A DNA stretch of 64,000 bases, taken from positions 5,630 to 69,629 of the forward strand of contig NZ_DAOMOQ010000014.1 in NCBI RefSeq assembly GCF_035444425.1. Direction: 5' to 3'. Position 1 is the first letter of the stretch, and each line of letters starts with the position of its first letter. Position numbers and translations under genes: made by a program. Origin of the DNA: Ottowia sp. Its GTDB lineage: Bacteria > Pseudomonadota > Gammaproteobacteria > Burkholderiales > Burkholderiaceae_C. Below the pieces are notes generated by a model. That model searched no databases. It saw nothing but the letters and a program-made list of their open reading frames with translations, and was not told where the DNA came from. This document shows positions 1-64,000 of the stretch, in pieces.

Positions 1-4
1 CGCC

Positions 5-826
5 ATGACCATCACCATCAAGGACGAGGCCGGCATTGCAGGCATGCGCGAGGCCTGCCGCCTGGCGTCGGAAGTGCTGGACAGCATCACGCCGCACATC
101 AAGCCGGGCATCACCACACTGGAGATCGATCGCCTGAGTGCCGCGGCGATGGCGGCGCAGGGCACGCGCTCGGCCACCGTGGGCTACCAGCCGCCGGGCT
201 ATCCGCCCTACCCCGGCCACGTCTGCACCTCGGTCAACCACGTGGTCTGCCACGGCATTCCGGCCGACAAGCCGCTGAAGAAAGGCGACATCGTCAACGT
301 CGACGTCACCGTCATCACCGAGGACGGCTGGTACGGCGACAACAGCCGCATGTTCGAGATCGGCGAGGTGTCGATCGCCGCCAGGCGCCTGTGCGCGCTG
401 ACCTTCGATGCCATGTGGCTGGGCATCGAGCAGGTGCGCCCGGGCGCGCGGCTGGGCGACATCGGCCACGCGATCCAGAAGTTCGTCGAGGGCCACGGCC
501 TGTCGGTGGTGCGCGAGTTCTGCGGCCACGGCATCGGCCAGCGCTTTCACGAGGATCCACAGGTGCTGCACTACGGCAAGCCGGGCACCGGCGAGGAACT
601 GCTGCCGGGCATGACCTTCACCATCGAGCCGATGATCAACATCGGGCGGCGCGACATCAAGGAAATGCCCGATGGCTGGACCATCGTCACCAAGGACCGC
701 AGCCTGTCGGCGCAGTGGGAGCACACCGTGCTGGTGACGCCGAGCGGCTACGAGGTGCTGACGCTATCAAGCGGCAGCCCGGCGATCCCCGACTTCGTCA
801 AGGGCATGGAGCGCGCCGCCGCCTGA
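5..826 (+). CDS. map: Type I methionine aminopeptidase
   Basis: Motifs [35 protein letters not shown] and SAQWEHT; directly upstream of glnD, the usual proteobacterial synteny. Confidence 0.97.
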
Positions 827-855
827 CGCGGCCCCTGAAGCGGCGCTTCCCAGCG

Positions 856-3507
856 ATGCACGCCGACGTCGACACGCCTGCCGCTGCGCTGCCGGCGGAT
901 GATTTCCGCGCCCGCAAGCAGCAGTTGCTGCAGGCGTTGCGGCGCAGCCATGCCGGCCTGCGCGGTGCGCGTGCCGGCCTCAGGCGCCTGACGCTGCTGG
1001 TCGATGAAGCCCTGCGCGGACTGTGGGCCCAGGCCGGCTTCGACGCCGATTGCGCGCTGCTGGCGGTGGGCGGCTACGGGCGCGGCGAGCTGTACCCGTA
1101 TTCCGACGTCGACGTGCTGGTGCTGCTGCCGGCCGGAGCCAACCCGGCGGTCGACACCGCACTGCGCCAGCGCATCGAGGGCTTCATCAGCGCCTGCTGG
1201 GACAGCGGGCTGGAGATCGGCTCCAGCGTCCGCACCGTGAACGACTGCCTGAGCGTGGCGCGCAACGACGTCAGCGTGCAGACCGCCTTGCTGGAGGCGC
1301 GCCTGATCACCGGCAGCCGCGCACTGTTCAGGGAATTCCGGCGCTGCTACACGGCCGTGCTGGACCCGCTGGATTTCTTCACCGCCAAGCGGCTGGAGAT
1401 GCGCCAGCGCCACATCAAGTACGAGGACACGCCCTACGCGCTTGAGCCGAATTGCAAGGAGTCGCCCGGCGGCCTGCGCGACCTGCAGGTGATCCTGTGG
1501 ACCGCCCGCGCCGCCGGCATCGGCGACCGTTGGCAGGACCTGCGCAGCGCCGGCCTGGTGACGGCGCACGAGCTGCGCCAGCTGCGCCACAACGAGGCCG
1601 TGCTGGCACTGATCCGCACCCGGCTGCACCTGGTCGCCGGCCGGCGCGAGGACCGGTTGGTGTTCGACCTGCAGAACACGGTGGCCGAGTCGCTGCGCTT
1701 CAAGCACCGGCTGGATGGTGACGGCCGCATCGTCACCCGCGCCAGCGAACTGCTGATGCGCCAGTACTACTGGGCCGCCAAGGCGGTGACCCAGCTCAAC
1801 CAGCTGCTGCTGCAAAGCATTGAGGAGCACCTGCGCCGCAAGCGCGGCGAGCCCGAGCCGAACCTGCGCCGCATCAACAAGCGCTTTTTCGACAAGGACG
1901 GCATGATCGAGGTCGCCAGCGACGACCTGTACCAGCGCACGCCGCAGGCCATCCTCGAGACCTTTCTGCTGTACGCGCAGACGCCCAGCATCAAGGGCCT
2001 GTCGGTACGCACCCTGCGCGCGCTCTACAACGCCCGCAAGCTGATGGACCGGAACTTTCGCGACGACCCGGTCAACCGCAAGACCTTCCTGGCCATCCTG
2101 CAGCAGCCGCAGGGCATCACGCACGCGTTCCGGCTGATGAACCAGACCTCGGTGCTGGGGCGCTACCTGTGGGCGTTCCGCCGCATCGTCGGCCAGATGC
2201 AGCACGATCTGTTCCACGTCTACACGGTGGACCAGCACATCCTGATGGTGCTGCGCAACATGCGGCGCTTCTTCATCGCCGAGCACGCGCACGAATACCC
2301 GTTCTGCTCGCAGCTGGCGGCCGGCTGGGACAAGCCGTGGCTGTTGTACGTGGCCGCGCTGTTCCACGACATCGCCAAGGGCCGTGGTGGCGACCATTCA
2401 GACCTGGGCGCGCACGAGGTGCAGCGTTTCTGCCGCCAGCACGGCATCCAGCGGCAGGATGCCGACCTGATCGAGTTCCTGGTGCGCGAGCACCTGGCCA
2501 TGAGCCGCATTGCGCAGACCGAGGACCTGAGCGATCCCGAGGTGATCGCCGCCTTCGCGCAGCGCGTCGGCAACGAGCGCCGACTCACCGCGCTCTACCT
2601 GCTCACGGTGGCCGACGTGCGCGGCACCAGCCCCAAGGTCTGGAACGCCTGGAAGGGCAAGCTGCTGGAAGACCTGTACAAGCTTACCGTGCGCGCGCTG
2701 GGCGGACGTGCACCCGACGCCAACGCGCTGATCGAGTCGCGCAAGCGCGCCGCGCTCAAGCAGCTGGCCAGGATGGCGAACGGCGCCGAGCCGGCGCACG
2801 CGCCCCCGGCGCTGTGGGCCACGCTCGATGTCAGCTACTTCATGCGGCATGACGCCGGCGACATCGCCTGGCATGCCGAGCAGCTGGCCGGCCATGTGCA
2901 AGCCGGCGCCGCCGCGCCCGAGCAGGCCCTGGTGCGCGCGCGCCTGTCGCCGGTCGGCGAAGGCCTGCAGGTGATGGTCTACGTGCACGACCGGCCGGAC
3001 CTGTTCGCGCGCATCTGCGGCTACTTCGACCGCGCCGGCTTCTCGATCCTCGACGCCAAGATCCACACCACGCGCAAGGGCTACGCGCTCGACACCTTCC
3101 AGGTCGTCAGCCAGCTGGTGCCGGAGGAGGATTCTCGGGAATTCGTCCTCATGGTCGAGGCCGAGCTGCCCAATGCCATCGAAAGCCAGGGGCCGCTGCC
3201 GGCACCGCGCCTGGGCCGTGTGTCACGCCGGGTGCGCAACTTCCCGGTGGCACCGCGCATCGATCTGCGGCCGGACGAGAAAGGCCAGCGCTGGGTGCTG
3301 AGCGTGACCGCCAGCGACCGCCTGGGCCTGCTCTACGGCATCGCCCGCGTGCTGGCGGCGCACCACATCGACCTCGAACTGGCCAAGATCACCACCCTGG
3401 GCGAACGCGTCGAGGACGTGTTCCTGCTGCAGGGCGCGTCGCTGCAGCACAGCAAGACGCAGCTGGCGATCGAGCAGGAACTGATGGAGGTGCTGGAGGC
3501 GCAGTAG
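856..3507 (+). CDS. glnD: [Protein-PII] uridylyltransferase/uridylyl-removing enzyme (883 aa from ATG 856)
   Basis: NTase motif [32 protein letters not shown] domain (HVYTVDQH...LFHDIAKG) and two C-terminal ACT domains. The 391-855 extension of the track ORF overlaps map and is rejected. Confidence 0.96.
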
Positions 3508-3532
3508 CGCCCCGGTGCCCCGCCCCGCAGCC

Positions 3533-3880
3533 TCAGTTCTTCACTTCCTTGATCATCACCAGCAGCATCTTGAAGCGGCCCTGCGGGTGCACCGCGTGCG
3601 GGATGTTGGCCGGCATCAGCAGCGACTGGCCTTCTGCCACCTGGTAGTGCTGGCCGGCCACCATGATGTCGGCCGAACCCTCCACCCCGATCACCAGGGC
3701 ATCGAACGGCGCCGTGTGTTCGCTCAGGCCTTCGCCGCCCTCGAAGGCGAACAGCGTCACGCTGCCGCCGCTGTTCTTGACCAGCATGCGGCTGACGATG
3801 GCCTGTGGCTGGTAGCTCAGCAGGGTTTTCAGGTCCTCGACCTGGGGTGCGGCCTGAGTCGGCTTGGTGTCGTTGCTCAC
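3533..3880 (-). CDS. Cupin-domain protein
   Basis: Cupin motifs LSEHTAP and MPANIPHAV; GTG start at 3880 follows GGAGAA (track start 3901 is the alternative). Confidence 0.85.
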   Translation of the reverse strand: MSNDTKPTQAAPQVEDLKTLLSYQPQAIVSRMLVKNSGGSVTLFAFEGGEGLSEHTAPFDALVIGVEGSADIMVAGQHYQVAEGQSLLMPANIPHAVHPQGRFKMLLVMIKEVKN

Positions 3881-3963
3881 GGTGGTTCTCCGGTTGATCA
3901 AGGTGGATGCGGGGAAACGAAACCGGGCTGATTATGGGTCGGCGCCGAGCCCAGCCGTCGAAC

Positions 3964-6900
3964 CTAGCCCTGCACCTGCGCCCACACCTTGTCCAGCCGC
4001 TTGATGCTCACCGGTTGCGGCGTGCGCAGCTCCTGCGCGAAGAAGCTCACGCGCAGTTCCTCCAGCAGCCAGCGCAGCTCCTGCAGACGCGCGTCCTGCT
4101 GGCCCTTGCGCTCGGCCACCAGACGCCAGAAGCGCTGGTCCTGCGTGCGCACCTCGGCCATGCGCTGGGCGTCGCGCGCCGGGTCGGCGCGCAGCTTGTC
4201 GAGCCGCAGCACGATGGCCTTGAGGTAGCGCGGGAAGTGCTGCAGCGCGGACCACGGCGTCGCAGCGAGGAAGTTCTTCGGCATCAGGCGCTGCAACTGC
4301 TCGCTCGCGTCCCGAGTGGCGTCGGCCGAGTTCCGCGTGTCCTTGATCTTGCGCGCCGCGCTGGCGTATTCGCCGAGGATCACGCCGGCCAGGCGCGCGA
4401 TCTCGTTGGCGATCAGGGTCAGGCGGGCGCGGCCTTCTTCCATGCGTTGCCTGAATTCGGCCTCGTTCATCGGCAGCGGCTCGACAAGGAAGGCGCGCTC
4501 CAGCGCGACGTCGATGATCTGCTGGCGCAGCTCTTCGGCCGTGCCGAGCGGCATGTAGGCGACCGACATCTTCTGCAAGTCAGGCACGTTCTTTTCGAGG
4601 TACTTGAGCGCGTCCCTGAGCTGCAACGCGAACAGGCGGCGCAGGCCAACGCGGTGCTTTGCCGCGGCGAGTTCGGGTTCGTCGAAAACCTCGATAGTGA
4701 CGGCGTCGCCGGCGTCGATCAGAGCCGGAAAACCGATCAGCGTCTGCCCCTTGCGGCGGATTTCCATCAGCTCGGGGAGCTCACCGAAGTCCCAAGTGGT
4801 GTGGTGGGTGTCGGCGGATGCCGTCGTGCCCTCGCTTTTCTTGATGGCTGCCTGCGCCTGGGCGGCGGGTGCGGAAGGCGCTTCTCGACCCGAACCCGCC
4901 GGGGGCGCGGCGATCTCCACCTTGGCCACTTTCAGGCCCGCCAGCGCCTGGAACGCGCCGCGCGCCTCGCCGCCCAGTTCGGCCTTCAGCGCCGCCAGGT
5001 TGCGCCCCTGCCCGCGCTGGCGGCCATGCTCGTCAACCACGCGGAAGTTCATGAACAGGTGCGCCGGCAGCATGTCGAGCTTGAAGTCGGTGCGCCTGAC
5101 ATCCAGGCCGGTGGCCTCGCGCACCAGTTTGAGCAGCGCATCGGTCAGGCTGCCGTGGCCGAAGGCTTCCGGTGTGCCCAGCACCTCGTTCAGCCGCGCC
5201 GCGCTCTCGGGCAGCGGCACGAAGCGGCTGCGCGGCCGCTGTGGCAGGCTTTTCAGCAGCGCCTGGATCTTGGGCTTCAGCATGCCCGGCACCAGCCATT
5301 CGCAGCGCGCCTCGCTGACCTGGTTCAGCACGAACAGCGGCACGGTGACGGTGAGGCCGTCCTTGGCATCGCCCGGTTCATGCAGGTAGCTGGCGGCGCA
5401 GTCGACGCCACCCAGGCGGATCATCTTCGGGAAAGCGGCGCTGGTGATGCCCGCCGCCTCGTGGCGCATCAGCTCCTCGCGCGTCAGCTGCAGCAGCTTC
5501 GGGTTCGCCTGGCTGGCTTCGCGCCACCAGCGCTCGAAGTCGCGGCCGTTGCTGATGCCGGCCGGGATCTGGCTGTCGTAGAAGGCATAGATCAGCTCGT
5601 CGTCGACCAGCACGTCCTGGCGCCGGCTCTTGTGCTCGAGTTCCTCGACCTTGGCGATCGCCCGCTGGTTCGCTTGCAGGAACGGCAGGCGGCGCGTCCA
5701 GTCGTCCGGCCACTCGCTGTTCACCAGCGCCTCGCGGATGAAGATCTCGCGCGCGGCCTGCGGGTCGACCGCGCCGTAGCTCCGGCGCCGGCCGCTGTAG
5801 ACCACCAGCCCGTACAGCGTGGCGCGCTCCAGGGCAACCACGTCCTGCGCCTTCTTTTCCCAGTGCGGCTCCAGCAACTGCTTCTTCAAGAGGTGGCCAC
5901 CGACCTCCTCCAGCCACTGCGGCTCGATGGTCGCGATGCCGCGGCCGAACAGCCGCGTGGTCTCCACCAGTTCGGCGGCGACGATCCACCTGCCGGGTCG
6001 CTTGCTCAGGTGCGCACCGGGATGGCGGTGGAACTTGATGCCGCGCGCGCCCAGGTATTCGCCGCTGGCGGCGTCGTCGCTCTCCAGCTTGTGGCCCACG
6101 TTGCCCAGCAGACCGGCGAGCAGGGACTTGTGCAACGCCTCGTAGCCAGCGGAAACATGCCCCCACGCTCCGCGCTGCGCGTCTGCGCTGCCCCCCGAGG
6201 GGGCCGAGCCCGGCTTGGGGCGGCCCGGCGCCGGGCCGCGTGCGTTTTCCATCCACCCGTGCTCGGCGACGACGGTGTGCAACTGCGTGTGGATGTCGCG
6301 CCATTCGCGCACGCGGCGCACGCTGATGAAGTTCTGGCGCAGCAGGTTCTCCCACTGACGGTTGCTGAGCTTGTGGGTCGGCTGGTCAGCGACCGCTGGC
6401 GCGGCAGCCGACCCGCCCAGCGCCTTGCGCGCTGCCTCCATCGCCAGCGCGGCACGCTGCGCTGCGGGCAACGCGACCAGGTTGGCAGACTTCCTGACTG
6501 CGCCCTTGCCCTCGGCTGCCGCCATTTCGCGCCGCGTACGGACGACTTGCCCCCCGCGCGCATCGTGCAGCCACTTCCACAGCCGCAGATAGCCCGAGAA
6601 CTCGCTCTTCTCGTCGTCGAACTTGGCGTGCGCCTGGTCGGCCTGCGCCTGTTGCTCCAGCGGCCGGTCGCGCACGTCCTGCACGCTGAGGGCGGCGGCG
6701 ATGACCAGCACCTCGCGCAGCGCGCCGCGCTCGCGCGCCGCCAGGATCATGCGCCCGACGCGCGGATCCAGCGGCAGGCGGGACAGCTCGTGGCCCAGGG
6801 CAGTGAGCGCCTGCGCCTCGTCCATCGCACCCAGCTCCTGCAGCAGTTGGATGCCGTCGGCGATGGCCCGGCCGGACGGCGCGTCGAGAAAGGGAAAATC

Positions 6901-8214
6901 CCCCACCCGCCCGCCCTCGCCGCCCAGGTGCAGGCTCTTCATGCGCAGGATCACCGCCGCCAGCGAGGAGCGCAGGATCTCCGGGTCGGTGAAGCGCGGT
7001 CGGCCGGCGAAGTCCTTCTCGTCGTACAGCCGGATGCAGATGCCGTCGCTGACACGCCCGCAGCGCCCGGCTCGCTGGTTGGCCGCGGCCTGGCTCACCG
7101 GCTCGACCAGCAGCTGCTCCACCTTGCTGCGGTAGCTGTAGCGCTTGACGCGCGCCGTGCCCGGGTCGATGACGTACTTGATGCCCGGCACCGTGAGCGA
7201 GGTCTCGGCCACGTTGGTGGCGATGACGATGCGCGGTGCGCCGTGGGTGTCGAACACGCGGTCCTGCTCGGCCTGGCTCAGGCGCGCGAACAGGGGCAGC
7301 ACTTCGGCGCCGCGCGTCAGCGGGCTGCGCGCCAGGTGGCCGCGCAGATGCTCGGCGGCGTCGCGGATCTCGCGTTCGCCCGGCAGGAAGATCAGGATGT
7401 CACCGGCAGGACGACCCGTCCATACTTCATCCACCGCCTCGGCGATGGCGTCGTTCAGGTCGTGATCGCGGCTTTCCTCGAACGGCCGCCAGCGCTGCTC
7501 GACCGGGTACATGCGCCCCGACACCAGCAGGACCGGTGCTGGAACGAGGCCCCCACGCTCCACGGCTTCGCCTGTTGCGCTGCCCCCCGAGGGGGCTGCC
7601 CCGCCTTGGGGCGGCCCGGCGGCGGGGCGCCTCGGCATCGCGAAGTGCTGCGCGAAGCGGTCGGCGTCGATGGTGGCCGAGGTCACGATCAGCTTCAGGT
7701 CCGGTCGCCTGGGCAGGATCTGCTTCAGGTAGCCAAGCAGGAAGTCGATGTTCAGGCTGCGCTCGTGCGCCTCGTCGATGATCAGCGTGTCGTAGTTCTT
7801 CAGCAGCGGATCGGTCTGCGTTTCGGCCAGCAGGATGCCGTCGGTCATCAGCTTGATGCTGGCGCCGGCCGACAGGCGGTCGTTGAAGCGCACCTTGTAG
7901 CCGACCACTTCGCCCAGCGGCGTCTTCAGCTCGTCCGCGATGCGCCGGGCCACGCTGGTGGCGGCGATGCGGCGCGGCTGCGTGTGGCCGATCAGCCGGC
8001 CGCGCTGCCCTGGCGGGGCGTTCATGCGCCCGCGCCCCATGGCCAGTGCGATCTTGGGCAGTTGCGTGGTCTTGCCCGAGCCGGTCTCGCCGCAGACCAC
8101 CACCACCTGGTGGCTGCGCAGCGCCGCCTCGATATCGGCGCGGCGCGCCGATACGGGCAGGTCGGGGGGAAACTCGATCGTCGGCTGGAGCGCGCCGGAA
8201 GCTGGCTGGGACAT
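3964..8214 (-). CDS. hrpA: ATP-dependent RNA helicase HrpA (about 1416 aa) carrying two in-frame repeat-derived insertions
   Basis: GETGSGKTTQLP, HTQPRRIAA, DEAHERS, SAT, TNVAETSLT, QRAGRCGR and the C-terminal WLLEELRVSFFAQ...KRL tail; ATG at 8214. Confidence 0.95.
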   Translation of the reverse strand: MSQPASGALQPTIEFPPDLPVSARRADIEAALRSHQVVVVCGETGSGKTTQLPKIALAMGRGRMNAPPGQRGRLIGHTQPRRIAATSVARRIADELKTPLGEVVGYKVRFNDRLSAGASIKLMTDGILLAETQTDPLLKNYDTLIIDEAHERSLNIDFLLGYLKQILPRRPDLKLIVTSATIDADRFAQHFAMPRRPAAGPPQGGAAPSGGSATGEAVERGGLVPAPVLLVSGRMYPVEQRWRPFEESRDHDLNDAIAEAVDEVWTGRPAGDILIFLPGEREIRDAAEHLRGHLARSPLTRGAEVLPLFARLSQAEQDRVFDTHGAPRIVIATNVAETSLTVPGIKYVIDPGTARVKRYSYRSKVEQLLVEPVSQAAANQRAGRCGRVSDGICIRLYDEKDFAGRPRFTDPEILRSSLAAVILRMKSLHLGGEGGRVGDFPFLDAPSGRAIADGIQLLQELGAMDEAQALTALGHELSRLPLDPRVGRMILAARERGALREVLVIAAALSVQDVRDRPLEQQAQADQAHAKFDDEKSEFSGYLRLWKWLHDARGGQVVRTRREMAAAEGKGAVRKSANLVALPAAQRAALAMEAARKALGGSAAAPAVADQPTHKLSNRQWENLLRQNFISVRRVREWRDIHTQLHTVVAEHGWMENARGPAPGRPKPGSAPSGGSADAQRGAWGHVSAGYEALHKSLLAGLLGNVGHKLESDDAASGEYLGARGIKFHRHPGAHLSKRPGRWIVAAELVETTRLFGRGIATIEPQWLEEVGGHLLKKQLLEPHWEKKAQDVVALERATLYGLVVYSGRRRSYGAVDPQAAREIFIREALVNSEWPDDWTRRLPFLQANQRAIAKVEELEHKSRRQDVLVDDELIYAFYDSQIPAGISNGRDFERWWREASQANPKLLQLTREELMRHEAAGITSAAFPKMIRLGGVDCAASYLHEPGDAKDGLTVTVPLFVLNQVSEARCEWLVPGMLKPKIQALLKSLPQRPRSRFVPLPESAARLNEVLGTPEAFGHGSLTDALLKLVREATGLDVRRTDFKLDMLPAHLFMNFRVVDEHGRQRGQGRNLAALKAELGGEARGAFQALAGLKVAKVEIAAPPAGSGREAPSAPAAQAQAAIKKSEGTTASADTHHTTWDFGELPELMEIRRKGQTLIGFPALIDAGDAVTIEVFDEPELAAAKHRVGLRRLFALQLRDALKYLEKNVPDLQKMSVAYMPLGTAEELRQQIIDVALERAFLVEPLPMNEAEFRQRMEEGRARLTLIANEIARLAGVILGEYASAARKIKDTRNSADATRDASEQLQRLMPKNFLAATPWSALQHFPRYLKAIVLRLDKLRADPARDAQRMAEVRTQDQRFWRLVAERKGQQDARLQELRWLLEELRVSFFAQELRTPQPVSIKRLDKVWAQVQG
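6160..6230. repeat. Dispersed GC-rich repeat, copy A, in frame within hrpA
   Basis: Blocks CCCCCACGCTCC (6160-6171), TGCGCTGCCCCCCGAGGGGGC (6184-6204) and CTTGGGGCGGCCCGGCG (6214-6230) are identical to those at 7550-7621. Confidence 0.9.
7550..7621. repeat. Dispersed GC-rich repeat, copy B, in frame within hrpA
   Basis: The same three blocks at 7550-7561, 7576-7596 and 7605-7621, with different spacers. Confidence 0.9.
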
Positions 8215-8425
8215 GAAGGCCCCGATTATCCCAACGCGCCGGCAGCGGTGCCGCCCGCCTGCCCCGCCCCGCCCCGCCATTGACCCAATCGGGATTGCGT
8301 GATTCCGCCCGGGGGCGCTAAGCCGGTAGACTCGTGGTTCCCAGCCAGGCCGGCCGCGCGCCATGGCGCTGCTCTTTCATCAGCGTGCCGATGCCTGTTT
8401 TCTGAATCGATTGAATGAGAGGGAC

Positions 8426-9547
8426 ATGATGAAAACGGCTTTCCGCATGAAGAACGTTGCCGCCGCCCTGGGCGTCGCCGGCCTGCTGGCCTTCACCAGC
8501 GCCCACGCCCAGATCAAGATCGCCACCGTCATCCCGGCCACCGGCCCGCTGACGCAGTATGGTGACATGATCAAGGAAGGCGTGAACACGGCGGTCGAGC
8601 TGGCCAACGCCGCCGGCGGCGTGAATGGCAAGAAGATCGAGGTCGTCACCGTGGACGACGCCTGCGAGCCCAAGCAGGGCCCGGTGGCCGCCAACCGCGT
8701 GGTCAACGACAAGATCCACTACGTGGTCGGCCCGGTGTGTTCGGGCGCGTCGATCGCCGCCGCGCCGATCTACAACAACGAGGGCGTGGTGGTGGTGACC
8801 CCCTCGGCCACCTCGCCCAACCTGACCGACGGCAAGAACTACCACTACATCTTCCGCACCATCGGCCGCGACGACCAGCAGGGCCCCTCGGCCGCCAAGT
8901 TCATCACCAGCAAGATCAAGCCCAAGAAGGTCGCCGTGCTGCACGACAAGCAGTCCTACGGCCAGGGCATTGCCGCCGCCGTGCGCGACGACCTGAAGAA
9001 GGCCGGCGTCGACGTGACGCTGTTCGAGGGCATCAACGCCGGCGACAGCGACTACTCGGCCGTCATCACCAAGCTCAAGAGCGCGGGCGCGGACTTCGTC
9101 TACTACGGCGGCTACCACCCCGAGATGGGACTGCTGCTGCGCCAGGCCGGCGAGCAGGGCCTGAAGGTCAAGATGATGGGGCCCGAGGGCGTGGGCAACC
9201 CGGAGATCAACGCCATTGCCGGCCCGGCCGTCGAGGGCATGCTGCTGACGCTGCCGGCCGACTTCGCCGCCAACCCGAAGAACGCCGCCGTGGTGAAGGC
9301 CTTCAAGGACAAGAAGCGCGATCCCTCGGGAGCGTTCCAGCTCACCGCCTATGCCGCCACCCAGGTGATCCTGGACAGCATCAAGGCCGTCGGCGACGAC
9401 CCGAAGAAGGTGGCCGACCACCTGCACAAGACCAGCTTCGACACTCCGCTGGGCAACATCTCCTGGGATGCCAAAGGCGACCTGAAGTCGTTCGAGTTCC
9501 AGGTGTTCGAGTGGCACAAGGACGGCAGCAAGTCGGTCGTCAAGTAA
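8426..9547 (+). CDS. livK: Branched-chain amino acid ABC transporter periplasmic binding protein (LivJ/LivK family)
   Basis: Signal peptide, [26 protein letters not shown] and WDAKGDLK; GAGAGGGA before ATG 8426. Confidence 0.92.
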
Positions 9548-9684
9548 GGCACACCCGCTCCCCAGAGGCCTGATCGCGCGCCCCGGCGTCTTTTCCCCGT
9601 CCAAGTCCGGGGCAGACCCCGGGGTGCCGTCCGTTGCGGGGCCCGCACGGCCTCGCGATTCCCGCGTTCATCGAGAGGCTGCGC

Positions 9685-11878
<2,194 letters not shown>

Positions 11879-11879
<1 letters not shown>

Positions 11880-12651
11880 TGGCCGCCGGCGACGACAACT
11901 TCCTGCAGGTCGAGGACCTGAACATGCGCTTCGGCGGCCTGTTGGCCGTCGACGGCATCGGCTTCAGCGTCCGCGAGCGCGAGATCTTCGCCATCATCGG
12001 CCCCAACGGCGCCGGCAAGACGACGGTGTTCAACTGCATCAGCGGCTTTTATCGCCCCACCACCGGCCGCATCCGCCTGCAGGGGCGCGATCTGGCTGGC
12101 CTGGGCAGCCACGTCGTGGCCCGGCACGGCGTGGTGCGCACCTTCCAGAACGTGCGCCTGTTCAAGAACATGACGGTGCTGGAGAACCTGCTGGTGGCCC
12201 AGCACCGGCACCTGCGTACCTCGCTGCCGGCGGGCCTGTTCGCCACGCGCAGCTACCGTGAGAGCGAGCAGAAGGCGCTCGACCGCGCGCTGCGCTGGCT
12301 CGATGACATGGAACTGCGTGAGTTCGTCAACCGCGAGGCCGGCACCCTGGCCTACGGCCACCAGCGCCGGCTGGAGATCGCGCGCTGCATGGTCACCGAA
12401 CCGCGCGTGCTGATGCTCGACGAGCCAGCCGCCGGCCTGAACCCGCAGGAAAAACGCGACCTGCAGGACATGATCCGGCGGCTGCGCGACCGGCACGACC
12501 TGGCGGTGCTGCTGATCGAGCACGACATGAGCCTGGTGATGGGTGTGTCCGAGCGCATCCTGGTGATGGAGCACGGCCGCCCGATCGCCCTGGATCAGCC
12601 CGAGGCGATCCGCCAGGACCCGCGCGTGATCAAGGCCTACCTGGGAGAAGA

Positions 12652-12655
<4 letters not shown>
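11879..12655 (+). CDS. livG: Branched-chain amino acid ABC ATPase LivG
   Basis: GPNGAGKTT, LAYGHQRRLEIAR, LDEPAAG and VIKAYLGE; TGATG overlap with livM. Confidence 0.95.
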
Positions 12656-13365
<710 letters not shown>

Positions 13366-13375
13366 ACCCGGGTCA

Positions 13376-13611
13376 CCCTAGAAACGGCAGTGGGATGCGC
13401 CCGAGCGTGCCGCGATGGGCGTGCCAGGCAAGGCGAGACGACGCCGCAGGCTCGTGCCTACAAGGACGAGCAACGCGGCATGGTGCGGCCAGCGCGGTGC
13501 GATCGGGTGCATAGCGCGCTCACCCAACCGGTGAACGTGATCGAAGTCGTGAAAGTCAGCACGCATGCGGGTTGCCCAAGGATGGCGAGCGGTCAACTGC
13601 TGTTTCTAGGG
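13376..13611. mobile_element. MITE-like element (236 bp) with 16-bp terminal inverted repeats and a TCA direct repeat
   Basis: CCCTAGAAACGGCAGT (13376-13391) and ACTGCTGTTTCTAGGG (13596-13611) are inverted with one mismatch; TCA flanks both sides (13373-75, 13612-14); no credible coding content. Confidence 0.75.
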
Positions 13612-14265
13612 TCACTCGGCCCAGTTGAGCTGCACGCCCTGCTCGGCCGCCAGCCGCGCCACGTCGGCCTCGGTGTCGATGTCGGTGGTGCAGCGGGCGT
13701 GATCGAGCGCCAGCGCCTGTACCTGCGCCGCATGCGTGCGGCGCCATTCGCGCACGCCCTCGCCGCCCTGCCCGGCGGCCACGGTGCGGCGCACGGCCGG
13801 GCCGAACACCAGCGGGTGGCCGGGCTGGCCCTGGTGCGTCGGCAGCACCAGCTCGACGCCGGGCGCCCGCCCGGCCCAGGCATCCAGGATGGCGCGGACG
13901 TCCTGCGCCTGCAGCAGCGGCTGGTCGGCCAGTGCGACCAGCACGCCGTCCAGATCGGGCGGCAGCGCGGCCAGGCCGCAGCGGGTCGAGCCGCCCTGCC
14001 CGGCGTCCGGCTCGGCGTTGTGCACCCATTGCAGCCGCTCCGGCGCCCCCAGCGTATCGCGCAGGCGCTGCAGCACCAACTCGATGCGTTCAGCGTGATG
14101 GCCGAGCACCACCACCACCGGTGCCACGCCGGACTGAAGCAGCAGGCGCAGCGTGCGCTCGATCAGCGGCATGCCCTCGTTCTGCAGCAGGCACTTCGGG
14201 CGGTAGCCCATGCGCCGGCCGGCACCGGCGGCCATGACGATGGCGCCGATGCGCTCGGCTCGCAT
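13612..14265 (-). CDS. Nucleotidyltransferase, MocA-like molybdenum cofactor cytidylyltransferase
   Basis: MAAGAGRRMG..PKCLL, ALADQP and DIDTEAD motifs; coupled to xdhC in a molybdoenzyme cluster. Confidence 0.85.
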   Translation of the reverse strand: MRAERIGAIVMAAGAGRRMGYRPKCLLQNEGMPLIERTLRLLLQSGVAPVVVVLGHHAERIELVLQRLRDTLGAPERLQWVHNAEPDAGQGGSTRCGLAALPPDLDGVLVALADQPLLQAQDVRAILDAWAGRAPGVELVLPTHQGQPGHPLVFGPAVRRTVAAGQGGEGVREWRRTHAAQVQALALDHARCTTDIDTEADVARLAAEQGVQLNWAE

Positions 14266-15314
14266 CAGCCGACGTAGCAGACCGGCGCGCCGGCGTCGCT
14301 GAAGGCCACGCCTTGCGTGTCCTTCACGTGGGCGATGTCCATGTCGCGCGGCAGCGCCACGCCGTTCTTCACCGCCAGCACCTCGGCCATGATGCTGACA
14401 GCGATCTCGGGCGGGGTCTTGCTGCCGATGTAGATGCCGATCGGCCCGCGCAGCGTCTTCAGGCTGTCCTCGGTCTGCTCAAAGTGCTCGATCATGCGCT
14501 CACGGCGCAGCGCGTTGTTGCGCCGGCTGCCGATGGCGCCGACGTAGAAGGCCTCGGTCTTGATCGCCTCCAGCAGCGCCAGGTCGTCCAGCTTGGGGTC
14601 GTGCGTCAGCGCCAGCACGCAACTGCGGCCATCGGGCTTGAAGTCGAGCACCACGTCGTCGGGCATGCGGGCGTCAACGGTCGCGCCCTTCACGCTCCAG
14701 GCGCCGCGGTATTCCTCGCGCGGATCGCACACGGTGACGGTAAAGCCGCAGAACAGCGCCATCGTCGCCAGGTACTCGCCTAGCTGGCCGGCGCCGATCA
14801 GCAGCATGCGGTAGCCGGGGCCGAAGGTGTTAATCAGCTCGGTCTCGTCGACGCTCAGTTCATCGGGCTCGTCCGCCGGCGCTTGCGTGACCGTGCCGTC
14901 GGACAGGCGCACGCTGCGGCGGATCAGGCGTCCGGCGTCCAGCGCCTCGACCAGCTCGGCCAGTGCCTGCGGGTCGGGATCGTATTCCAGCAGCACCTCC
15001 AGCGTGCCGCCGCAGGGCAGTCCGAAGCGGTGCGCTTCGTCCGCCGTGACGCCGTACTTGGCGAACTGCGGCGGGCCGGTCGGACCGATCGCGTCCTTGG
15101 CACCGGGGTGGGTGTAGCGAGCGATCAGGTCGTCCTCGATGCAGCCGCCCGACACCGAGCCGACCACCGCGCCGCTGCCGGCCAGCGCCATGATCGAGCC
15201 GACCGGGCGCGGCGAGGAACCCCAGGTGCGCACCACCGTGGCCAGCAGGGCCGGCTTGCCGGCCAGCCGCCAGTCGCGCAGCGCGCGCAGCACCGTCAGA
15301 TCAAGGTTATCCAT
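14265..15314 (-). CDS. xdhC: XdhC/CoxF-family molybdoenzyme maturation chaperone
   Basis: TWGSSPRPVGS, GSVSGGCIE, GLPCGG, LTHDPKLDD and GPIGIYIGSKTPPEIA. Confidence 0.92.
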   Translation of the reverse strand: MDNLDLTVLRALRDWRLAGKPALLATVVRTWGSSPRPVGSIMALAGSGAVVGSVSGGCIEDDLIARYTHPGAKDAIGPTGPPQFAKYGVTADEAHRFGLPCGGTLEVLLEYDPDPQALAELVEALDAGRLIRRSVRLSDGTVTQAPADEPDELSVDETELINTFGPGYRMLLIGAGQLGEYLATMALFCGFTVTVCDPREEYRGAWSVKGATVDARMPDDVVLDFKPDGRSCVLALTHDPKLDDLALLEAIKTEAFYVGAIGSRRNNALRRERMIEHFEQTEDSLKTLRGPIGIYIGSKTPPEIAVSIMAEVLAVKNGVALPRDMDIAHVKDTQGVAFSDAGAPVCYVG

Positions 15315-15341
15315 GGCTGGACCTCCTTTGGGTCATTCGCT

Positions 15342-15911
15342 TCAACTTCGCAGCAGCCAGTATCCCAGCAGCAGCACGATCGCGCCAGCGATCCACACCC
15401 ATGCCGGCACTCCGCGCGCGGGTTGTGCCACTGCGGCCGGCGCGGCTTCTGCGCCGGCCGGGGCCGGATGGCGCTGCTGCATTTCCTCGTCGAAGCGCTT
15501 GAAGAAGTTCTCGGCCGTCGACTTGGCGACGCCGTCGATCAGGCGCTGGCCGACCTGGGCGATCTTGCCGCCCACCGTGGCATGCACCGTGTAGCCCAGT
15601 TCGCAGCCGGCGTCGTTGGGCGTCAGCACGACCTTGGCGCTGCCCTTGCCGAAGCCGGCGGCCCCGCCGTTGCCCTCGAAATTGAGCGTGTAGCTCTCGG
15701 GTGCATTGACGTCGGCCAGTTGGATGTTGCCCTTGAACTTGGCCGACACCGGGCCGACCTTGATCGCATTGACCAGCGCATAGGCGTTCTCGCCCGTGGC
15801 CTCGATGCTGTCGCAGCCGGGGATGCAGGCCTTCAGCACCTCGGGGTCGTTCAGCGCTTGCCAGGCCTGTTGCTGCGTCACGGCGAGTTGCCTGCTGCCT
15901 TGCATGTCCAT
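15342..15911 (-). CDS. coxG: CoxG-family (SRPBCC) protein with C-terminal membrane anchor
   Basis: AWQALNDPEVLKACIPGC, GGKIAQVGQRLID and a hydrophobic C-terminus. Confidence 0.9.
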   Translation of the reverse strand: MDMQGSRQLAVTQQQAWQALNDPEVLKACIPGCDSIEATGENAYALVNAIKVGPVSAKFKGNIQLADVNAPESYTLNFEGNGGAAGFGKGSAKVVLTPNDAGCELGYTVHATVGGKIAQVGQRLIDGVAKSTAENFFKRFDEEMQQRHPAPAGAEAAPAAVAQPARGVPAWVWIAGAIVLLLGYWLLRS

Positions 15912-15930
15912 GGGATGATTCTCCGTCGTC

Positions 15931-17133
15931 CTAGTTCTTCATCAGCGATGCGATGCCGTCCGCCAGATCCTGCAGCTTGCTGACGTTGTGCACCGCCAGC
16001 ATGCCATCGGCGGCGCGGTGCAGCACCGCGGCGCAGCGTGCGGTGGGTGCGTAGCCGTCGTAGCGCATCAAGGGGTTGAGCCACAGCAGGGCGCGGCTGT
16101 GGCGCCCCAGCCAGTCCAGCTCGCGCGCCAGGTCCTCGGGTTCGCCGGTGTCGAGGCCGTCGCTGACCAGCAGCACCAGGGTGCGGCGGCCGACCAGGCG
16201 GCGCGCATGCTGCTGGCGCAGCGTGGCCAGTGCGTCGCCCAAGCGCGTCCCGCCGGCAAAGTCGTCGATGGCGCGGCCGGCCACGCGCAGCATGGCGTCG
16301 GTATCGGCTTCGCGGAAGGCTGGCGTCAGATCGGTCAGGTGCATGCCGAAGGCAAACGCATCGCGCCGGATGCGCTGGCCATCGATGTGCTGGGTGGCAG
16401 CGTGCAGAAAGGCCAGCAGCAGGCGCGCGTAGCGCTCCATCGAACCCGACACGTCGACTAGCAGCAGCAGCGGCAGCGGCTCGCGCCGGCGCTGCAGGCG
16501 GTGCAGCGTCATCAGCTCGCCGCCGGTGCGGGCGGCGTCCCGCAGCGTGTGGCTCCAGTGCATGCGCGCGCCGCGCCAGCCGGTGCGCACCCGCCGCGCC
16601 GGCACTGTGGGCACCGGCAGCCGGATGTCGCGCACCAGGCGCTCGATGAGCCGGTATTCGCTGGCCGACAACTGGTTGAAGTCCGCGTGCTTCAGGCGCG
16701 CCAGTTCGCTCGCCGTCATGGTGGCGTCGAACTCGAACTCCTTGTCGGTGGCCCGTGGCGCGCGTGGCGCCTGCGCTGCCTTGGGCGGCGCCAGCGCTTC
16801 ACGCACGCGCGGGCGCTGGCGTGGCGGCTCGGCCGTGCCGTCGGCACGCGGCAGCATCTGCGCCAGCAGCTTGTGCGCCAGTTCGGGGTCGCGGAAGAAG
16901 GCGTCGAACAACTCGCGGAACACGGCGCGGTCTTCCTCACGGCTGACCAGCACGGCCTCCAACGCGGCGCTGACGTCGCCGCGGCGGTCGACGCCGGTGT
17001 GCTGCAGCGCCTGCTGAGCCAGCGCGATGCGCGCGGCATCAACGCGCAGGCCGGCGCGGCGCAGCGTGCGGCCGAAAGCGGTCAGGTTGTCGGCCAGCTT
17101 GCCGCTGCGGGCGTCGCCGAGCAGGGTGCTCAC
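15931..17133 (-). CDS. coxE: CoxE-like VWA-domain protein (400 aa, GTG start)
   Basis: MIDAS motif DVSGSM, GGTRLG, LVSDGLD and LWLNPL; overlaps the coxD stop codon. Confidence 0.88.
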   Translation of the reverse strand: MSTLLGDARSGKLADNLTAFGRTLRRAGLRVDAARIALAQQALQHTGVDRRGDVSAALEAVLVSREEDRAVFRELFDAFFRDPELAHKLLAQMLPRADGTAEPPRQRPRVREALAPPKAAQAPRAPRATDKEFEFDATMTASELARLKHADFNQLSASEYRLIERLVRDIRLPVPTVPARRVRTGWRGARMHWSHTLRDAARTGGELMTLHRLQRRREPLPLLLLVDVSGSMERYARLLLAFLHAATQHIDGQRIRRDAFAFGMHLTDLTPAFREADTDAMLRVAGRAIDDFAGGTRLGDALATLRQQHARRLVGRRTLVLLVSDGLDTGEPEDLARELDWLGRHSRALLWLNPLMRYDGYAPTARCAAVLHRAADGMLAVHNVSKLQDLADGIASLMKN

Positions 17134-18041
17134 GCGCCCTCCTCCGTTGCCAGCACCTCCGTGATCAGTTCCCGCGTCAGCGCCGCGACGTCCTCGCGCT
17201 GCTTGAACAGCACGCCGGCCGTGCCCTGCACCACCTCCGGATCGAGCGCCAGGGTGTCGAGCGCGACCAGCGCCTTGGCCCATTCGACGCTTTCGGCGAT
17301 GCCGGGGGCGCGCTGGAACAGTGCCGCGTGTGGCGTGCTGCGCAGCCGGTGCACGAAGGCCGCCACCTGGTCGGCCAGGGCCTGCGGCGCCTCGGGCACG
17401 CGGGCGCGCACGATCGCCAGTTCGCGCTCGCGCTCGGGGTAGTCGAGCCAGTGGTACAGGCAGCGGCGCTTGACCGCATCGTTCAATTCGCGCGTGCGGT
17501 TGCTGGTGAGGATCGTGACCGGCGTGGCGGCCGCGCGCACCGTGCCCAGCTCGGGGATGCTGACCTGGTACTCGCCCAGGTACTCGAGCAGAAAGGCCTC
17601 GAAGGGTTCGTCGGCACGGTCGACCTCGTCGATCAGCAGCACGGCGCCGGGCGGCGGCGTCTGCAGCGCCTGCAGCAGCGGCCGACGGATCAGGTAGTGC
17701 GGCTGGTAGACCTCGCGCTCGATCTCGTCCGCGGGCGCGCGTCCCTCGGCGGCGCGCAGGTGCAGCAGCTGTGCGGTGTAGTTCCACTCGTACAGCGCCT
17801 CGCGCTGCTCCAGGCCGTCGTAGCACTGCAGGCGGATCAGCTCGCGCTGCAGCGCCTGAGCCAGCGACTTGGCGAGCTCGGTCTTGCCGACGCCGGGCTC
17901 GCCCTCGAGCAGCAGGGGCCGCTGCAGCCTGAGCGCCAGGAAGGCGGCGGTCGCCAGGCGCCGGTCAGCGAAGTAGCCGGCGCCTTCGAGCGCCTGCATC
18001 AGCGCGTCGATGGTTTGAAAGGGCGGGATGGGAGCGCTCAT
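17130..18041 (-). CDS. coxD: CoxD-like MoxR AAA+ ATPase
   Basis: LLLEGEPGVGKT, RLQCYDGL, YEWNY, LLIDEVDRAD and ILTSNRTREL. Confidence 0.9.
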   Translation of the reverse strand: MSAPIPPFQTIDALMQALEGAGYFADRRLATAAFLALRLQRPLLLEGEPGVGKTELAKSLAQALQRELIRLQCYDGLEQREALYEWNYTAQLLHLRAAEGRAPADEIEREVYQPHYLIRRPLLQALQTPPPGAVLLIDEVDRADEPFEAFLLEYLGEYQVSIPELGTVRAAATPVTILTSNRTRELNDAVKRRCLYHWLDYPERERELAIVRARVPEAPQALADQVAAFVHRLRSTPHAALFQRAPGIAESVEWAKALVALDTLALDPEVVQGTAGVLFKQREDVAALTRELITEVLATEEGA

Positions 18042-18178
18042 TGACTATCGATTCCAGAACTGCTCTGGCTTGCCGGTCAAGCGCTGGTCAGTTTCATGCT
18101 TCGTGTGGGAGTGGCTTGGACCACGCTGGCGGTGCCGTCCCGCCCTGCGTGCCCCGGCCGCTCCCACGGTGGCAGCGC

Positions 18179-18970
18179 TCAGGCCAGCGCCTTCGCGACC
18201 GCCTGCTTTGCCATCACGCCGACCAGGTGCGCGCGGTACTCTGCGCTGCCGTGCAGGTCGCCGTTCAATTCACCGGCGTCGGTCTTGACGCCGGCTGCGG
18301 CCTCGGGCGTGAAGCTCTGGCCGAGCGCGGTCTCGAGGCCAGCATGACGGAACACGCCGTTGCCGCCGCCGGTCACCACCGCCCGCACGCCATCGCCGGT
18401 GTCGGCGACGAACACGCCGATCAGCGCGAACAGCGAGGCCGGCTGGCGGAACTTGGCGTAGGCGGCGCGCTTCGGGATCGGGAAGCGCACGGCGGTGATC
18501 AGCTCGCCGTCCTCCAGCGCGGTGGCGAACAGGCCCTGGAAGTAATCGTCCGCCGCGATCTCGCGCCGGTCGGTGACGATGGTCGCGCCCAGCGCCAGCA
18601 CGGCGGCGGGGTAGTCGGCGGCCGGATCGTTGTTGGCCACCGAGCCGCCCAGCGTGCCCATGGCCCGCACCTGCTTGTCGCCAATGCCGGCGGCCAGTTC
18701 CGCCAGCGCGGGGATGGCGCCGCGCACCTCGGCGTTCGCCGCCACGTCGGCGTGGCGCGTCATGGCGCCGATGACCAGGCTGCTGCCCTCCCTGCGGATA
18801 CCGGCCAGGTCCTGGATGGCGCCCAGGTCGACCAGTTGTTCCGGGTTGGCCAGGCGCAGCTTCATCGAGGCCAGCAGAGTCTGGCCACCGGCCAGCAGCT
18901 TGCCCCCGGCCTGCGCCAGCTTGACGGCGTCGGCCTGGCTGGTGGGACGTTCAAAGGTGAATGCATACAT
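18179..18970 (-). CDS. coxM: Xanthine dehydrogenase/CODH-family FAD-binding medium subunit (CoxM-like)
   Basis: [25 protein letters not shown] and YRAHL. The symbol denotes family only. Confidence 0.88.
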
Positions 18971-18983
18971 GGTGTCGATCTCC

Positions 18984-21356
18984 TCAAGCCTGGGCGTTCT
19001 GGATCGCCTGCCACACGCGGTGCGGCGTGGCGGGCATGTCGAAGTCCTTCACGCCCAGCGGCCGGAGCGCGTCCAGCACGGCGTTGATCACCGCCGGTGG
19101 CGAGCCGATGGCACCGGCCTCGCCGCAGCCCTTGCTGCCGATCGGGTTGTGCGTGCAGGGCGTGCAGACGTGGCCGAGCCTGAACTCGGGGAAGTCGGCC
19201 GCGCGCGGCATGGTGTAGTCCATGTAGCTGCCGGTCAGCAGCTGGCCGCTGTCCGGGTCGTAGACGCCGTGCTCCAGCAGCGCCTGGCCGATGCCCTGCG
19301 CCAGGCCGCCGTGCACCTGGCCTTCGACGATCATCGGGTTGACGATGACGCCGAAGTCATCGACGGCGGTGAAGCGGTCCACCCGCACCACGCCGGTGGC
19401 TGGATCGACCTCGACCTCGCAGATGTAGGTGCCGGCCGGGTAGGTGAAGTTGGTCGGGTCGTAGAACGCGGTCTCGTTCAGGCCCGGCTCCAGCTTGTCG
19501 AGCGGGTAGTTGTGCGGCACATAGGCGGTCAGCGCCACCTGGGCGAAGGGGATCTTCTTGTCGGTGCCCTTGACGCTGAACTCGCCGCCGCTGAACTCGA
19601 TGTCGGCGTCGCTGGCCTCCATCAGGTGGGCGGCGATTTTCTTCGCCTTGGTCTCGATCTTGTCGAGCGCCTTCATGATCGCCGTGCCGCCCACGCTGAG
19701 CGATCGGCTGCCGTAGGTGCCCATGCCGAAGGGCACGCGGCCGGTGTCGCCGTGCACGATGTCGACCTGCGATGGGTCGATGCCGAGCCGTGCCGCCACC
19801 AACTGCGCGAAGGTGGTCTCGTGCCCTTGCCCGTGACTGTGCGAGCCGGTGAACACCGTCACGCTGCCCGTGGGGTGCACGCGCACCTCGCCGGCTTCGA
19901 ACAGGCCGGCCCGGGCACCGAGCGCGCCGGCGATGTTGCTCGGCGCCAGGCCGCAGGCCTCGATGTAGCTCGAGTAGCCGATGCCGCGCCTGAGCCCCTT
20001 GGCCTCGCTGGCGGCGCGGCGCGCCTCGAAACCGGCCACGTCGGCGAGTTCCTGCGACTGCGCCATGCAGGCCGGATAGTCGCCGACGTCGTACTGCAGC
20101 GCCACCGGCGTCTGGTACGGGAAGCTGGTGATGAAGTTGCGCTTGCGGATCTCGTCCTGGCTCAAGCCCAGGTCCCAGGCGCAACGGGTGACCAGGCGCT
20201 CCAGCACGTAGGTGGCCTCGGGCCGGCCGGCGCCGCGGTAGGCATCGACCGGTGCGGTGCTGGTGAACCAGCCATCGACCTCGACGTAGATCTGCGGCGT
20301 GGTGTACTGGCCTGCCAGCAGCGTGCCATACAGGATGGTCGGCACGCTGGAGGCGAAGGTGGACAGGTAGGAGCCCAGGTTGGCGTCTGTGTGCACGCGC
20401 AGCGCCAGGAACTTGCCGTCCTGGTCCATCGCCATCTCGGCCTGCGTGATGTGGTCGCGCCCGTGGGCGTCGCTGACGAAGGACTCGGCACGCTCGGCGG
20501 TCCACTTGATGGCGCAGTTGAGTTGCTTGGCGGCCCAGGTGCAGGCGACCTCTTCGGCATAGAGGAAGATCTTGGAGCCGAAGCCGCCACCAACGTCGGG
20601 CGCGATCACGCGCACCTTGTGCTCGGGCAGTTGCAGCACGAAGGCCGTCAGCAGCAGGCGCGCGACGTGCGGGTTCTGGCTGGTGGTGTAGAGCTGGTAT
20701 TCCTCGGTCGCGCGGTTGTAGCTGGCGATGGCCGCGCGCGGCTCCATGGCGTTGGGGATCAGGCGGTTGTTGACCAGTTCGATCTTGCTCACGTGGGCCG
20801 CCTTGGCGAAGGCCTCCTGCACCGCCGCCTTGTCGCCCAGCGTCCACTTGTAGCAGTGGTTGTCCGGCGCTTCGTCGTGCAGCGCCGGGCCATTGCTTGC
20901 CGTGCGCATGTCGATCACCGCGTCGAGCACCTCGTAGTCGACCTCCACGGCCTCGGCGGCGTCCTTGGCCTGCTGCAGCGTGTCGGCCACCACCATGGCC
21001 ACGTGGTCACCGACATAGCGTACCTTGTGGATGGCCAGGATCGGGTGTGGCGGCTCCTTCATCGGCGAGCCGTCGGGGTTGCTGATCAGCCAGCCGCAGG
21101 GCAGGCCACCCATCTTGCCCTCGATGTCCTTGCCGGTGAACACGCGCGCCACGCCGGGCATGGCCGATGCGGCGCCGGTGTCGACGCTCTTGACGATGGC
21201 GTGCGCGTGCGGCGAGCGCACGAACACGGCGTATTTCTGGTTCGGCAGATTGATGTCGTCGGTGTACTGGCCGACACCGGTCAGGAAGCGCTCGTCCTCC
21301 TTGCGCTTAATCGATTCGCCGATGTGCGGCAGCTTTGCAAATTCGTTGGCACCCAT
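18984..21356 (-). CDS. coxL: Molybdopterin-binding large subunit, form II CoxL-like (AYRGAGR)
   Basis: [27 protein letters not shown] and KGCGEAG; active-site loop AYRGAGR (20223-20243). The substrate is not established. Confidence 0.88.
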
Positions 21357-21381
21357 GGTCTTGTCTCCTTGGCTGGCGCGG

Positions 21382-21861
21382 TCAGGCCATGGCCTGCTGG
21401 GCCTGTTGCACCGCTTTCACGATGTTCTGGTAGCCGGTGCAGCGGCAGATATTGCCTTCCAGCAGTTCGCGGATCTCGGCCTCGCTGGCCTGCGGGTGCT
21501 GCGCCAGCAGGTCGATGCTGCTGAGCACCATGCCGGGGGTGCAGAAGCCGCACTGCAGGCCGTGGGCGTCCTTGAACGCGGCCTGCATCGGGTGCATGGT
21601 GCCGTCGGCGGCGGCGATGCCTTCGATGGTGGTCACCTCGGCGCCCTGCATCTGCGCCGCCAGCACGTTGCAGGACTTGATGGCGCGGCTCTCGCCGCCG
21701 TCCGATTGCACCAGCACGGTGCAGGCGCCGCACTGCGCGGTGTCGCAGCCGACGTGGGTGCCGGTCAGCTGCAGGTGCTCGCGCAGCAGCTGCACCAGCA
21801 GGGTGTTGGGGGGAACGTCAGCGGTCACCGGCTTGCCGTTGACCTTCAGTTGCAGCTGCAT
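21382..21861 (-). CDS. coxS: 2[2Fe-2S] small subunit (CoxS-like, 159 aa)
   Basis: [19 protein letters not shown] and CRCTGY; ATG 21861 follows GGGAGAC. Confidence 0.9.
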
Positions 21862-22052
21862 GGTTTGTCTCCCGTCGGTTCGAAGAGTTGGTGGGACAGT
21901 GAACCTCTCATTCTTGAGGGACCGTCCGGCTCGTCGGCTAGGTGAAACCCTAGGTTCCGCGCGTGGGCGGCCGATATTCTCAGAATGAGACAATGATCCG
22001 GACCCTCGTCCGCGAGGACATCCACTTGTTCGTGCGATCGATGACTTGACTC

Positions 22053-23168
22053 ATGCCGGAGCAGCGCCAGTACCAGATCGAGCGGGCCCGCGCGGCCGTG
22101 CTGCAGGAGGGCGCGTCGGCCACCACCACGCTGGTCGAGGCCTGGTTCGACCGTGCCTGGATCACGCGCTCCTGGCAACGCTGCCTGCAGCAGGGCCGAC
22201 GGCCCGAGCAGGCCATCGGCTTCGACCTGGTGCCGGCCGGGGCGCGCCGCCGCGCCGAGAACGCGCACCACGCGCTGCTGGCCGCTGCCCGCCCGGAGAT
22301 GCAGCGTCTGGCGCGTGCCGTGGCGCCGATCCGCTATTTCGCCATCCTGACCGACGCCGAGGGCTGCGTGGTCGAGACCGCCGGCGCTATCGACCGACAT
22401 GATCGCCATGCCGAGGTGATCGCGCGGGTGGGTGTCGATCTGTCCGAGCGCAGCATCGGCACCAGTGCCATCGGCGCCGCGCTGGGCGAGCTGCATCCGG
22501 TCTGGCTGCACCGCGGCGAGCACTTTTTCGACGCCACCAGCGTCTACAGCTGCGCTGGCGCGCCGCTGTTCGGCCCGCGCGGCGGCTGCGTCGGCATGCT
22601 GGACCTGACCGGCATCAACGTGGCCGAGCGGCCGGAGCTCAAGCACCTGGTGGCACGCTCGGCCCGCGCGATCGAGGATGCCTTGACGCTGGCGGTGCCG
22701 CACGCGCTGCGCATGCGCCTGGCCTGGGACGACGCAGCGGCCGACGGCGACGGTGGCGCCCTGCTCTGCCTGGACGGCGAAGGCGCCGTGGTCAGTGCCA
22801 ACCCGGCCGCGCGCGCCATGCTGCCGGCGCTGGCCGGCCTGGCGGGCGGCGCGCTGCATGCCGGTGATCTGTTCGCCCAGCCCTGGATGCAGCTGTTCGA
22901 CCAGGCGCAGCGCGGGCTGCCGGCCAGCGTGCCCTTGTGGTCCGGCCTGCGCGTCTGGGTGCATGCCGTCCGGACCGCCAGCGCCCCGGGCCGCCCGGCG
23001 GGCCCGCAGCTGCCGCTGCGGGCGCTGGAAAACGACCTGATCCACCAGGCTGTGCGCGCCGCCGGCGGCAACGTCAGCCAGGCGGCGCAAACCCTGGGCC
23101 TGAGCCGCGCCACCGTGTACCGCCGCCTGGCCAAGGCGCGTGCTTCGGGCAAGCCGGCCCGGAGCTGA
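22053..23168 (+). CDS. GAF plus Fis-HTH transcriptional regulator lacking an AAA+ domain
   Basis: AcoR-like N-terminus (SWQRC, GTSAIG, CAGAPLF), a short PAS-like segment, then GGNVSQAAQTLGLSRATVYRRL; no Walker A or GAFTGA. Confidence 0.85.
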   Translation: MPEQRQYQIERARAAVLQEGASATTTLVEAWFDRAWITRSWQRCLQQGRRPEQAIGFDLVPAGARRRAENAHHALLAAARPEMQRLARAVAPIRYFAILTDAEGCVVETAGAIDRHDRHAEVIARVGVDLSERSIGTSAIGAALGELHPVWLHRGEHFFDATSVYSCAGAPLFGPRGGCVGMLDLTGINVAERPELKHLVARSARAIEDALTLAVPHALRMRLAWDDAAADGDGGALLCLDGEGAVVSANPAARAMLPALAGLAGGALHAGDLFAQPWMQLFDQAQRGLPASVPLWSGLRVWVHAVRTASAPGRPAGPQLPLRALENDLIHQAVRAAGGNVSQAAQTLGLSRATVYRRLAKARASGKPARS

Positions 23169-23357
23169 AATCCGGCTCACGCGTGCAGCAATGCGAAGGC
23201 AGACAAGCACGTTCCGGAGTCCTGAATCTTGCCCCCGGGCAACGACCCAGCGAGGTCTGAGTGCGCATCGGCACCCTGCGCAGGCTGCCGCGCTCGTTAA
23301 ACTTGCGCCTTTCTTCCGTCGGCGCGCCCTCGCCGCCCCTGCGCACCTCATCCCGGC

Positions 23358-24704
23358 ATGTCCACCGTCTTCAACTTCACCTTCGTCCCCTGGTTTCGCG
23401 CGGTGGCACCGTACATCCACATGCACCGCGGCAAGACCTTTGTGGTCGGCGTGGTCGGCGAGGCGGTTGCGGCCGGCAAGCTGGGCAACATCGCCACCGA
23501 CCTGGCGCTGATCCAGAGCATGGGCGTGCGGATCGTGCTGGTGCACGGCTTCCGCCCGCAGGTCAATGAACAGCTCCGTGCCAAGGGCCACGAGGCCAGG
23601 TACCACCATGGCCTGCGCATCACCGACGAGGTGGCGCTGGACTGCGCGCAGGAGGCGGCCGGCCAACTGCGCTACGAGGTCGAGGCCGCCTTCAGCCAGG
23701 GCCTGCCGAACACGCCGATGGCCGGCTCCAAGGTGCGCGTGATCTCGGGCAACTTCCTGACCGCGCGGCCGATGGGCATCATCGACGGCGTCGATTTCAA
23801 GAGCACCGGTGTGGTGCGCAAGGTCGACGTGGCGGGCATCACACGCTCGCTCGACGCCGGCGCGCTGGTGCTGATCTCGCCGGTCGGCTTCTCGCCCACC
23901 GGCGAGGCGTTCAACCTGTCGATGGAGGAAGTGGCGACCTCGGTCGCCATGGCGCTGCAGGCCGACAAGCTGATCTTCCTGACCGAACGGCCCGGCATCC
24001 GCGTGCGGCCGCTGGAACCCGAGGCCGACGACAACCCGATCGACACCGAGATCCCGCTGGCCGAGGCGCGCGCGCTGATGGCGCGCCTGCCGATGCCCGA
24101 GCACGCCACCGACGTGGGCTTCTACCTGCGCCACTGCGTCACCGCCTGCGAGCACGGCGTCGAGCGCAGCCACATCCTGCCGTTCGCGGTCGACGGCTCG
24201 GTGCTGCTGGAAATCTACATGCACGACGGCATCGGCACCATGGTGGTCGACGAGAAGCTGGAGAGCCTGCGCGAAGCGACCCATGATGACGTGGCCGGCA
24301 TCCTGCGCCTGATCGAGCCGTTCGAGCAGGACGGCACCCTGGTCAAGCGCAGCCGCACCGAGATCGAGCGCGACATCGGCAACTACAGCATCGTCGAGCA
24401 CGACGGCGTGCTGTTCGCCTGCGCCGCGCTGTATCCCTATCCGGAAGCCAAGACCGGCGAGATGGCGGCGCTCACCGTGTCGTCGCAAAGCCAGGGCCAG
24501 GGCGATGGCGAGAAGGTGCTCAAGCGGATCGAGCAGCGCGCCCGCGAAGCCGGACTGCAAAGCATCTTCGTGCTGACCACGCGCACCATGCACTGGTTCA
24601 TCAAGCGCGGCTTCCAGCCGATGGACCCCGAGTGGCTGCCCGAAGCGCGCAAGCGCAAGTACAACTGGGACCGCAAGAGCCAGGTGCTGGTCAAGAAACT
24701 GTAG
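23358..24704 (+). CDS. argA: Amino-acid N-acetyltransferase (N-acetylglutamate synthase)
   Basis: WFRAVAPYIHMHRGKTFV kinase-like domain plus GNAT domain (FVLTTRTMHWFIKRGF, YNWDRKSQV). Confidence 0.96.
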   Translation: MSTVFNFTFVPWFRAVAPYIHMHRGKTFVVGVVGEAVAAGKLGNIATDLALIQSMGVRIVLVHGFRPQVNEQLRAKGHEARYHHGLRITDEVALDCAQEAAGQLRYEVEAAFSQGLPNTPMAGSKVRVISGNFLTARPMGIIDGVDFKSTGVVRKVDVAGITRSLDAGALVLISPVGFSPTGEAFNLSMEEVATSVAMALQADKLIFLTERPGIRVRPLEPEADDNPIDTEIPLAEARALMARLPMPEHATDVGFYLRHCVTACEHGVERSHILPFAVDGSVLLEIYMHDGIGTMVVDEKLESLREATHDDVAGILRLIEPFEQDGTLVKRSRTEIERDIGNYSIVEHDGVLFACAALYPYPEAKTGEMAALTVSSQSQGQGDGEKVLKRIEQRAREAGLQSIFVLTTRTMHWFIKRGFQPMDPEWLPEARKRKYNWDRKSQVLVKKL

Positions 24705-24811
24705 CGCAATCGCCAGTCTTGCTGGCAGCTGTGCGGGTACTTCTCCTACGGCGGCGACCGGGGCCGCTGCCTACAGTAGGTCATCGCAGTACTGTTCGGG
24801 AGTCAGGCGCC

Positions 24812-25057
24812 ATGGAACTCATCTGGTTCATTCTCGTCGGGTTGATCGCCGGCTGGCTGGCCGGCGTGTTGGTCAAGGGTGGCGGTTTCGGCCTGGTCGG
24901 TGATCTCATCGTCGGTGTGCTGGGCGCGCTGCTCGGCGGCTTCCTGTTCGGCTCCCTGGGTGGCGCGGTCGGTGGCGGCCTGCTGGGCAGCATCGTGGTG
25001 GCGACGCTCGGAGCGGTCATCCTGGTCCTGCTGCTGCGCGTGCTCAAGCGGACCTGA
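24812..25057 (+). CDS. GlsB/YeaQ/YmgE-family stress membrane protein (81 aa)
   Basis: IWFILVGLIAGWLAG...GDLIVGVLGA...VATLGAVILV pattern. Confidence 0.88.
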   Translation: MELIWFILVGLIAGWLAGVLVKGGGFGLVGDLIVGVLGALLGGFLFGSLGGAVGGGLLGSIVVATLGAVILVLLLRVLKRT

Positions 25058-25128
25058 CGACGCGCTGCGGAACCACCATGAAAAAAGCGGCCGATGGCCG
25101 CTTTCCCGTTCTGCAGAGCCAAGCCAAG

Positions 25129-25653
25129 TCAGGCCGGCATGACCCCGTTGCGCCGGCTGGGCAGTTTCAGCAGCGTGACCAGGATGGCGATGATGAAGAT
25201 CACGAACCAGACGAATGACCAGTTGGCGATGGTCAGACCCATGAAGGTCCAGTCGATCGCGCTGCAGTCGCCGGCGCCGCGAAAGATCATGGGGATTGCG
25301 CGCTGCAGGGGAAATGATTCGATCATGCCGAACAGGTCGCGTCCGCAGGTGGCGAGCTCCGGCGGGTTCCACTGCAGCCAGCTCTGGCGCGCTGCGGTGA
25401 AGGCGCCGAAGCTGCCGATGGCAACTCCCAGCAGACCCCAGAAGCGCCAGCCGACCGGCCCTTTCGAGAATGCCGCCAGCGCGCTGAACACGCCCAGCAA
25501 AATCAGGCAGTAGCGCTGCACGATGCACATCGGGCAAGGCTCCAGTCCGACCACGTTCTGCAGGTACAGGATGCCGTAGGCGAGCATGCCGGCGCACAGG
25601 ATGGCGATGCCCGCGAACACGCGGCGTGGCTGGGTGAACAGGGAACTGGGCAA
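25129..25653 (-). CDS. dsbB: Disulfide bond formation protein B (TTG start)
   Basis: LEPCPMCIVQR plus a second Cys pair (TCG...GDCS), four hydrophobic segments, GGAGAA upstream. Confidence 0.92.
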   Translation of the reverse strand: MPSSLFTQPRRVFAGIAILCAGMLAYGILYLQNVVGLEPCPMCIVQRYCLILLGVFSALAAFSKGPVGWRFWGLLGVAIGSFGAFTAARQSWLQWNPPELATCGRDLFGMIESFPLQRAIPMIFRGAGDCSAIDWTFMGLTIANWSFVWFVIFIIAILVTLLKLPSRRNGVMPA

Positions 25654-25842
25654 GATGGTCTTCTCCGGGATGGTTCGCGCCGTGGCGCATGGCTGGAGCC
25701 CAAACCCGCCGTCAAGGTTCCCGTGGCCGTGTCGTCAAACGCACTTCAGCGGGCGATTCTATGGCTTCCCCGGAACGCCGCATGGGCACCCGCACACCCG
25801 CGCGGTGGCGGGCGTGTCGCCAGCAGTGGCCGGAATCCGGTG

Positions 25843-26391
25843 TCAGGCGTGCTTCTTGACCCAGGCCACGAAGGCGTCGACGAACTTCTGCACGTGCTCG
25901 CGGCTGTCCGGACCGATCGCGCCGTCCACCACCAGGCCATCCTTCCACTGGATGTACATCTCGGGCTGGCCCATTTCGGGCATGGCCAGGAACGAAAGCA
26001 CGCTGCGCAGATTGGCCTGCGCCACGGCCGTGCCCACGGCGCCGATCGACACCCCGGCCACCGCCGCCGGCTTGCCCGCCCATTTGCTCTCGCCCCAGGG
26101 GCGCGATGCCTGGTCGATGGCGTTCTTGAGTCCGCCGGGGATCGAGCGGTTGTACTCGGGCGTGACGAACAGCACGCCATCGGCCGCTGCGATCTCGTCG
26201 CGCAGGCGCTTGACCGGCGCCACCGGCGGCGCAGCGTCGCTGTCCTGGTTGTACAGCGGCAGATCGTCGATACGGACGAAGCTGGCCTTGAACTCGGCCG
26301 GAAACTGCTTGACCAGCGCCTCGGCGAACTGGCGGTTGTAGGATTCCTTGCGAATGCTGCCCACCACGACGGCGATGTTGAGTTGGCTCAC
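25843..26391 (-). CDS. NADPH-dependent FMN reductase (ChrR/YieF-like, 182 aa)
   Basis: VGSIRKESYN, LPLYNQD, VTPEYNRSIPGGLKNAID and WAGKP. Confidence 0.9.
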   Translation of the reverse strand: MSQLNIAVVVGSIRKESYNRQFAEALVKQFPAEFKASFVRIDDLPLYNQDSDAAPPVAPVKRLRDEIAAADGVLFVTPEYNRSIPGGLKNAIDQASRPWGESKWAGKPAAVAGVSIGAVGTAVAQANLRSVLSFLAMPEMGQPEMYIQWKDGLVVDGAIGPDSREHVQKFVDAFVAWVKKHA

Positions 26392-26509
26392 GGTTGTTCT
26401 CCTTGCTTGAACGTGAAACGATGACGGATCATGCCGCCAAATCAGAAAACCTGCTGGCAGCGTGATCGGCAAGCTTCGTGCCATCAGGCCGTGCACGGAT
26501 AATCCCGGC

Positions 26510-27355
26510 ATGGTTTCATCACGGCGTCCTGAGTCGAACCCGAGCGGTGGCCTGGAGAGCCCGCCTGCGGACGAGCAACCCAAGCGCCAGCGTCGCATCC
26601 AGTCGGTCGTGGTCGGCATGCGCGTGCTGCAGGTGCTGACCGAGCAGCACCGCCCGTTGCCCCTGAAGGAACTGGCCCAGCTGGCGGGCATGCCGCCCGG
26701 CAAGGCGCATCCGTACCTGGTCAGCTTCATGGCCGCCGGCATGGTCAAGCAAAGCCCGCTGACCGGCCATTACGAGTTGGGGCCGATGGCCTTGCAGATG
26801 GGGCTGGCGGCCCTGCAGCAGCTCGATCCGCTGACCGAAGCCAGCCAGGAGGCCGCCCTGCTCGCCGCGCGCGCCGACCTGAGCGTGGCGCTGGCGGTCT
26901 GGGGCCACCTGGGGCCGACGGTGGTGCGGCTGGACGAGCCGCGCTACCCGCTGCATGTCAACCTGCGTGTCGGCACGGTGATGTCGGTGTTCAACACCAT
27001 CACCGGCCGCGTGTTCGCCGCCTACCTGCCCGAGAGGATGGTGCGCACCATGCTGGAGGACGAGCATCGCCGCGTGGTCGGTGGCACATCCGCGGATTTC
27101 GATTCGCCCGAGGTGCAGCAGCTGTTGCAGGAGATCCGCGCCACCGGCATGGGGCGCGGCCAGTCGGTGCCGCTGCCCGGTGTCAACACCCTGTGCGCGC
27201 CGGTGTTCGACACCGCCGGGCACATCGCGCTGGTGATCACCATGTTCGGCCCGCAGGGTGCGTTCGACGCCGACATCGACGGCCCGGCCGGACGCATGCT
27301 GCGCGAGCATGCCGACGCCGTTTCGCGCCGGCTGGGGGCGCAGGGTCGTCGATGA
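26510..27355 (+). CDS. IclR-family transcriptional regulator
   Basis: N-terminal HTH (LKELAQLAGMPPGKAHPYLVSF), then VNLRVG...TITGRVFAAY and LCAPVFD. Confidence 0.9.
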   Translation: MVSSRRPESNPSGGLESPPADEQPKRQRRIQSVVVGMRVLQVLTEQHRPLPLKELAQLAGMPPGKAHPYLVSFMAAGMVKQSPLTGHYELGPMALQMGLAALQQLDPLTEASQEAALLAARADLSVALAVWGHLGPTVVRLDEPRYPLHVNLRVGTVMSVFNTITGRVFAAYLPERMVRTMLEDEHRRVVGGTSADFDSPEVQQLLQEIRATGMGRGQSVPLPGVNTLCAPVFDTAGHIALVITMFGPQGAFDADIDGPAGRMLREHADAVSRRLGAQGRR

Positions 27356-27585
27356 GGCTGCTGACGGCCGGATTTGGATCCTGGGGGCTCCAATTCCGGC
27401 TGTCGGGGCAAGCGGCGAGTGCTACCTCTTGGTCGTGTGGTCAGGCGAACCGCCTGGCCGATGCACGCCACTGGTCGCGCACCGCGGCCCACGAGACCGG
27501 GATTTCAGCGGGGGCGTGAAAGCCGTTTCTCTTGAGGTCGTCCAGCGTGACCACCGGACGCTTGTCGGCCCCGCTTCCCAAGGCA

Positions 27586-27637
27586 GTTTATTAAACATAG
27601 GCAAATGCATTGACTAATAGCTAAAAACATCGATAAT
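27586..27637 (+). promoter_or_regulatory. Putative sigma70 promoter with adjacent palindrome upstream of the MBL gene
   Basis: TTGACT (27610-15), 16 nt, GATAAT (27632-37); GTTTA-T-TAAAC palindrome at 27586-96; AT-rich patch. Confidence 0.55.
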
Positions 27638-27674
27638 CAGGCCTCGGTTCCCACTTTGCATTGGAGACACCCTG

Positions 27675-28640
27675 ATGACCGAAAAGAAGTTCGCTTCCCA
27701 GGCCGACCTGGAAGAAAAGCAGATCAGCTGGGACAAGCTGTCTGACAACGCCTACGCCTACACCGCCGAGGGCGACCCGAACACCGGCGTCATCATCGGC
27801 GACGACGGCTGCATGATCATCGACGCCACCGCCACCCCGGTGGCGGCGCAGGGCGTGATCAGGAAGATTCGCGAGATCACCGACAAGCCGATCAAGTACG
27901 TGGTGCTGACGCACTACCACGCGGTGCGTGTGCTCGGCGCCTCGGGCTATCGTGACGAAGGCCTGCAGCAGGTCATCGCCAGCCAGGACACCTACGACCT
28001 GATCGTCGAGCGCGGCCAGCAGGACATGGATTCCGAGATCGGCCGCTTCCCGCGCCTGTTCCAGGCCGTCGAGAGCGTGCCCGGACTGACCTGGCCCACC
28101 CTCACCTTCACCGGCGACATGACGCTGTGGCTGGGCAAGCTGGAAGTCAAGATCAAGCAGATCGGCCGCGGCCACACCAAGGGCGACACCATCGTCTACC
28201 TGCCGCAGCAGAGCATCTGCTTCTCGGGCGATCTGGTCGAGGCGGATGCCGCCTGCTACACCGGGGACGCCTACCTGGCCGACTGGCCGCAGACGCTCGA
28301 CAACCTCGCCGCGATGAAGTTCGACAAGCTGGTGCCCGGCCGCGGCCCGGCTTTGATGACGCCAGAGGCGGTGAACCTGGGCCTGGCCTACACACGCGAC
28401 TTCGTGTCGACGCTGTACCAGAGTGCGCGGGAAGCCGTGGCGCAGGGCATGGATCTGAACGCCTGCATGAAACACACGCGCAAGGCCATGGACCCGAAGT
28501 TCGGCCATGTTTTCATCTACGAGCACTGCCTGCCGTTCGACGTGACCCGCGCCCACGACGAGGCCAGCGGCATCCGCGATCCGCGCATCTGGACCGCCGA
28601 GCGCGATCAGGAGATGTGGCATGAACTGCAGAAGGCGTAA
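27675..28640 (+). CDS. Metallo-beta-lactamase-fold protein with non-canonical metal motif
   Basis: PNTGVIIG, THYHAVR (in place of HxHxDH), GRGHTKGD, FSGDLV and LVPGRG. Confidence 0.88.
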   Translation: MTEKKFASQADLEEKQISWDKLSDNAYAYTAEGDPNTGVIIGDDGCMIIDATATPVAAQGVIRKIREITDKPIKYVVLTHYHAVRVLGASGYRDEGLQQVIASQDTYDLIVERGQQDMDSEIGRFPRLFQAVESVPGLTWPTLTFTGDMTLWLGKLEVKIKQIGRGHTKGDTIVYLPQQSICFSGDLVEADAACYTGDAYLADWPQTLDNLAAMKFDKLVPGRGPALMTPEAVNLGLAYTRDFVSTLYQSAREAVAQGMDLNACMKHTRKAMDPKFGHVFIYEHCLPFDVTRAHDEASGIRDPRIWTAERDQEMWHELQKA

Positions 28641-28783
28641 GCGCCCAGCCACCTGACGGCGCTTTCCCCTCGCTGTTGAAGCGGGAGCATGGCCGTGCCT
28701 GATACCGCTCAGCGCACGGCATTTGCGGATCCGGCCCGCTCCGCGGCCGATTGAATCAGGCGGAGCACAAGAGGAGACAAACG

Positions 28784-30460
28784 GTGCAGAAAACCTTCAC
28801 CTACCCAAAATTCGATTTCGTCAAGCCACCCGAGCTGACCGAGGGCAAGCCAGGTCACTATCCCGTGGTCGTGGTCGGCGCCGGCCCGGTCGGCCTGTCG
28901 GCGGCCATCGACCTGGCCCAGCTCGGCCAGGATGTGCTGCTGCTCGACAACGACGACACGGTGTCGATCGGCTCGCGCGGCGTCTGCTACGCCAAGCGTG
29001 CGCTGGAAGTGCTCGACCGCATGGGCTGCGGCGACAAGTTCGTGCAGAAAGGCGTCAGCTGGGACGTCGGCCGCACCTTTCTGCGCGAGAGCGAGGTGTT
29101 CAACTTCAACCTGCGCCCGGAGCCGTTCCACCACCGCCCGGGCATGATCAACCTGCAGCAGTACTACCTCGAGGAGTACCTGATCGAGCGCGCGCGCCAG
29201 CTCGAGGGCAAGCTGCAGATGCGCTTCAAGAGCAATGTCATCTCGGTGGTGCCGGGCGATGACAAGGTGACGGTGCGCGTGGAAACGCCCGAGGGCCCCT
29301 ACTCACTCACCACCGACTGGCTGGTGGTCGCCGACGGCGCGCGCTCGCCGATCCGCAACATGCTGGGCCTGGACATCGACGGCAAGATCTTCATGGACCG
29401 CTTCCTCATTGCCGACGTGGTGATGAAGGCCGATTTCCCGGCCGAGCGCTGGTTCTGGTTCGACCCGCCCTTCCACCCCAACCAGTCGGTGCTGCTGCAC
29501 AAGCAGGCCGACAACGTGTGGCGCATCGATTTCCAGCTCGGCTGGCAGGCCGATCCGGAACAGGAGAAGAAGCCCGAGAAGGTGATCCCCCGCATCAAGG
29601 CGATGCTGGGCGACGAGCGCGAGTTCGAGCTCGAATGGGTCAGCGTCTACACCTTCCAGTGCCGGCGCATGAACCAGTTCAACCACGGCCGCGTGCTGTT
29701 TGTGGGCGATGCGGCGCACCAGGTTTCGCCGTTCGGCGCGCGCGGCGCCAACTCGGGCATCCAGGACACCGACAACCTGGCCTGGAAGCTCAAGCTCGTG
29801 ATGGATGGCAAGGCTCCAGCCACCCTGCTCGACAGCTATTCGGAGGAACGCGGCTACGCGGCCGACGAGAACATCGCGAACTCGACCCGCTCGACCGATT
29901 TCATCACGCCCAAGAGCAACACCAGCAAGACCTTCCGCAACGCGGTGCTGGAGTTGGCCGCCAAGTACCCGTTCGCACGCGCACTGGTCAACTCCGGCCG
30001 GCTGTCGGTGCCGAGCTGGCTGGCCAGTTCCAGCCTGAACACGCCCGACACGGACGAGTTCCAGGGCCACATGATTCCCGGCGCGCCGATGGCCGATGCG
30101 CCGGTCCAGGTCGGTGGCAGCGACGGGTGGCTGCTGCAACAGCTCGGCAACCGCTTCCAGTTGCTGCACCATGTCGAGGACGCATCGGGGCTCGACGCCG
30201 CCACCGCGAAGGCGCTGGGCGAGCTGAACGCGGATGCCAATGGCATCGAGGTCGAGCCCGTCATCGTCGCCCGGCGGGGTCAGGCGCCGGGCGGGCTGAA
30301 GACGCTGATCGACACCCAGGGCTGCATCGCCGAACGCTACGACCTGAAGCCCGGCAGCAGCTACCTGGTGCGCCCCGACCAGCACGTGGCCGCTCGCTGG
30401 CGCACGTTCGACGCCGGCAAGGTCAAGGCCGCCGTGGCCCGCGCCACCTGCAACGTCTGA
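28784..30460 (+). CDS. FAD-dependent aromatic monooxygenase (PHBH/MhpA-type fold, 558 aa)
   Basis: GAGPVG, VADGARS, VGDAAH and PFGARGAN, with C-terminal YLVRPDQHVAARW; GTG 28784 follows GAGGAG. Confidence 0.88.
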   Translation: MQKTFTYPKFDFVKPPELTEGKPGHYPVVVVGAGPVGLSAAIDLAQLGQDVLLLDNDDTVSIGSRGVCYAKRALEVLDRMGCGDKFVQKGVSWDVGRTFLRESEVFNFNLRPEPFHHRPGMINLQQYYLEEYLIERARQLEGKLQMRFKSNVISVVPGDDKVTVRVETPEGPYSLTTDWLVVADGARSPIRNMLGLDIDGKIFMDRFLIADVVMKADFPAERWFWFDPPFHPNQSVLLHKQADNVWRIDFQLGWQADPEQEKKPEKVIPRIKAMLGDEREFELEWVSVYTFQCRRMNQFNHGRVLFVGDAAHQVSPFGARGANSGIQDTDNLAWKLKLVMDGKAPATLLDSYSEERGYAADENIANSTRSTDFITPKSNTSKTFRNAVLELAAKYPFARALVNSGRLSVPSWLASSSLNTPDTDEFQGHMIPGAPMADAPVQVGGSDGWLLQQLGNRFQLLHHVEDASGLDAATAKALGELNADANGIEVEPVIVARRGQAPGGLKTLIDTQGCIAERYDLKPGSSYLVRPDQHVAARWRTFDAGKVKAAVARATCNV

Positions 30461-30480
30461 CCCCATCAAGGAAACCCGCC

Positions 30481-30705
30481 ATGCCCCTGAACACCGAACC
30501 CAACTTCCGCGAAGCCGGCCATCGCTATTTCCAGGCCTACTCGCCCGGCGACGATTTCTACGAGGCCCTGATCGACACCCACCGCGACCTCAGCGACGAG
30601 CAGAGCGCCATGGTCAACGCACGCCTGATCCTGCTGCTGGCCAACCACATCGGTGACATCGGCGTGCTGCGCGAGGCGATGGCGATCGCGCGCGAGGGCG
30701 TGTAA
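30481..30705 (+). CDS. DUF2783-family small protein (74 aa)
   Basis: DDFYEALIDTHRDLSDEQSAMVNARLILLLANHIGD matches the recalled family pattern. Confidence 0.8.
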   Translation: MPLNTEPNFREAGHRYFQAYSPGDDFYEALIDTHRDLSDEQSAMVNARLILLLANHIGDIGVLREAMAIAREGV

Positions 30706-30736
30706 ATTCCGCTCACCAACCCAAAGGAGACACCCC

Positions 30737-31291
30737 ATGGCGATCGTTGAAAAGATCCACCACGTTGCCTACCGCTGCAAGAACGCCAAGGAAACCGTCG
30801 AGTGGTACCAGAAGTACCTCGATATGGACTTCATCCTGGCGATTGCCGAGAACCAGGTGCCGTCCACCAAGGAACCCGACCCGTACATGCACATCTTCCT
30901 CGACGCCGGCAATGGCAACGTGCTGGCCTTCTTCGAGCTGCCGACCAAGGCGCCGATGCTGGCGCCGTCGGACGCCAACACGCCGGCCTGGACCCAGCAC
31001 CTGGCGCTCAAGGTCGATTCGGTCGACACCATGATGAAGGTCAAGGCCAGGCTCGAGGCGGACGGCATCGAGGTCGTCGGCCCGACCGACCACACCATCT
31101 TCCAGTCGATCTATTTCCGCGATCCCAGCGGCCACCGGCTGGAACTGGCCGCCAACACCTCCACGCCCCAGATGGACAAGGCGCTGGACGAGGTCAAGTG
31201 GGACATGCTGAACGAGTGGGACCGCACCAAGCAGGCCCCCACCCATGCGCGCTGGATGCACGACGGCAGTGGCAAGGTCGGCGCGCCGTAA
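30737..31291 (+). CDS. VOC/glyoxalase-fold metalloprotein (184 aa)
   Basis: IHHVAYRC, YMHIFLD, LAFFEL, QHLALKV and SIYFRDPSGHRLEL; GGAG RBS. Confidence 0.88.
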   Translation: MAIVEKIHHVAYRCKNAKETVEWYQKYLDMDFILAIAENQVPSTKEPDPYMHIFLDAGNGNVLAFFELPTKAPMLAPSDANTPAWTQHLALKVDSVDTMMKVKARLEADGIEVVGPTDHTIFQSIYFRDPSGHRLELAANTSTPQMDKALDEVKWDMLNEWDRTKQAPTHARWMHDGSGKVGAP

Positions 31292-31312
31292 GCGTTCCCC
31301 TGCGCCACCCAG

Positions 31313-31344
31313 AAGCGGCAGCCGACGGCTGCCGCTTTTCTTTC
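31313..31344 (+). terminator. Rho-independent terminator after the VOC gene
   Basis: Hairpin AAGCGGCAGCC-GAC-GGCTGCCGCTT followed by TTCTTTC. Confidence 0.85.
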
Positions 31345-31546
31345 GGGCCCTTCGTGTCTGTCAGCGTGCCTGCGGCATGGGCGCGGAAGTTGACAGTTCA
31401 TCGGGGTAAACCGCCCCGGGGGTGAACTGAAATGCATTTGCGCCTACAGTGGGCTGCACGGGCGCGTTCGGCGCTTGATGCATCGTCGATGCGAGCGCCG
31501 GGCTTCCCGGCCATCAAGGGCCGGCGCCTGGCGCAGGAGAATGATC

Positions 31547-33088
31547 ATGGCAAGCGACGATTTCCCGATTTCCGGCCCCGACTTTGCCTTGGGCGTGGCC
31601 GCCACCGATGTCAAGGACGGCGAGATGCTGCTCGGCCACGCCTATGGCGAGCCGATGATCCTGGTGCGTCGCGGCAGCGAGCTGTTCGCCGTCGGCGCCG
31701 TCTGCACGCACTGGAACGGCCCGCTTGATGAAGGCCTGCTGGTCGACGATACGGTGCGCTGCCCCTGGCACCACGCCGCCTTCAGCCTGCGCACCGGCGA
31801 GGCGGTGCGTGCGCCAGCACTCAAGCCGGTGTCGACCTGGCAGGTCGATGAGGATGACGGTCGTATCTACGTCCGCGATCGCGCACCTGACACTGCGCCG
31901 CCGGCACCCGCCGCCACTACCGGCACGCCGCGCTCGATCGTGATTATCGGCGGCGGCGCCGCCGGCAGCGCCGCCGCCGAGGCGCTGCGCAGCTCCGGCC
32001 ACGAGGGTTCGATCACGATCTTCAGCGCCGACGCCGATGCACCCTGCGACCGCCCCAACCTGTCCAAGTCCTATCTGGACGGCAGCGCGCCCGACGACTG
32101 GGTGCCGCTGCGTCCAGCCGAGTTCTATGCGGAGCAGCGCATCGACCTGCGGCTGAACAGCCGCGTCGGCGCCATCGACACCGCCAGGCGCGAGGTGCAA
32201 CTCGAGGACGGCAGCCGGCACGGCTACGACGCCCTGCTGCTGGCCACCGGCGCCAACCCGGTGCGGCTGCCGCTGCCGGGCGCCGACCTGCCGCACGTGC
32301 ACTACCTGCGCAGCTGGGCCGATGCGCGGAACCTGGTCGCCGCAGCGGCAAAGGCGCGCCGCGCCGTCGTCATCGGCGCCAGCTTCATCGGACTCGAGGT
32401 GGCGGCGTCGCTGCGCAAGCGCGGCCTCGAGGTCGATGTCGTCGGCCGCGAAACCGTGCTGATGGAGCGTGTGCTGGGCGCCCAGGTGGGCGACTTCCTC
32501 AAGCGCCTGCACGAACAGCACGGCGTGCGCTTCCACCTCGGCGTCACGCCGGAATCGATCAGCGAACAGGCGGTCAAGCTGTCCAGCGGCGAGTCGCTGG
32601 CGGCCGACCTGGTGGTGATCGGTGTCGGCGTGCGGCCTGCGCTGGAACTGGCCGAACAGGCCGGCCTGGCGATCGACAAGGGCGTCAAGGTCGACGAGTA
32701 CCTGCAGACCAGCGTGCCGGGCATCTACGCCGCCGGCGACATCGTGCGCTGGCCCGATCCGCACAGCGGCGAGCCGATCCGGGTCGAGCACTGGGTGGTG
32801 GCGCAGCGGCTCGGGCAGGTGGCGGCACACAACATGCTGGGACAGCGCGAGCGCTTCGACATGGTGCCGTTCTTCTGGACCGAGCAGTACGACTTCGGGC
32901 TCGCCTACGTCGGCCACGCCGAGCGCTTCGACGAGATCAAGATCGATGGCGACCTCGACAAGCGCGACTGCCGCATTTCGTACCGCCGGGCCGGCAAGGA
33001 GCTGGCGGCGGCCTTCGTCCACCGCGACCTCGATGGCCTGCGCACCGAGGTCGAGTTCGAGAACGCCCTGGCTGCCGGCCAAGCGTAG
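31547..33088 (+). CDS. Rieske [2Fe-2S] / FAD-dependent pyridine nucleotide-disulfide reductase fusion (AIF-like)
   Basis: CTH...CPWH Rieske ligands, GGGAAG, DRPNLSK, GASFIGLE, YAAGD and VPFFWTEQY; start 31541 or 31547. Confidence 0.88.
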   Translation: MASDDFPISGPDFALGVAATDVKDGEMLLGHAYGEPMILVRRGSELFAVGAVCTHWNGPLDEGLLVDDTVRCPWHHAAFSLRTGEAVRAPALKPVSTWQVDEDDGRIYVRDRAPDTAPPAPAATTGTPRSIVIIGGGAAGSAAAEALRSSGHEGSITIFSADADAPCDRPNLSKSYLDGSAPDDWVPLRPAEFYAEQRIDLRLNSRVGAIDTARREVQLEDGSRHGYDALLLATGANPVRLPLPGADLPHVHYLRSWADARNLVAAAAKARRAVVIGASFIGLEVAASLRKRGLEVDVVGRETVLMERVLGAQVGDFLKRLHEQHGVRFHLGVTPESISEQAVKLSSGESLAADLVVIGVGVRPALELAEQAGLAIDKGVKVDEYLQTSVPGIYAAGDIVRWPDPHSGEPIRVEHWVVAQRLGQVAAHNMLGQRERFDMVPFFWTEQYDFGLAYVGHAERFDEIKIDGDLDKRDCRISYRRAGKELAAAFVHRDLDGLRTEVEFENALAAGQA

Positions 33089-33114
33089 ATGCATCCCGTT
33101 CGAGGAGTTTGACC

Positions 33115-33468
33115 ATGAGCCATGACATGTTTCCCTCCGCCTCGCGCGAGCTGAGCGACAAGCGCGAGCAGCTCACGCCCGATGCGACCGCGGCCTTCAA
33201 GGCCTTCAGCAAGGCCGCATTCGCCGATGGGGCGCTGCCGGCCAAGATGAAGGAGCTGATCGCCGTGGCGGTGGCACACGTGACGCAGTGCCCCTACTGC
33301 ATCCGCGGCCACACCGCCGGCGCGCTGCGCAAGGGCGCGACCGAGCAGGAGATCATGGAAGCCATCTGGGTCGCGTCCGAGATGCGTGCCGGCGCGGCCT
33401 ACGCGCACTCGAACCTGGCGCTCGACGCCATGAACGAGTACGCGGCGCGCCATCCAGCCAAGGGCTGA
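33115..33468 (+). CDS. Carboxymuconolactone decarboxylase/AhpD-family protein
   Basis: KELIAVAVAHVTQCPYCIRGH with CxxC. Confidence 0.9.
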   Translation: MSHDMFPSASRELSDKREQLTPDATAAFKAFSKAAFADGALPAKMKELIAVAVAHVTQCPYCIRGHTAGALRKGATEQEIMEAIWVASEMRAGAAYAHSNLALDAMNEYAARHPAKG

Positions 33469-33490
33469 ACGCCCGCCCCGGCCCACGGCC

Positions 33491-33889
33491 ATGGCCCGCA
33501 TCGCCGCCGCGCGCGTCAAGCTGAAACGCGCCTATGAAGAACCCGCCGCCAGCGACGGCAAGCGGGTCCTGATCGACCGCCTGTGGCCGCGCGGCGTGCG
33601 CAAGGAGGATGCGGCGCTGGATCTGTGGCTGAAGGAGCTCGGCCCCAGCACCCAGCTGCGCAAGTGGTTCGGCCACGACCCCGCGCGCTGGGACGAATTC
33701 CAGCAGCGTTATGCAGAGGAACTGGCGCAGAAACCCGAGTTGATGGCGCAGCTGCGCGGGTTCGCGCGCGACGGCGTGCTGACGCTGGTGTACTCGGCGC
33801 GCGACGAGCAGCACAACGACGCCGTGGTGCTGAGGCAGCTGCTGACCGGCGGCGCGGCTGCCTCTGCCTCCACCGGCAGCAAGCGCTGA
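33491..33889 (+). CDS. DUF488/YeaO-family protein
   Basis: KRAYE..DGKRVLIDRLWPRG, PSTQLRKWFGHDP and TLVYSARDEQHN. Confidence 0.88.
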   Translation: MARIAAARVKLKRAYEEPAASDGKRVLIDRLWPRGVRKEDAALDLWLKELGPSTQLRKWFGHDPARWDEFQQRYAEELAQKPELMAQLRGFARDGVLTLVYSARDEQHNDAVVLRQLLTGGAAASASTGSKR

Positions 33890-33915
33890 TGCCCCGCGCC
33901 GCCCGACGAGCGCGC

Positions 33916-33990
33916 TCAGCCCATCTTCACCGCCGTGCCGGTCACCGACACCAGCATCATGCCGTTGGTCTCGCCCAGCACCTCGTAGTC
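33916..33990 (-). pseudogene. 3' remnant (24 codons) of a YbjQ/UPF0145-like gene truncated by a transposon end
   Basis: Reads DYEVLGETNGMMLVSVTGTAVKMG-stop and abuts the GGGG of the IR at 33991 exactly on a codon boundary. Confidence 0.75.
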
Positions 33991-34028
33991 GGGGTCGTCT
34001 CAGAATTCGGAAAATAAAGCACGTTAAG
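33991..34028. mobile_element. 38-bp terminal inverted repeat of a Tn3-family (Tn21-subgroup) transposon
   Basis: GGGGTCGTCTCAGAATTCGGAAAATAAAGCACGTTAAG; the tnpA stop codon lies inside it. Confidence 0.93.
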
Positions 34029-34574
34029 CCGGTTGCAATGCTCGCAACGGCCTGAACTTGCCCGCGCCGATCTTGGCGCTGCTGCGCCAGAGGTAATCGC
34101 CGGTCAGGTTGATGTGTTCCCAGCCTAGCGGCGATAGGTACTGCAACAGCACATCATCGACGGCATGACCAGTGCCACGTAGCCCGTGTGTCGCCCGCTC
34201 CAAATAGACCGTATTCCACAGTACGATGGCCGCCGTCACCAGGTTGAGGCCGCTGGCCCGGTAGCGCTGCTGCTCGAAACTGCGGTCGCGGATTTCTCCC
34301 AGGCGGTTGAAGAACACGGCGCGCGCCAGTGCGTTGCGCGCTTCACCCTTGTTCAGCCCGGCATGTACGCGGCGGCGCAGTTCGACGCTTTGCAGCCAGT
34401 CCAGAATGAACAGCGTGCGCTCGATGCGCCCCAGCTCGCGCAGCGCTACGGCCAGGCCGTTCTGGCGCGGGTAGCTGCCGAGTTTCCTGAGCATCAGCGA
34501 GGCCGTCACCGTGCCCTGCTTGATCGAGGTGGCCAGCCGCAGGATTTCGTCCCAATGGGCGCGGACGTGCTTGA
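34024..34574 (-). pseudogene. tnpA: C-terminal fragment (about 184 codons) of a Tn3-family transposase
   Basis: [42 protein letters not shown] and [15 protein letters not shown]; interrupted at about 34575. Confidence 0.93.
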
Positions 34575-34682
34575 TGTTGATTTCCACGCAGAAGTGACCC
34601 ACTAACCCCCAGGATTTCCATCCAAACCTGACCCACGTACTAACCCTAACCTGCTGCTTTGTTGAGCAGCAGGAGACCAGGA

Positions 34683-36209
34683 GTGATAGACGTGGCAACA
34701 CTGAGTGTCATCAGGCGCTGGGCCCTGCGAGAGCAGTTGTCCATCCGAGAGATCGCCCGCCGCACGGGCCTCTCGCGCAACACCATCCGCAAGTACCTGC
34801 GCGCAGGCGAGGCCGAGCCGCACTATGCCAAGCGGGTCAGTCCATCCAAGCTCGATCCCTTCGCATCGAAGCTCTCGGGCTGGCTCAAGACGGAAGCTGG
34901 CCGATCCCGCAAGCAGCGGCGTACCGTCAAGCAGATGTACGCTGATCTGCAGGCCCTGGGCTATACCGGCTCCTACAACCGGGTTGCCGCCTTTGCCCGG
35001 CTGTGGCAAGAGCAGCGCGTGGTGGCCCAGCAGACCACCGGCCGCGGCACCTTCGTTCCCCTGGCCTTCGGCCCAGGTGAGGCCTTCCAGTTCGACTGGA
35101 GCGAGGACTGGGCAGTGCTGGCCGGAGTGCGCACCAAGCTGCAAGTGGCCCACTTCAAGCTCAGCCACAGCCGAGCGTTCTACCTGCGCGCCTATCCGCT
35201 GCAGACGCACGAGATGCTGTTTGACGCTCACAACCATGCGTTCGTAGTTCTGGGCGGTGTGCCCCGCCGTGGCATCTACGACAACATGCGCACCGCTGTA
35301 GACCGGGTGCGCCGTGGCAAGGAGCGCGACGTCAATGCGCGCTTTGCGGCCATGGTCAGCCACTTCCTGTTCGAGGCCGAGTTCTGCAATCCCGCGTCGG
35401 GCTGGGAGAAGGGCCAGGTGGAGAAGAACGTGCGCGACGCCCGCCATCGCTTGTGGCAGGTGGTGCCGCCATTCCCAGGCCTGACTGAGCTCAACGCCTG
35501 GCTTGAGGAGCGCTGCGTGGCCTTATGGAATGAGATCGAGCATGGCAAGTTGCCGGGCACCGTCGCGGATGTCTGGGCTCAAGAGAAGGCAACCTTGATG
35601 CCGATGCCTCGGCCCTTCGATGGCTTTGTGGAGCACACCAAGCGCGTCTCGCCCACCTGCTTGGTCCACTTCGAGCGCAACCGCTACAGCGTGCCGGCCC
35701 CGTATGCCAACCGGCCTGTAAGCCTGCGGGTCTACGCAGACCGCTTGGTGATTGCCGCCGAAGGCCAGATCGTGTGCGAGCACCAGCGCCTGATCGAGCG
35801 TAACCACCATGGTGCTGGGCTGACCGTCTACGACTGGCGCCACTACCTGGCGGTGCTGCAGCGCAAGCCCGGAGCCTTGCGCAATGGTGCTCCGTTCCTG
35901 GAGCTACCAGCGGCCTTCAAGCGACTGCAGGCCACCTTGCTCAAGCAACCCGGCGGCGACCGGGAGATGGTGGAGGTTCTGGCACTGGTGCTGCACCACG
36001 ACGAGCAGGCGGTACTCACCGCAGTGGAGCTGGCACTGGAGTCAGGTGCTGCCAGCAAGACCCACATCCTGAACGTGCTCCATCGCCTGCTGGACGGCAA
36101 GCCCGCTCCAGCACCGGTCACTTCGCCCCAGGCCCTCAAGCTGGCGGTGGAACCCCAGGCCAATGTGCTTCGCTACGACCAATTGAGGGAGGTGCGCTAT
36201 GCGTCATGA
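34683..36209 (+). CDS. istA: IS21-family DDE transposase IstA (508 aa)
   Basis: [35 protein letters not shown] and GWEKGQVE. Confidence 0.93.
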
Positions 36210-36416
36210 CCCTGCCATCGCTTCCATCGTGATCATGTTGCGCGAGCTCAAGATGCACGGTATGGCCCAGGCGGTTGCGGAACTGGCTGAGCAAGGTGCA
36301 CCGGCCTTCGATGCGGCACAGCCCATCCTGTCTCAACTGCTCAAGGCCGAGACCGCCGAGCGGGAGGTGCGCTCGGTAGCCTACCAATTGAAGGTGGCCA
36401 GATTCCCGGCGTACCG
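36199..36416 (+). pseudogene. istB: Truncated IstB (about 73 codons; ATPase domain absent)
   Basis: LRELKMHGMA...EREVRSVAYQLKVARFPAYR, then unrelated sequence; no Walker A motif. Confidence 0.88.
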
Positions 36417-36462
36417 GAGGGTCGGCCGTGATTCCTGCAAAATCCGCAGAAAGGAGGCTAAG
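36417..36462. mobile_element. Putative GAGGG-tipped Tn3-family terminal repeat (TnXax1/Tn4651-like lineage)
   Basis: GAGGGTCGGCCGTGATTCCTGCAAAATCCGCAGAAAGGAGGCTAAG begins exactly where istB homology stops, ends in CTAAG and sits next to tnpT/tnpS. The IR may be longer. Confidence 0.65.
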
Positions 36463-36620
36463 TATTTGATTTAACTAATATTTTTTCAACTGAGTGACCG
36501 TAGCTACCATCCAACGCGCCTTCGACTATGTGCTCAAAGCATTCCATACGCTGTACAGCGTATGGTTGGTGCGCAGCCAGGGCCTGGAGCTTGGAGCGAA
36601 AGCATCGTGCTGTCGCGCTA

Positions 36621-37610
36621 CTAGCGTTTGAGCACGGTCTTCATTTTGGACCGCGTCGCGGGCGTCTCAGTGTTGGCGCCCCCCTTGGGTAGGCGTGCTT
36701 TGAGCTGGACCAATAGGTCAGCCATGTCTTTTTGCAACTGCTCCTGGTGCGAGTGCGCCATCTGCAGATCCTCGCGTGCAGAAAGGATCTCACGGGCCAA
36801 GCCTGCGTTCTCGGCGATCAGGGCGCTGACCTGCACCCGAAGCGACTGGGCTTGCTCGTGCGAATCTGCCAACGACTTGGCCGCTTTTTTATTGTCATCT
36901 GCGAGCAAGAGGGTGACGCGCTTCAGTTCCTGCCGGGTCCTATCGACGTCCTCCAACAGCCGTCGTTCCTGAGCGGAAGCTCGTTGCTCCAGGCGCTCAC
37001 GCTCCTGCCGGTGCTCCTCGTTCAGCGCATTGAGGCGACCACGCTCGGCTTGCAACGCTTGCGTTGCCGCAGCATGCTGGGTGCGCACGGATTCAATGTC
37101 GGCGTCCCTACCCGCCAGCCCTTTTTGGAGGTCGGTGACCTGGCGCATCAGATCGGCGATCTGGTGATCCTTGGCCAGAAGCGCTGCGCCCAGTGCTTCC
37201 GAGCGCTCGTTCAACCGTTGCTGTTCTTGATCCAAGGCTGTTCGCTCGGCAGCGAGCCGCTCTACCAGCTTTTCCAGTGCGTCTCGATCGACCTGTACCG
37301 ATTGCGCCGCCTGCTCCTGGGCATGCTGCTGGGCGCGACCCCACAGCGCCTTGGCCACCCGCAGAACCGGTGCTGGCAGGGCGCCCTGCTCTCCGGTTCC
37401 CTCTTCGCCACCATTCGCGTCCAGTCGCTTGGCCAAAGAGCCGTACCAGGCATCGAGCATGGGCGCCACGGTGTTCGGCGACCCCCGGCCAAGGTACGCG
37501 CGCACGCGCTCGATCGTGGGCCGCTCACCCTGCGAGAGCACCGCATCGGCCGCGGCCCAAACCTCGTCGACCTGGACGCCTCGAGTGACTCTCGTACTTT
37601 TCATTTGCAT
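36621..37610 (-). CDS. tnpT: TnpT-like cointegrate-resolution helper (KfrA-type N-terminal DNA-binding domain plus coiled coil)
   Basis: VWAAADAVLSQGERPTIERVRAYLGRGSPNTV followed by a long E/Q/A/L-rich helical region; divergent from a tyrosine recombinase. Confidence 0.72.
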   Translation of the reverse strand: MQMKSTRVTRGVQVDEVWAAADAVLSQGERPTIERVRAYLGRGSPNTVAPMLDAWYGSLAKRLDANGGEEGTGEQGALPAPVLRVAKALWGRAQQHAQEQAAQSVQVDRDALEKLVERLAAERTALDQEQQRLNERSEALGAALLAKDHQIADLMRQVTDLQKGLAGRDADIESVRTQHAAATQALQAERGRLNALNEEHRQERERLEQRASAQERRLLEDVDRTRQELKRVTLLLADDNKKAAKSLADSHEQAQSLRVQVSALIAENAGLAREILSAREDLQMAHSHQEQLQKDMADLLVQLKARLPKGGANTETPATRSKMKTVLKR

Positions 37611-37637
37611 CGCCCTGCTTCAACGGTTAAATTACCA

Positions 37638-37698
37638 ACGATAAGGGATACTTATCGTGACTTATCGGCCAATTTCGTATCAAATCATACATAGTATG
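37638..37698. promoter_or_regulatory. Putative resolution (res) site between the divergent tnpT and tnpS
   Basis: ACGATAAG-GGATA-CTTATCGT (37638-58), a second ACTTATCG (37660-67) and CATAC-ATA-GTATG (37686-98), in an AT-rich spacer. Confidence 0.65.
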
Positions 37699-38795
37699 TG
37701 CGAGAAATATCCTTCAATCACCCTGCCCTGAACATGCGCCTGCCCATCCTCCAGAAAACCCCGGCCCTGCAGCCGCACGAGTTGAGCGATATGACCGCGC
37801 AGGCCGTGGCCGACCTGCTGCGCGAGGGCGAATCGCTCAACACGCAACTGAGCTACCGCAGCGCACTTCGATATTGGGCCGCCTGGTACGGGATCCGTTA
37901 CGGCGCGCAAATCAGCCTGCCGCTGCCCGCGGCCTGCGTGCTGCAGTTCATCGTCGACCACGCGCAGCGCACCACGCCCAAGGGCTTGGTGCACGAGCTG
38001 CCGGCGAAGATCGACGCCGCCCTGGTCGAGGCCGGCTACAAGGGAAAGACGGGACCGATGGCGCACAACACGCTGGTGCACCGCCTGGCCGTGCTCTCCA
38101 AAGCGCACAAGATGCGCGACGTGAAAAACCCCTGTCAGGACCCCAAGGTGCGCGAGCTGCTCTCGCGCACGCGCAAGGCCTACGCCAAGCGCGGCGAGTT
38201 GCCCAAGAAAAAAGACGCGCTGACCAAGGATCCGCTGCAGCTTGTGCTGGCCACCTGCGACGACACATTGAAAGGGAAGCGTGATCGTGCCCTCCTCCTC
38301 TTTGCTTGGGCCAGTGGTGGGCGCCGGCGCTCCGAAGTGGCCGCGGCCGACGTTAAATTTTTGAAGCGTCTGGCGCGGGGGGAGTTTTCTTACGAGCTCG
38401 CGTTCTCGAAAACGAACCAGAGTGGCGTCGACCGGCCCGAGAACCACAAGCCGGTGCTGGGTGCTGCGGGTGCTGCCCTGGAAGATTGGCTACTGATCAG
38501 CGGGATCCGCGAGGGCGCCCTCTTCCGTCGGGTGCTCAAGGGCGGCCACCTGGGTGGCCCGCTGTCGGCAGCGTCCGTGCGCGACATCGTTCAGGCGCGG
38601 TGTTTGTTGGCGGGTGTTGAGGGGGAGTTTTCTGCGCATTCGCTACGGTCGGGCTTTGTGACGGAAGCTGCCGCACAGAACGTCTCGATCGCTGACACGA
38701 TGGCGATGACAGGCCACCAGTCCGTGGCCGTGGTGCTCGGATACCAGCGCCGCGGTGGGCTTTCCAAAAACCCCGCTTCTAGTCTGCTGGCATAG
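37698..38795 (+). CDS. tnpS: Tyrosine recombinase, TnpS-like resolvase
   Basis: RDRALLLFAWASGGRRRSEV, SKT, HSLRSG, TGH and catalytic Tyr (LGY); the true start may be ATG 37734. Confidence 0.8.
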   Translation: MREISFNHPALNMRLPILQKTPALQPHELSDMTAQAVADLLREGESLNTQLSYRSALRYWAAWYGIRYGAQISLPLPAACVLQFIVDHAQRTTPKGLVHELPAKIDAALVEAGYKGKTGPMAHNTLVHRLAVLSKAHKMRDVKNPCQDPKVRELLSRTRKAYAKRGELPKKKDALTKDPLQLVLATCDDTLKGKRDRALLLFAWASGGRRRSEVAAADVKFLKRLARGEFSYELAFSKTNQSGVDRPENHKPVLGAAGAALEDWLLISGIREGALFRRVLKGGHLGGPLSAASVRDIVQARCLLAGVEGEFSAHSLRSGFVTEAAAQNVSIADTMAMTGHQSVAVVLGYQRRGGLSKNPASSLLA

Positions 38796-38821
38796 GCATC
38801 AGAAATGGGTTTTCAGATCGC

Positions 38822-39081
38822 ATGATTTCCTCTGGCGGACTGGCCCATGCATTCGCCATGGACGCAGCGCAGTCCGAGGCCAAGCAGGTCATTTCGCTGC
38901 AGGGCGGCAAAAGCTCTACGTCTTCAAGGACGGCCTGATGGCGAAGGAAAGCAAGTTTGGACGTGCTATTCATCTCGGCAAGGGTGCCGTCATGCAGACG
39001 GCCGACGGGAAGAGCATCGCGACGATGGGCAACGAAGTCGCGCGTCTGTATGTCTTGCTGAACAAAGGCCATCACAACTGA
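38822..39081 (+). pseudogene. copK: CopK-like periplasmic copper-binding protein, frameshifted, with degenerate N-terminus
   Basis: One frame gives LAHAFA-MDAAQSEAKQVISLQGG; the -1 frame continues KLYVFKDGLMAKESKFG...MGNEVARL...KGHHN; the shift lies near 38905-38915. Confidence 0.7.
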
Positions 39082-39138
39082 GGCTGGCCACCTGCGCTCC
39101 TGCGGTCAAGGCTTCGCTGCATGCGAGCCAGACCTTCA

Positions 39139-39170
39139 AGACCTTCTCGTCAGTTCTGACGAGAAGGTCT
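39139..39170. terminator. Perfect 15-bp inverted repeat between the convergent copK and ATPase genes
   Basis: AGACCTTCTCGTCAG-TT-CTGACGAGAAGGTCT; no long U-tract, so the terminator role is tentative. Confidence 0.5.
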
Positions 39171-39195
39171 CTTCATTTGGACTTCTGCGTCCTAA

Positions 39196-41565
39196 TCACT
39201 CTTCCCGGATGACTGCGCCCCGCAACCGCAGCGCGTTGCCGATCACCGAGGCCGAGCTGAGGCACATGGCCAGCGCGGCGATCATGGGCGACAACAGCCA
39301 GCCGGTGAACGGGTACAGCAAGCCCGCGGCCAGCGGAATGCCCAGGGCGTTGTAGACGAAGGCGAAAGCCAGGTTCTGCTTCATGTTCTCCACCGTCGCC
39401 ACCGAGAGCGCGCGGGCCGTCGCAATGCCCCGCAGATCGCCCTTGACCAGCGTGAGTTGCGCGCTGTTCATCGCCACATCGGTGCCCGTGCCCATGGCAA
39501 TGCCCACATCGGTGCGGGCCAGTGCCGGCGCGTCGTTGATACCGTCACCGGCCATCGCGACCACGCGGCCCTCCGCCTGGAGTTTCTCCACGAGTTGGAG
39601 TTTGTCGGCGGGCTTCACTTCTCCGTGCACCTCGTCAATGCCCAGGCGTTGACCCACGGAGCGCGCGGTGGTGAGGCCGTCGCCGGTGGCCATGATCACG
39701 CGGATGTTCGCCTGGCGCAGCGAGGCCAGTGCGTCCGCCGTGGTGGTCTTGACCGGGTCGGACACCGCCAGCAGACCGGCCAGCGCTTGGTTCACCGCGA
39801 GAAACATGACGCTGGCGCCCTGTGCGCGCAGTGCTTCGGCCTGGGCGGCCAGGGGCGCGACGTCCACCCCCAGCTGTTGCATCAGCGCCGTGTTGCCCAA
39901 GGCCAGGGGCTTGCCGCTCACAACACCCTTGACCCCGATGCCGGACTCGGAGTCGAACTGCTCGGGCTTGTCGAGTGTGAGCCCCTGTTGCTTTGCTGCG
40001 GCCACGATGGCGGCGGCCAGCGGGTGTTCGCTGCCCTGGTCCAGGCTGGCGGCGAGGCGCAAGACCTCGTCTTCGGGGACGCTCCCGTGTCCGATGGCAC
40101 GCTCGAAGGTGGGGCGGCCTTCGGTCAGCGTGCCCGTCTTGTCGACGATCAGTGTGTCGACCTTGCGCAGGTTTTCGATGGCGGCGGCGTCGCGAAACAA
40201 GACGCCGTTGGTGGCGCCGCGCCCGGTCGCCACCATGATGGACATGGGCGTCGCCAGGCCCAACGCACAGGGGCACGCGATGATCAACACGGCCACCGCA
40301 TTGATGAGTGCGTAGACCCAGCTCGGCTCGGGTCCGAACAGACCCCAGCCGAAGAAGGTGACCAGTGCCGCGACCACGACACCCACGACAAAGTAGCCCG
40401 CCACCTGGTCGGCCATGCGCTGCATGGGCGCGCGCGAACGCTGGGCCATGGCAACCATCTGCACGATCTGCGAGAGCACGGTATCCGAGCCCACGTGCTC
40501 GGAGCGCATCACCAATGCACCGCTGGTGTTGAGCGTGGCGCCGATCAGCTTGTCACCGACCCGCTTGGTCACCGGCAGCGGCTCGCCCGTGAGCATCGAT
40601 TCGTCGAGTGCGCTGCTGCCCTCGACCACGGTGCCGTCGGTCGGCACCTTTTCGCCGGGGCGCACACGCAGCAGGTCGCCCACATGCACATGGGCCAGCG
40701 GCACGTCTTCTTCCTGCCCGTCGGCCGCGATGCGCCGCGCGGTCTTGGGCGCCAGACCCAGCAGCGAGCGGATGGCGGCCGAGGTTTGGGACCGTGCCTT
40801 GAGTTCCAGCAGCTGACCCAACAAGGTCAGCGAGATGATCACCGCCGCCGCTTCGAAGTACACCGACACCCGCCCCATCGACACAAAGGAGTCGGGGAAC
40901 ACCTGCGGCGCCACCGTGGCCACCACGCTGTACACAAACGCCGAACCGGTGCCCAGACTGATCAGCGTCCACATGTTGGGGCTGCGGTTCACGATCGACT
41001 GCGCGCCGCGCACAAAGAATGGCCAGCCGGCCCACAGCACGATCGGCACGGTCAGCACCAGCTCGATCCAGCTCTGTGTGGTCATGTCGAACCAGCCGAG
41101 GTTGTGGCCGAACATCGCCAGCACGGCGACCACCACCGTGAGCGGCAAGGTCCACCAGAACCGCCGCTGGAAGTCCACCAGCTCGGGGTTCTCCTCAGCG
41201 TCCAGTTCGGGCATGACCGGCTCCAGCGACATGCCGCATTTGGGACAGTTGCCCGGGTGGTCCTGCCGGATCTCCGGGTGCATGGGACAGGTGTAGAGCG
41301 TGCCGGGCTTGCCCTGCGGCGCGGGCGTTGGGGCTGCGTGACGCCCCACCTCGGCGTGAACAAACCGGGCCGGTTCGGCCGCAAACCGGGCTTGGCACTT
41401 CGCGCTGCAGAAATAGTAGGGCTGCCCCGCGTGCTCCAGGTGGTGTGGCGACTGCTCGGTGACCGCCATCCCGCACACGGGATCTTTCAGCCCGGTCGCA
41501 GGATGAAGTGGTTTTGACGCGCCGTTGGGGTGGCCGGCATGGTCGTGTTTTGCTTGTGTGTCCAT
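39196..41565 (-). CDS. copA: Cu(I)/Ag(I)-type P1B-ATPase with YHS and heavy-metal-binding N-terminal domains (789 aa)
   Basis: KDPVCGM..YFCS (YHS), [38 protein letters not shown] and MCLSS. Confidence 0.92.
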
Positions 41566-41759
41566 GTCTTTCCCTTCCTGGAAATTTCGAAACCCCGTGG
41601 TGCCAAACACCATCTTCCTCTCAATGGCGCGATGTGACGGAGCGCATTGGCACTTGGTGCACGTGAACGCCGCGCATGCAGGCCAGAAGGTCAACTGAGG
41701 TTGCCCCTGAAAAGTGGAGTTCTTAGCCCTTGTTGAAAATACCGACAAGGAGTTCAGAG

Positions 41760-42092
41760 ATGAGTGAAAAGCAGGTGCGTGCGCAGTACACGCGAGAGTT
41801 CAAGCTGGAGGCTGTTCGGCAGGTGCGCTCGGGTCAGCCGATTGCGGTGGTGGCCAAGGTACTGGGCATCCCCAAAGCGAGCCTGGGCAACTGGGTGCGG
41901 CTGTCAGCCAAGGGAGAATTGGACGGTGCGGGCGGTGGTGACAAGAGCATCCAAGTCTCGCCCGAGAAAATGGAGATTGCTCGGCTGCGCGCCGAGAATG
42001 CCCGGCTTCGCATGGAGCGTGACGTTGCAAAAAAAGCCGCGGCGTACTTCGCGCAGGACACGCTGCGAGGTACGCCTGGATTCACCAAATGA
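41760..42092 (+). CDS. IS3-family OrfA
   Basis: [33 protein letters not shown] zipper, and an A7G slip site at 42029-36. Confidence 0.9.
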
Positions 42093-42958
42093 GAAAGCTG
42101 TATCCGGTGAGTGTGTCCTGCGGTGTGCTGGAGGTGAGCGCGAGCGGGTACTTCAACTGGCTGCGCCGAGGCGAGTCTGGCCACGGTGGCCCTGGCCGGC
42201 GCTACAGCGACGAAGCCTTGCTGGCGCACATTCGTGCCATCCACGCCCAGGTCAAGGGCGAATACGGCTGGCCACGCATGCACAAGGAACTGCTGGCCCG
42301 AGGCATCCGTGTGGGCAAAGACCGGGTTCGCAAGCTCATGCAGCAGCACGCCATCAAGGCCAGGACGAAACGCAAGTTTGTGGTCACCACCGACAGCAGA
42401 CACAGCCTGCCGGTGGCGCCCGACCTGGTGCAGCGGCGCTTCAAGCCCGAGGAGCCCAACCAGCTCTGGAGTGGCGACATCACCTACATCCAGACCGACG
42501 AGGGCTGGCTGTACCTGGCTGCGGTCATCGACCTGTTCAGCCGTCAGGTGGTGGGCTGGAGCCTGCAGCCGCACATGCAGGCGGGCTTGGTCAAGGACGC
42601 GCTGGCCATGGCGTGGTGGCGCCGTAGACCGCCTCCTGGGGTGATATTCCACAGCGACCGGGGCAGCCAGTATTGCAGCGCAGAGTTCCAGCAGGCCCTG
42701 AAGAACTGGGGCATCCAATCATCGATGAGCCGCAAGGGGAACTGTTGGGACAACGCACCGACGGAAAGCTTCTGGGGGCGGCTGAAAACCGCCAGCGTGC
42801 ATGGGTGCAAATTCGCCACCCGTGAGCAGGCAAGTCAGGCGGTGATGGACTGGATGGCCTTCTACAATCACCGAAGGTTGCATTCGTCACTGGGCTACCT
42901 CAGCCCGATGCAATACGAGCAGCGCTGGTACGAGGCACAGCGTAAAAAGGCCGCGTGA
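42089..42958 (+). CDS. IS3-family OrfB (DDE); the OrfAB fusion would form by -1 frameshift
   Basis: WSGDITYI, FHSDRGSQY and GNCWDNAPTES; the -1 frame is open from the slip site (...[10 protein letters not shown]). Confidence 0.92.
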   Translation: MRKLYPVSVSCGVLEVSASGYFNWLRRGESGHGGPGRRYSDEALLAHIRAIHAQVKGEYGWPRMHKELLARGIRVGKDRVRKLMQQHAIKARTKRKFVVTTDSRHSLPVAPDLVQRRFKPEEPNQLWSGDITYIQTDEGWLYLAAVIDLFSRQVVGWSLQPHMQAGLVKDALAMAWWRRRPPPGVIFHSDRGSQYCSAEFQQALKNWGIQSSMSRKGNCWDNAPTESFWGRLKTASVHGCKFATREQASQAVMDWMAFYNHRRLHSSLGYLSPMQYEQRWYEAQRKKAA

Positions 42959-43021
42959 ATCGTGGGTTAAGAACTACACGAAACAGGGGCAAGGTCACAC
43001 CTCACCCTGAAGCATTGCACC

Positions 43022-43132
43022 ATGACAGCCCAGCGAAAAGGCGATTTGCCAACAAAGCTTTGCGCCTGTTGCCAGCGCCCGATGGCCTGGCGCAAAAAAT
43101 GGGCCAAGGTGTGGGACGAAGTGAAGTACTGC
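43022..43132 (+). pseudogene. DUF2256-family gene truncated after KYC
   Basis: [33 protein letters not shown]; the following sequence is IS5 transposase. Confidence 0.78.
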
Positions 43133-43718
43133 CCAGCAGTGGTATTTCGGGATGAAGCTGCACATTGGCGTGGACAGCCGCACCGGGCTGGCGCACAGCG
43201 CTGTGGTGACAGCAGCCAACGTGCACGACAAGCACCCGCTGCCCGATCTGCTGCACGGCAATGAGCAGCGTGTGTATGGCGACAGTGCCTACGCCAGCCA
43301 GAAGGCGTTGATCGGATCGAAGGCCCCCAAAGGCCCGGGACTTCACCAACCAGCGCGTGCGGAGGGGCGGCGAGATCGACGAGGCTGAGCGATCCAGGAA
43401 CCACAACAAGTCCAAGGTCCGCGCCCGGGTCGAACACGTCTTCGCTGTGGTCAAACGGCTCTGGGGCTTTGCCAAGGTGCGCTACCGGGGCCTGGCCAAG
43501 AACGCCACGCGCTCGTTTGTGGTGCTGGGTCTGGCCAACATCCACCTGGCGCGCCAGCGCCTCGTGGCATGAGTGCGCCCGCAGCGGGCGCCAAGGGCGG
43601 ATGAAGACGCCCAGAAGGGTCTCAGGTCGCCTCAGAATGCGTGATTCGCCGACCTAATCCCGCATGTCGAAATCGGCCAGCGAGGTTCGTTGAGATCTAC
43701 GGCTTGTTCAGCGCAGCC
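43133..43718 (+). mobile_element. IS5-family remnant: frameshifted 3' transposase fragment plus right end
   Basis: [21 protein letters not shown], an extra A near 43329-31, then VRARVEHVF..KVRYRGLAKN (stop 43572); end CTTGTTCAGCGCAGCC followed by TTAA. Confidence 0.85.
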
Positions 43719-44455
43719 TTAAATCCGCCGCCTGTCGCCGCGGCGGCCTGGCGGGTCAGGATGTCGCAGGTCAGGCGGATATGGGCTTCCAGCGCCAGCG
43801 CGGCGCGGGCCTCCTGCCGCGCCATCGCCGCGAGAAAGATGCTCTCGTGCTCGGCGTGCACATCGCGGTCGAAGCCCGGCGTGGCGCCGATGCGGATGGC
43901 GATGTGGCGGTAGCGCTCGCCGTGGCGGTAGAGGATGTCCAGCAGGTGCCGCGTCCAGGGTGAGCTGTGGCCCGCGATCAGGGTTTCGTGGAAGTGGCGG
44001 TTGGCGCGCTCCCACTGGTCCGGGTCGCGGCCGGCGCCGCCCTCCTCGGCCACGCTGAGCCGTGCAAAGGCCCCGCGCACCGAGCGCTCCCAGCCCGCGT
44101 CGCCGAGCCGGATCGACTGGCGCAGCGCTTCGGTTTCCAGCCGCACGCGGGTGTCGGTCAGGTCGCGCAGATCGTCCAGCGAGACCGCGCTGACGCGGTA
44201 GCCGCGCTGGCCTTCGACCGTGACCAGCGCGTCGGACACCAGCAGCGCCAGCGCCTCGCGCAGCGTGCCGGCGCCCACGCCGTAGTGGTCCTTGAGGTGC
44301 TCGACGCGCAGGCGCTGGCCCGGCTGCAGATCGCCACACACGATGTCGTGACGCAGCGCCCGGTAGGCGCGTTCGGTGAGGGTGCGCGGCTCGGGTTCGT
44401 CGCTGCGCGGCGCGGGGCCGGCGGCGTGTGCGGGTTGAAGCAGGTCTTGCAGCAT
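43697..44455 (-). CDS. GntR/FCD-family regulator (AphS/PhcS-like repressor position)
   Basis: LQPGQRLRVEHLKDHYGVGAGTLREAL wHTH and an FCD domain; immediately downstream of the DmpR-type gene; last codons lie in the IS5 end. Confidence 0.85.
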   Translation of the reverse strand: MLQDLLQPAHAAGPAPRSDEPEPRTLTERAYRALRHDIVCGDLQPGQRLRVEHLKDHYGVGAGTLREALALLVSDALVTVEGQRGYRVSAVSLDDLRDLTDTRVRLETEALRQSIRLGDAGWERSVRGAFARLSVAEEGGAGRDPDQWERANRHFHETLIAGHSSPWTRHLLDILYRHGERYRHIAIRIGATPGFDRDVHAEHESIFLAAMARQEARAALALEAHIRLTCDILTRQAAAATGGGFKAALNKP

Positions 44456-44465
44456 GGTGATGACC

Positions 44466-46145
44466 TCAATCGGCTTCCTGTTGATGCTGGCGTTTGAGCC
44501 GGTAGGCCAGCTGCGCGCGGCTCAGACCCAGCAGGCGGGCGGCGCCGGCCAGATTGCCGCGGCTGCGCTCGACCGCCAGGGCCAGCACCTGCGCCTCCAG
44601 GGTCTCGATCGGCACGCCGGCATCGAGCACCTGCGCGCACAGGCGCAGCTCGTCCTCGGGCGCACGGCGCGCCAGCCGGCCCTGCGGGTCGATGCCGTCC
44701 TGCGCCGGCTCGGACTGGTTGGGGAACAGGTGCTCGACCTCGATCACGCCGCCCTGCGCCGCCAGGATCACGCCGCGCTCGACCAGGTTCTCCAGCTCGC
44801 GCACGTTGCCGGGCCAGCGGTGGCGAGCCAGCGCTTGCAGCGCGCGGTCGCTGAAGCCGCCCAGGCGCTTCTGGTGCAGCGCGGTGAAGCGCGCCAGCAG
44901 GTGCCGAGCCAGCGGCTCGATGTCGCTGCTGCGTTCGCGCAGCGGCGGGATGCAGATCGGGTAGACGTTGAGGCGGTAGAACAGGTCGCGCCGGAACTGC
45001 CCGCGTTCGACCGCGGCTTCGAGGTTGACGTTGGTCGCCGTCACGAGGCGCACGTTGACCTTGCGCGCGCTCTCGCTGCCCAGGCGCTCGATCTCGCCCT
45101 CCTGCAGCACGCGCAGCAGCTTGGCCTGCGCCGGCAGCGACATGTCGCCCACCTCGTCGAGGAACAGCGTGCCGCCTTCGGCCCGCTCGAAGCGGCCGGC
45201 CCGCGCCGCGTGGGCACCGGTGAAGGCGCCCTTCTCGACGCCGAACAGCTCGGCCTCGATCAGCTCGGCCGGCAGCGCCGCGCAGTTGACCGCCACGAAC
45301 GGCCCGGCGGCGCGCTCGGAGTGTTCGTGCAGTGCGCGCGCGAAGCGCTCCTTGCCCACGCCGGTCTCGCCGGTGAGCAGCACCGTCACCTGCGTCGCCG
45401 CGGCGCGGCGCATCAGGTCGTGCGCGTGCTGGAAGCCCGGCGAGGAGCCGACCAGCATGCCACCCGACTCGGCCGGCTCCAGCGTGTTCTTCAACGCCTC
45501 GACCTGCTGGCTCAGCGCGGCCATCTTCTCCAGCAGCGAGTCGTCCTCGAAGTACTGGCGGTGCGCGTCACCGTCGGGCCACTCGTCGATCGGCCGGCCT
45601 TCGATCAGGCAATGGTCGTCGCCGCAGGCCGAACACTTCGTCTCCTTGTACAGGATCAGCCGGCCCATGAAGGCGCTGGTGTAGCCGCTCGCGTAACCCA
45701 GCAGGGTCCAGCAGGCCGGCTCGTCGACCACGCCGTATTGCAGCCGGTGCGCGTGCGCCTCCCAGGAGTCGTCCCAGCGGAACACGCCCTCGAAGCGGCC
45801 GGCCGCGGCGTCCATCTCCAGCCGCACCGGCGTGACGCGCGCCGCGCCTTCGAGCATGTGCAGCTGCGGCCCGACCAGGAACATGTCTTCCAGTGTCTTC
45901 TTGCCGCGCGTCTTGGCCGCGAAGCCCGCATCGTGCAGGCCGCAGGCATAGCCCATGCGCGTGAGCAGGCGCCGCGCGTGGTCCTTGCCGACCGAGGTGA
46001 TGAGGTCGTGGCGCAGCGCCGTCAGCGCCGCGGTGTGCAGCAGCACCATGCGCCGCTCGCCCAGCCAGATGGCGCCGCTGTGCGGCTCGAAGCGCAGCAG
46101 CCGGCGCAGGTCGTTGTCGGGCGGGTAGGTCAGATGGGGGTCCAA
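44466..46145 (-). CDS. dmpR: Sigma54-dependent phenol-responsive activator, DmpR/XylR family (TTG start)
   Basis: XylR_N/V4R sensor ([28 protein letters not shown]), [31 protein letters not shown] and a Fis HTH. Confidence 0.92.
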
Positions 46146-46240
46146 AGGTGTCTCCGGTGGGTCGCTCTGCGGCGACTGGAATCTCGATATTTTCCGCCAC
46201 GCTCCCCCAGATCGACAAGCCGGCGAAGCAGTGCCTGAAA

Positions 46241-46256
46241 TTGATCATTTGATCAC
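46241..46256. promoter_or_regulatory. Putative DmpR/XylR upstream activating sequence
   Basis: TTGATCATTTGATCAC matches 14 of 16 positions of the recalled consensus TTGATCAATTGATCAA; a weaker site lies near 46273-88. Confidence 0.7.
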
Positions 46257-46429
46257 TCGCGGCCAAAAGCGCCTCATCAAATCAAGACTTTTCCTTCGTG
46301 CTGCACCGCAACAGCTCAAGAAACAGGCTATCGAAGAGTGCCGGGCGATCCGGATGCTGCGCTGCACACCGGCTTTTTCATCAGGGATTTCCCTGAAATA
46401 TCGAGATTTTTGGCCCGACCCGGTCGGAC

Positions 46430-46444
46430 TGGCACGCCATCTGC
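46430..46444 (+). promoter_or_regulatory. Sigma54 -24/-12 promoter of the phenol hydroxylase operon
   Basis: TGGCAC-GCCAT-CTGC with GG-N10-GC spacing, 44 nt before the first ATG. Confidence 0.85.
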
Positions 46445-46487
46445 GAGAGGGGACGCGTCCGACAACGCACCGACCGCCCCCAGCACC

Positions 46488-46688
46488 ATGCCCCAGACCA
46501 CCGACACCTCCCTGCCCGCCGTCGACACCTCGCTGCGCTTCGTGCGGGTGATCGAACGCCGTGCCGACGGCCTGGTCGCCTTCGAGTTCTCGATCGGCTG
46601 GCCGGAGCTGGCGGTGGAGCTGATGCTGCCGGCCTCGGCCTTCGAGGCCTTCTGCGCCAACAACCGGGTGCAGCGTCTGGACACCTGA
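46488..46688 (+). CDS. dmpK: Phenol hydroxylase assembly subunit (K/P0, 66 aa)
   Basis: VAFEFSIGWPELAVELMLP..AFEAFCANN. Confidence 0.9.
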   Translation: MPQTTDTSLPAVDTSLRFVRVIERRADGLVAFEFSIGWPELAVELMLPASAFEAFCANNRVQRLDT

Positions 46689-46734
46689 GTTCCCGAGAGC
46701 CGTTCAACAACCATTCCAACGGAGATAAGCACCG

Positions 46735-47730
46735 ATGAACATCGACCTGCAGGCGCGGGAGATCACGCCGCTGCGCCAGACCTACGCCCACGTGGCGAAA
46801 TACATCGGCGGCGACAAGACCGCCAGCCGCTACCAGGAGGCCACCTTCGGCGCTCAGCCGATGGTCAACTTCCACTACCGGCCGACCTGGGACCCGGGCC
46901 ACGAACTCTTCGACGCCAGCCGCAGCAAGATCGTGCTGGCCGACTGGTACGTGCTCAAAGACCCGCGCCAGTTTTATTACGCCACCTGGACCATGACCCG
47001 CGCCAAGCAGCAGGACGCGATGGAGGCCAACTTCCAGTTCGTCGAGCAGCGCGGCATGGTCGGCAAGATGCCCGACGGCGTGCGCGAGAAGGCCCTGACG
47101 GTGCTGATGCCGCTGCGCCACGCGGCCTGGGGCGCCAACATGAACAACGCGTCCATCTGCGCCTACGGTTTTGGCACTGCCTTCACCGCGCCGGCCATGT
47201 TCCACGCGATGGACAACCTGGGTGTGGCGCAGTACCTGACCCGCCTGGGCCTGGTGCTGGGCGAGCCGCAGTCGCTGGAAGACGGCAAGCAGGCCTGGCT
47301 GGACGCCCCCGAGTGGCAGGGCCTGCGCCGGCTGGTCGAGGACAGCTTCGTGGTCAGCGACCCGTTCGAGCTGTTCGTGGCGCAGAACTTCGCGCTCGAC
47401 GGCCTGCTGTACCCGCTGATCTACGGTGGCTTCGTGGACGACCACGTCGCCCTGCAGGGCGGCACCGCGGTCGCGATGCTGACCAGCTTCATGCCCGAGT
47501 GGCACGACGAAACCGCGCGCTGGATCGACGCCGTCATCAAGGCCGCGGGCGCCGAATCGGACGCCAACAAAGCCCTGCTGCGCGGCTGGGCCGGCCACTG
47601 GATGGACCGCGCCCAGGCCGCCCTCTCGCCCATCGCCCGCCTGGCCCTGGGCGAGACCGGAGAAACCGTGTTGAGCGACGCCCGCGTGCAGCTGCAGGCG
47701 CGCCTGGCCAAGACCGGCGTCACCACCTGA
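46735..47730 (+). CDS. dmpL: Phenol hydroxylase beta subunit (L/P1)
   Basis: ASRYQEAT, FHYRPTWDP, KDPRQFYY and AWGANMNN. Confidence 0.95.
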   Translation: MNIDLQAREITPLRQTYAHVAKYIGGDKTASRYQEATFGAQPMVNFHYRPTWDPGHELFDASRSKIVLADWYVLKDPRQFYYATWTMTRAKQQDAMEANFQFVEQRGMVGKMPDGVREKALTVLMPLRHAAWGANMNNASICAYGFGTAFTAPAMFHAMDNLGVAQYLTRLGLVLGEPQSLEDGKQAWLDAPEWQGLRRLVEDSFVVSDPFELFVAQNFALDGLLYPLIYGGFVDDHVALQGGTAVAMLTSFMPEWHDETARWIDAVIKAAGAESDANKALLRGWAGHWMDRAQAALSPIARLALGETGETVLSDARVQLQARLAKTGVTT

Positions 47731-47755
47731 CCAGGCCTGAACAGGAGACCACAAC

Positions 47756-48025
47756 ATGTCCGACGTATTCATCGCCTTCCAGCACAACGAAGAGTCCCGT
47801 CCGGTGATCGACGCCATCGTGGCCGACAACCCGAACGCGGTGCTGACCCACCCGACCGGCCTGGTCAAGATCAACGCGCCCGGCAGCCTGACCATCCGCC
47901 GCGAAACCATCGAGGGCCTCACCGGTCGCCCCTACGACCTGCAGGCCATCCACGTCAACCTCGTCACCCTCTCGGGCTACATCGACGAGGACGACGACCA
48001 GCTCACGCTGAGCTGGAAACACTGA
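47756..48025 (+). CDS. dmpM: Phenol hydroxylase regulatory subunit (M/P2)
   Basis: IDAIVADNP and VNLVTLSGYIDEDDD. Confidence 0.93.
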   Translation: MSDVFIAFQHNEESRPVIDAIVADNPNAVLTHPTGLVKINAPGSLTIRRETIEGLTGRPYDLQAIHVNLVTLSGYIDEDDDQLTLSWKH

Positions 48026-48048
48026 ATCACGAGCAGAAGGAGACACGC

Positions 48049-49611
48049 ATGGACACGAGAGTTGCGAGCAAGAAGCTCGGCCTGAAAGAACGCTACGCCG
48101 CCATGACGCGCGGCCTGGGCTGGGAGACCAGCTACCAGCCGATGGACAAGGTGTTCCCGTACGACAAGTACGAGGGCATCAAGATCCACGACTGGGACAA
48201 GTGGCAGGACCCGTTCCGCCTGACCATGGACGCCTACTGGAAGTACCAGGGCGAGAAGGAGAAGAAGCTCTACGCCGTCATCGAGGCCTTCGCGCAGAAC
48301 AACGGCCAGCTCGGCGTGTCCGACGCGCGCTACGTCAACGCGCTCAAGCTGTTCATCCAGGGCGTGACGCCGCTGGAGTACTACGCGCACCGCGGCTTCG
48401 CCCATGTGGGCCGCCAGTTCACCGGCGAAGGCGCCCGCGTCGCGGCGCAGATGCAGTCCATCGACGAGCTGCGCCACTACCAGACCGAGACGCACGCGAT
48501 CAGCCACTACAACAAGTACTTCAACGGCATTCACCACTCGAACCACTGGTACGACCGCGTGTGGTACCTGTCGGTGCCGAAGTCCTTCTTCGAAGACGCC
48601 TGCACCAGTGGTCCGTTCGAGTTCCTCACCGCCGTCAGCTTCAGCTTCGAGTACGTGCTGACCAACCTGCTGTTCGTGCCCTTCATGAGCGGCGCGGCGC
48701 ACAACGGCGACATGTCCACCGTCACCTTCGGCTTCTCGGCGCAGAGCGACGAGAGCCGCCACATGACGCTGGGCATCGAGTGCATCAAGTTCATGCTGGA
48801 GCAGGACCCGGACAACGTGCCCATCGTGCAGCGCTGGATCGACAAGTGGTTCTGGCGCGGCTACCGCCTGCTGACCCTGGTCGCGATGATGCAGGACTAC
48901 ATGCTGCCCAAGCGCGTGATGAGCTGGAAGGAAGCCTGGGAGATGTACGCCGAAGAAAACGGCGGCGCCCTGTTCAAGGACCTGGCGCGCTACGGCATCC
49001 GCGAGCCGGCCGGCTGGAAGCAGGCCTGCGAAGGCAAGGACCACATCAGCCACCAGACCTGGGCCACCTTCTACAACTACAACGGCGCCGCCCCGTTACA
49101 CACCTGGGTGCCCAAGGAAGACGAACTGGCCTGGCTGAGCGAGAAGTACCCCGAGACCTTCGACAAGTACTACCGCCCGCGCTGGGAGTTCTGGCGCGAC
49201 CAGGCCGCCGAAGGCAAGCGCTTCTACAACAAGACGCTGCCGATGCTGTGCACCACCTGCCAGATCCCGATGCTGTTCACCGAAGAGGGTGACCCCAGCA
49301 AGATCTGCTACCGCGACAGCGACTACAAGGCCTACAAGTACCACTTCTGCAGCGACCACTGCAAGAGCATCTTCGACCACGAGCCCGAGAAGTACGTGCA
49401 GAGCTGGCTGCCGGTGCACCAGATCTACCAGGGCCACTGCTTCCCCGAAGGCACCGACCCGACCGCCGAGGGCTTCGACCCGCTGATGGCCGTGTTCAAG
49501 TACTACGAGATGGAAGTCGGCCGCGACAACTTCGACTTCGAAGGTTCGGAAGACCAGAAGAACTTTGCCGCCTGGAAGGGCGAGCCCCTGGTGCAAGGAG
49601 AGCAGAAATGA
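48049..49611 (+). CDS. dmpN: Phenol hydroxylase alpha (diiron) subunit (N/P3)
   Basis: DELRH and DESRH diiron motifs; YHS-like C-terminus (FCSDHC). Confidence 0.97.
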   Translation: MDTRVASKKLGLKERYAAMTRGLGWETSYQPMDKVFPYDKYEGIKIHDWDKWQDPFRLTMDAYWKYQGEKEKKLYAVIEAFAQNNGQLGVSDARYVNALKLFIQGVTPLEYYAHRGFAHVGRQFTGEGARVAAQMQSIDELRHYQTETHAISHYNKYFNGIHHSNHWYDRVWYLSVPKSFFEDACTSGPFEFLTAVSFSFEYVLTNLLFVPFMSGAAHNGDMSTVTFGFSAQSDESRHMTLGIECIKFMLEQDPDNVPIVQRWIDKWFWRGYRLLTLVAMMQDYMLPKRVMSWKEAWEMYAEENGGALFKDLARYGIREPAGWKQACEGKDHISHQTWATFYNYNGAAPLHTWVPKEDELAWLSEKYPETFDKYYRPRWEFWRDQAAEGKRFYNKTLPMLCTTCQIPMLFTEEGDPSKICYRDSDYKAYKYHFCSDHCKSIFDHEPEKYVQSWLPVHQIYQGHCFPEGTDPTAEGFDPLMAVFKYYEMEVGRDNFDFEGSEDQKNFAAWKGEPLVQGEQK

Positions 49612-49964
49612 GCGTCGTCGCCATCGCCCCCTACGAGTTCACGCCCAGGGATGTGCGCGAGAACTTCCCCGCCCCGCTGCTCTACATCGGCTGGGAAGAC
49701 CACCTGATGTTCTGCGCCCCCGTCTGCCTGCCGCTGCCGCCGGACACCCCGTTCGGCGCGATGTCGGCCGCGGTGCTGCCCGGCATCTACGGTTACCACC
49801 CGGACTTCGCCAGGATCGACTGGGCCCGGGCCGAGTGGAAGAAGAACGGCCAGCCCTGGACGCCCGACCCGGCCAAGTCGCTGGCCGAGAACGGCCTGGT
49901 GCACAAGGACGCGATCCGCTTCAGAACCCCTGGGCTCACAGGGATCAAAGGTTCGTTCAGCTGA
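49608..49964 (+). CDS. dmpO: Phenol hydroxylase gamma subunit (O/P4)
   Basis: LYIGWEDHLMFCAP and HKDAIRFRTPGL. Confidence 0.93.
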   Translation: MSVVAIAPYEFTPRDVRENFPAPLLYIGWEDHLMFCAPVCLPLPPDTPFGAMSAAVLPGIYGYHPDFARIDWARAEWKKNGQPWTPDPAKSLAENGLVHKDAIRFRTPGLTGIKGSFS

Positions 49965-49971
49965 TCCGGCC

Positions 49972-51033
49972 ATGAGCTACCAACTGACGATCGAGCCGCT
50001 GGGCGCGACCATCGAGGTCGAAGAAGGCCAGACCGTGCTGGACGCGGTGCTGCGGCAGGGTCTCTACCTGCCGCACGCCTGCGGCCACGGCCTCTGCGGC
50101 ACCTGCAAGGTGCAGGTCTGCGATGGCGAGGTGGACCACGGCGCGGCCAACCCGTTCGCGCTGATGGACTTCGAGCGCGACGACGGCAAGACCCTGGCCT
50201 GCTGCGCCACGCTGCAGGCCGACACCACCATCGAGGCCGACATCGACGAGGAACCCGATGCGCGCGTGATCCCGGTGCGCGACTTCGCGGCCACGGTCAG
50301 CCGCGTCGAGGACCTCACGCCCACCATCAAGGCGATCCACCTGCAGCTGGACAAGGCCATCGACTTCCAGGCGGGGCAGTACGTGCAGGTGGAAATCCCG
50401 GGTGTGGGCAGCCGCGCCTTCTCGATCGCCAATCAACCCGCCGACGTGGCCGCCACGAAGGGCATCGAGCTCAACGTGCGCAAGCTGCCCGGCGGCGCCG
50501 GCACCACCTGGCTGCACGAGCAGCTCAAGGCCGGCGACCGCCTGCGCGTGGCCGGCCCCTACGGCCGTTTCTTCGTGCGCGAGTCGGCGCGCCAGCCGAT
50601 GCTGTTCATGGCCGGCGGCTCGGGGCTGTCGAGCCCGCGCTCGATGATCGCGGACCTGCTCTCGCGCGGCTGCACGCTGCCCATCACCCTGGTCTACGGA
50701 CAGCGTTCGCACGAGGAGCTGTACTACGACGCCGAGTTCCGCGCGCTCGCCGAACAGCACGCCAACTTCTCGTACGTGCCGGCGCTCTCGCACGAGCCCG
50801 AGGGCTCGGACTGGGACGGCTTCCGCGGCTTCGTGCACGAAGCGGCCAAGGCGCATTTCGGCGGCAGCTTTGTGGGCCAGAAGGCCTACCTGTGCGGGCC
50901 GCCGCCCATGATCGAGGCCTGCATCTCCACCCTGATGCAGGGCCGCCTGTTCGAGCGCGACATCTACACCGAGAAGTTCCTCTCGGCGGCCGACGCGCAG
51001 GCCGCCCGCAGCCCGCTGTTCAGGCAGGTCTGA
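49972..51033 (+). CDS. dmpP: Phenol hydroxylase reductase (P/P5; 2Fe-2S, FAD, NAD)
   Basis: CGHGLCGTC, RAFSIA, GPYG, AGGSG and YLCGPPPM. Confidence 0.96.
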   Translation: MSYQLTIEPLGATIEVEEGQTVLDAVLRQGLYLPHACGHGLCGTCKVQVCDGEVDHGAANPFALMDFERDDGKTLACCATLQADTTIEADIDEEPDARVIPVRDFAATVSRVEDLTPTIKAIHLQLDKAIDFQAGQYVQVEIPGVGSRAFSIANQPADVAATKGIELNVRKLPGGAGTTWLHEQLKAGDRLRVAGPYGRFFVRESARQPMLFMAGGSGLSSPRSMIADLLSRGCTLPITLVYGQRSHEELYYDAEFRALAEQHANFSYVPALSHEPEGSDWDGFRGFVHEAAKAHFGGSFVGQKAYLCGPPPMIEACISTLMQGRLFERDIYTEKFLSAADAQAARSPLFRQV

Positions 51034-51940
51034 GGCCGTTGCCGCCCTTCGTTTCGCTCTTCCCATGCGCACGCACCACCTCCAGGAACATGGCCAGCAC
51101 CGGCGACGGATCGCCGCGCCGGTAGAGGCAGCTCAGCTCCAGGTCCTTGAGGTGGCGGCTGCGCAAGGGCACGAACACCACGCCCGGCAGGCGCAGGCTG
51201 GCGGCCGACCGGGTGGCGATGGTCAGCCCGAAGCCACTGGCCACCAGGGCCACGGCCGTCACCACGTCCTCGACGTCCTGCTCGACCGCCAGCCGCACGC
51301 CTTCCTGGCGGAAGGCCTCGGCCACTTCCTGCGCCAGCCCGTGGATGGCCTCGTTGGGGTAGAGGATCATGGGCAGCCCGTCGAGGTCGGCCATCCCGAC
51401 CTGCCTGCGCTGCGCCAGCGGGTGCGCTTCGTGCATCGCCACCAGCAGCGGCTCGCGCAGCACCGACTCGACCACCAGGTCCGGCTCGGGCGGGATCAGG
51501 CGGTTGAAGCCCACGCTGATGCGCCGTTCGCGCAGCGCCTGCAGCTGCTCGGACTTGGTGAGGTTGTGCAGCGCGATGCGCACCTCGGGCCGCTGCGCGT
51601 GGAACTTCGCGAGCACGCGGGGAATGACGTCCAGCACGCCCGAGCCGTAGATGCCCACGTCGAGCTGGCCGGTCAGGCCCTGCGCCGCGCGCCGCGTGCG
51701 CTCGGCCGCGCGCTGCGCCAGGTGCAGCAGGTTGGGCACCTCGTCCAGCAGCGTCTGGCCCGCCTCGGTCAGCTCCACGCCGGCCGGTGCGCGCAGGAAC
51801 AGCGGCGCCCCCATCTCGTCTTCCAGCGCCTTGATCTGGCGCGACAGCGGCGGCTGCGCCATGTGCAGGCGCTCGGCCGCGCGGGTGAAGTTGCGCTCTT
51901 CGGCGACCGCCAGAAACTGGCGCATGTCCTTGAGATCCAT
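51020..51940 (-). CDS. LysR-family regulator, CatR/BenM/AphT-like (306 aa)
   Basis: MRQFLAVAEERNFTRAAERLHMAQPPLSRQI; divergent from the meta operon and convergent with dmpP (14-bp overlap). Confidence 0.9.
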   Translation of the reverse strand: MDLKDMRQFLAVAEERNFTRAAERLHMAQPPLSRQIKALEDEMGAPLFLRAPAGVELTEAGQTLLDEVPNLLHLAQRAAERTRRAAQGLTGQLDVGIYGSGVLDVIPRVLAKFHAQRPEVRIALHNLTKSEQLQALRERRISVGFNRLIPPEPDLVVESVLREPLLVAMHEAHPLAQRRQVGMADLDGLPMILYPNEAIHGLAQEVAEAFRQEGVRLAVEQDVEDVVTAVALVASGFGLTIATRSAASLRLPGVVFVPLRSRHLKDLELSCLYRRGDPSPVLAMFLEVVRAHGKSETKGGNGLRPA

Positions 51941-51963
51941 GAGGCCTCCTGGTTCGGTTCGCA

Positions 51964-52028
51964 ATACCTCACCAGTATAGGGTCGCAAAAATTCGGTATT
52001 GGACGGTATGACCGCTCCACCCTATCTT
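51964..52028 (+). promoter_or_regulatory. LysR recognition box and sigma70-type promoter of the meta operon
   Basis: ATAC-N7-GTAT (51964-78); TTGGAC (51999-52004), 18 nt, TATCTT (52023-28). Confidence 0.75.
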
Positions 52029-52066
52029 TGGCAGCTGGAGCTGCTGCGTTGAAGAAGAACTGAGAC

Positions 52067-52438
52067 ATGTCCCTGTTTGACTCCCGCCCCAAGTTCGCCG
52101 TGCACGTGGCCCAGACGGACGAGACCTTTCCCTGCGCCGGCAATGAAAGCCTGCTCACCGGCATGGTCCGCCTGGGCCGCAAGGGCATCCCGGTGGGTTG
52201 CGTCAACGGCGGCTGCGGGGTCTGCAAGGTCCGCATCGTCGAGGGACAGATCAAGGCCCTGGGGCCGATCAGCCGTGCACACGTGACGCTCGACGAAGAG
52301 AACCAGGGCTACACGCTGGCCTGCCGCGTGGCGCCACAGACGCCGGTGAACCTCGAAGTGGCCGGCAAGTTGAGCAAACCGTTTTCCAAGGGGCGCGCAG
52401 AGTCTGCGACTGCCAGCCCTTCGATTCAGCAGCAGTAA
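52067..52438 (+). CDS. xylT: XylT-type [2Fe-2S] ferredoxin (C23O reactivation)
   Basis: PVGCVNGGCGVC, SRAH and LACRV. Confidence 0.92.
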   Translation: MSLFDSRPKFAVHVAQTDETFPCAGNESLLTGMVRLGRKGIPVGCVNGGCGVCKVRIVEGQIKALGPISRAHVTLDEENQGYTLACRVAPQTPVNLEVAGKLSKPFSKGRAESATASPSIQQQ

Positions 52439-52459
52439 CCAACCACCAGGAGACACAAC

Positions 52460-53404
52460 ATGGGTGTGATGCGCATCGGGCACGCGAGCCTGAAAGTGAT
52501 GGACATGGACGCCGCGGTCAAGCACTACGAAAACGTGCTCGGCCTCAAGACCACCATGAAAGACAAGGCCGGCAATGTCTACCTCAAGTGCTGGGACGAG
52601 TGGGACAAGTACTCACTGATCCTGACACCGTCCGACCAGGCCGGCCTGAACCACGTGGCCTACAAGGTCGAGAAGGACAGCGACCTCGACGAGTTGCAGA
52701 AGAAGGTGGAAGCCTGGGGCGTGAAGACCACCGTGCTGCCAGAAGGCACCCTGCCGTCCACCGGCCGCATGCTGCAGTTCAACCTGCCCAGCGGCCACGA
52801 GATGCGCCTGTACGCCATGAAGGAGTACGTGGGCACCGAGGTCGGCACCACCAACCCCGACCCGTGGCCGGACGGACTCAAAGGCTCGGGCGTGCACTGG
52901 CTGGACCACCTGCTGCTGATGTGCGAGATGAACCCCGAAGCCGGCATCAACACCGTGGCCGACAACACGCGCTTCATGACCGAGGCGCTGGACTTCTTCC
53001 TGACCGAGCAGGTGCTGGTCGGCCCCGAAGGCAACATGCAGGCCGCCACCTGGATGGCCCGCACCACCACGCCGCACGACATCGCCTTCGTCGGCGGCGC
53101 CAAGAGCGGCCTGCACCACATCGCCTTCTTCCTCGACTCGTGGCACGACGTGCTGAAGTCGGCCGACGTGATGGCCAAGAACAAGACCAAGATCGACGTC
53201 GCACCGACGCGCCACGGCATCACCCGCGGCGAGACGATCTATTTCTTCGACCCCAGTGGCAACCGCAACGAGACCTTTGCCGGCCTGGGCTACCTGGCCC
53301 AGCGCGACCGCCCCGTGACCACCTGGACCGAGGACCAGCTGTGGAGCGGCATCTTCTATCACACGGGTGAAGCGGTGCCGTCTTTCACCGAGGTGTACAC
53401 GTGA
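52460..53404 (+). CDS. xylE: Catechol 2,3-dioxygenase (314 aa; resembles the TdnC/CbzE/AphB subfamily)
   Basis: [31 protein letters not shown] and [11 protein letters not shown]. Confidence 0.96.
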
Positions 53405-53511
53405 TCACCCCCCTGCGCCGCTGACGCGGCTTCCCCCCTCTCTGACGCGCCTTCGGCGCTTGGAGGGGGGACGGCACCTGAGGCCCGGCGGAGCCGGTTC
53501 CTCGGTGCCCC
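53405..53511. repeat. Structured dispersed repeat, copy 1, directly after the C23O stop codon
   Basis: Three hairpins; aligns with 55457-55562. Confidence 0.85.
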
Positions 53512-53547
53512 TCGAACTGGCTCCCCCTCCTTCTCATTGTTCTTCTG

Positions 53548-53979
53548 ATGACAACCGCTCTTTCTGTTCCTTCTGCCGTCATCACCGCATCGGCGGCCTC
53601 TCTGGCCTGTCAGGCGGCGCTGGCGCATGCAGAGGCATTGGGCATTCGCATCAACGTGGCCGTGACCGATGCCTCGGGCACGCTCGCCGCCTTCTTGCGC
53701 ATGCCCAATGCCTTTCTGCATTCGATCGACATCGCGATCGACAAGGCCTACACCGCGGCCAGCTTCGGCTTCCCCACCTCGCAGTGGGGCGGCGTGATCG
53801 GCGACGACGAGCTGCTGCGCATCGGCCTGAACCAGCGCCAGCGCCTGGTGCTGTTCGGTGGCGGCCTGCCCATCGTGGCCGACGGCCAGCGCATCGGCGG
53901 CATCGGTGTTTCCGGCGGCTCGGCCGAGCAGGACGAAGCCTGCGCCCGCGCCGGCCTGCAGGCCCTGGGGCTCGATTGA
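53548..53979 (+). CDS. GlcG/HbpS-family heme-binding protein
   Basis: VAVTDASG, AIDKAYTAASF and FGGGLPI..IGGIGVSGG...DEACA. Confidence 0.9.
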   Translation: MTTALSVPSAVITASAASLACQAALAHAEALGIRINVAVTDASGTLAAFLRMPNAFLHSIDIAIDKAYTAASFGFPTSQWGGVIGDDELLRIGLNQRQRLVLFGGGLPIVADGQRIGGIGVSGGSAEQDEACARAGLQALGLD

Positions 53980-54001
53980 TTTTTCATTTCATCCACACAC
54001 C

Positions 54002-55456
54002 ATGAAACAGTTCCTGAACTTCATCAACGGCGATTTCGTCGCCACCGCCAAGACCTTCGAAAACCGCAACCCGGCCACCAACGAGGTCGTAGGTCTGGTG
54101 CACGAGGCCGGTCAGGCCGAGGTCGACGCGGCCGTGGCCGCGGGCCGCGCCGCGCTCAAGGGCGAGTGGGGCACGATGAGCGTGGTCAAGCGCGCCGAAC
54201 TGCTGCACGCGGTGGCCGACGAGATCAACCGCCGCTTCGACGACTTCCTCGCCGCCGAACTGGCCGACACCGGCAAGCCGCGCTCGCTGGCTTCGCACAT
54301 CGACATCCCGCGCGGCGCCGCCAACTTCAAGATCTTTGCGGACATCGTCAAGAACGTGCCGACCGAGAGCTTCCAGATGACCACGCCCGACGGCGGCACT
54401 GCCATCAGCTACGGCCTGCGCACACCCCTGGGCGTGGTCGGCGTGATCTGCCCCTGGAACCTGCCGCTGCTGCTGATGACCTGGAAGGTCGGCCCGGCCC
54501 TGGCCTGCGGCAACACCGTCATCGTCAAACCCTCGGAGGAAACCCCCGCCACCGCGACCCTGCTGGGCGAGGTGATGAACGCGGTCGGCGTGCCCAAGGG
54601 CGTGTACCAGGTGCTGCACGGCTTCGGCCCCGGCTCGGCCGGCGAATTCATCACCAAGCACCCGGGTGTCAACGGCATCACCTTCACCGGCGAGACCCGC
54701 ACGGGTGAAGCCATCATGGCCGCCGCCGCCAAGGGTGTGCGCCCGGTGTCGTTCGAACTCGGCGGCAAGAACGCCGGCATCGTGTTCGCCGACGCCGACT
54801 TCGACAAGGCCATCGCCGGCATCACCCGCAGCGCCTTCGAGAACTGCGGCCAGGTCTGCCTGGGCACCGAACGCGTGTACGTGCAGCGCCCGATCTTCGA
54901 CAAGTTCGTCGCCGCGCTGAAAGAAAAGGCTGAGGGCCTGAAGATCGGCGGCCCCGACATGCCGGGCGTGGGCATCGGCCCGCTGATCTCGGCCGAACAC
55001 AAGCAGAAGGTCATGGGCTACTACGCCAAGGCCAGGGCCGAGGGGGCGACCGTCGTCACCGGCGGCGGTGAACCGGCCATGACGGGCGAGTACGCCAACG
55101 GCCACTTCGTGCAGCCCACTATCTGGACCGGCCTGCCCGAAAGCGCCAGCGTGATCCGCGAGGAGATCTTCGGCCCCTGCTGCCACATCGCCCCCTTCGA
55201 CACCGAAGAGGAAGCGATTGCGCTGGCCAACGCCACCGACTACGGCCTGGCGACCACCGTGTGGACGCAGGATCTGGGCAAGGCGCACCGCATGGCCTCG
55301 GCCATCGAGGTCGGCCTGTGCTGGATCAACAGCTGGTTCCTGCGTGACCTGCGCACCGCCTTCGGCGGCAGCAAGGCCTCGGGCATCGGCCGCGAAGGCG
55401 GCGTGCACTCGCTGGAGTTCTACACGGAACTCCGCAACGTGATGGTGAAGCTGTGA
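54002..55456 (+). CDS. dmpC: 2-hydroxymuconic semialdehyde dehydrogenase
   Basis: PWNLPLLL, FTGET, FELGGKN, GQVCLG and EEIFGP. Confidence 0.95.
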   Translation: MKQFLNFINGDFVATAKTFENRNPATNEVVGLVHEAGQAEVDAAVAAGRAALKGEWGTMSVVKRAELLHAVADEINRRFDDFLAAELADTGKPRSLASHIDIPRGAANFKIFADIVKNVPTESFQMTTPDGGTAISYGLRTPLGVVGVICPWNLPLLLMTWKVGPALACGNTVIVKPSEETPATATLLGEVMNAVGVPKGVYQVLHGFGPGSAGEFITKHPGVNGITFTGETRTGEAIMAAAAKGVRPVSFELGGKNAGIVFADADFDKAIAGITRSAFENCGQVCLGTERVYVQRPIFDKFVAALKEKAEGLKIGGPDMPGVGIGPLISAEHKQKVMGYYAKARAEGATVVTGGGEPAMTGEYANGHFVQPTIWTGLPESASVIREEIFGPCCHIAPFDTEEEAIALANATDYGLATTVWTQDLGKAHRMASAIEVGLCWINSWFLRDLRTAFGGSKASGIGREGGVHSLEFYTELRNVMVKL

Positions 55457-55562
55457 TCTCCCCCCTGCGCCGCTGCGCGGCTTCCCCCCTCCGTTGCGCG
55501 TCTTCGACGCTTCGAGGGGGACGCCGCCTGTGGCCCGGCATAGCCGGTTCCACGGCTGCCCT
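55457..55562. repeat. Structured dispersed repeat, copy 2, directly after the dmpC stop codon
   Basis: Aligns with 53405-53511, with compensatory substitutions. Confidence 0.85.
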
Positions 55563-55587
55563 GGACGAACGGCCTCGTGCGCCGACA

Positions 55588-55689
55588 GCGAGTGGGCCGG
55601 GGCGACTGGTGCAGTGAAGTAAAGGAGGAGGCGAGCGCGCAGCGACCGACGGGGGACATGAACGGAACCAGTCGTCCCGGCCCACTCGC
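55588..55689. repeat. 23-bp inverted repeat pair with a 56-nt spacer
   Basis: GCGAGTGGGCCGGGGCGACTGGT (55588-610) and ACCAGTCGTCCCGGCCCACTCGC (55667-689), with one G-T mismatch. Confidence 0.8.
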
Positions 55690-55725
55690 CGCCCCTTCAA
55701 AGCAAAGACCTCAAGGACAAGACAC

Positions 55726-56592
55726 ATGAATGCCCCACACAACCCTGAAATTGCGCTGAGCGTTCGCACAGGCAGCTTCAACACCAACGTGCACGACCTC
55801 GGCAGCTCCAAGCCGGGACAGCCTCCGGTGCTGTTCATCCACGGCTCCGGTCCGGGTGTAAGCGCCTGGGCCAACTGGCGCCTCGCCATGCCGGTCATCG
55901 CCAAGGATCGGCGAGTCATCGCGCCCGACATGGTGGGCTTCGGCTACACCGACCGCCCCGCCGGCATGACCTACAACATGGACACCTGGGTCCAGCAGGC
56001 GCTGGATGTCATGGACGCGATGGGCGTCGAGAAAGCCGACGTGGTCGGCAACAGCTTTGGCGGCGCGCTCTCGCTGGCGCTGGCGATCCGCGCGCCGCAG
56101 CGCGTGCGCCGCCTGGTGCTCATGGGCTCGGTCGGTGTGCCCTTCCCGATCACGCCGGGCCTGGACGCGGTCTGGGGCTACGAGCCCTCGCTGGCCACCA
56201 TGAAGCGCCTGCTGGACATCTTCGCCCACAGCCGCGCGCTGGTCACCGACGAGCTGGCCGAGCTGCGCTACCAGGCCAGCATCCGCCCCGGCTTCCAGGA
56301 ATCCTTCTCGGCCATGTTCCCGGCCCCGCGCCAGCGCTGGGTCGACGCCATGGCCAGCCCCGAATCGGCGATCCGCGCGCTGCCGCACGAGACGCTCATC
56401 GTCCACGGCCGCGAGGACCAGGTGATTCCGCTGCAGACCTCGCTCACGCTGAGCCAGTGGATTCCCAACAGCCAGCTGCACGTGTTCGGCCACTGCGGCC
56501 ACTGGACGCAGATCGAACACGCCGCGCGCTTCGCCCAGCTGGTGTCGAACTTCCTCGCCGAAGCCGACGCGCAGGGCGCCGCGTCCGCCTGA
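55726..56592 (+). CDS. dmpD: 2-hydroxymuconic semialdehyde hydrolase
   Basis: HGSGPGVSAWANW, GNSFGG, HGREDQVIP and CGHWTQIE. Confidence 0.95.
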   Translation: MNAPHNPEIALSVRTGSFNTNVHDLGSSKPGQPPVLFIHGSGPGVSAWANWRLAMPVIAKDRRVIAPDMVGFGYTDRPAGMTYNMDTWVQQALDVMDAMGVEKADVVGNSFGGALSLALAIRAPQRVRRLVLMGSVGVPFPITPGLDAVWGYEPSLATMKRLLDIFAHSRALVTDELAELRYQASIRPGFQESFSAMFPAPRQRWVDAMASPESAIRALPHETLIVHGREDQVIPLQTSLTLSQWIPNSQLHVFGHCGHWTQIEHAARFAQLVSNFLAEADAQGAASA

Positions 56593-56615
56593 CCCCTTTT
56601 CCCACACAGAACACC

Positions 56616-57401
56616 ATGGACAACTCCAAGATCCAGCACTACGGCGACGAGCTCTACCAGTCGCTGCTCGACCGCCAACCCGTCGCTCCGCTGACCGACC
56701 GCGAAGCGGACATCACCATCGAGGACGCCTACCAGATCCAGCTGCGCATGATCCAGCGCCGGCTGGACGCGGGCGAGCGCGTGGTGGGCAAGAAAATAGG
56801 CGTGACGAGCAAGGTCGTGATGGACATGCTCAAGGTCAACCAGCCCGACTTCGGCCACCTGCTCTCGGGCATGGTCTACAACGAAGGCCAGCCCATCCCG
56901 GTGAGCAGCATGATCGCGCCCAAGGCCGAGGCAGAGGTCGCCTTCATCCTGGCGCGCGACCTCGAAGGCCCCGGCGTCACCGCGGCCGACGTGCTGCGCG
57001 CCACCGACTGCGTGATGCCGTGCTTCGAGATCGTCGACTCGCGCATCAAGGACTGGAAGATCAAGATCCAGGACACCGTGGCCGACAACGCCTCCTGCGG
57101 CGTGCTCACGCTCGGCGGCCTGCGCAAGAGCCCGCGCGACCTCGACCTCGCGCTGGCCGGCATGGTGCTGGAAAAGAACGGCGAAATCATCAGCACGTCC
57201 TGCGGCGCATCGGTGCAGGGCTCGCCGGTCAACGCGGTGGCCTGGCTGGCCAACACGCTCGGCCGTCTGGGCATCGGCCTCAAGGCCGGCGACATCATCC
57301 TCTCTGGCTCGCAGTCGCCGCTGGTGCCGGTGGTCGCGGGCGACAGCCTGTATTGCAGCGTCGGCGGCCTGGGCGGCACGTCGGTGCGTTTCGTCGCCTG
57401 A
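56616..57401 (+). CDS. dmpE: 2-oxopent-4-enoate hydratase (261 aa)
   Basis: GKKIGVTS, FEIVDSRI.DWKIKIQDTVADNAS and ILSGS. Confidence 0.93.
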   Translation: MDNSKIQHYGDELYQSLLDRQPVAPLTDREADITIEDAYQIQLRMIQRRLDAGERVVGKKIGVTSKVVMDMLKVNQPDFGHLLSGMVYNEGQPIPVSSMIAPKAEAEVAFILARDLEGPGVTAADVLRATDCVMPCFEIVDSRIKDWKIKIQDTVADNASCGVLTLGGLRKSPRDLDLALAGMVLEKNGEIISTSCGASVQGSPVNAVAWLANTLGRLGIGLKAGDIILSGSQSPLVPVVAGDSLYCSVGGLGGTSVRFVA

Positions 57402-57420
57402 GCGGGAAGGAAACAACCAC

Positions 57421-58209
57421 ATGAAACTCGACAAGAACACCCTCGCCCAGCTCGCCGAGCACCTGGAAAACGCCGAGCTGAAGGCGCACGACGTCACCAA
57501 GATCACCGACGACCACCCGGACATGGACTGGGACGACGCCTACGCGATCCAGGACCTGATCCGCGCGCGCAAGGAAAGCCGTGGCCACAAGACGGTGGGC
57601 CTCAAGTGCGGCCTGACCTCCTACGCCAAGATGAAGCAGATGGGCGTGGACACGCCGGTCTTCGGCTTCGTCAGCGACTACATGGCCTGCGCCGAAGGCA
57701 GCGACATCAAGACCTCCGAACTCATCCACCCCAAGGTCGAGGCCGAGATCTGCGTCGTCACCAAGGCGCCGCTCAAAGGTCCGGGCTGCCACGTCGGCGC
57801 CGTGATGGCCGCGATCGACTTCGTGATCCCCGGCGTGGAGATCATCGACAGCCGCTACCGCGACTTCAAGTTCGACCTCAAGAGCGTGATCGCCGACAAC
57901 ACCTCGGCCTCGCGCTTCGTGATCGGTGGCCGCGCCCGTCGTGTGGAAGACCTGGACCTGCGCACGCTGGGCGTGGTGCTGGAGAAGAACGGCCAGATCG
58001 TGGCCATGGCCGCCGGCGCCGCCGTGATGGGCCACCCGGCCGCCGCCATCGCCGCCCTGGCCAACCACCTGGGCGCGCGCGGTCAGGAGATCCCGACGGG
58101 CAGCTTCATCATGACCGGCGGCGTGACCGAAGCCATTGCGGTGCAGGCCGGCGACAGCGTGAACGTGCGCTTCCAGGACCTGGGCACGGTTGGCATGCGA
58201 TTCGTCTGA
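57421..58209 (+). CDS. dmpH: 4-oxalocrotonate decarboxylase
   Basis: GLTSYAKMKQMGV, LIHPKVEAE and DSRYRDFKFDLKSVIADNTS. Confidence 0.94.
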   Translation: MKLDKNTLAQLAEHLENAELKAHDVTKITDDHPDMDWDDAYAIQDLIRARKESRGHKTVGLKCGLTSYAKMKQMGVDTPVFGFVSDYMACAEGSDIKTSELIHPKVEAEICVVTKAPLKGPGCHVGAVMAAIDFVIPGVEIIDSRYRDFKFDLKSVIADNTSASRFVIGGRARRVEDLDLRTLGVVLEKNGQIVAMAAGAAVMGHPAAAIAALANHLGARGQEIPTGSFIMTGGVTEAIAVQAGDSVNVRFQDLGTVGMRFV

Positions 58210-58234
58210 GCGCCGCCCTGAGCCGCCTGCACCC

Positions 58235-58837
58235 ATGAACGCACCCGCCACCCCGTCGCGCGCCGTGACCGTGCTGGTCACGCGCCGGGTCGCACCCCAA
58301 GGCGTGGCCGGCTTCGAGACGGCCATGGCCGGCATGATCGAGGCAGCGACCCACTTCCCCGGCCACCTGGGCGGCCACCTGGGCGGCCAGCTGGTGCGCC
58401 CTGGCGAGGCCGGCGGCGGCGACGAGCCCCTGCTCTACCACGTGGTCTTCGCCTTCGACAACGAGGCGCACCTGGCCGCCTGGCAGGACTCGCCCGAGCG
58501 GGCCCGCTGGCTCGCGCAAGTCGCACCCCACACCGTCGGTGCGCAGGAGATGCGCCGGGTCAGCGGGCTGGACTACTGGTTCGCGCCGGCGGGCAGCACC
58601 ACCAAGGCGCCGCCGCGCTGGAAGGTGGCGATCGTGACTTGGCTGGGCATCTTCCCGACCGTGCTGCTGCTGTTCCTCACCGTGGCGCCGCTGCTGGCCG
58701 ACTGGCCGCTGGTGCCGCGCACCATGGTCATCACCGTGCTGGTGGTGGTCCTCATGACCTGGGTGGTGGCGCCGCGCCTGACCCGCTGGCTGGCCGGCTG
58801 GCTGCACGCCCGTCCGCCCGTAGGAGGGCGCCCATGA
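58235..58837 (+). CDS. ABM (antibiotic biosynthesis monooxygenase-like) domain protein with two C-terminal TM helices
   Basis: [41 protein letters not shown] and [16 protein letters not shown]. Confidence 0.8.
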
Positions 58838-59637
58838 GCCCGGCACCACGCCCCCTGGCGGGGCAGACCGCCTTCGTCTCGGGCTCGACCGCTGGCATCG
58901 GCCTGGCCATCGCCCAGGCCCTGCTGGCCGACGGCGCCCATGTGGTGCTCAACGGCCGCGGCGAGGCGTCGGTGCAGCGCGCCCTGCAGACCCTGCGCCA
59001 ACAGCACCCGCAGGCCGAGGTGTCGGGCATCGCCGCCGACCTGGGCACCGCCGCCGGCTGCGAGCAGGTGGCGACCCGGCTGGCCGATGTGGACATCCTG
59101 GTCAACAACCTCGGCATCTTCGAGCCCAAGCCCTTCGAGCAGATCGCCGACGCCGACTGGCAGCACCTGTTCGAGGTCAACGTGATGAGCGGCGTGCGCC
59201 TCGCCCGCGCCGCGCTGCCCGGCATGCTGACGCGCAACCGCGGCCGCATCGTCTTCATCTCCAGCGAGTCGGGCATCTGCCCGCCGGCCGAGATGGTGCA
59301 TTACGGCATGAGCAAGTCGGCCCAGCTGTCCGTGGCACGCGGCCTGGCCGAGTGCTGCGCCGGCACCGCCGTCACGGTCAACAGCGTGCTGCCCGGCCCC
59401 ACGCTGACCGAAGGCGCACGCGCTTTCTTCGACACGCTCGCCGCGCAGCAGGGCCTGAGCTTCGACGAAGCCGCGGCCCGCTTCTTCCGCGACGCGCGCC
59501 CCACCTCGCTGCTGCGCCGCTTCATCCGCCCCGACGAGGTGGCGGCCATGGTGGCCTACGTCTGCAGCCCGCAGGCCAGCGCCACCACCGGCGCCGCGCT
59601 GCGGGTGGACGGTGGCGTGGTGCGCACGCTCACCTGA
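58834..59637 (+). CDS. Short-chain dehydrogenase/reductase (267 aa)
   Basis: [17 protein letters not shown] (YxxxK) and VNSVLPGPT; ATGA overlap with the ABM gene. Confidence 0.9.
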
Positions 59638-59669
59638 ACCTTTTTTCTTCTTCCCCCAGGAGTCAACCC

Positions 59670-60584
59670 ATGACCAAAAAAATCAAGTGCGCCCTGATCG
59701 GGCCCGGCAACATCGGCACCGACCTGCTGGCCAAGCTGCAGCGCAGCCCCTTGCTCGAACCCGTGTGGATGGTGGGCATCGATCCCAACTCCGACGGTCT
59801 CAAGCGCGCCAAGGAGATGGGCATCAAGACCACCGCCGAGGGTGTGGACGGCCTGATCCCGCACATGAAGGCCGACGGTGTGCAGATCGTGTTCGACGCC
59901 ACCAGCGCCTACGTGCACGCCGAGAACTCGCGCAAGGTCAATGAGCAGGGCGCGATGATGATCGACCTCACGCCCGCCGCCATCGGCCCCTACTGCGTGC
60001 CGCCGGTCAACCTCAAGCAGCACGTCGGCCAGCGCGAGATGAATGTGAACATGGTCACCTGCGGCGGCCAGGCCACCATCCCCATGGTCTACGCGGTCAG
60101 CCGCGTGCAGCCGGTGAGCTACGGCGAGATCGTCGCCACCGTGTCCAGCAAATCGGTCGGTCCCGGCACGCGCAAGAACATCGACGAGTTCACCCGCACC
60201 ACGGCCGGCGCGGTCGAGAAGGTGGGCGGCGCCAAGAAGGGCAAGGCCATCATCGTGATCAACCCGGCCGAGCCGCCGCTGATCATGCGCGACACGGTGC
60301 ACTGCCTGGTCGAAGGCACGCCCGACGAGGCCGCGATCACGAAGTCGGTGCACGACATGATCAAGGAAGTGCAGAAGTACGTGCCGGGCTACAAGCTGGT
60401 CAACGGCCCCGTCTTCGACGGCAACCGCGTCTCGGTCTTCATGGAGGTCGAGGGCCTGGGCGACTACCTGCCCAAGTACGCCGGCAACCTGGACATCATG
60501 ACCGCCGCCGCCGCGCGCACCGCCGAGATGTTTGCCGAAGAAATCCTGAAGGGCGAGCTCGTGCTCGAACCCGTCGCCGCCTGA
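59670..60584 (+). CDS. dmpF: Acetaldehyde dehydrogenase (acylating)
   Basis: [22 protein letters not shown] and YAGNLDIMT. Confidence 0.96.
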
Positions 60585-60597
60585 TCCGGAGCACCCC

Positions 60598-61638
60598 ATG
60601 AGCCAGCAAAAAATCACCCTGCACGACATGACCCTGCGCGACGGGATGCACCCCAAGCGCCACCTGATGACGCTCGAACAGATGAAGAGCATCGCCTGCG
60701 GCCTCGACGCCGCCGGTGTGCCGCTGATCGAGGTCACCCACGGCGACGGCCTGGGCGGCTCCAGCGTCAACTACGGCTTCCCGGCCCACTCCGACGAGGA
60801 GTACCTGGGCACCGTGATCCCGCTGATGAAGCAGGCCAAGGTCTCGGCCCTGCTGCTGCCCGGCATCGGCACCGTCGACCACCTGAAGATGGCGCACGGC
60901 CTGGGCGTGCACACCATCCGCGTGGCCACGCACTGCACCGAAGCCGACGTGAGCGAGCAGCACATCACCTTCGCCCGAAAGCTCGACATGGACACCGTGG
61001 GCTTCCTGATGATGGCCCACATGAACAGCCCCGAAGGCCTGGTGAAACAGGCCAAGCTGATGGAGGGCTATGGCGCCAACTGCATCTACATCACCGACTC
61101 GGCCGGCTACATGCTGCCCGCCGACGTGAAGGCCCGCCTGCAGGCCGTGCGCGACGCGCTCAAGCCCGAGACCGAGCTGGGCTTCCACGGCCACCACAAC
61201 CTGGCCATGGGCGTGGCCAACTCGGTCGCCGCCATTGAATGTGGCGCCACCCGCATCGACGCTGCCGCCGCCGGCCTGGGCGCGGGCGCAGGCAACACGC
61301 CGATGGAAGTGCTGGTCGCCGTGCTCGACCGCATGGACGTGCAGACCGGTGTGGACGTCTGGAAGATCCAGGACGTGGCCGAAGACCTGGTCACGCCCAT
61401 CATGGACTTCCCGATCCGCATCGACCGCGACGCGCTCACGCTGGGCTACGCCGGCGTGTACGGCAGCTTCCTGCTGTTCGCCAAACGCGCCGCCGTCAAG
61501 TACGGCCTGTCGGCGCGCGACATCCTGGTCGAACTGGGCCGCAAGAAGATGGTCGGTGGCCAGGAAGACATGATCGAAGACACGGCCATGACCATGGCTC
61601 GCGCGCGAGATGCGCGCGAGCAGAAAAAAGCGGCCTGA
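60598..61638 (+). CDS. dmpG: 4-hydroxy-2-oxovalerate aldolase
   Basis: [22 protein letters not shown] and HGHHNL. Confidence 0.96.
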
Positions 61639-61650
61639 GGAACGCACCCT

Positions 61651-62628
61651 ATGCAACGCAGAGATTTCATCGCCTCCGTGGGGGCCGGCCTGGCCCTGGC
61701 ACCCGCCGCTGGTTGGTCGCAGGACGCCTACCCCGCCCGTCCCGTCAAGCTCATCGTGCCCTTCCCACCGGGTGGACCCACCGACATCATGGGCCGCACC
61801 GCCGCCAAGGCCATGGGCGACGCGCTGGGCCAGTCCTTCGTGGTCGAGAACAAGGCCGGCGCCGGCGGCAACATCGGCACCGACGCGGTGGCCAAGGCCG
61901 CACCGGACGGCTACACCATCGGGCTGTCGGCCATCAGCAGCCTGGCCATCGCGCCCTACCTCTACGACAAGCTGCCGTTCCAGGTGGAAAAGGACTTCGC
62001 CCCGATCTCGCTGGTGGGCACCACGCCCTGCGTGATCGTCGTGCACCCGAGCGCACCGTTCGCCGACCTCAAGGGTCTGGTGGCCTACGCCAAGGCCAAC
62101 CCGGGCAAGCTCGGCTACGCCACGTCCGGCATCGGCACCAGCAACCACCTGGCGGCCGAGCTGCTGCAGTCGGTGGCCGGCATCGAACTCACCAACATCC
62201 CCTACAAGGGGTCGAGCCAGATCGTGCCGGACCTGCTCTCGGGCACGGTGATCATGAGCATGGAAAGCTCGCTGGCCACCACCTTGCAGCACATCCGCAG
62301 CGGCAAGCTCAAGGCGCTGGCCGTCACCTCGCCCACGCGCGCCAAGGCCCTGCCGGACGTACCGACCGTGGCCGAGTCCGGTTACCCCGGCTTCGCGGTG
62401 GAGACCTGGTTCGGCCTGGTCGCCCCCGCCGCCACCCCGGCCGCCGTCGTGCAGAAGCTGCACGACGCCTGGGCCAAAGGCGCCAAGACCGCCGAGGCCC
62501 AGGCCGCGTTCGACAACATCTCCGGCAACCTGCGCGTCACCACGCCCCAGGAGTTCGACGCCTTCATCAAGGCCGAGAACAACCGCTGGGGTGCCCTGAT
62601 CCGCAAGCTGGACATCAAAGCCAACTGA
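61651..62628 (+). CDS. Bug/TctC-family tripartite tricarboxylate transporter receptor
   Basis: Tat-like RR leader, YPARPVKLIVPFPPGGPTD, VENKAGAGG, PYKG and PDVPTVAE. Confidence 0.92.
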   Translation: MQRRDFIASVGAGLALAPAAGWSQDAYPARPVKLIVPFPPGGPTDIMGRTAAKAMGDALGQSFVVENKAGAGGNIGTDAVAKAAPDGYTIGLSAISSLAIAPYLYDKLPFQVEKDFAPISLVGTTPCVIVVHPSAPFADLKGLVAYAKANPGKLGYATSGIGTSNHLAAELLQSVAGIELTNIPYKGSSQIVPDLLSGTVIMSMESSLATTLQHIRSGKLKALAVTSPTRAKALPDVPTVAESGYPGFAVETWFGLVAPAATPAAVVQKLHDAWAKGAKTAEAQAAFDNISGNLRVTTPQEFDAFIKAENNRWGALIRKLDIKAN

Positions 62629-62645
62629 CCCAGGAGACCACCACC

Positions 62646-62837
62646 ATGCCGTTCGCACAGATCTACATACTCGAAGGCCGCACGCCCGAGCAGAAGAAGG
62701 CCGTGATCGAGAAGGTCACCCAGGCGCTGCACGAGGCCATCGACGCGAAGAAGGAAACCATCCGCGTCTGGATCCACGAAATGCCCAAGGAGAACTGGGG
62801 CATCGCGGGCGTCAGCGCCAAAGACCTCGGCCGCTGA
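62646..62837 (+). CDS. dmpI: 4-oxalocrotonate tautomerase (63 aa)
   Basis: Pro-1 (MPFAQI), EGRT, and R..I.E..KENWGIAG; GGAG RBS. It is the tail of a longer track ORF. Confidence 0.93.
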   Translation: MPFAQIYILEGRTPEQKKAVIEKVTQALHEAIDAKKETIRVWIHEMPKENWGIAGVSAKDLGR

Positions 62838-62875
62838 CCAGGACCGGAATCGCCGCCCAGCGCTACCAGGGGCGC

Positions 62876-63128
62876 GTGGTGCAGGCGGCCCTGCAGGCCC
62901 ATGGCCGCGTCGACGCGTCGGTGCACAACGTGGGCGGCACCATCTGGGTGCGTCTCGCCCGGTGCCATCGACAACGGCCAGCGCATCGTGCCGCGCAACC
63001 CGCAGCCGCTGAGCGAGGCCGAGACCGGCTGGATGAAAGCCATCTACACCCAGTTGCTGCGCGACACGCCGATGAACCGCCTGGGCACACCAGAAGAGAT
63101 CGCCGCGGACTTGGCGGCCGGGTGGTGA
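62876..63128 (+). pseudogene. BenD/XylL-like cis-diol dehydrogenase relic with a large internal deletion
   Basis: HGRVDASVHNVGGTIW in one frame is joined to VSPG..RIVPRNPQPLSEAETGW..PMNRLGTPEEIA in another; no Rossmann or YxxxK segment. Confidence 0.65.
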
Positions 63129-63171
63129 CAATGGGACACACCCTGTTCACCACACCCCGAGGAGAAGGCCC

Positions 63172-64000
63172 TTGAACGCTGCCCACCTGTCGCTGGCCGA
63201 GCACGCCGCCCGCCTGCGCCGCCGCGAACTGACGGCGGTGGCCCTGATCGACACCTGCGCGCAACACCACGCGCGCATGGAACCCCGGCTCAACGCCTAC
63301 AAGACCTGGGACGGCGCGCGCGCCCGCAGCGCCGCCGCTGCGGTCGACACCCTGCTGGACCAGGGCCAGGACCTGGGCCCGCTGATGGGCTTGCCGGTGT
63401 CGGTGAAGGACCTGTACGGCGTGCCCGGCCTGCCGGTGTTTGCGGGCAGCGACGAGGCCCTGCCCGAAGCCTGGCAGGCGGCCGGCCCGCTGGTCGCGCG
63501 GCTGCAGCGGCAACTGGGCATCGTGGTCGGCAAGACGCACACGGTCGAGTTCGCGTTCGGGGGTCTTGGCGTCAACGCCCACTGGGGCACGCCCCGGAAC
63601 CCCTGGTCACCCCACGAGCACCGCGTGCCAGGCGGGTCCAGCGCGGGCGCGGGCGTCTCGCTGGTGCAGGGCAGCGCCCTGCTGGCGCTGGGCACCGACA
63701 CCGCCGGTTCGGTGCGCGTGCCCGCGTCCATGACCGGACAGGTGGGCCTGAAGACCACCGTGGGGCGCTGGCCGGTCGAAGGCATCGTGCCCCTGTCGTC
63801 CTCGCTCGACACCGCGGGCGTGCTCACCCGCACGGTGGAAGACCTGGCCTACGCGTTCGCCGCCCTCGACACAGAGAGCCAGGGCCTGCCCGCGCCTGCC
63901 CCGGTGCGCGTGCAAGGACTGCGCGTCGGCGTGCCGACCAACCACTTCTGGGACGACATCGACCCGAGCATCGCCGCCGCCGTGGAAGCGGCCGTTCAGC
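63172..64000 (+). CDS. Amidase-signature family protein (CnbH-like), runs off the window
   Basis: TTG start after GAGGAGA; open frame to the window end: MNAAHLSLAEH..PVSVKDLY..PGGSSAG..GTDTAGSVRVPA (Lys-cisSer-Ser triad). It is absent from the ORF track because it has no stop in the window. Confidence 0.88.
   Translation, partial: MNAAHLSLAEHAARLRRRELTAVALIDTCAQHHARMEPRLNAYKTWDGARARSAAAAVDTLLDQGQDLGPLMGLPVSVKDLYGVPGLPVFAGSDEALPEAWQAAGPLVARLQRQLGIVVGKTHTVEFAFGGLGVNAHWGTPRNPWSPHEHRVPGGSSAGAGVSLVQGSALLALGTDTAGSVRVPASMTGQVGLKTTVGRWPVEGIVPLSSSLDTAGVLTRTVEDLAYAFAALDTESQGLPAPAPVRVQGLRVGVPTNHFWDDIDPSIAAAVEAAVQ

What the first reader, a model, noticed from the sequence alone, without database searches (positions are those of the whole stretch)
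53402..55562. Stop-codon-anchored repeat of about 105 bp with compensatory base changes, twice in the meta operon
Seen: copies at 53405-53511 and 55457-55562 both follow GTGATC, in which TGA is the stop of the upstream gene. Each has a GCCGC-loop-GCGGC hairpin, a CCCCCTC...GAGGGGG stem and a terminal CCGGC-NNN-GCCGG stem. Differences between copies are paired: GCGC-CTTCG-GCGC versus GCGT-CTTCG-ACGC, GAGG/CCTC versus GTGG/CCAC, and ACC/GGT versus GCC/GGC. Three covarying pairs indicate selection on secondary structure. Inference: a structured mobile repeat or RNA element with target preference for stop codons, possibly tuning segmental mRNA stability after xylE and dmpC.
Basis: partly seen in the sequence, partly recalled or inferred. 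Interest (0 to 1): 0.62.

Follow-up and report, generated by a model that had tools for sequence, protein, structure and literature searches.

The report
Stop-codon-abutting hairpin repeat family, Comamonadaceae
The two look-alike stretches after xylE and dmpC are copies of an apparently undescribed, roughly 120-base, three-hairpin mobile repeat that is scattered through Comamonadaceae genomes and almost always sits, in the gene's own direction, within a few bases of a stop codon.

Summary
Copies A (53405-53540) and B (55457-55592) each start right after the TGA stop of xylE and dmpC, share three hairpins, and differ by at least three compensatory pairs.

They belong to a large family: at least 80 copies in this 3.3-Mb Ottowia genome, present in 89 of 150 sampled genera of the same GTDB family, and in 0 of 24 other Burkholderiales families. 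Rfam and the held literature have nothing on it.

Covariation across 128 copies is strong but strictly Watson-Crick, so it does not separate RNA from DNA hairpins.

Stop anchoring is real: 63 of 80 copies start within 12 nt of a same-strand gene stop (null 2%), with TGA, TAA and TAG all used. About 10% of anchored copies supply the stop themselves.

Orthologous and near-isogenic operons lack the inserts. Their native junctions are overlapping stop/start signals (TGATG, GTGA).

The whole phenol/meta cluster, inserts included, is 98% identical to conjugative plasmids.

No terminal repeats, target duplication or partner transposase were found, and RNA-seq was unavailable. This is a REP/BIME-like element with unusually strict stop-codon polarity. 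Its RNA-level role is inferred, not shown.

The parts
53402..53404 (+). TGA stop of the catechol 2,3-dioxygenase gene (xylE/dmpB-like, ORF 52460-53404). It is the native stop: the 85%-identical orthologue ends ...EVYT-TGA at the same place.
53405..53540 (+). Copy A of the repeat. The core 53405-53520 is well conserved; the tail 53521-53540 is degenerate.
   Evidence: R1 80.6 bits, E 1.7e-18. 97-99% identical on three plasmids, while the sequence after 53520 diverges.
53417..53430 (+). Copy A hairpin 1 (GCCGC-TGAC-GCGGC). It starts 12 nt after the stop.
   Evidence: family covariation
53432..53471 (+). Copy A hairpin 2 (CCCCCCTC...GAGGGGGG, with an inner GCGCC-TTC-GGCGC hairpin).
53473..53509 (+). 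Copy A hairpin 3 (GGCACC-GAGG-CCGGC / GCCGG-CCTC-GGTGCC).
53546..53550 (+). TGATG at the right junction of the copy A insert. ATG 53548 starts the HbpS-like gene. Orthologues without the insert have the xylE stop and this start overlapping as TGATG.
55454..55456 (+). TGA stop of the 2-hydroxymuconic semialdehyde dehydrogenase gene (dmpC-like, 54002-55456). It is the native stop (...MVKL-TGA in orthologues).
55457..55592 (+). Copy B of the repeat. Hairpins at 55469-55481, 55485-55520 and 55523-55559; degenerate tail to 55592.
   Evidence: R1 66.9 bits, E 5e-15; folds
55457..55726 (+). The whole 270-nt insert relative to the near-isogenic empty site on the Achromobacter pestifer plasmid (CTGTGA|ACGCCCC). 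It consists of copy B plus about 135 nt of extra sequence, and TGA flanks it on both sides.
55588..55689 (+). Long perfect-stem hairpin (23 bp, -61.9 kcal/mol, z -6.8) with AAGGAGGAGG in its loop. It lies in the extra part of the insert and is unique in the genome.
55726..55729 (+). ATGA: the new ATG start of the hydrolase gene (dmpD-like). It replaces the GTG that overlaps the dmpC stop in the empty site.
28638..28754 (+). A third, degenerate copy of the same family. It starts at the TAA stop of a 339-codon open frame.
   Evidence: R1 35.3 bits, E 5.6e-7

Best explanation
A and B are two copies, forming a divergent two-member subtype, of a non-autonomous mobile repeat family specific to Comamonadaceae. 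An element is about 110-136 nt long. Its layout is: an invariant C-run, hairpin 1, a second C-run pairing with a G-run (hairpin 2, with a variable tip), a long hairpin 3, and a tail ending GGCC-N-T-Y-N-G-A. Copies lie in the sense orientation of the upstream gene, and the C-run starts 0-11 nt (mostly 0-4) after the stop codon. Some copies reach into the last codons and supply the stop themselves. Most copies sit between co-directional genes and have no T-run, so they must be transcribed as part of the mRNA. In this operon the two inserts split junctions that were natively overlapping stop/start signals (TGATG, GTGA). Because each insert ends in ...TGA directly 3' of a TGA, the start context of the downstream gene was regenerated. 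Shown here: the family, the conserved fold, the polarity and stop anchoring, gain and loss, the insertion sites, and carriage on conjugative plasmids. Inferred: once in the mRNA, the stable hairpins starting about 12 nt after the stop act like stop-proximal REP elements of E. coli. They would hinder the terminating ribosome and/or block 3'-5' exonucleases, and they would abolish translational coupling, changing the relative output of xylE, orf, dmpC and dmpD. The mobilising enzyme is unknown. The lack of terminal inverted repeats and target duplications argues against a DDE transposase.
For: Family size: 87 hits in this genome. Distribution: 19 of 23 Ottowia genomes, 89 of 150 genera of the family, named Comamonadaceae genera, and 0 of 24 other families. 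Fold: 93% of cells paired, 15 of 22 pairs compensatory, covariation score 0.336 against at most 0.077 for slid controls. Orthologous copies in sister species differ by compensatory changes. Anchoring: 63 of 80 copies within 12 nt and 48 of 80 within 4 nt of a same-strand stop, against nulls of 2% and 0.7%. In other genera the figure is 87 of 118. The left gap is about 0-4 nt, while right spacers have a median of about 45 nt of mostly unique sequence. No copy is anchored only in the antisense sense. The element supplies the stop and last codons at trxB in three species. Empty sites were found. Plasmid carriage is shown. There is no T-run, and 49 of 63 anchored copies are followed by a co-directional gene. 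The precedent for stop-proximal REP action is PMC12306157, citing Liang et al. 2015.
Against: No transcript data could be obtained, so every RNA-level effect is inference. Covariation is strictly Watson-Crick with almost no G-U, which a DNA-level hairpin explains at least as well. No partner transposase was found: the genome's RAYT has its own unrelated REPs, and the other Y1-type gene does not co-occur with the repeat. The stop-to-element gap varies from 0 to 16 nt and all three stop codons are used, so no simple sequence target explains the anchoring. A and B now sit on plasmids in hosts outside the family, where they may be inert.
Confidence: 0.72

Rival explanations
1. Purely selfish DNA-level element. 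The hairpins are ssDNA or cruciform recognition structures for an unidentified (for example HUH-type) enzyme that inserts strand-specifically next to stop codons. The element has no role in the mRNA and persists because this site is harmless.
For: Covariation is strictly Watson-Crick with few G-U pairs. There are no terminal inverted repeats or target duplications. Tandem copies sit directly after another copy's right end. Closely related genomes show gain and loss. The insertion at overlapping stop/start junctions is seamless.
Against: No enzyme candidate was found. Orientation follows the gene, not local GC skew, although that proxy is weak. Copies are kept at orthologous sites across species with the fold maintained by compensatory change and across genera. 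This suggests constraint beyond mere harmlessness.
Confidence: 0.3
2. The stop-codon anchoring is produced by selection alone. Insertion is random, and only copies squeezed between a stop and the downstream promoter, RBS or terminator survive.
For: Native spacers at several sites are tiny or overlapping, so the tolerated zone is narrow.
Against: Right-hand spacers are typically 20-180 nt of unique native sequence, while the left gap is 0-4 nt. Orientation is almost always sense, which position-only selection does not explain. The null expectation is 0.7-2% against 60-79% observed.
Confidence: 0.2
3. The elements are transcription terminators or attenuators placed after genes.
For: They are GC-rich hairpins located after stop codons.
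Against: No T-run follows any hairpin. Most copies, A and B included, lie inside operons before co-directional genes. Some copies are followed by a separate, genuine intrinsic terminator.
Confidence: 0.05
4. A and B are an operon-specific regulatory RNA, or a local duplication unrelated to any genome-wide family.
For: A and B are each other's closest relatives and are the only copies of their subtype in the genome.
Against: The covariance model built from the family finds both at E 1e-15 to 1e-18. Related operons lack one or both. Rfam has no match.
Confidence: 0.02

Closest known systems
REP / BIME elements of Enterobacteria and Pseudomonas, in particular the stop-proximal REPs shown to stall ribosomes (Liang, Rudd and Deutscher 2015, as summarised in PMC12306157)
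   Same: High-copy, GC-rich, hairpin-forming extragenic repeats that are transcribed at the 3' ends of genes and inside operons. A large share lie within 15 nt of a stop codon. In A and B, hairpin 1 starts 12 nt after the stop. The architecture is modular, or mosaic.
   Different: The unit is much longer, with three hairpins plus two C-runs. There is no GTAG-type head. It is not the REP that flanks this genome's RAYT. The orientation and stop abutment are far stricter: 79% within 12 nt, essentially all in sense, against 11-52% of E. coli REPs within 15 nt. It sometimes encodes the last codons and the stop.
IS200/IS605-derived palindrome-associated elements (PATEs) and RAYT-mobilised REPINs
   Same: No terminal inverted repeats and no target duplication. 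Hairpins lie near both ends. A conserved mismatch (T-C) occurs in hairpin 1 of one subtype. Insertion is directly 3' of a short sequence, and tandem insertion occurs after another copy's end.
   Different: There is no fixed tetra- or pentanucleotide target. No autonomous copy or linked Y1 gene was found. Orientation tracks genes rather than GC skew.
MIRUs of Mycobacterium, ERIC / Correia-type MITEs, and Rickettsia palindromic elements
   Same: Intercistronic repeats inside operons whose ends can overlap the stop and start codons of neighbouring genes (MIRU; from my own knowledge). Structured repeats that affect mRNA processing (ERIC, Correia). Occasional translation of part of the repeat (RPE).
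   Different: There are no small ORFs spanning the unit, no TA target or terminal inverted repeats, and only 1-5 codons are ever translated.

Membership tests
REP/REPIN-RAYT system | Short (about 20-40 nt) imperfect palindrome with a conserved GTAG/GTRG head | tested here: not met
   The element is 110-136 nt, starts with a C-run and has no GTRG head.
REP/REPIN-RAYT system | A cognate RAYT gene flanked by the same repeats | tested here: not met
   The genome's RAYT (NF047646, 146 bits) is flanked by GTRGGAGCGGCGGMAGCCGCGAAC repeats, not by this element. The second Y1 gene does not co-occur with the repeat.
REP/REPIN-RAYT system | High-copy extragenic palindromic repeat at the 3' ends of genes | tested here: met
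Stop-proximal translational REP (functional class) | A stable hairpin beginning within 15 nt of the stop codon | tested here: met
   Hairpin 1 starts 12 nt after the stop in A and B. In most copies the gap to the C-run is 0-4 nt.
Stop-proximal translational REP (functional class) | Ribosome stalling, tmRNA tagging or reduced output of the upstream gene | not testable with these tools
   This needs experiments.
DDE-transposase-derived MITE | Terminal inverted repeats and a target-site duplication | tested here: not met
   The ends are not inverted repeats. The right-end triplet is independent of the left flank.
IS200/IS605-type PATE | Insertion 3' of one fixed 4-5 nt target, with a related autonomous element carrying the same ends | tested here: not met
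   The gap is variable, three stop codons are used, and no conserved upstream bases exist. No autonomous partner was found.
Integron attC site | R''/R' core sites (GTTRRRY), cassette arrays and a nearby integrase | tested here: not met
   No such cores appear in the consensus. Copies are dispersed singly on most contigs.
Any Rfam family | A match to a curated covariance model | tested here: not met
   Nothing near a gathering score for A, B or typical copies.

The most novel reading that the evidence does not exclude
The element is actively targeted to the point where translation ends, not to a DNA word. This could work by seamless strand-specific insertion immediately 3' of the stop, or by using DNA exposed where transcription loses its ribosome. 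Its built-in features would let it invade even overlapping stop/start junctions without killing either gene. Those features are a terminal ...TGA that regenerates overlapped start codons, and TGA triplets in two frames at its 5' end that close any ORF it truncates. That would make it a bacterial mobile element whose target is defined by the stop codon.
Probability: 0.18. Interest if true: 0.85.

Novelty: new variant of a known kind. Interest (0 to 1): 0.58.

Why it matters
REP-like repeats are among the most abundant and least understood features of bacterial genomes. How they reach gene ends, and what they do there, is still debated. This family offers an unusually clean case. It has a large unit that is easy to recognise and near-absolute polarity and stop abutment. 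It has documented filled and empty sites in near-identical plasmid-borne operons. It also occurs in culturable, genetically tractable hosts (Comamonas testosteroni pI2, Delftia, Acidovorax). That makes both its targeting and its effect on translation termination, operon coupling and mRNA decay directly testable. Practically, it is an unannotated feature inside widely transferred phenol/aniline degradation operons, and it may alter their enzyme stoichiometry.

Tried and rejected
- Rfam: scans of A, B and typical copies found nothing.
- RAYT as mobiliser: rejected, because it has its own REPs.
- L157-type Y1 gene as mobiliser: no co-occurrence with the repeat.
- Target-site duplication of the stop: A and B have TGA on both sides, but family-wide the right-end triplet (TGA/CGA/GGA) is independent of the left stop type.
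- Terminal inverted repeats or a fixed upstream target: none.
- In-frame placement of the element's internal TGA as a back-up stop: p = 0.001 in this genome, but not replicated in other genomes once self-stop cases are removed.
- Short-spacer artefact as the cause of anchoring: rejected by the left/right asymmetry.
- Replication-strand bias: none, although the GC-skew proxy is weak here.
- Alternative pairing of the first C-run with the G-run: run lengths co-vary ((5,5,5) in 60 copies, (6,6,6) in 30), but subfamily descent can explain this.
- Relation to the in-frame hrpA repeat of this window: R1 gives only 10.8 bits.
- Technical failures: a fuzzy-regex genome scan timed out and a strict regex was too narrow.
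- Literature: searches found no description of this family. One search was malformed.
Full report
**Observation**

Both stretches are present as described.
- The TGA at 53402-53404 ends a 314-aa catechol 2,3-dioxygenase ORF. The TGA at 55454-55456 ends a 484-aa 2-hydroxymuconic-semialdehyde dehydrogenase ORF.
- The repeat begins at the next base in both cases.
- The copies are 85-87% identical over about 115 nt.
- Each folds into three consecutive hairpins.

The operon order is: phenol hydroxylase genes, LysR (opposite strand), ferredoxin, C23O, [A], HbpS-like/heme-binding protein, dehydrogenase, [B], hydrolase, hydratase.

**A family, not a pair**

- BLAST of A and B against the whole 3.33-Mb, 81-contig genome (GC 68.6%) found about 35 further places sharing the first 35-40 nt.
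- Aligning these showed a modular unit of about 110-136 nt. Its parts are:
  - two weakly conserved bases, then an invariant C5-6 run and TGAG;
  - hairpin 1, for example GCCGC-TGAC-GCGGC;
  - TT plus a second C-run that pairs with a G-run (hairpin 2, whose tip ranges from nothing to a 30-nt inner hairpin);
  - a long hairpin 3;
  - a tail CGCTGG-NN-TGGCCTGCTCCGCGGCC-N-T-Y-N-G-A.
- A covariance model built from 35 copies (R1) finds 87 copies in this genome.
- In the window it finds A (80.6 bits), B (66.9 bits) and a degenerate third copy at 28638-28754 (35.3 bits).
- A and B are an atypical subtype: TGCG instead of TGAG, an extended hairpin 2, and a degenerate tail.

**Distribution**

- The genome is an Ottowia. 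Handles G001, G015 and G007 match the record lengths of Ottowia sp. VDI28, O. caeni and O. beijingensis.
- It finds copies in 89 of 150 genera sampled one-per-genus from the same GTDB family.
- It finds none in 16 other families of the order. The set was extended to 24 families.
- An exact-pattern scan of named species genomes found module 1 in Ottowia, Acidovorax, Paracidovorax, Comamonas, Delftia, Curvibacter, Hylemonella, Hydrogenophaga and Oryzisolibacter.
- Rfam has no match for A, B or typical copies.
- Full-text searches found no description of the family.

**Structure**

- RNAalifold on 35 copies predicts the three hairpins, with compensatory changes in 10 of 22 pairs.
- On 128 copies from other genomes (A3):
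  - 93.2% of cells pair;
  - 15 of 22 pairs show double changes;
  - 388 cells carry double changes, against 126 in shuffles;
  - the covariation score is 0.336, against 0.03-0.08 when partners are slid by 1-3 columns.
- The alignment was fitted to the model, which favours it. The slid controls and the orthologous comparisons below are independent of that.
- The covariation is strictly Watson-Crick: 2283 Watson-Crick cells, 15 G-U, 46 A-C and 136 other mismatches.
- An RNA under selection on the sense strand would be expected to show more G-U than A-C. The structure is therefore conserved, but the data do not say whether it matters as RNA or as DNA.

**Stop-codon anchoring**

I trained a codon log-likelihood on long ORFs. 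For each copy I located the best-scoring coding frame on the element's own strand upstream.
- 63 of 80 copies have that frame's stop within 12 nt of the element start, and 48 of 80 within 4 nt.
- Random placement in intergenic DNA with random orientation gives 2% and 0.7%.
- The stops are TGA 45, TAA 12 and TAG 6, against genomic usage of 79%, 9% and 12%. The anchor is therefore the stop codon in general, not the word TGA.
- The same holds in other genera: 87 of 118 within 12 nt, including Acidovorax, Comamonas, Delftia, Curvibacter and Hylemonella.
- The gap from the stop to the C-run is 0-4 nt in 29 of 47 measured copies and 6-11 nt in 14.

This is not a by-product of short spacers.
- 49 anchored copies are followed by a co-directional gene at a median of about 45 nt, and 10 by a convergent gene.
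- These right-hand spacers are mostly unique sequence.
- No copy is anchored to a stop only by its right (antisense) end. The two apparent cases are second members of tandem pairs whose first, truncated member is sense-anchored.

Conservation begins 2 nt before the C-run. No fixed upstream bases, terminal inverted repeats or target duplication are visible.

**The element can supply the stop**

- In about 10% of anchored copies the ORF runs into the element and ends at its conserved TGA.
- At trxB the element is present in the three closest relatives (G000, G047, G016). Their proteins end ...ESTP*, ...EGTPLSA* (using the second TGA, in the hairpin 1 loop) and ...EGAP*.
- Another 26 Ottowia genomes lack the element. 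Their proteins end ...EQQGG*, ...ENAA* and so on, followed directly by the rpmB promoter and leader.
- One genome (G046) keeps only ...EATP* (ACCCCCTGA) followed by unrelated DNA.

**Gain, loss and conservation**

A concatenated query of 20 gene ends against the two nearest relatives gave 12 comparable sites.
- At 8 sites the element is at the same stop-proximal position in two or three genomes. This holds even where the stop differs (TGA vs TAA) or hairpin 1 has changed by compensatory substitutions or to another subtype.
- At 4 sites one genome lacks it. That genome instead has an overlapping TGATG junction, an intrinsic terminator or another hairpin.

**The sites of A and B**

- None of 18 orthologous or paralogous meta-operons in relatives contains a copy. 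This includes a second operon in this genome.
- The 85%-identical C23O orthologue ends ...EVYT-TGA and overlaps the next start as TGATG.
- Window positions 42-64 kb are 98% identical to an IncP conjugative plasmid of Achromobacter pestifer, 98.7% to a Burkholderia anthina plasmid, and 93% to Comamonas testosteroni pI2.
- Copy A is present, 93-99% identical, in all of these.
- Copy B is present and 100% identical in the B. anthina plasmid. It is absent from three others:
  - the A. pestifer plasmid, where dmpC and dmpD overlap as GTGA;
  - pI2, which has a different-lineage spacer;
  - an Ideonella plasmid, which has an ATGA overlap.
- Empty site: CTGTGA|ACGCCCC. Filled site: CTGTGA|TCTCCCC...ACACATGA|ATGCCCC.
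- The insert is 270 nt (55457-55726). It comprises copy B plus about 135 nt that includes a 23-bp-stem hairpin at 55588-55689.
- For A, the filled site reads ACGTGA|TCACCCC...TTCTGA|TG.
- In both cases an insert ending in ...TGA sits directly 3' of a TGA. The upstream stop is kept and the overlapped start is regenerated (ATG replacing GTG for dmpD; TGATG for the HbpS-like gene).
- Family-wide, the right end is TGA, CGA or GGA regardless of the left stop. It is therefore the element's own end rather than a duplication.

**Mobilising enzyme**

- The genome has two PF01797 genes.
- One is a classic RAYT flanked by its own, unrelated REPs (GTRGGAGCGGCGGMAGCCGCGAAC).
- The other is a conserved single-copy gene. 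It is present in repeat-free genomes and in other families, and absent from some repeat-rich genomes.
- Element orientation shows no relation to local GC skew (32 of 72). Genes themselves show no bias by this proxy, so the test is weak.

**What could not be done**

There is no transcript evidence for or against mRNA processing, 3' ends or stability steps.

**Interpretation**

- What the thing is has good support. It is a Comamonadaceae-specific, non-autonomous, structured interspersed repeat of the REP/BIME kind, with an unusually strict sense polarity and stop-codon abutment.
- How it gets there is open. The options are targeting or selection, and the enzyme is unknown.
- What it does is inferred from position and from the E. 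coli precedent, in which REPs within 15 nt of a stop stall ribosomes (PMC12306157). In A and B, hairpin 1 starts 12 nt after the stop, and both inserts broke natively coupled junctions.
- An effect on termination-proximal ribosomes, translational coupling and 3'-5' decay is therefore the most likely mode of action, if there is any.

**Earlier notes of this scan**

- Note e1-5248789 describes another Comamonadaceae hairpin repeat translated inside hrpA in this window. R1 scores it at only 10.8 bits, so I treat it as a separate family.
- Notes e1-3348504 and e1-1494879 describe analogous gene-end-abutting hairpin repeats in other genomes. I did not test them.

Noticed in passing
window 28638-28754 (+): A third, degenerate copy of the same repeat family (R1 35.3 bits). 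It starts at the TAA stop of a long ORF.
   Followed up: partly
window 55588-55689 (+): A 23-bp perfect-stem hairpin (-61.9 kcal/mol, z -6.8) with AAGGAGGAGG in its loop. It is part of the 270-nt insert after dmpC, is unique in this genome, and may be a second, different inserted element.
   Followed up: partly
window 42000-64000: The whole phenol hydroxylase and meta-cleavage cluster is 98% identical to an IncP conjugative plasmid of Achromobacter pestifer (NZ_CP053984), and 98.7% and 93% identical to plasmids of Burkholderia anthina and Comamonas testosteroni (pI2). pI2 is mosaic: it has the same xylE-A-orf segment but a different dmpC-dmpD segment.
   Followed up: partly
window 20000-42000: Mobile-island content: matches to IS21-family istAB, a Tn3-family transposase, a site-specific integrase and a heavy-metal P-type ATPase with CopK, all on Comamonadaceae plasmids.
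   Followed up: no
G000:C8:82880-83640 (locus L158, 1260-2010): A classic RAYT gene (NF047646, 146 bits) flanked on both sides by inverted classic REPs of consensus GTRGGAGCGGCGGMAGCCGCGAAC. This is a second, unrelated repeat system in the genome.
   Followed up: partly
own genome, downstream of about 15 copies (for example C21:22981-23000, C4:6825-6845, C19:22348-22367): An extra small hairpin NNNN-CTTGCTGCGCAG-NNNN with covarying stems and a conserved loop. The same TGCTGCGC motif recurs as the hairpin 2 tip and, as TGCTCCGC, in the tail.
   Followed up: no
own genome, for example C60:10480-10560, C45:8540-8600, C37:27090-27140: Another repeat family, CTCCCTCTCCC-NNNN-GGGAGAGGG-YYGGGGTGAGGG (9-25 BLAST hits), often sits just downstream of copies of the stop-abutting repeat.
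   Followed up: no
G000:C10:76771-76955, C11:65282-65383; G047 orthologue of the C2:74143 site: A long variant in which about 90 nt (GCTCGCTGCCAGAGGCGGCGGCTCTTCGGC...) is nested in place of the second C-run.
   Followed up: no
G000:C2:119245-119336 (L009 1549-1640): A tRNA-Sec gene (Rfam 80.8 bits) lies 10 nt from the left end of one of the few copies that is not stop-anchored.
   Followed up: no
It scores only 10.8 bits (E 0.9) with R1 and is probably a distinct family.
   Followed up: partly
G046 (locus L201), trxB 3' end: trxB ends ...EATP* with ACCCCCTGA, which is the left 9 nt of the element, followed by unrelated DNA and no rpmB leader. This looks like a rearrangement breakpoint inside a former copy.
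   Followed up: no
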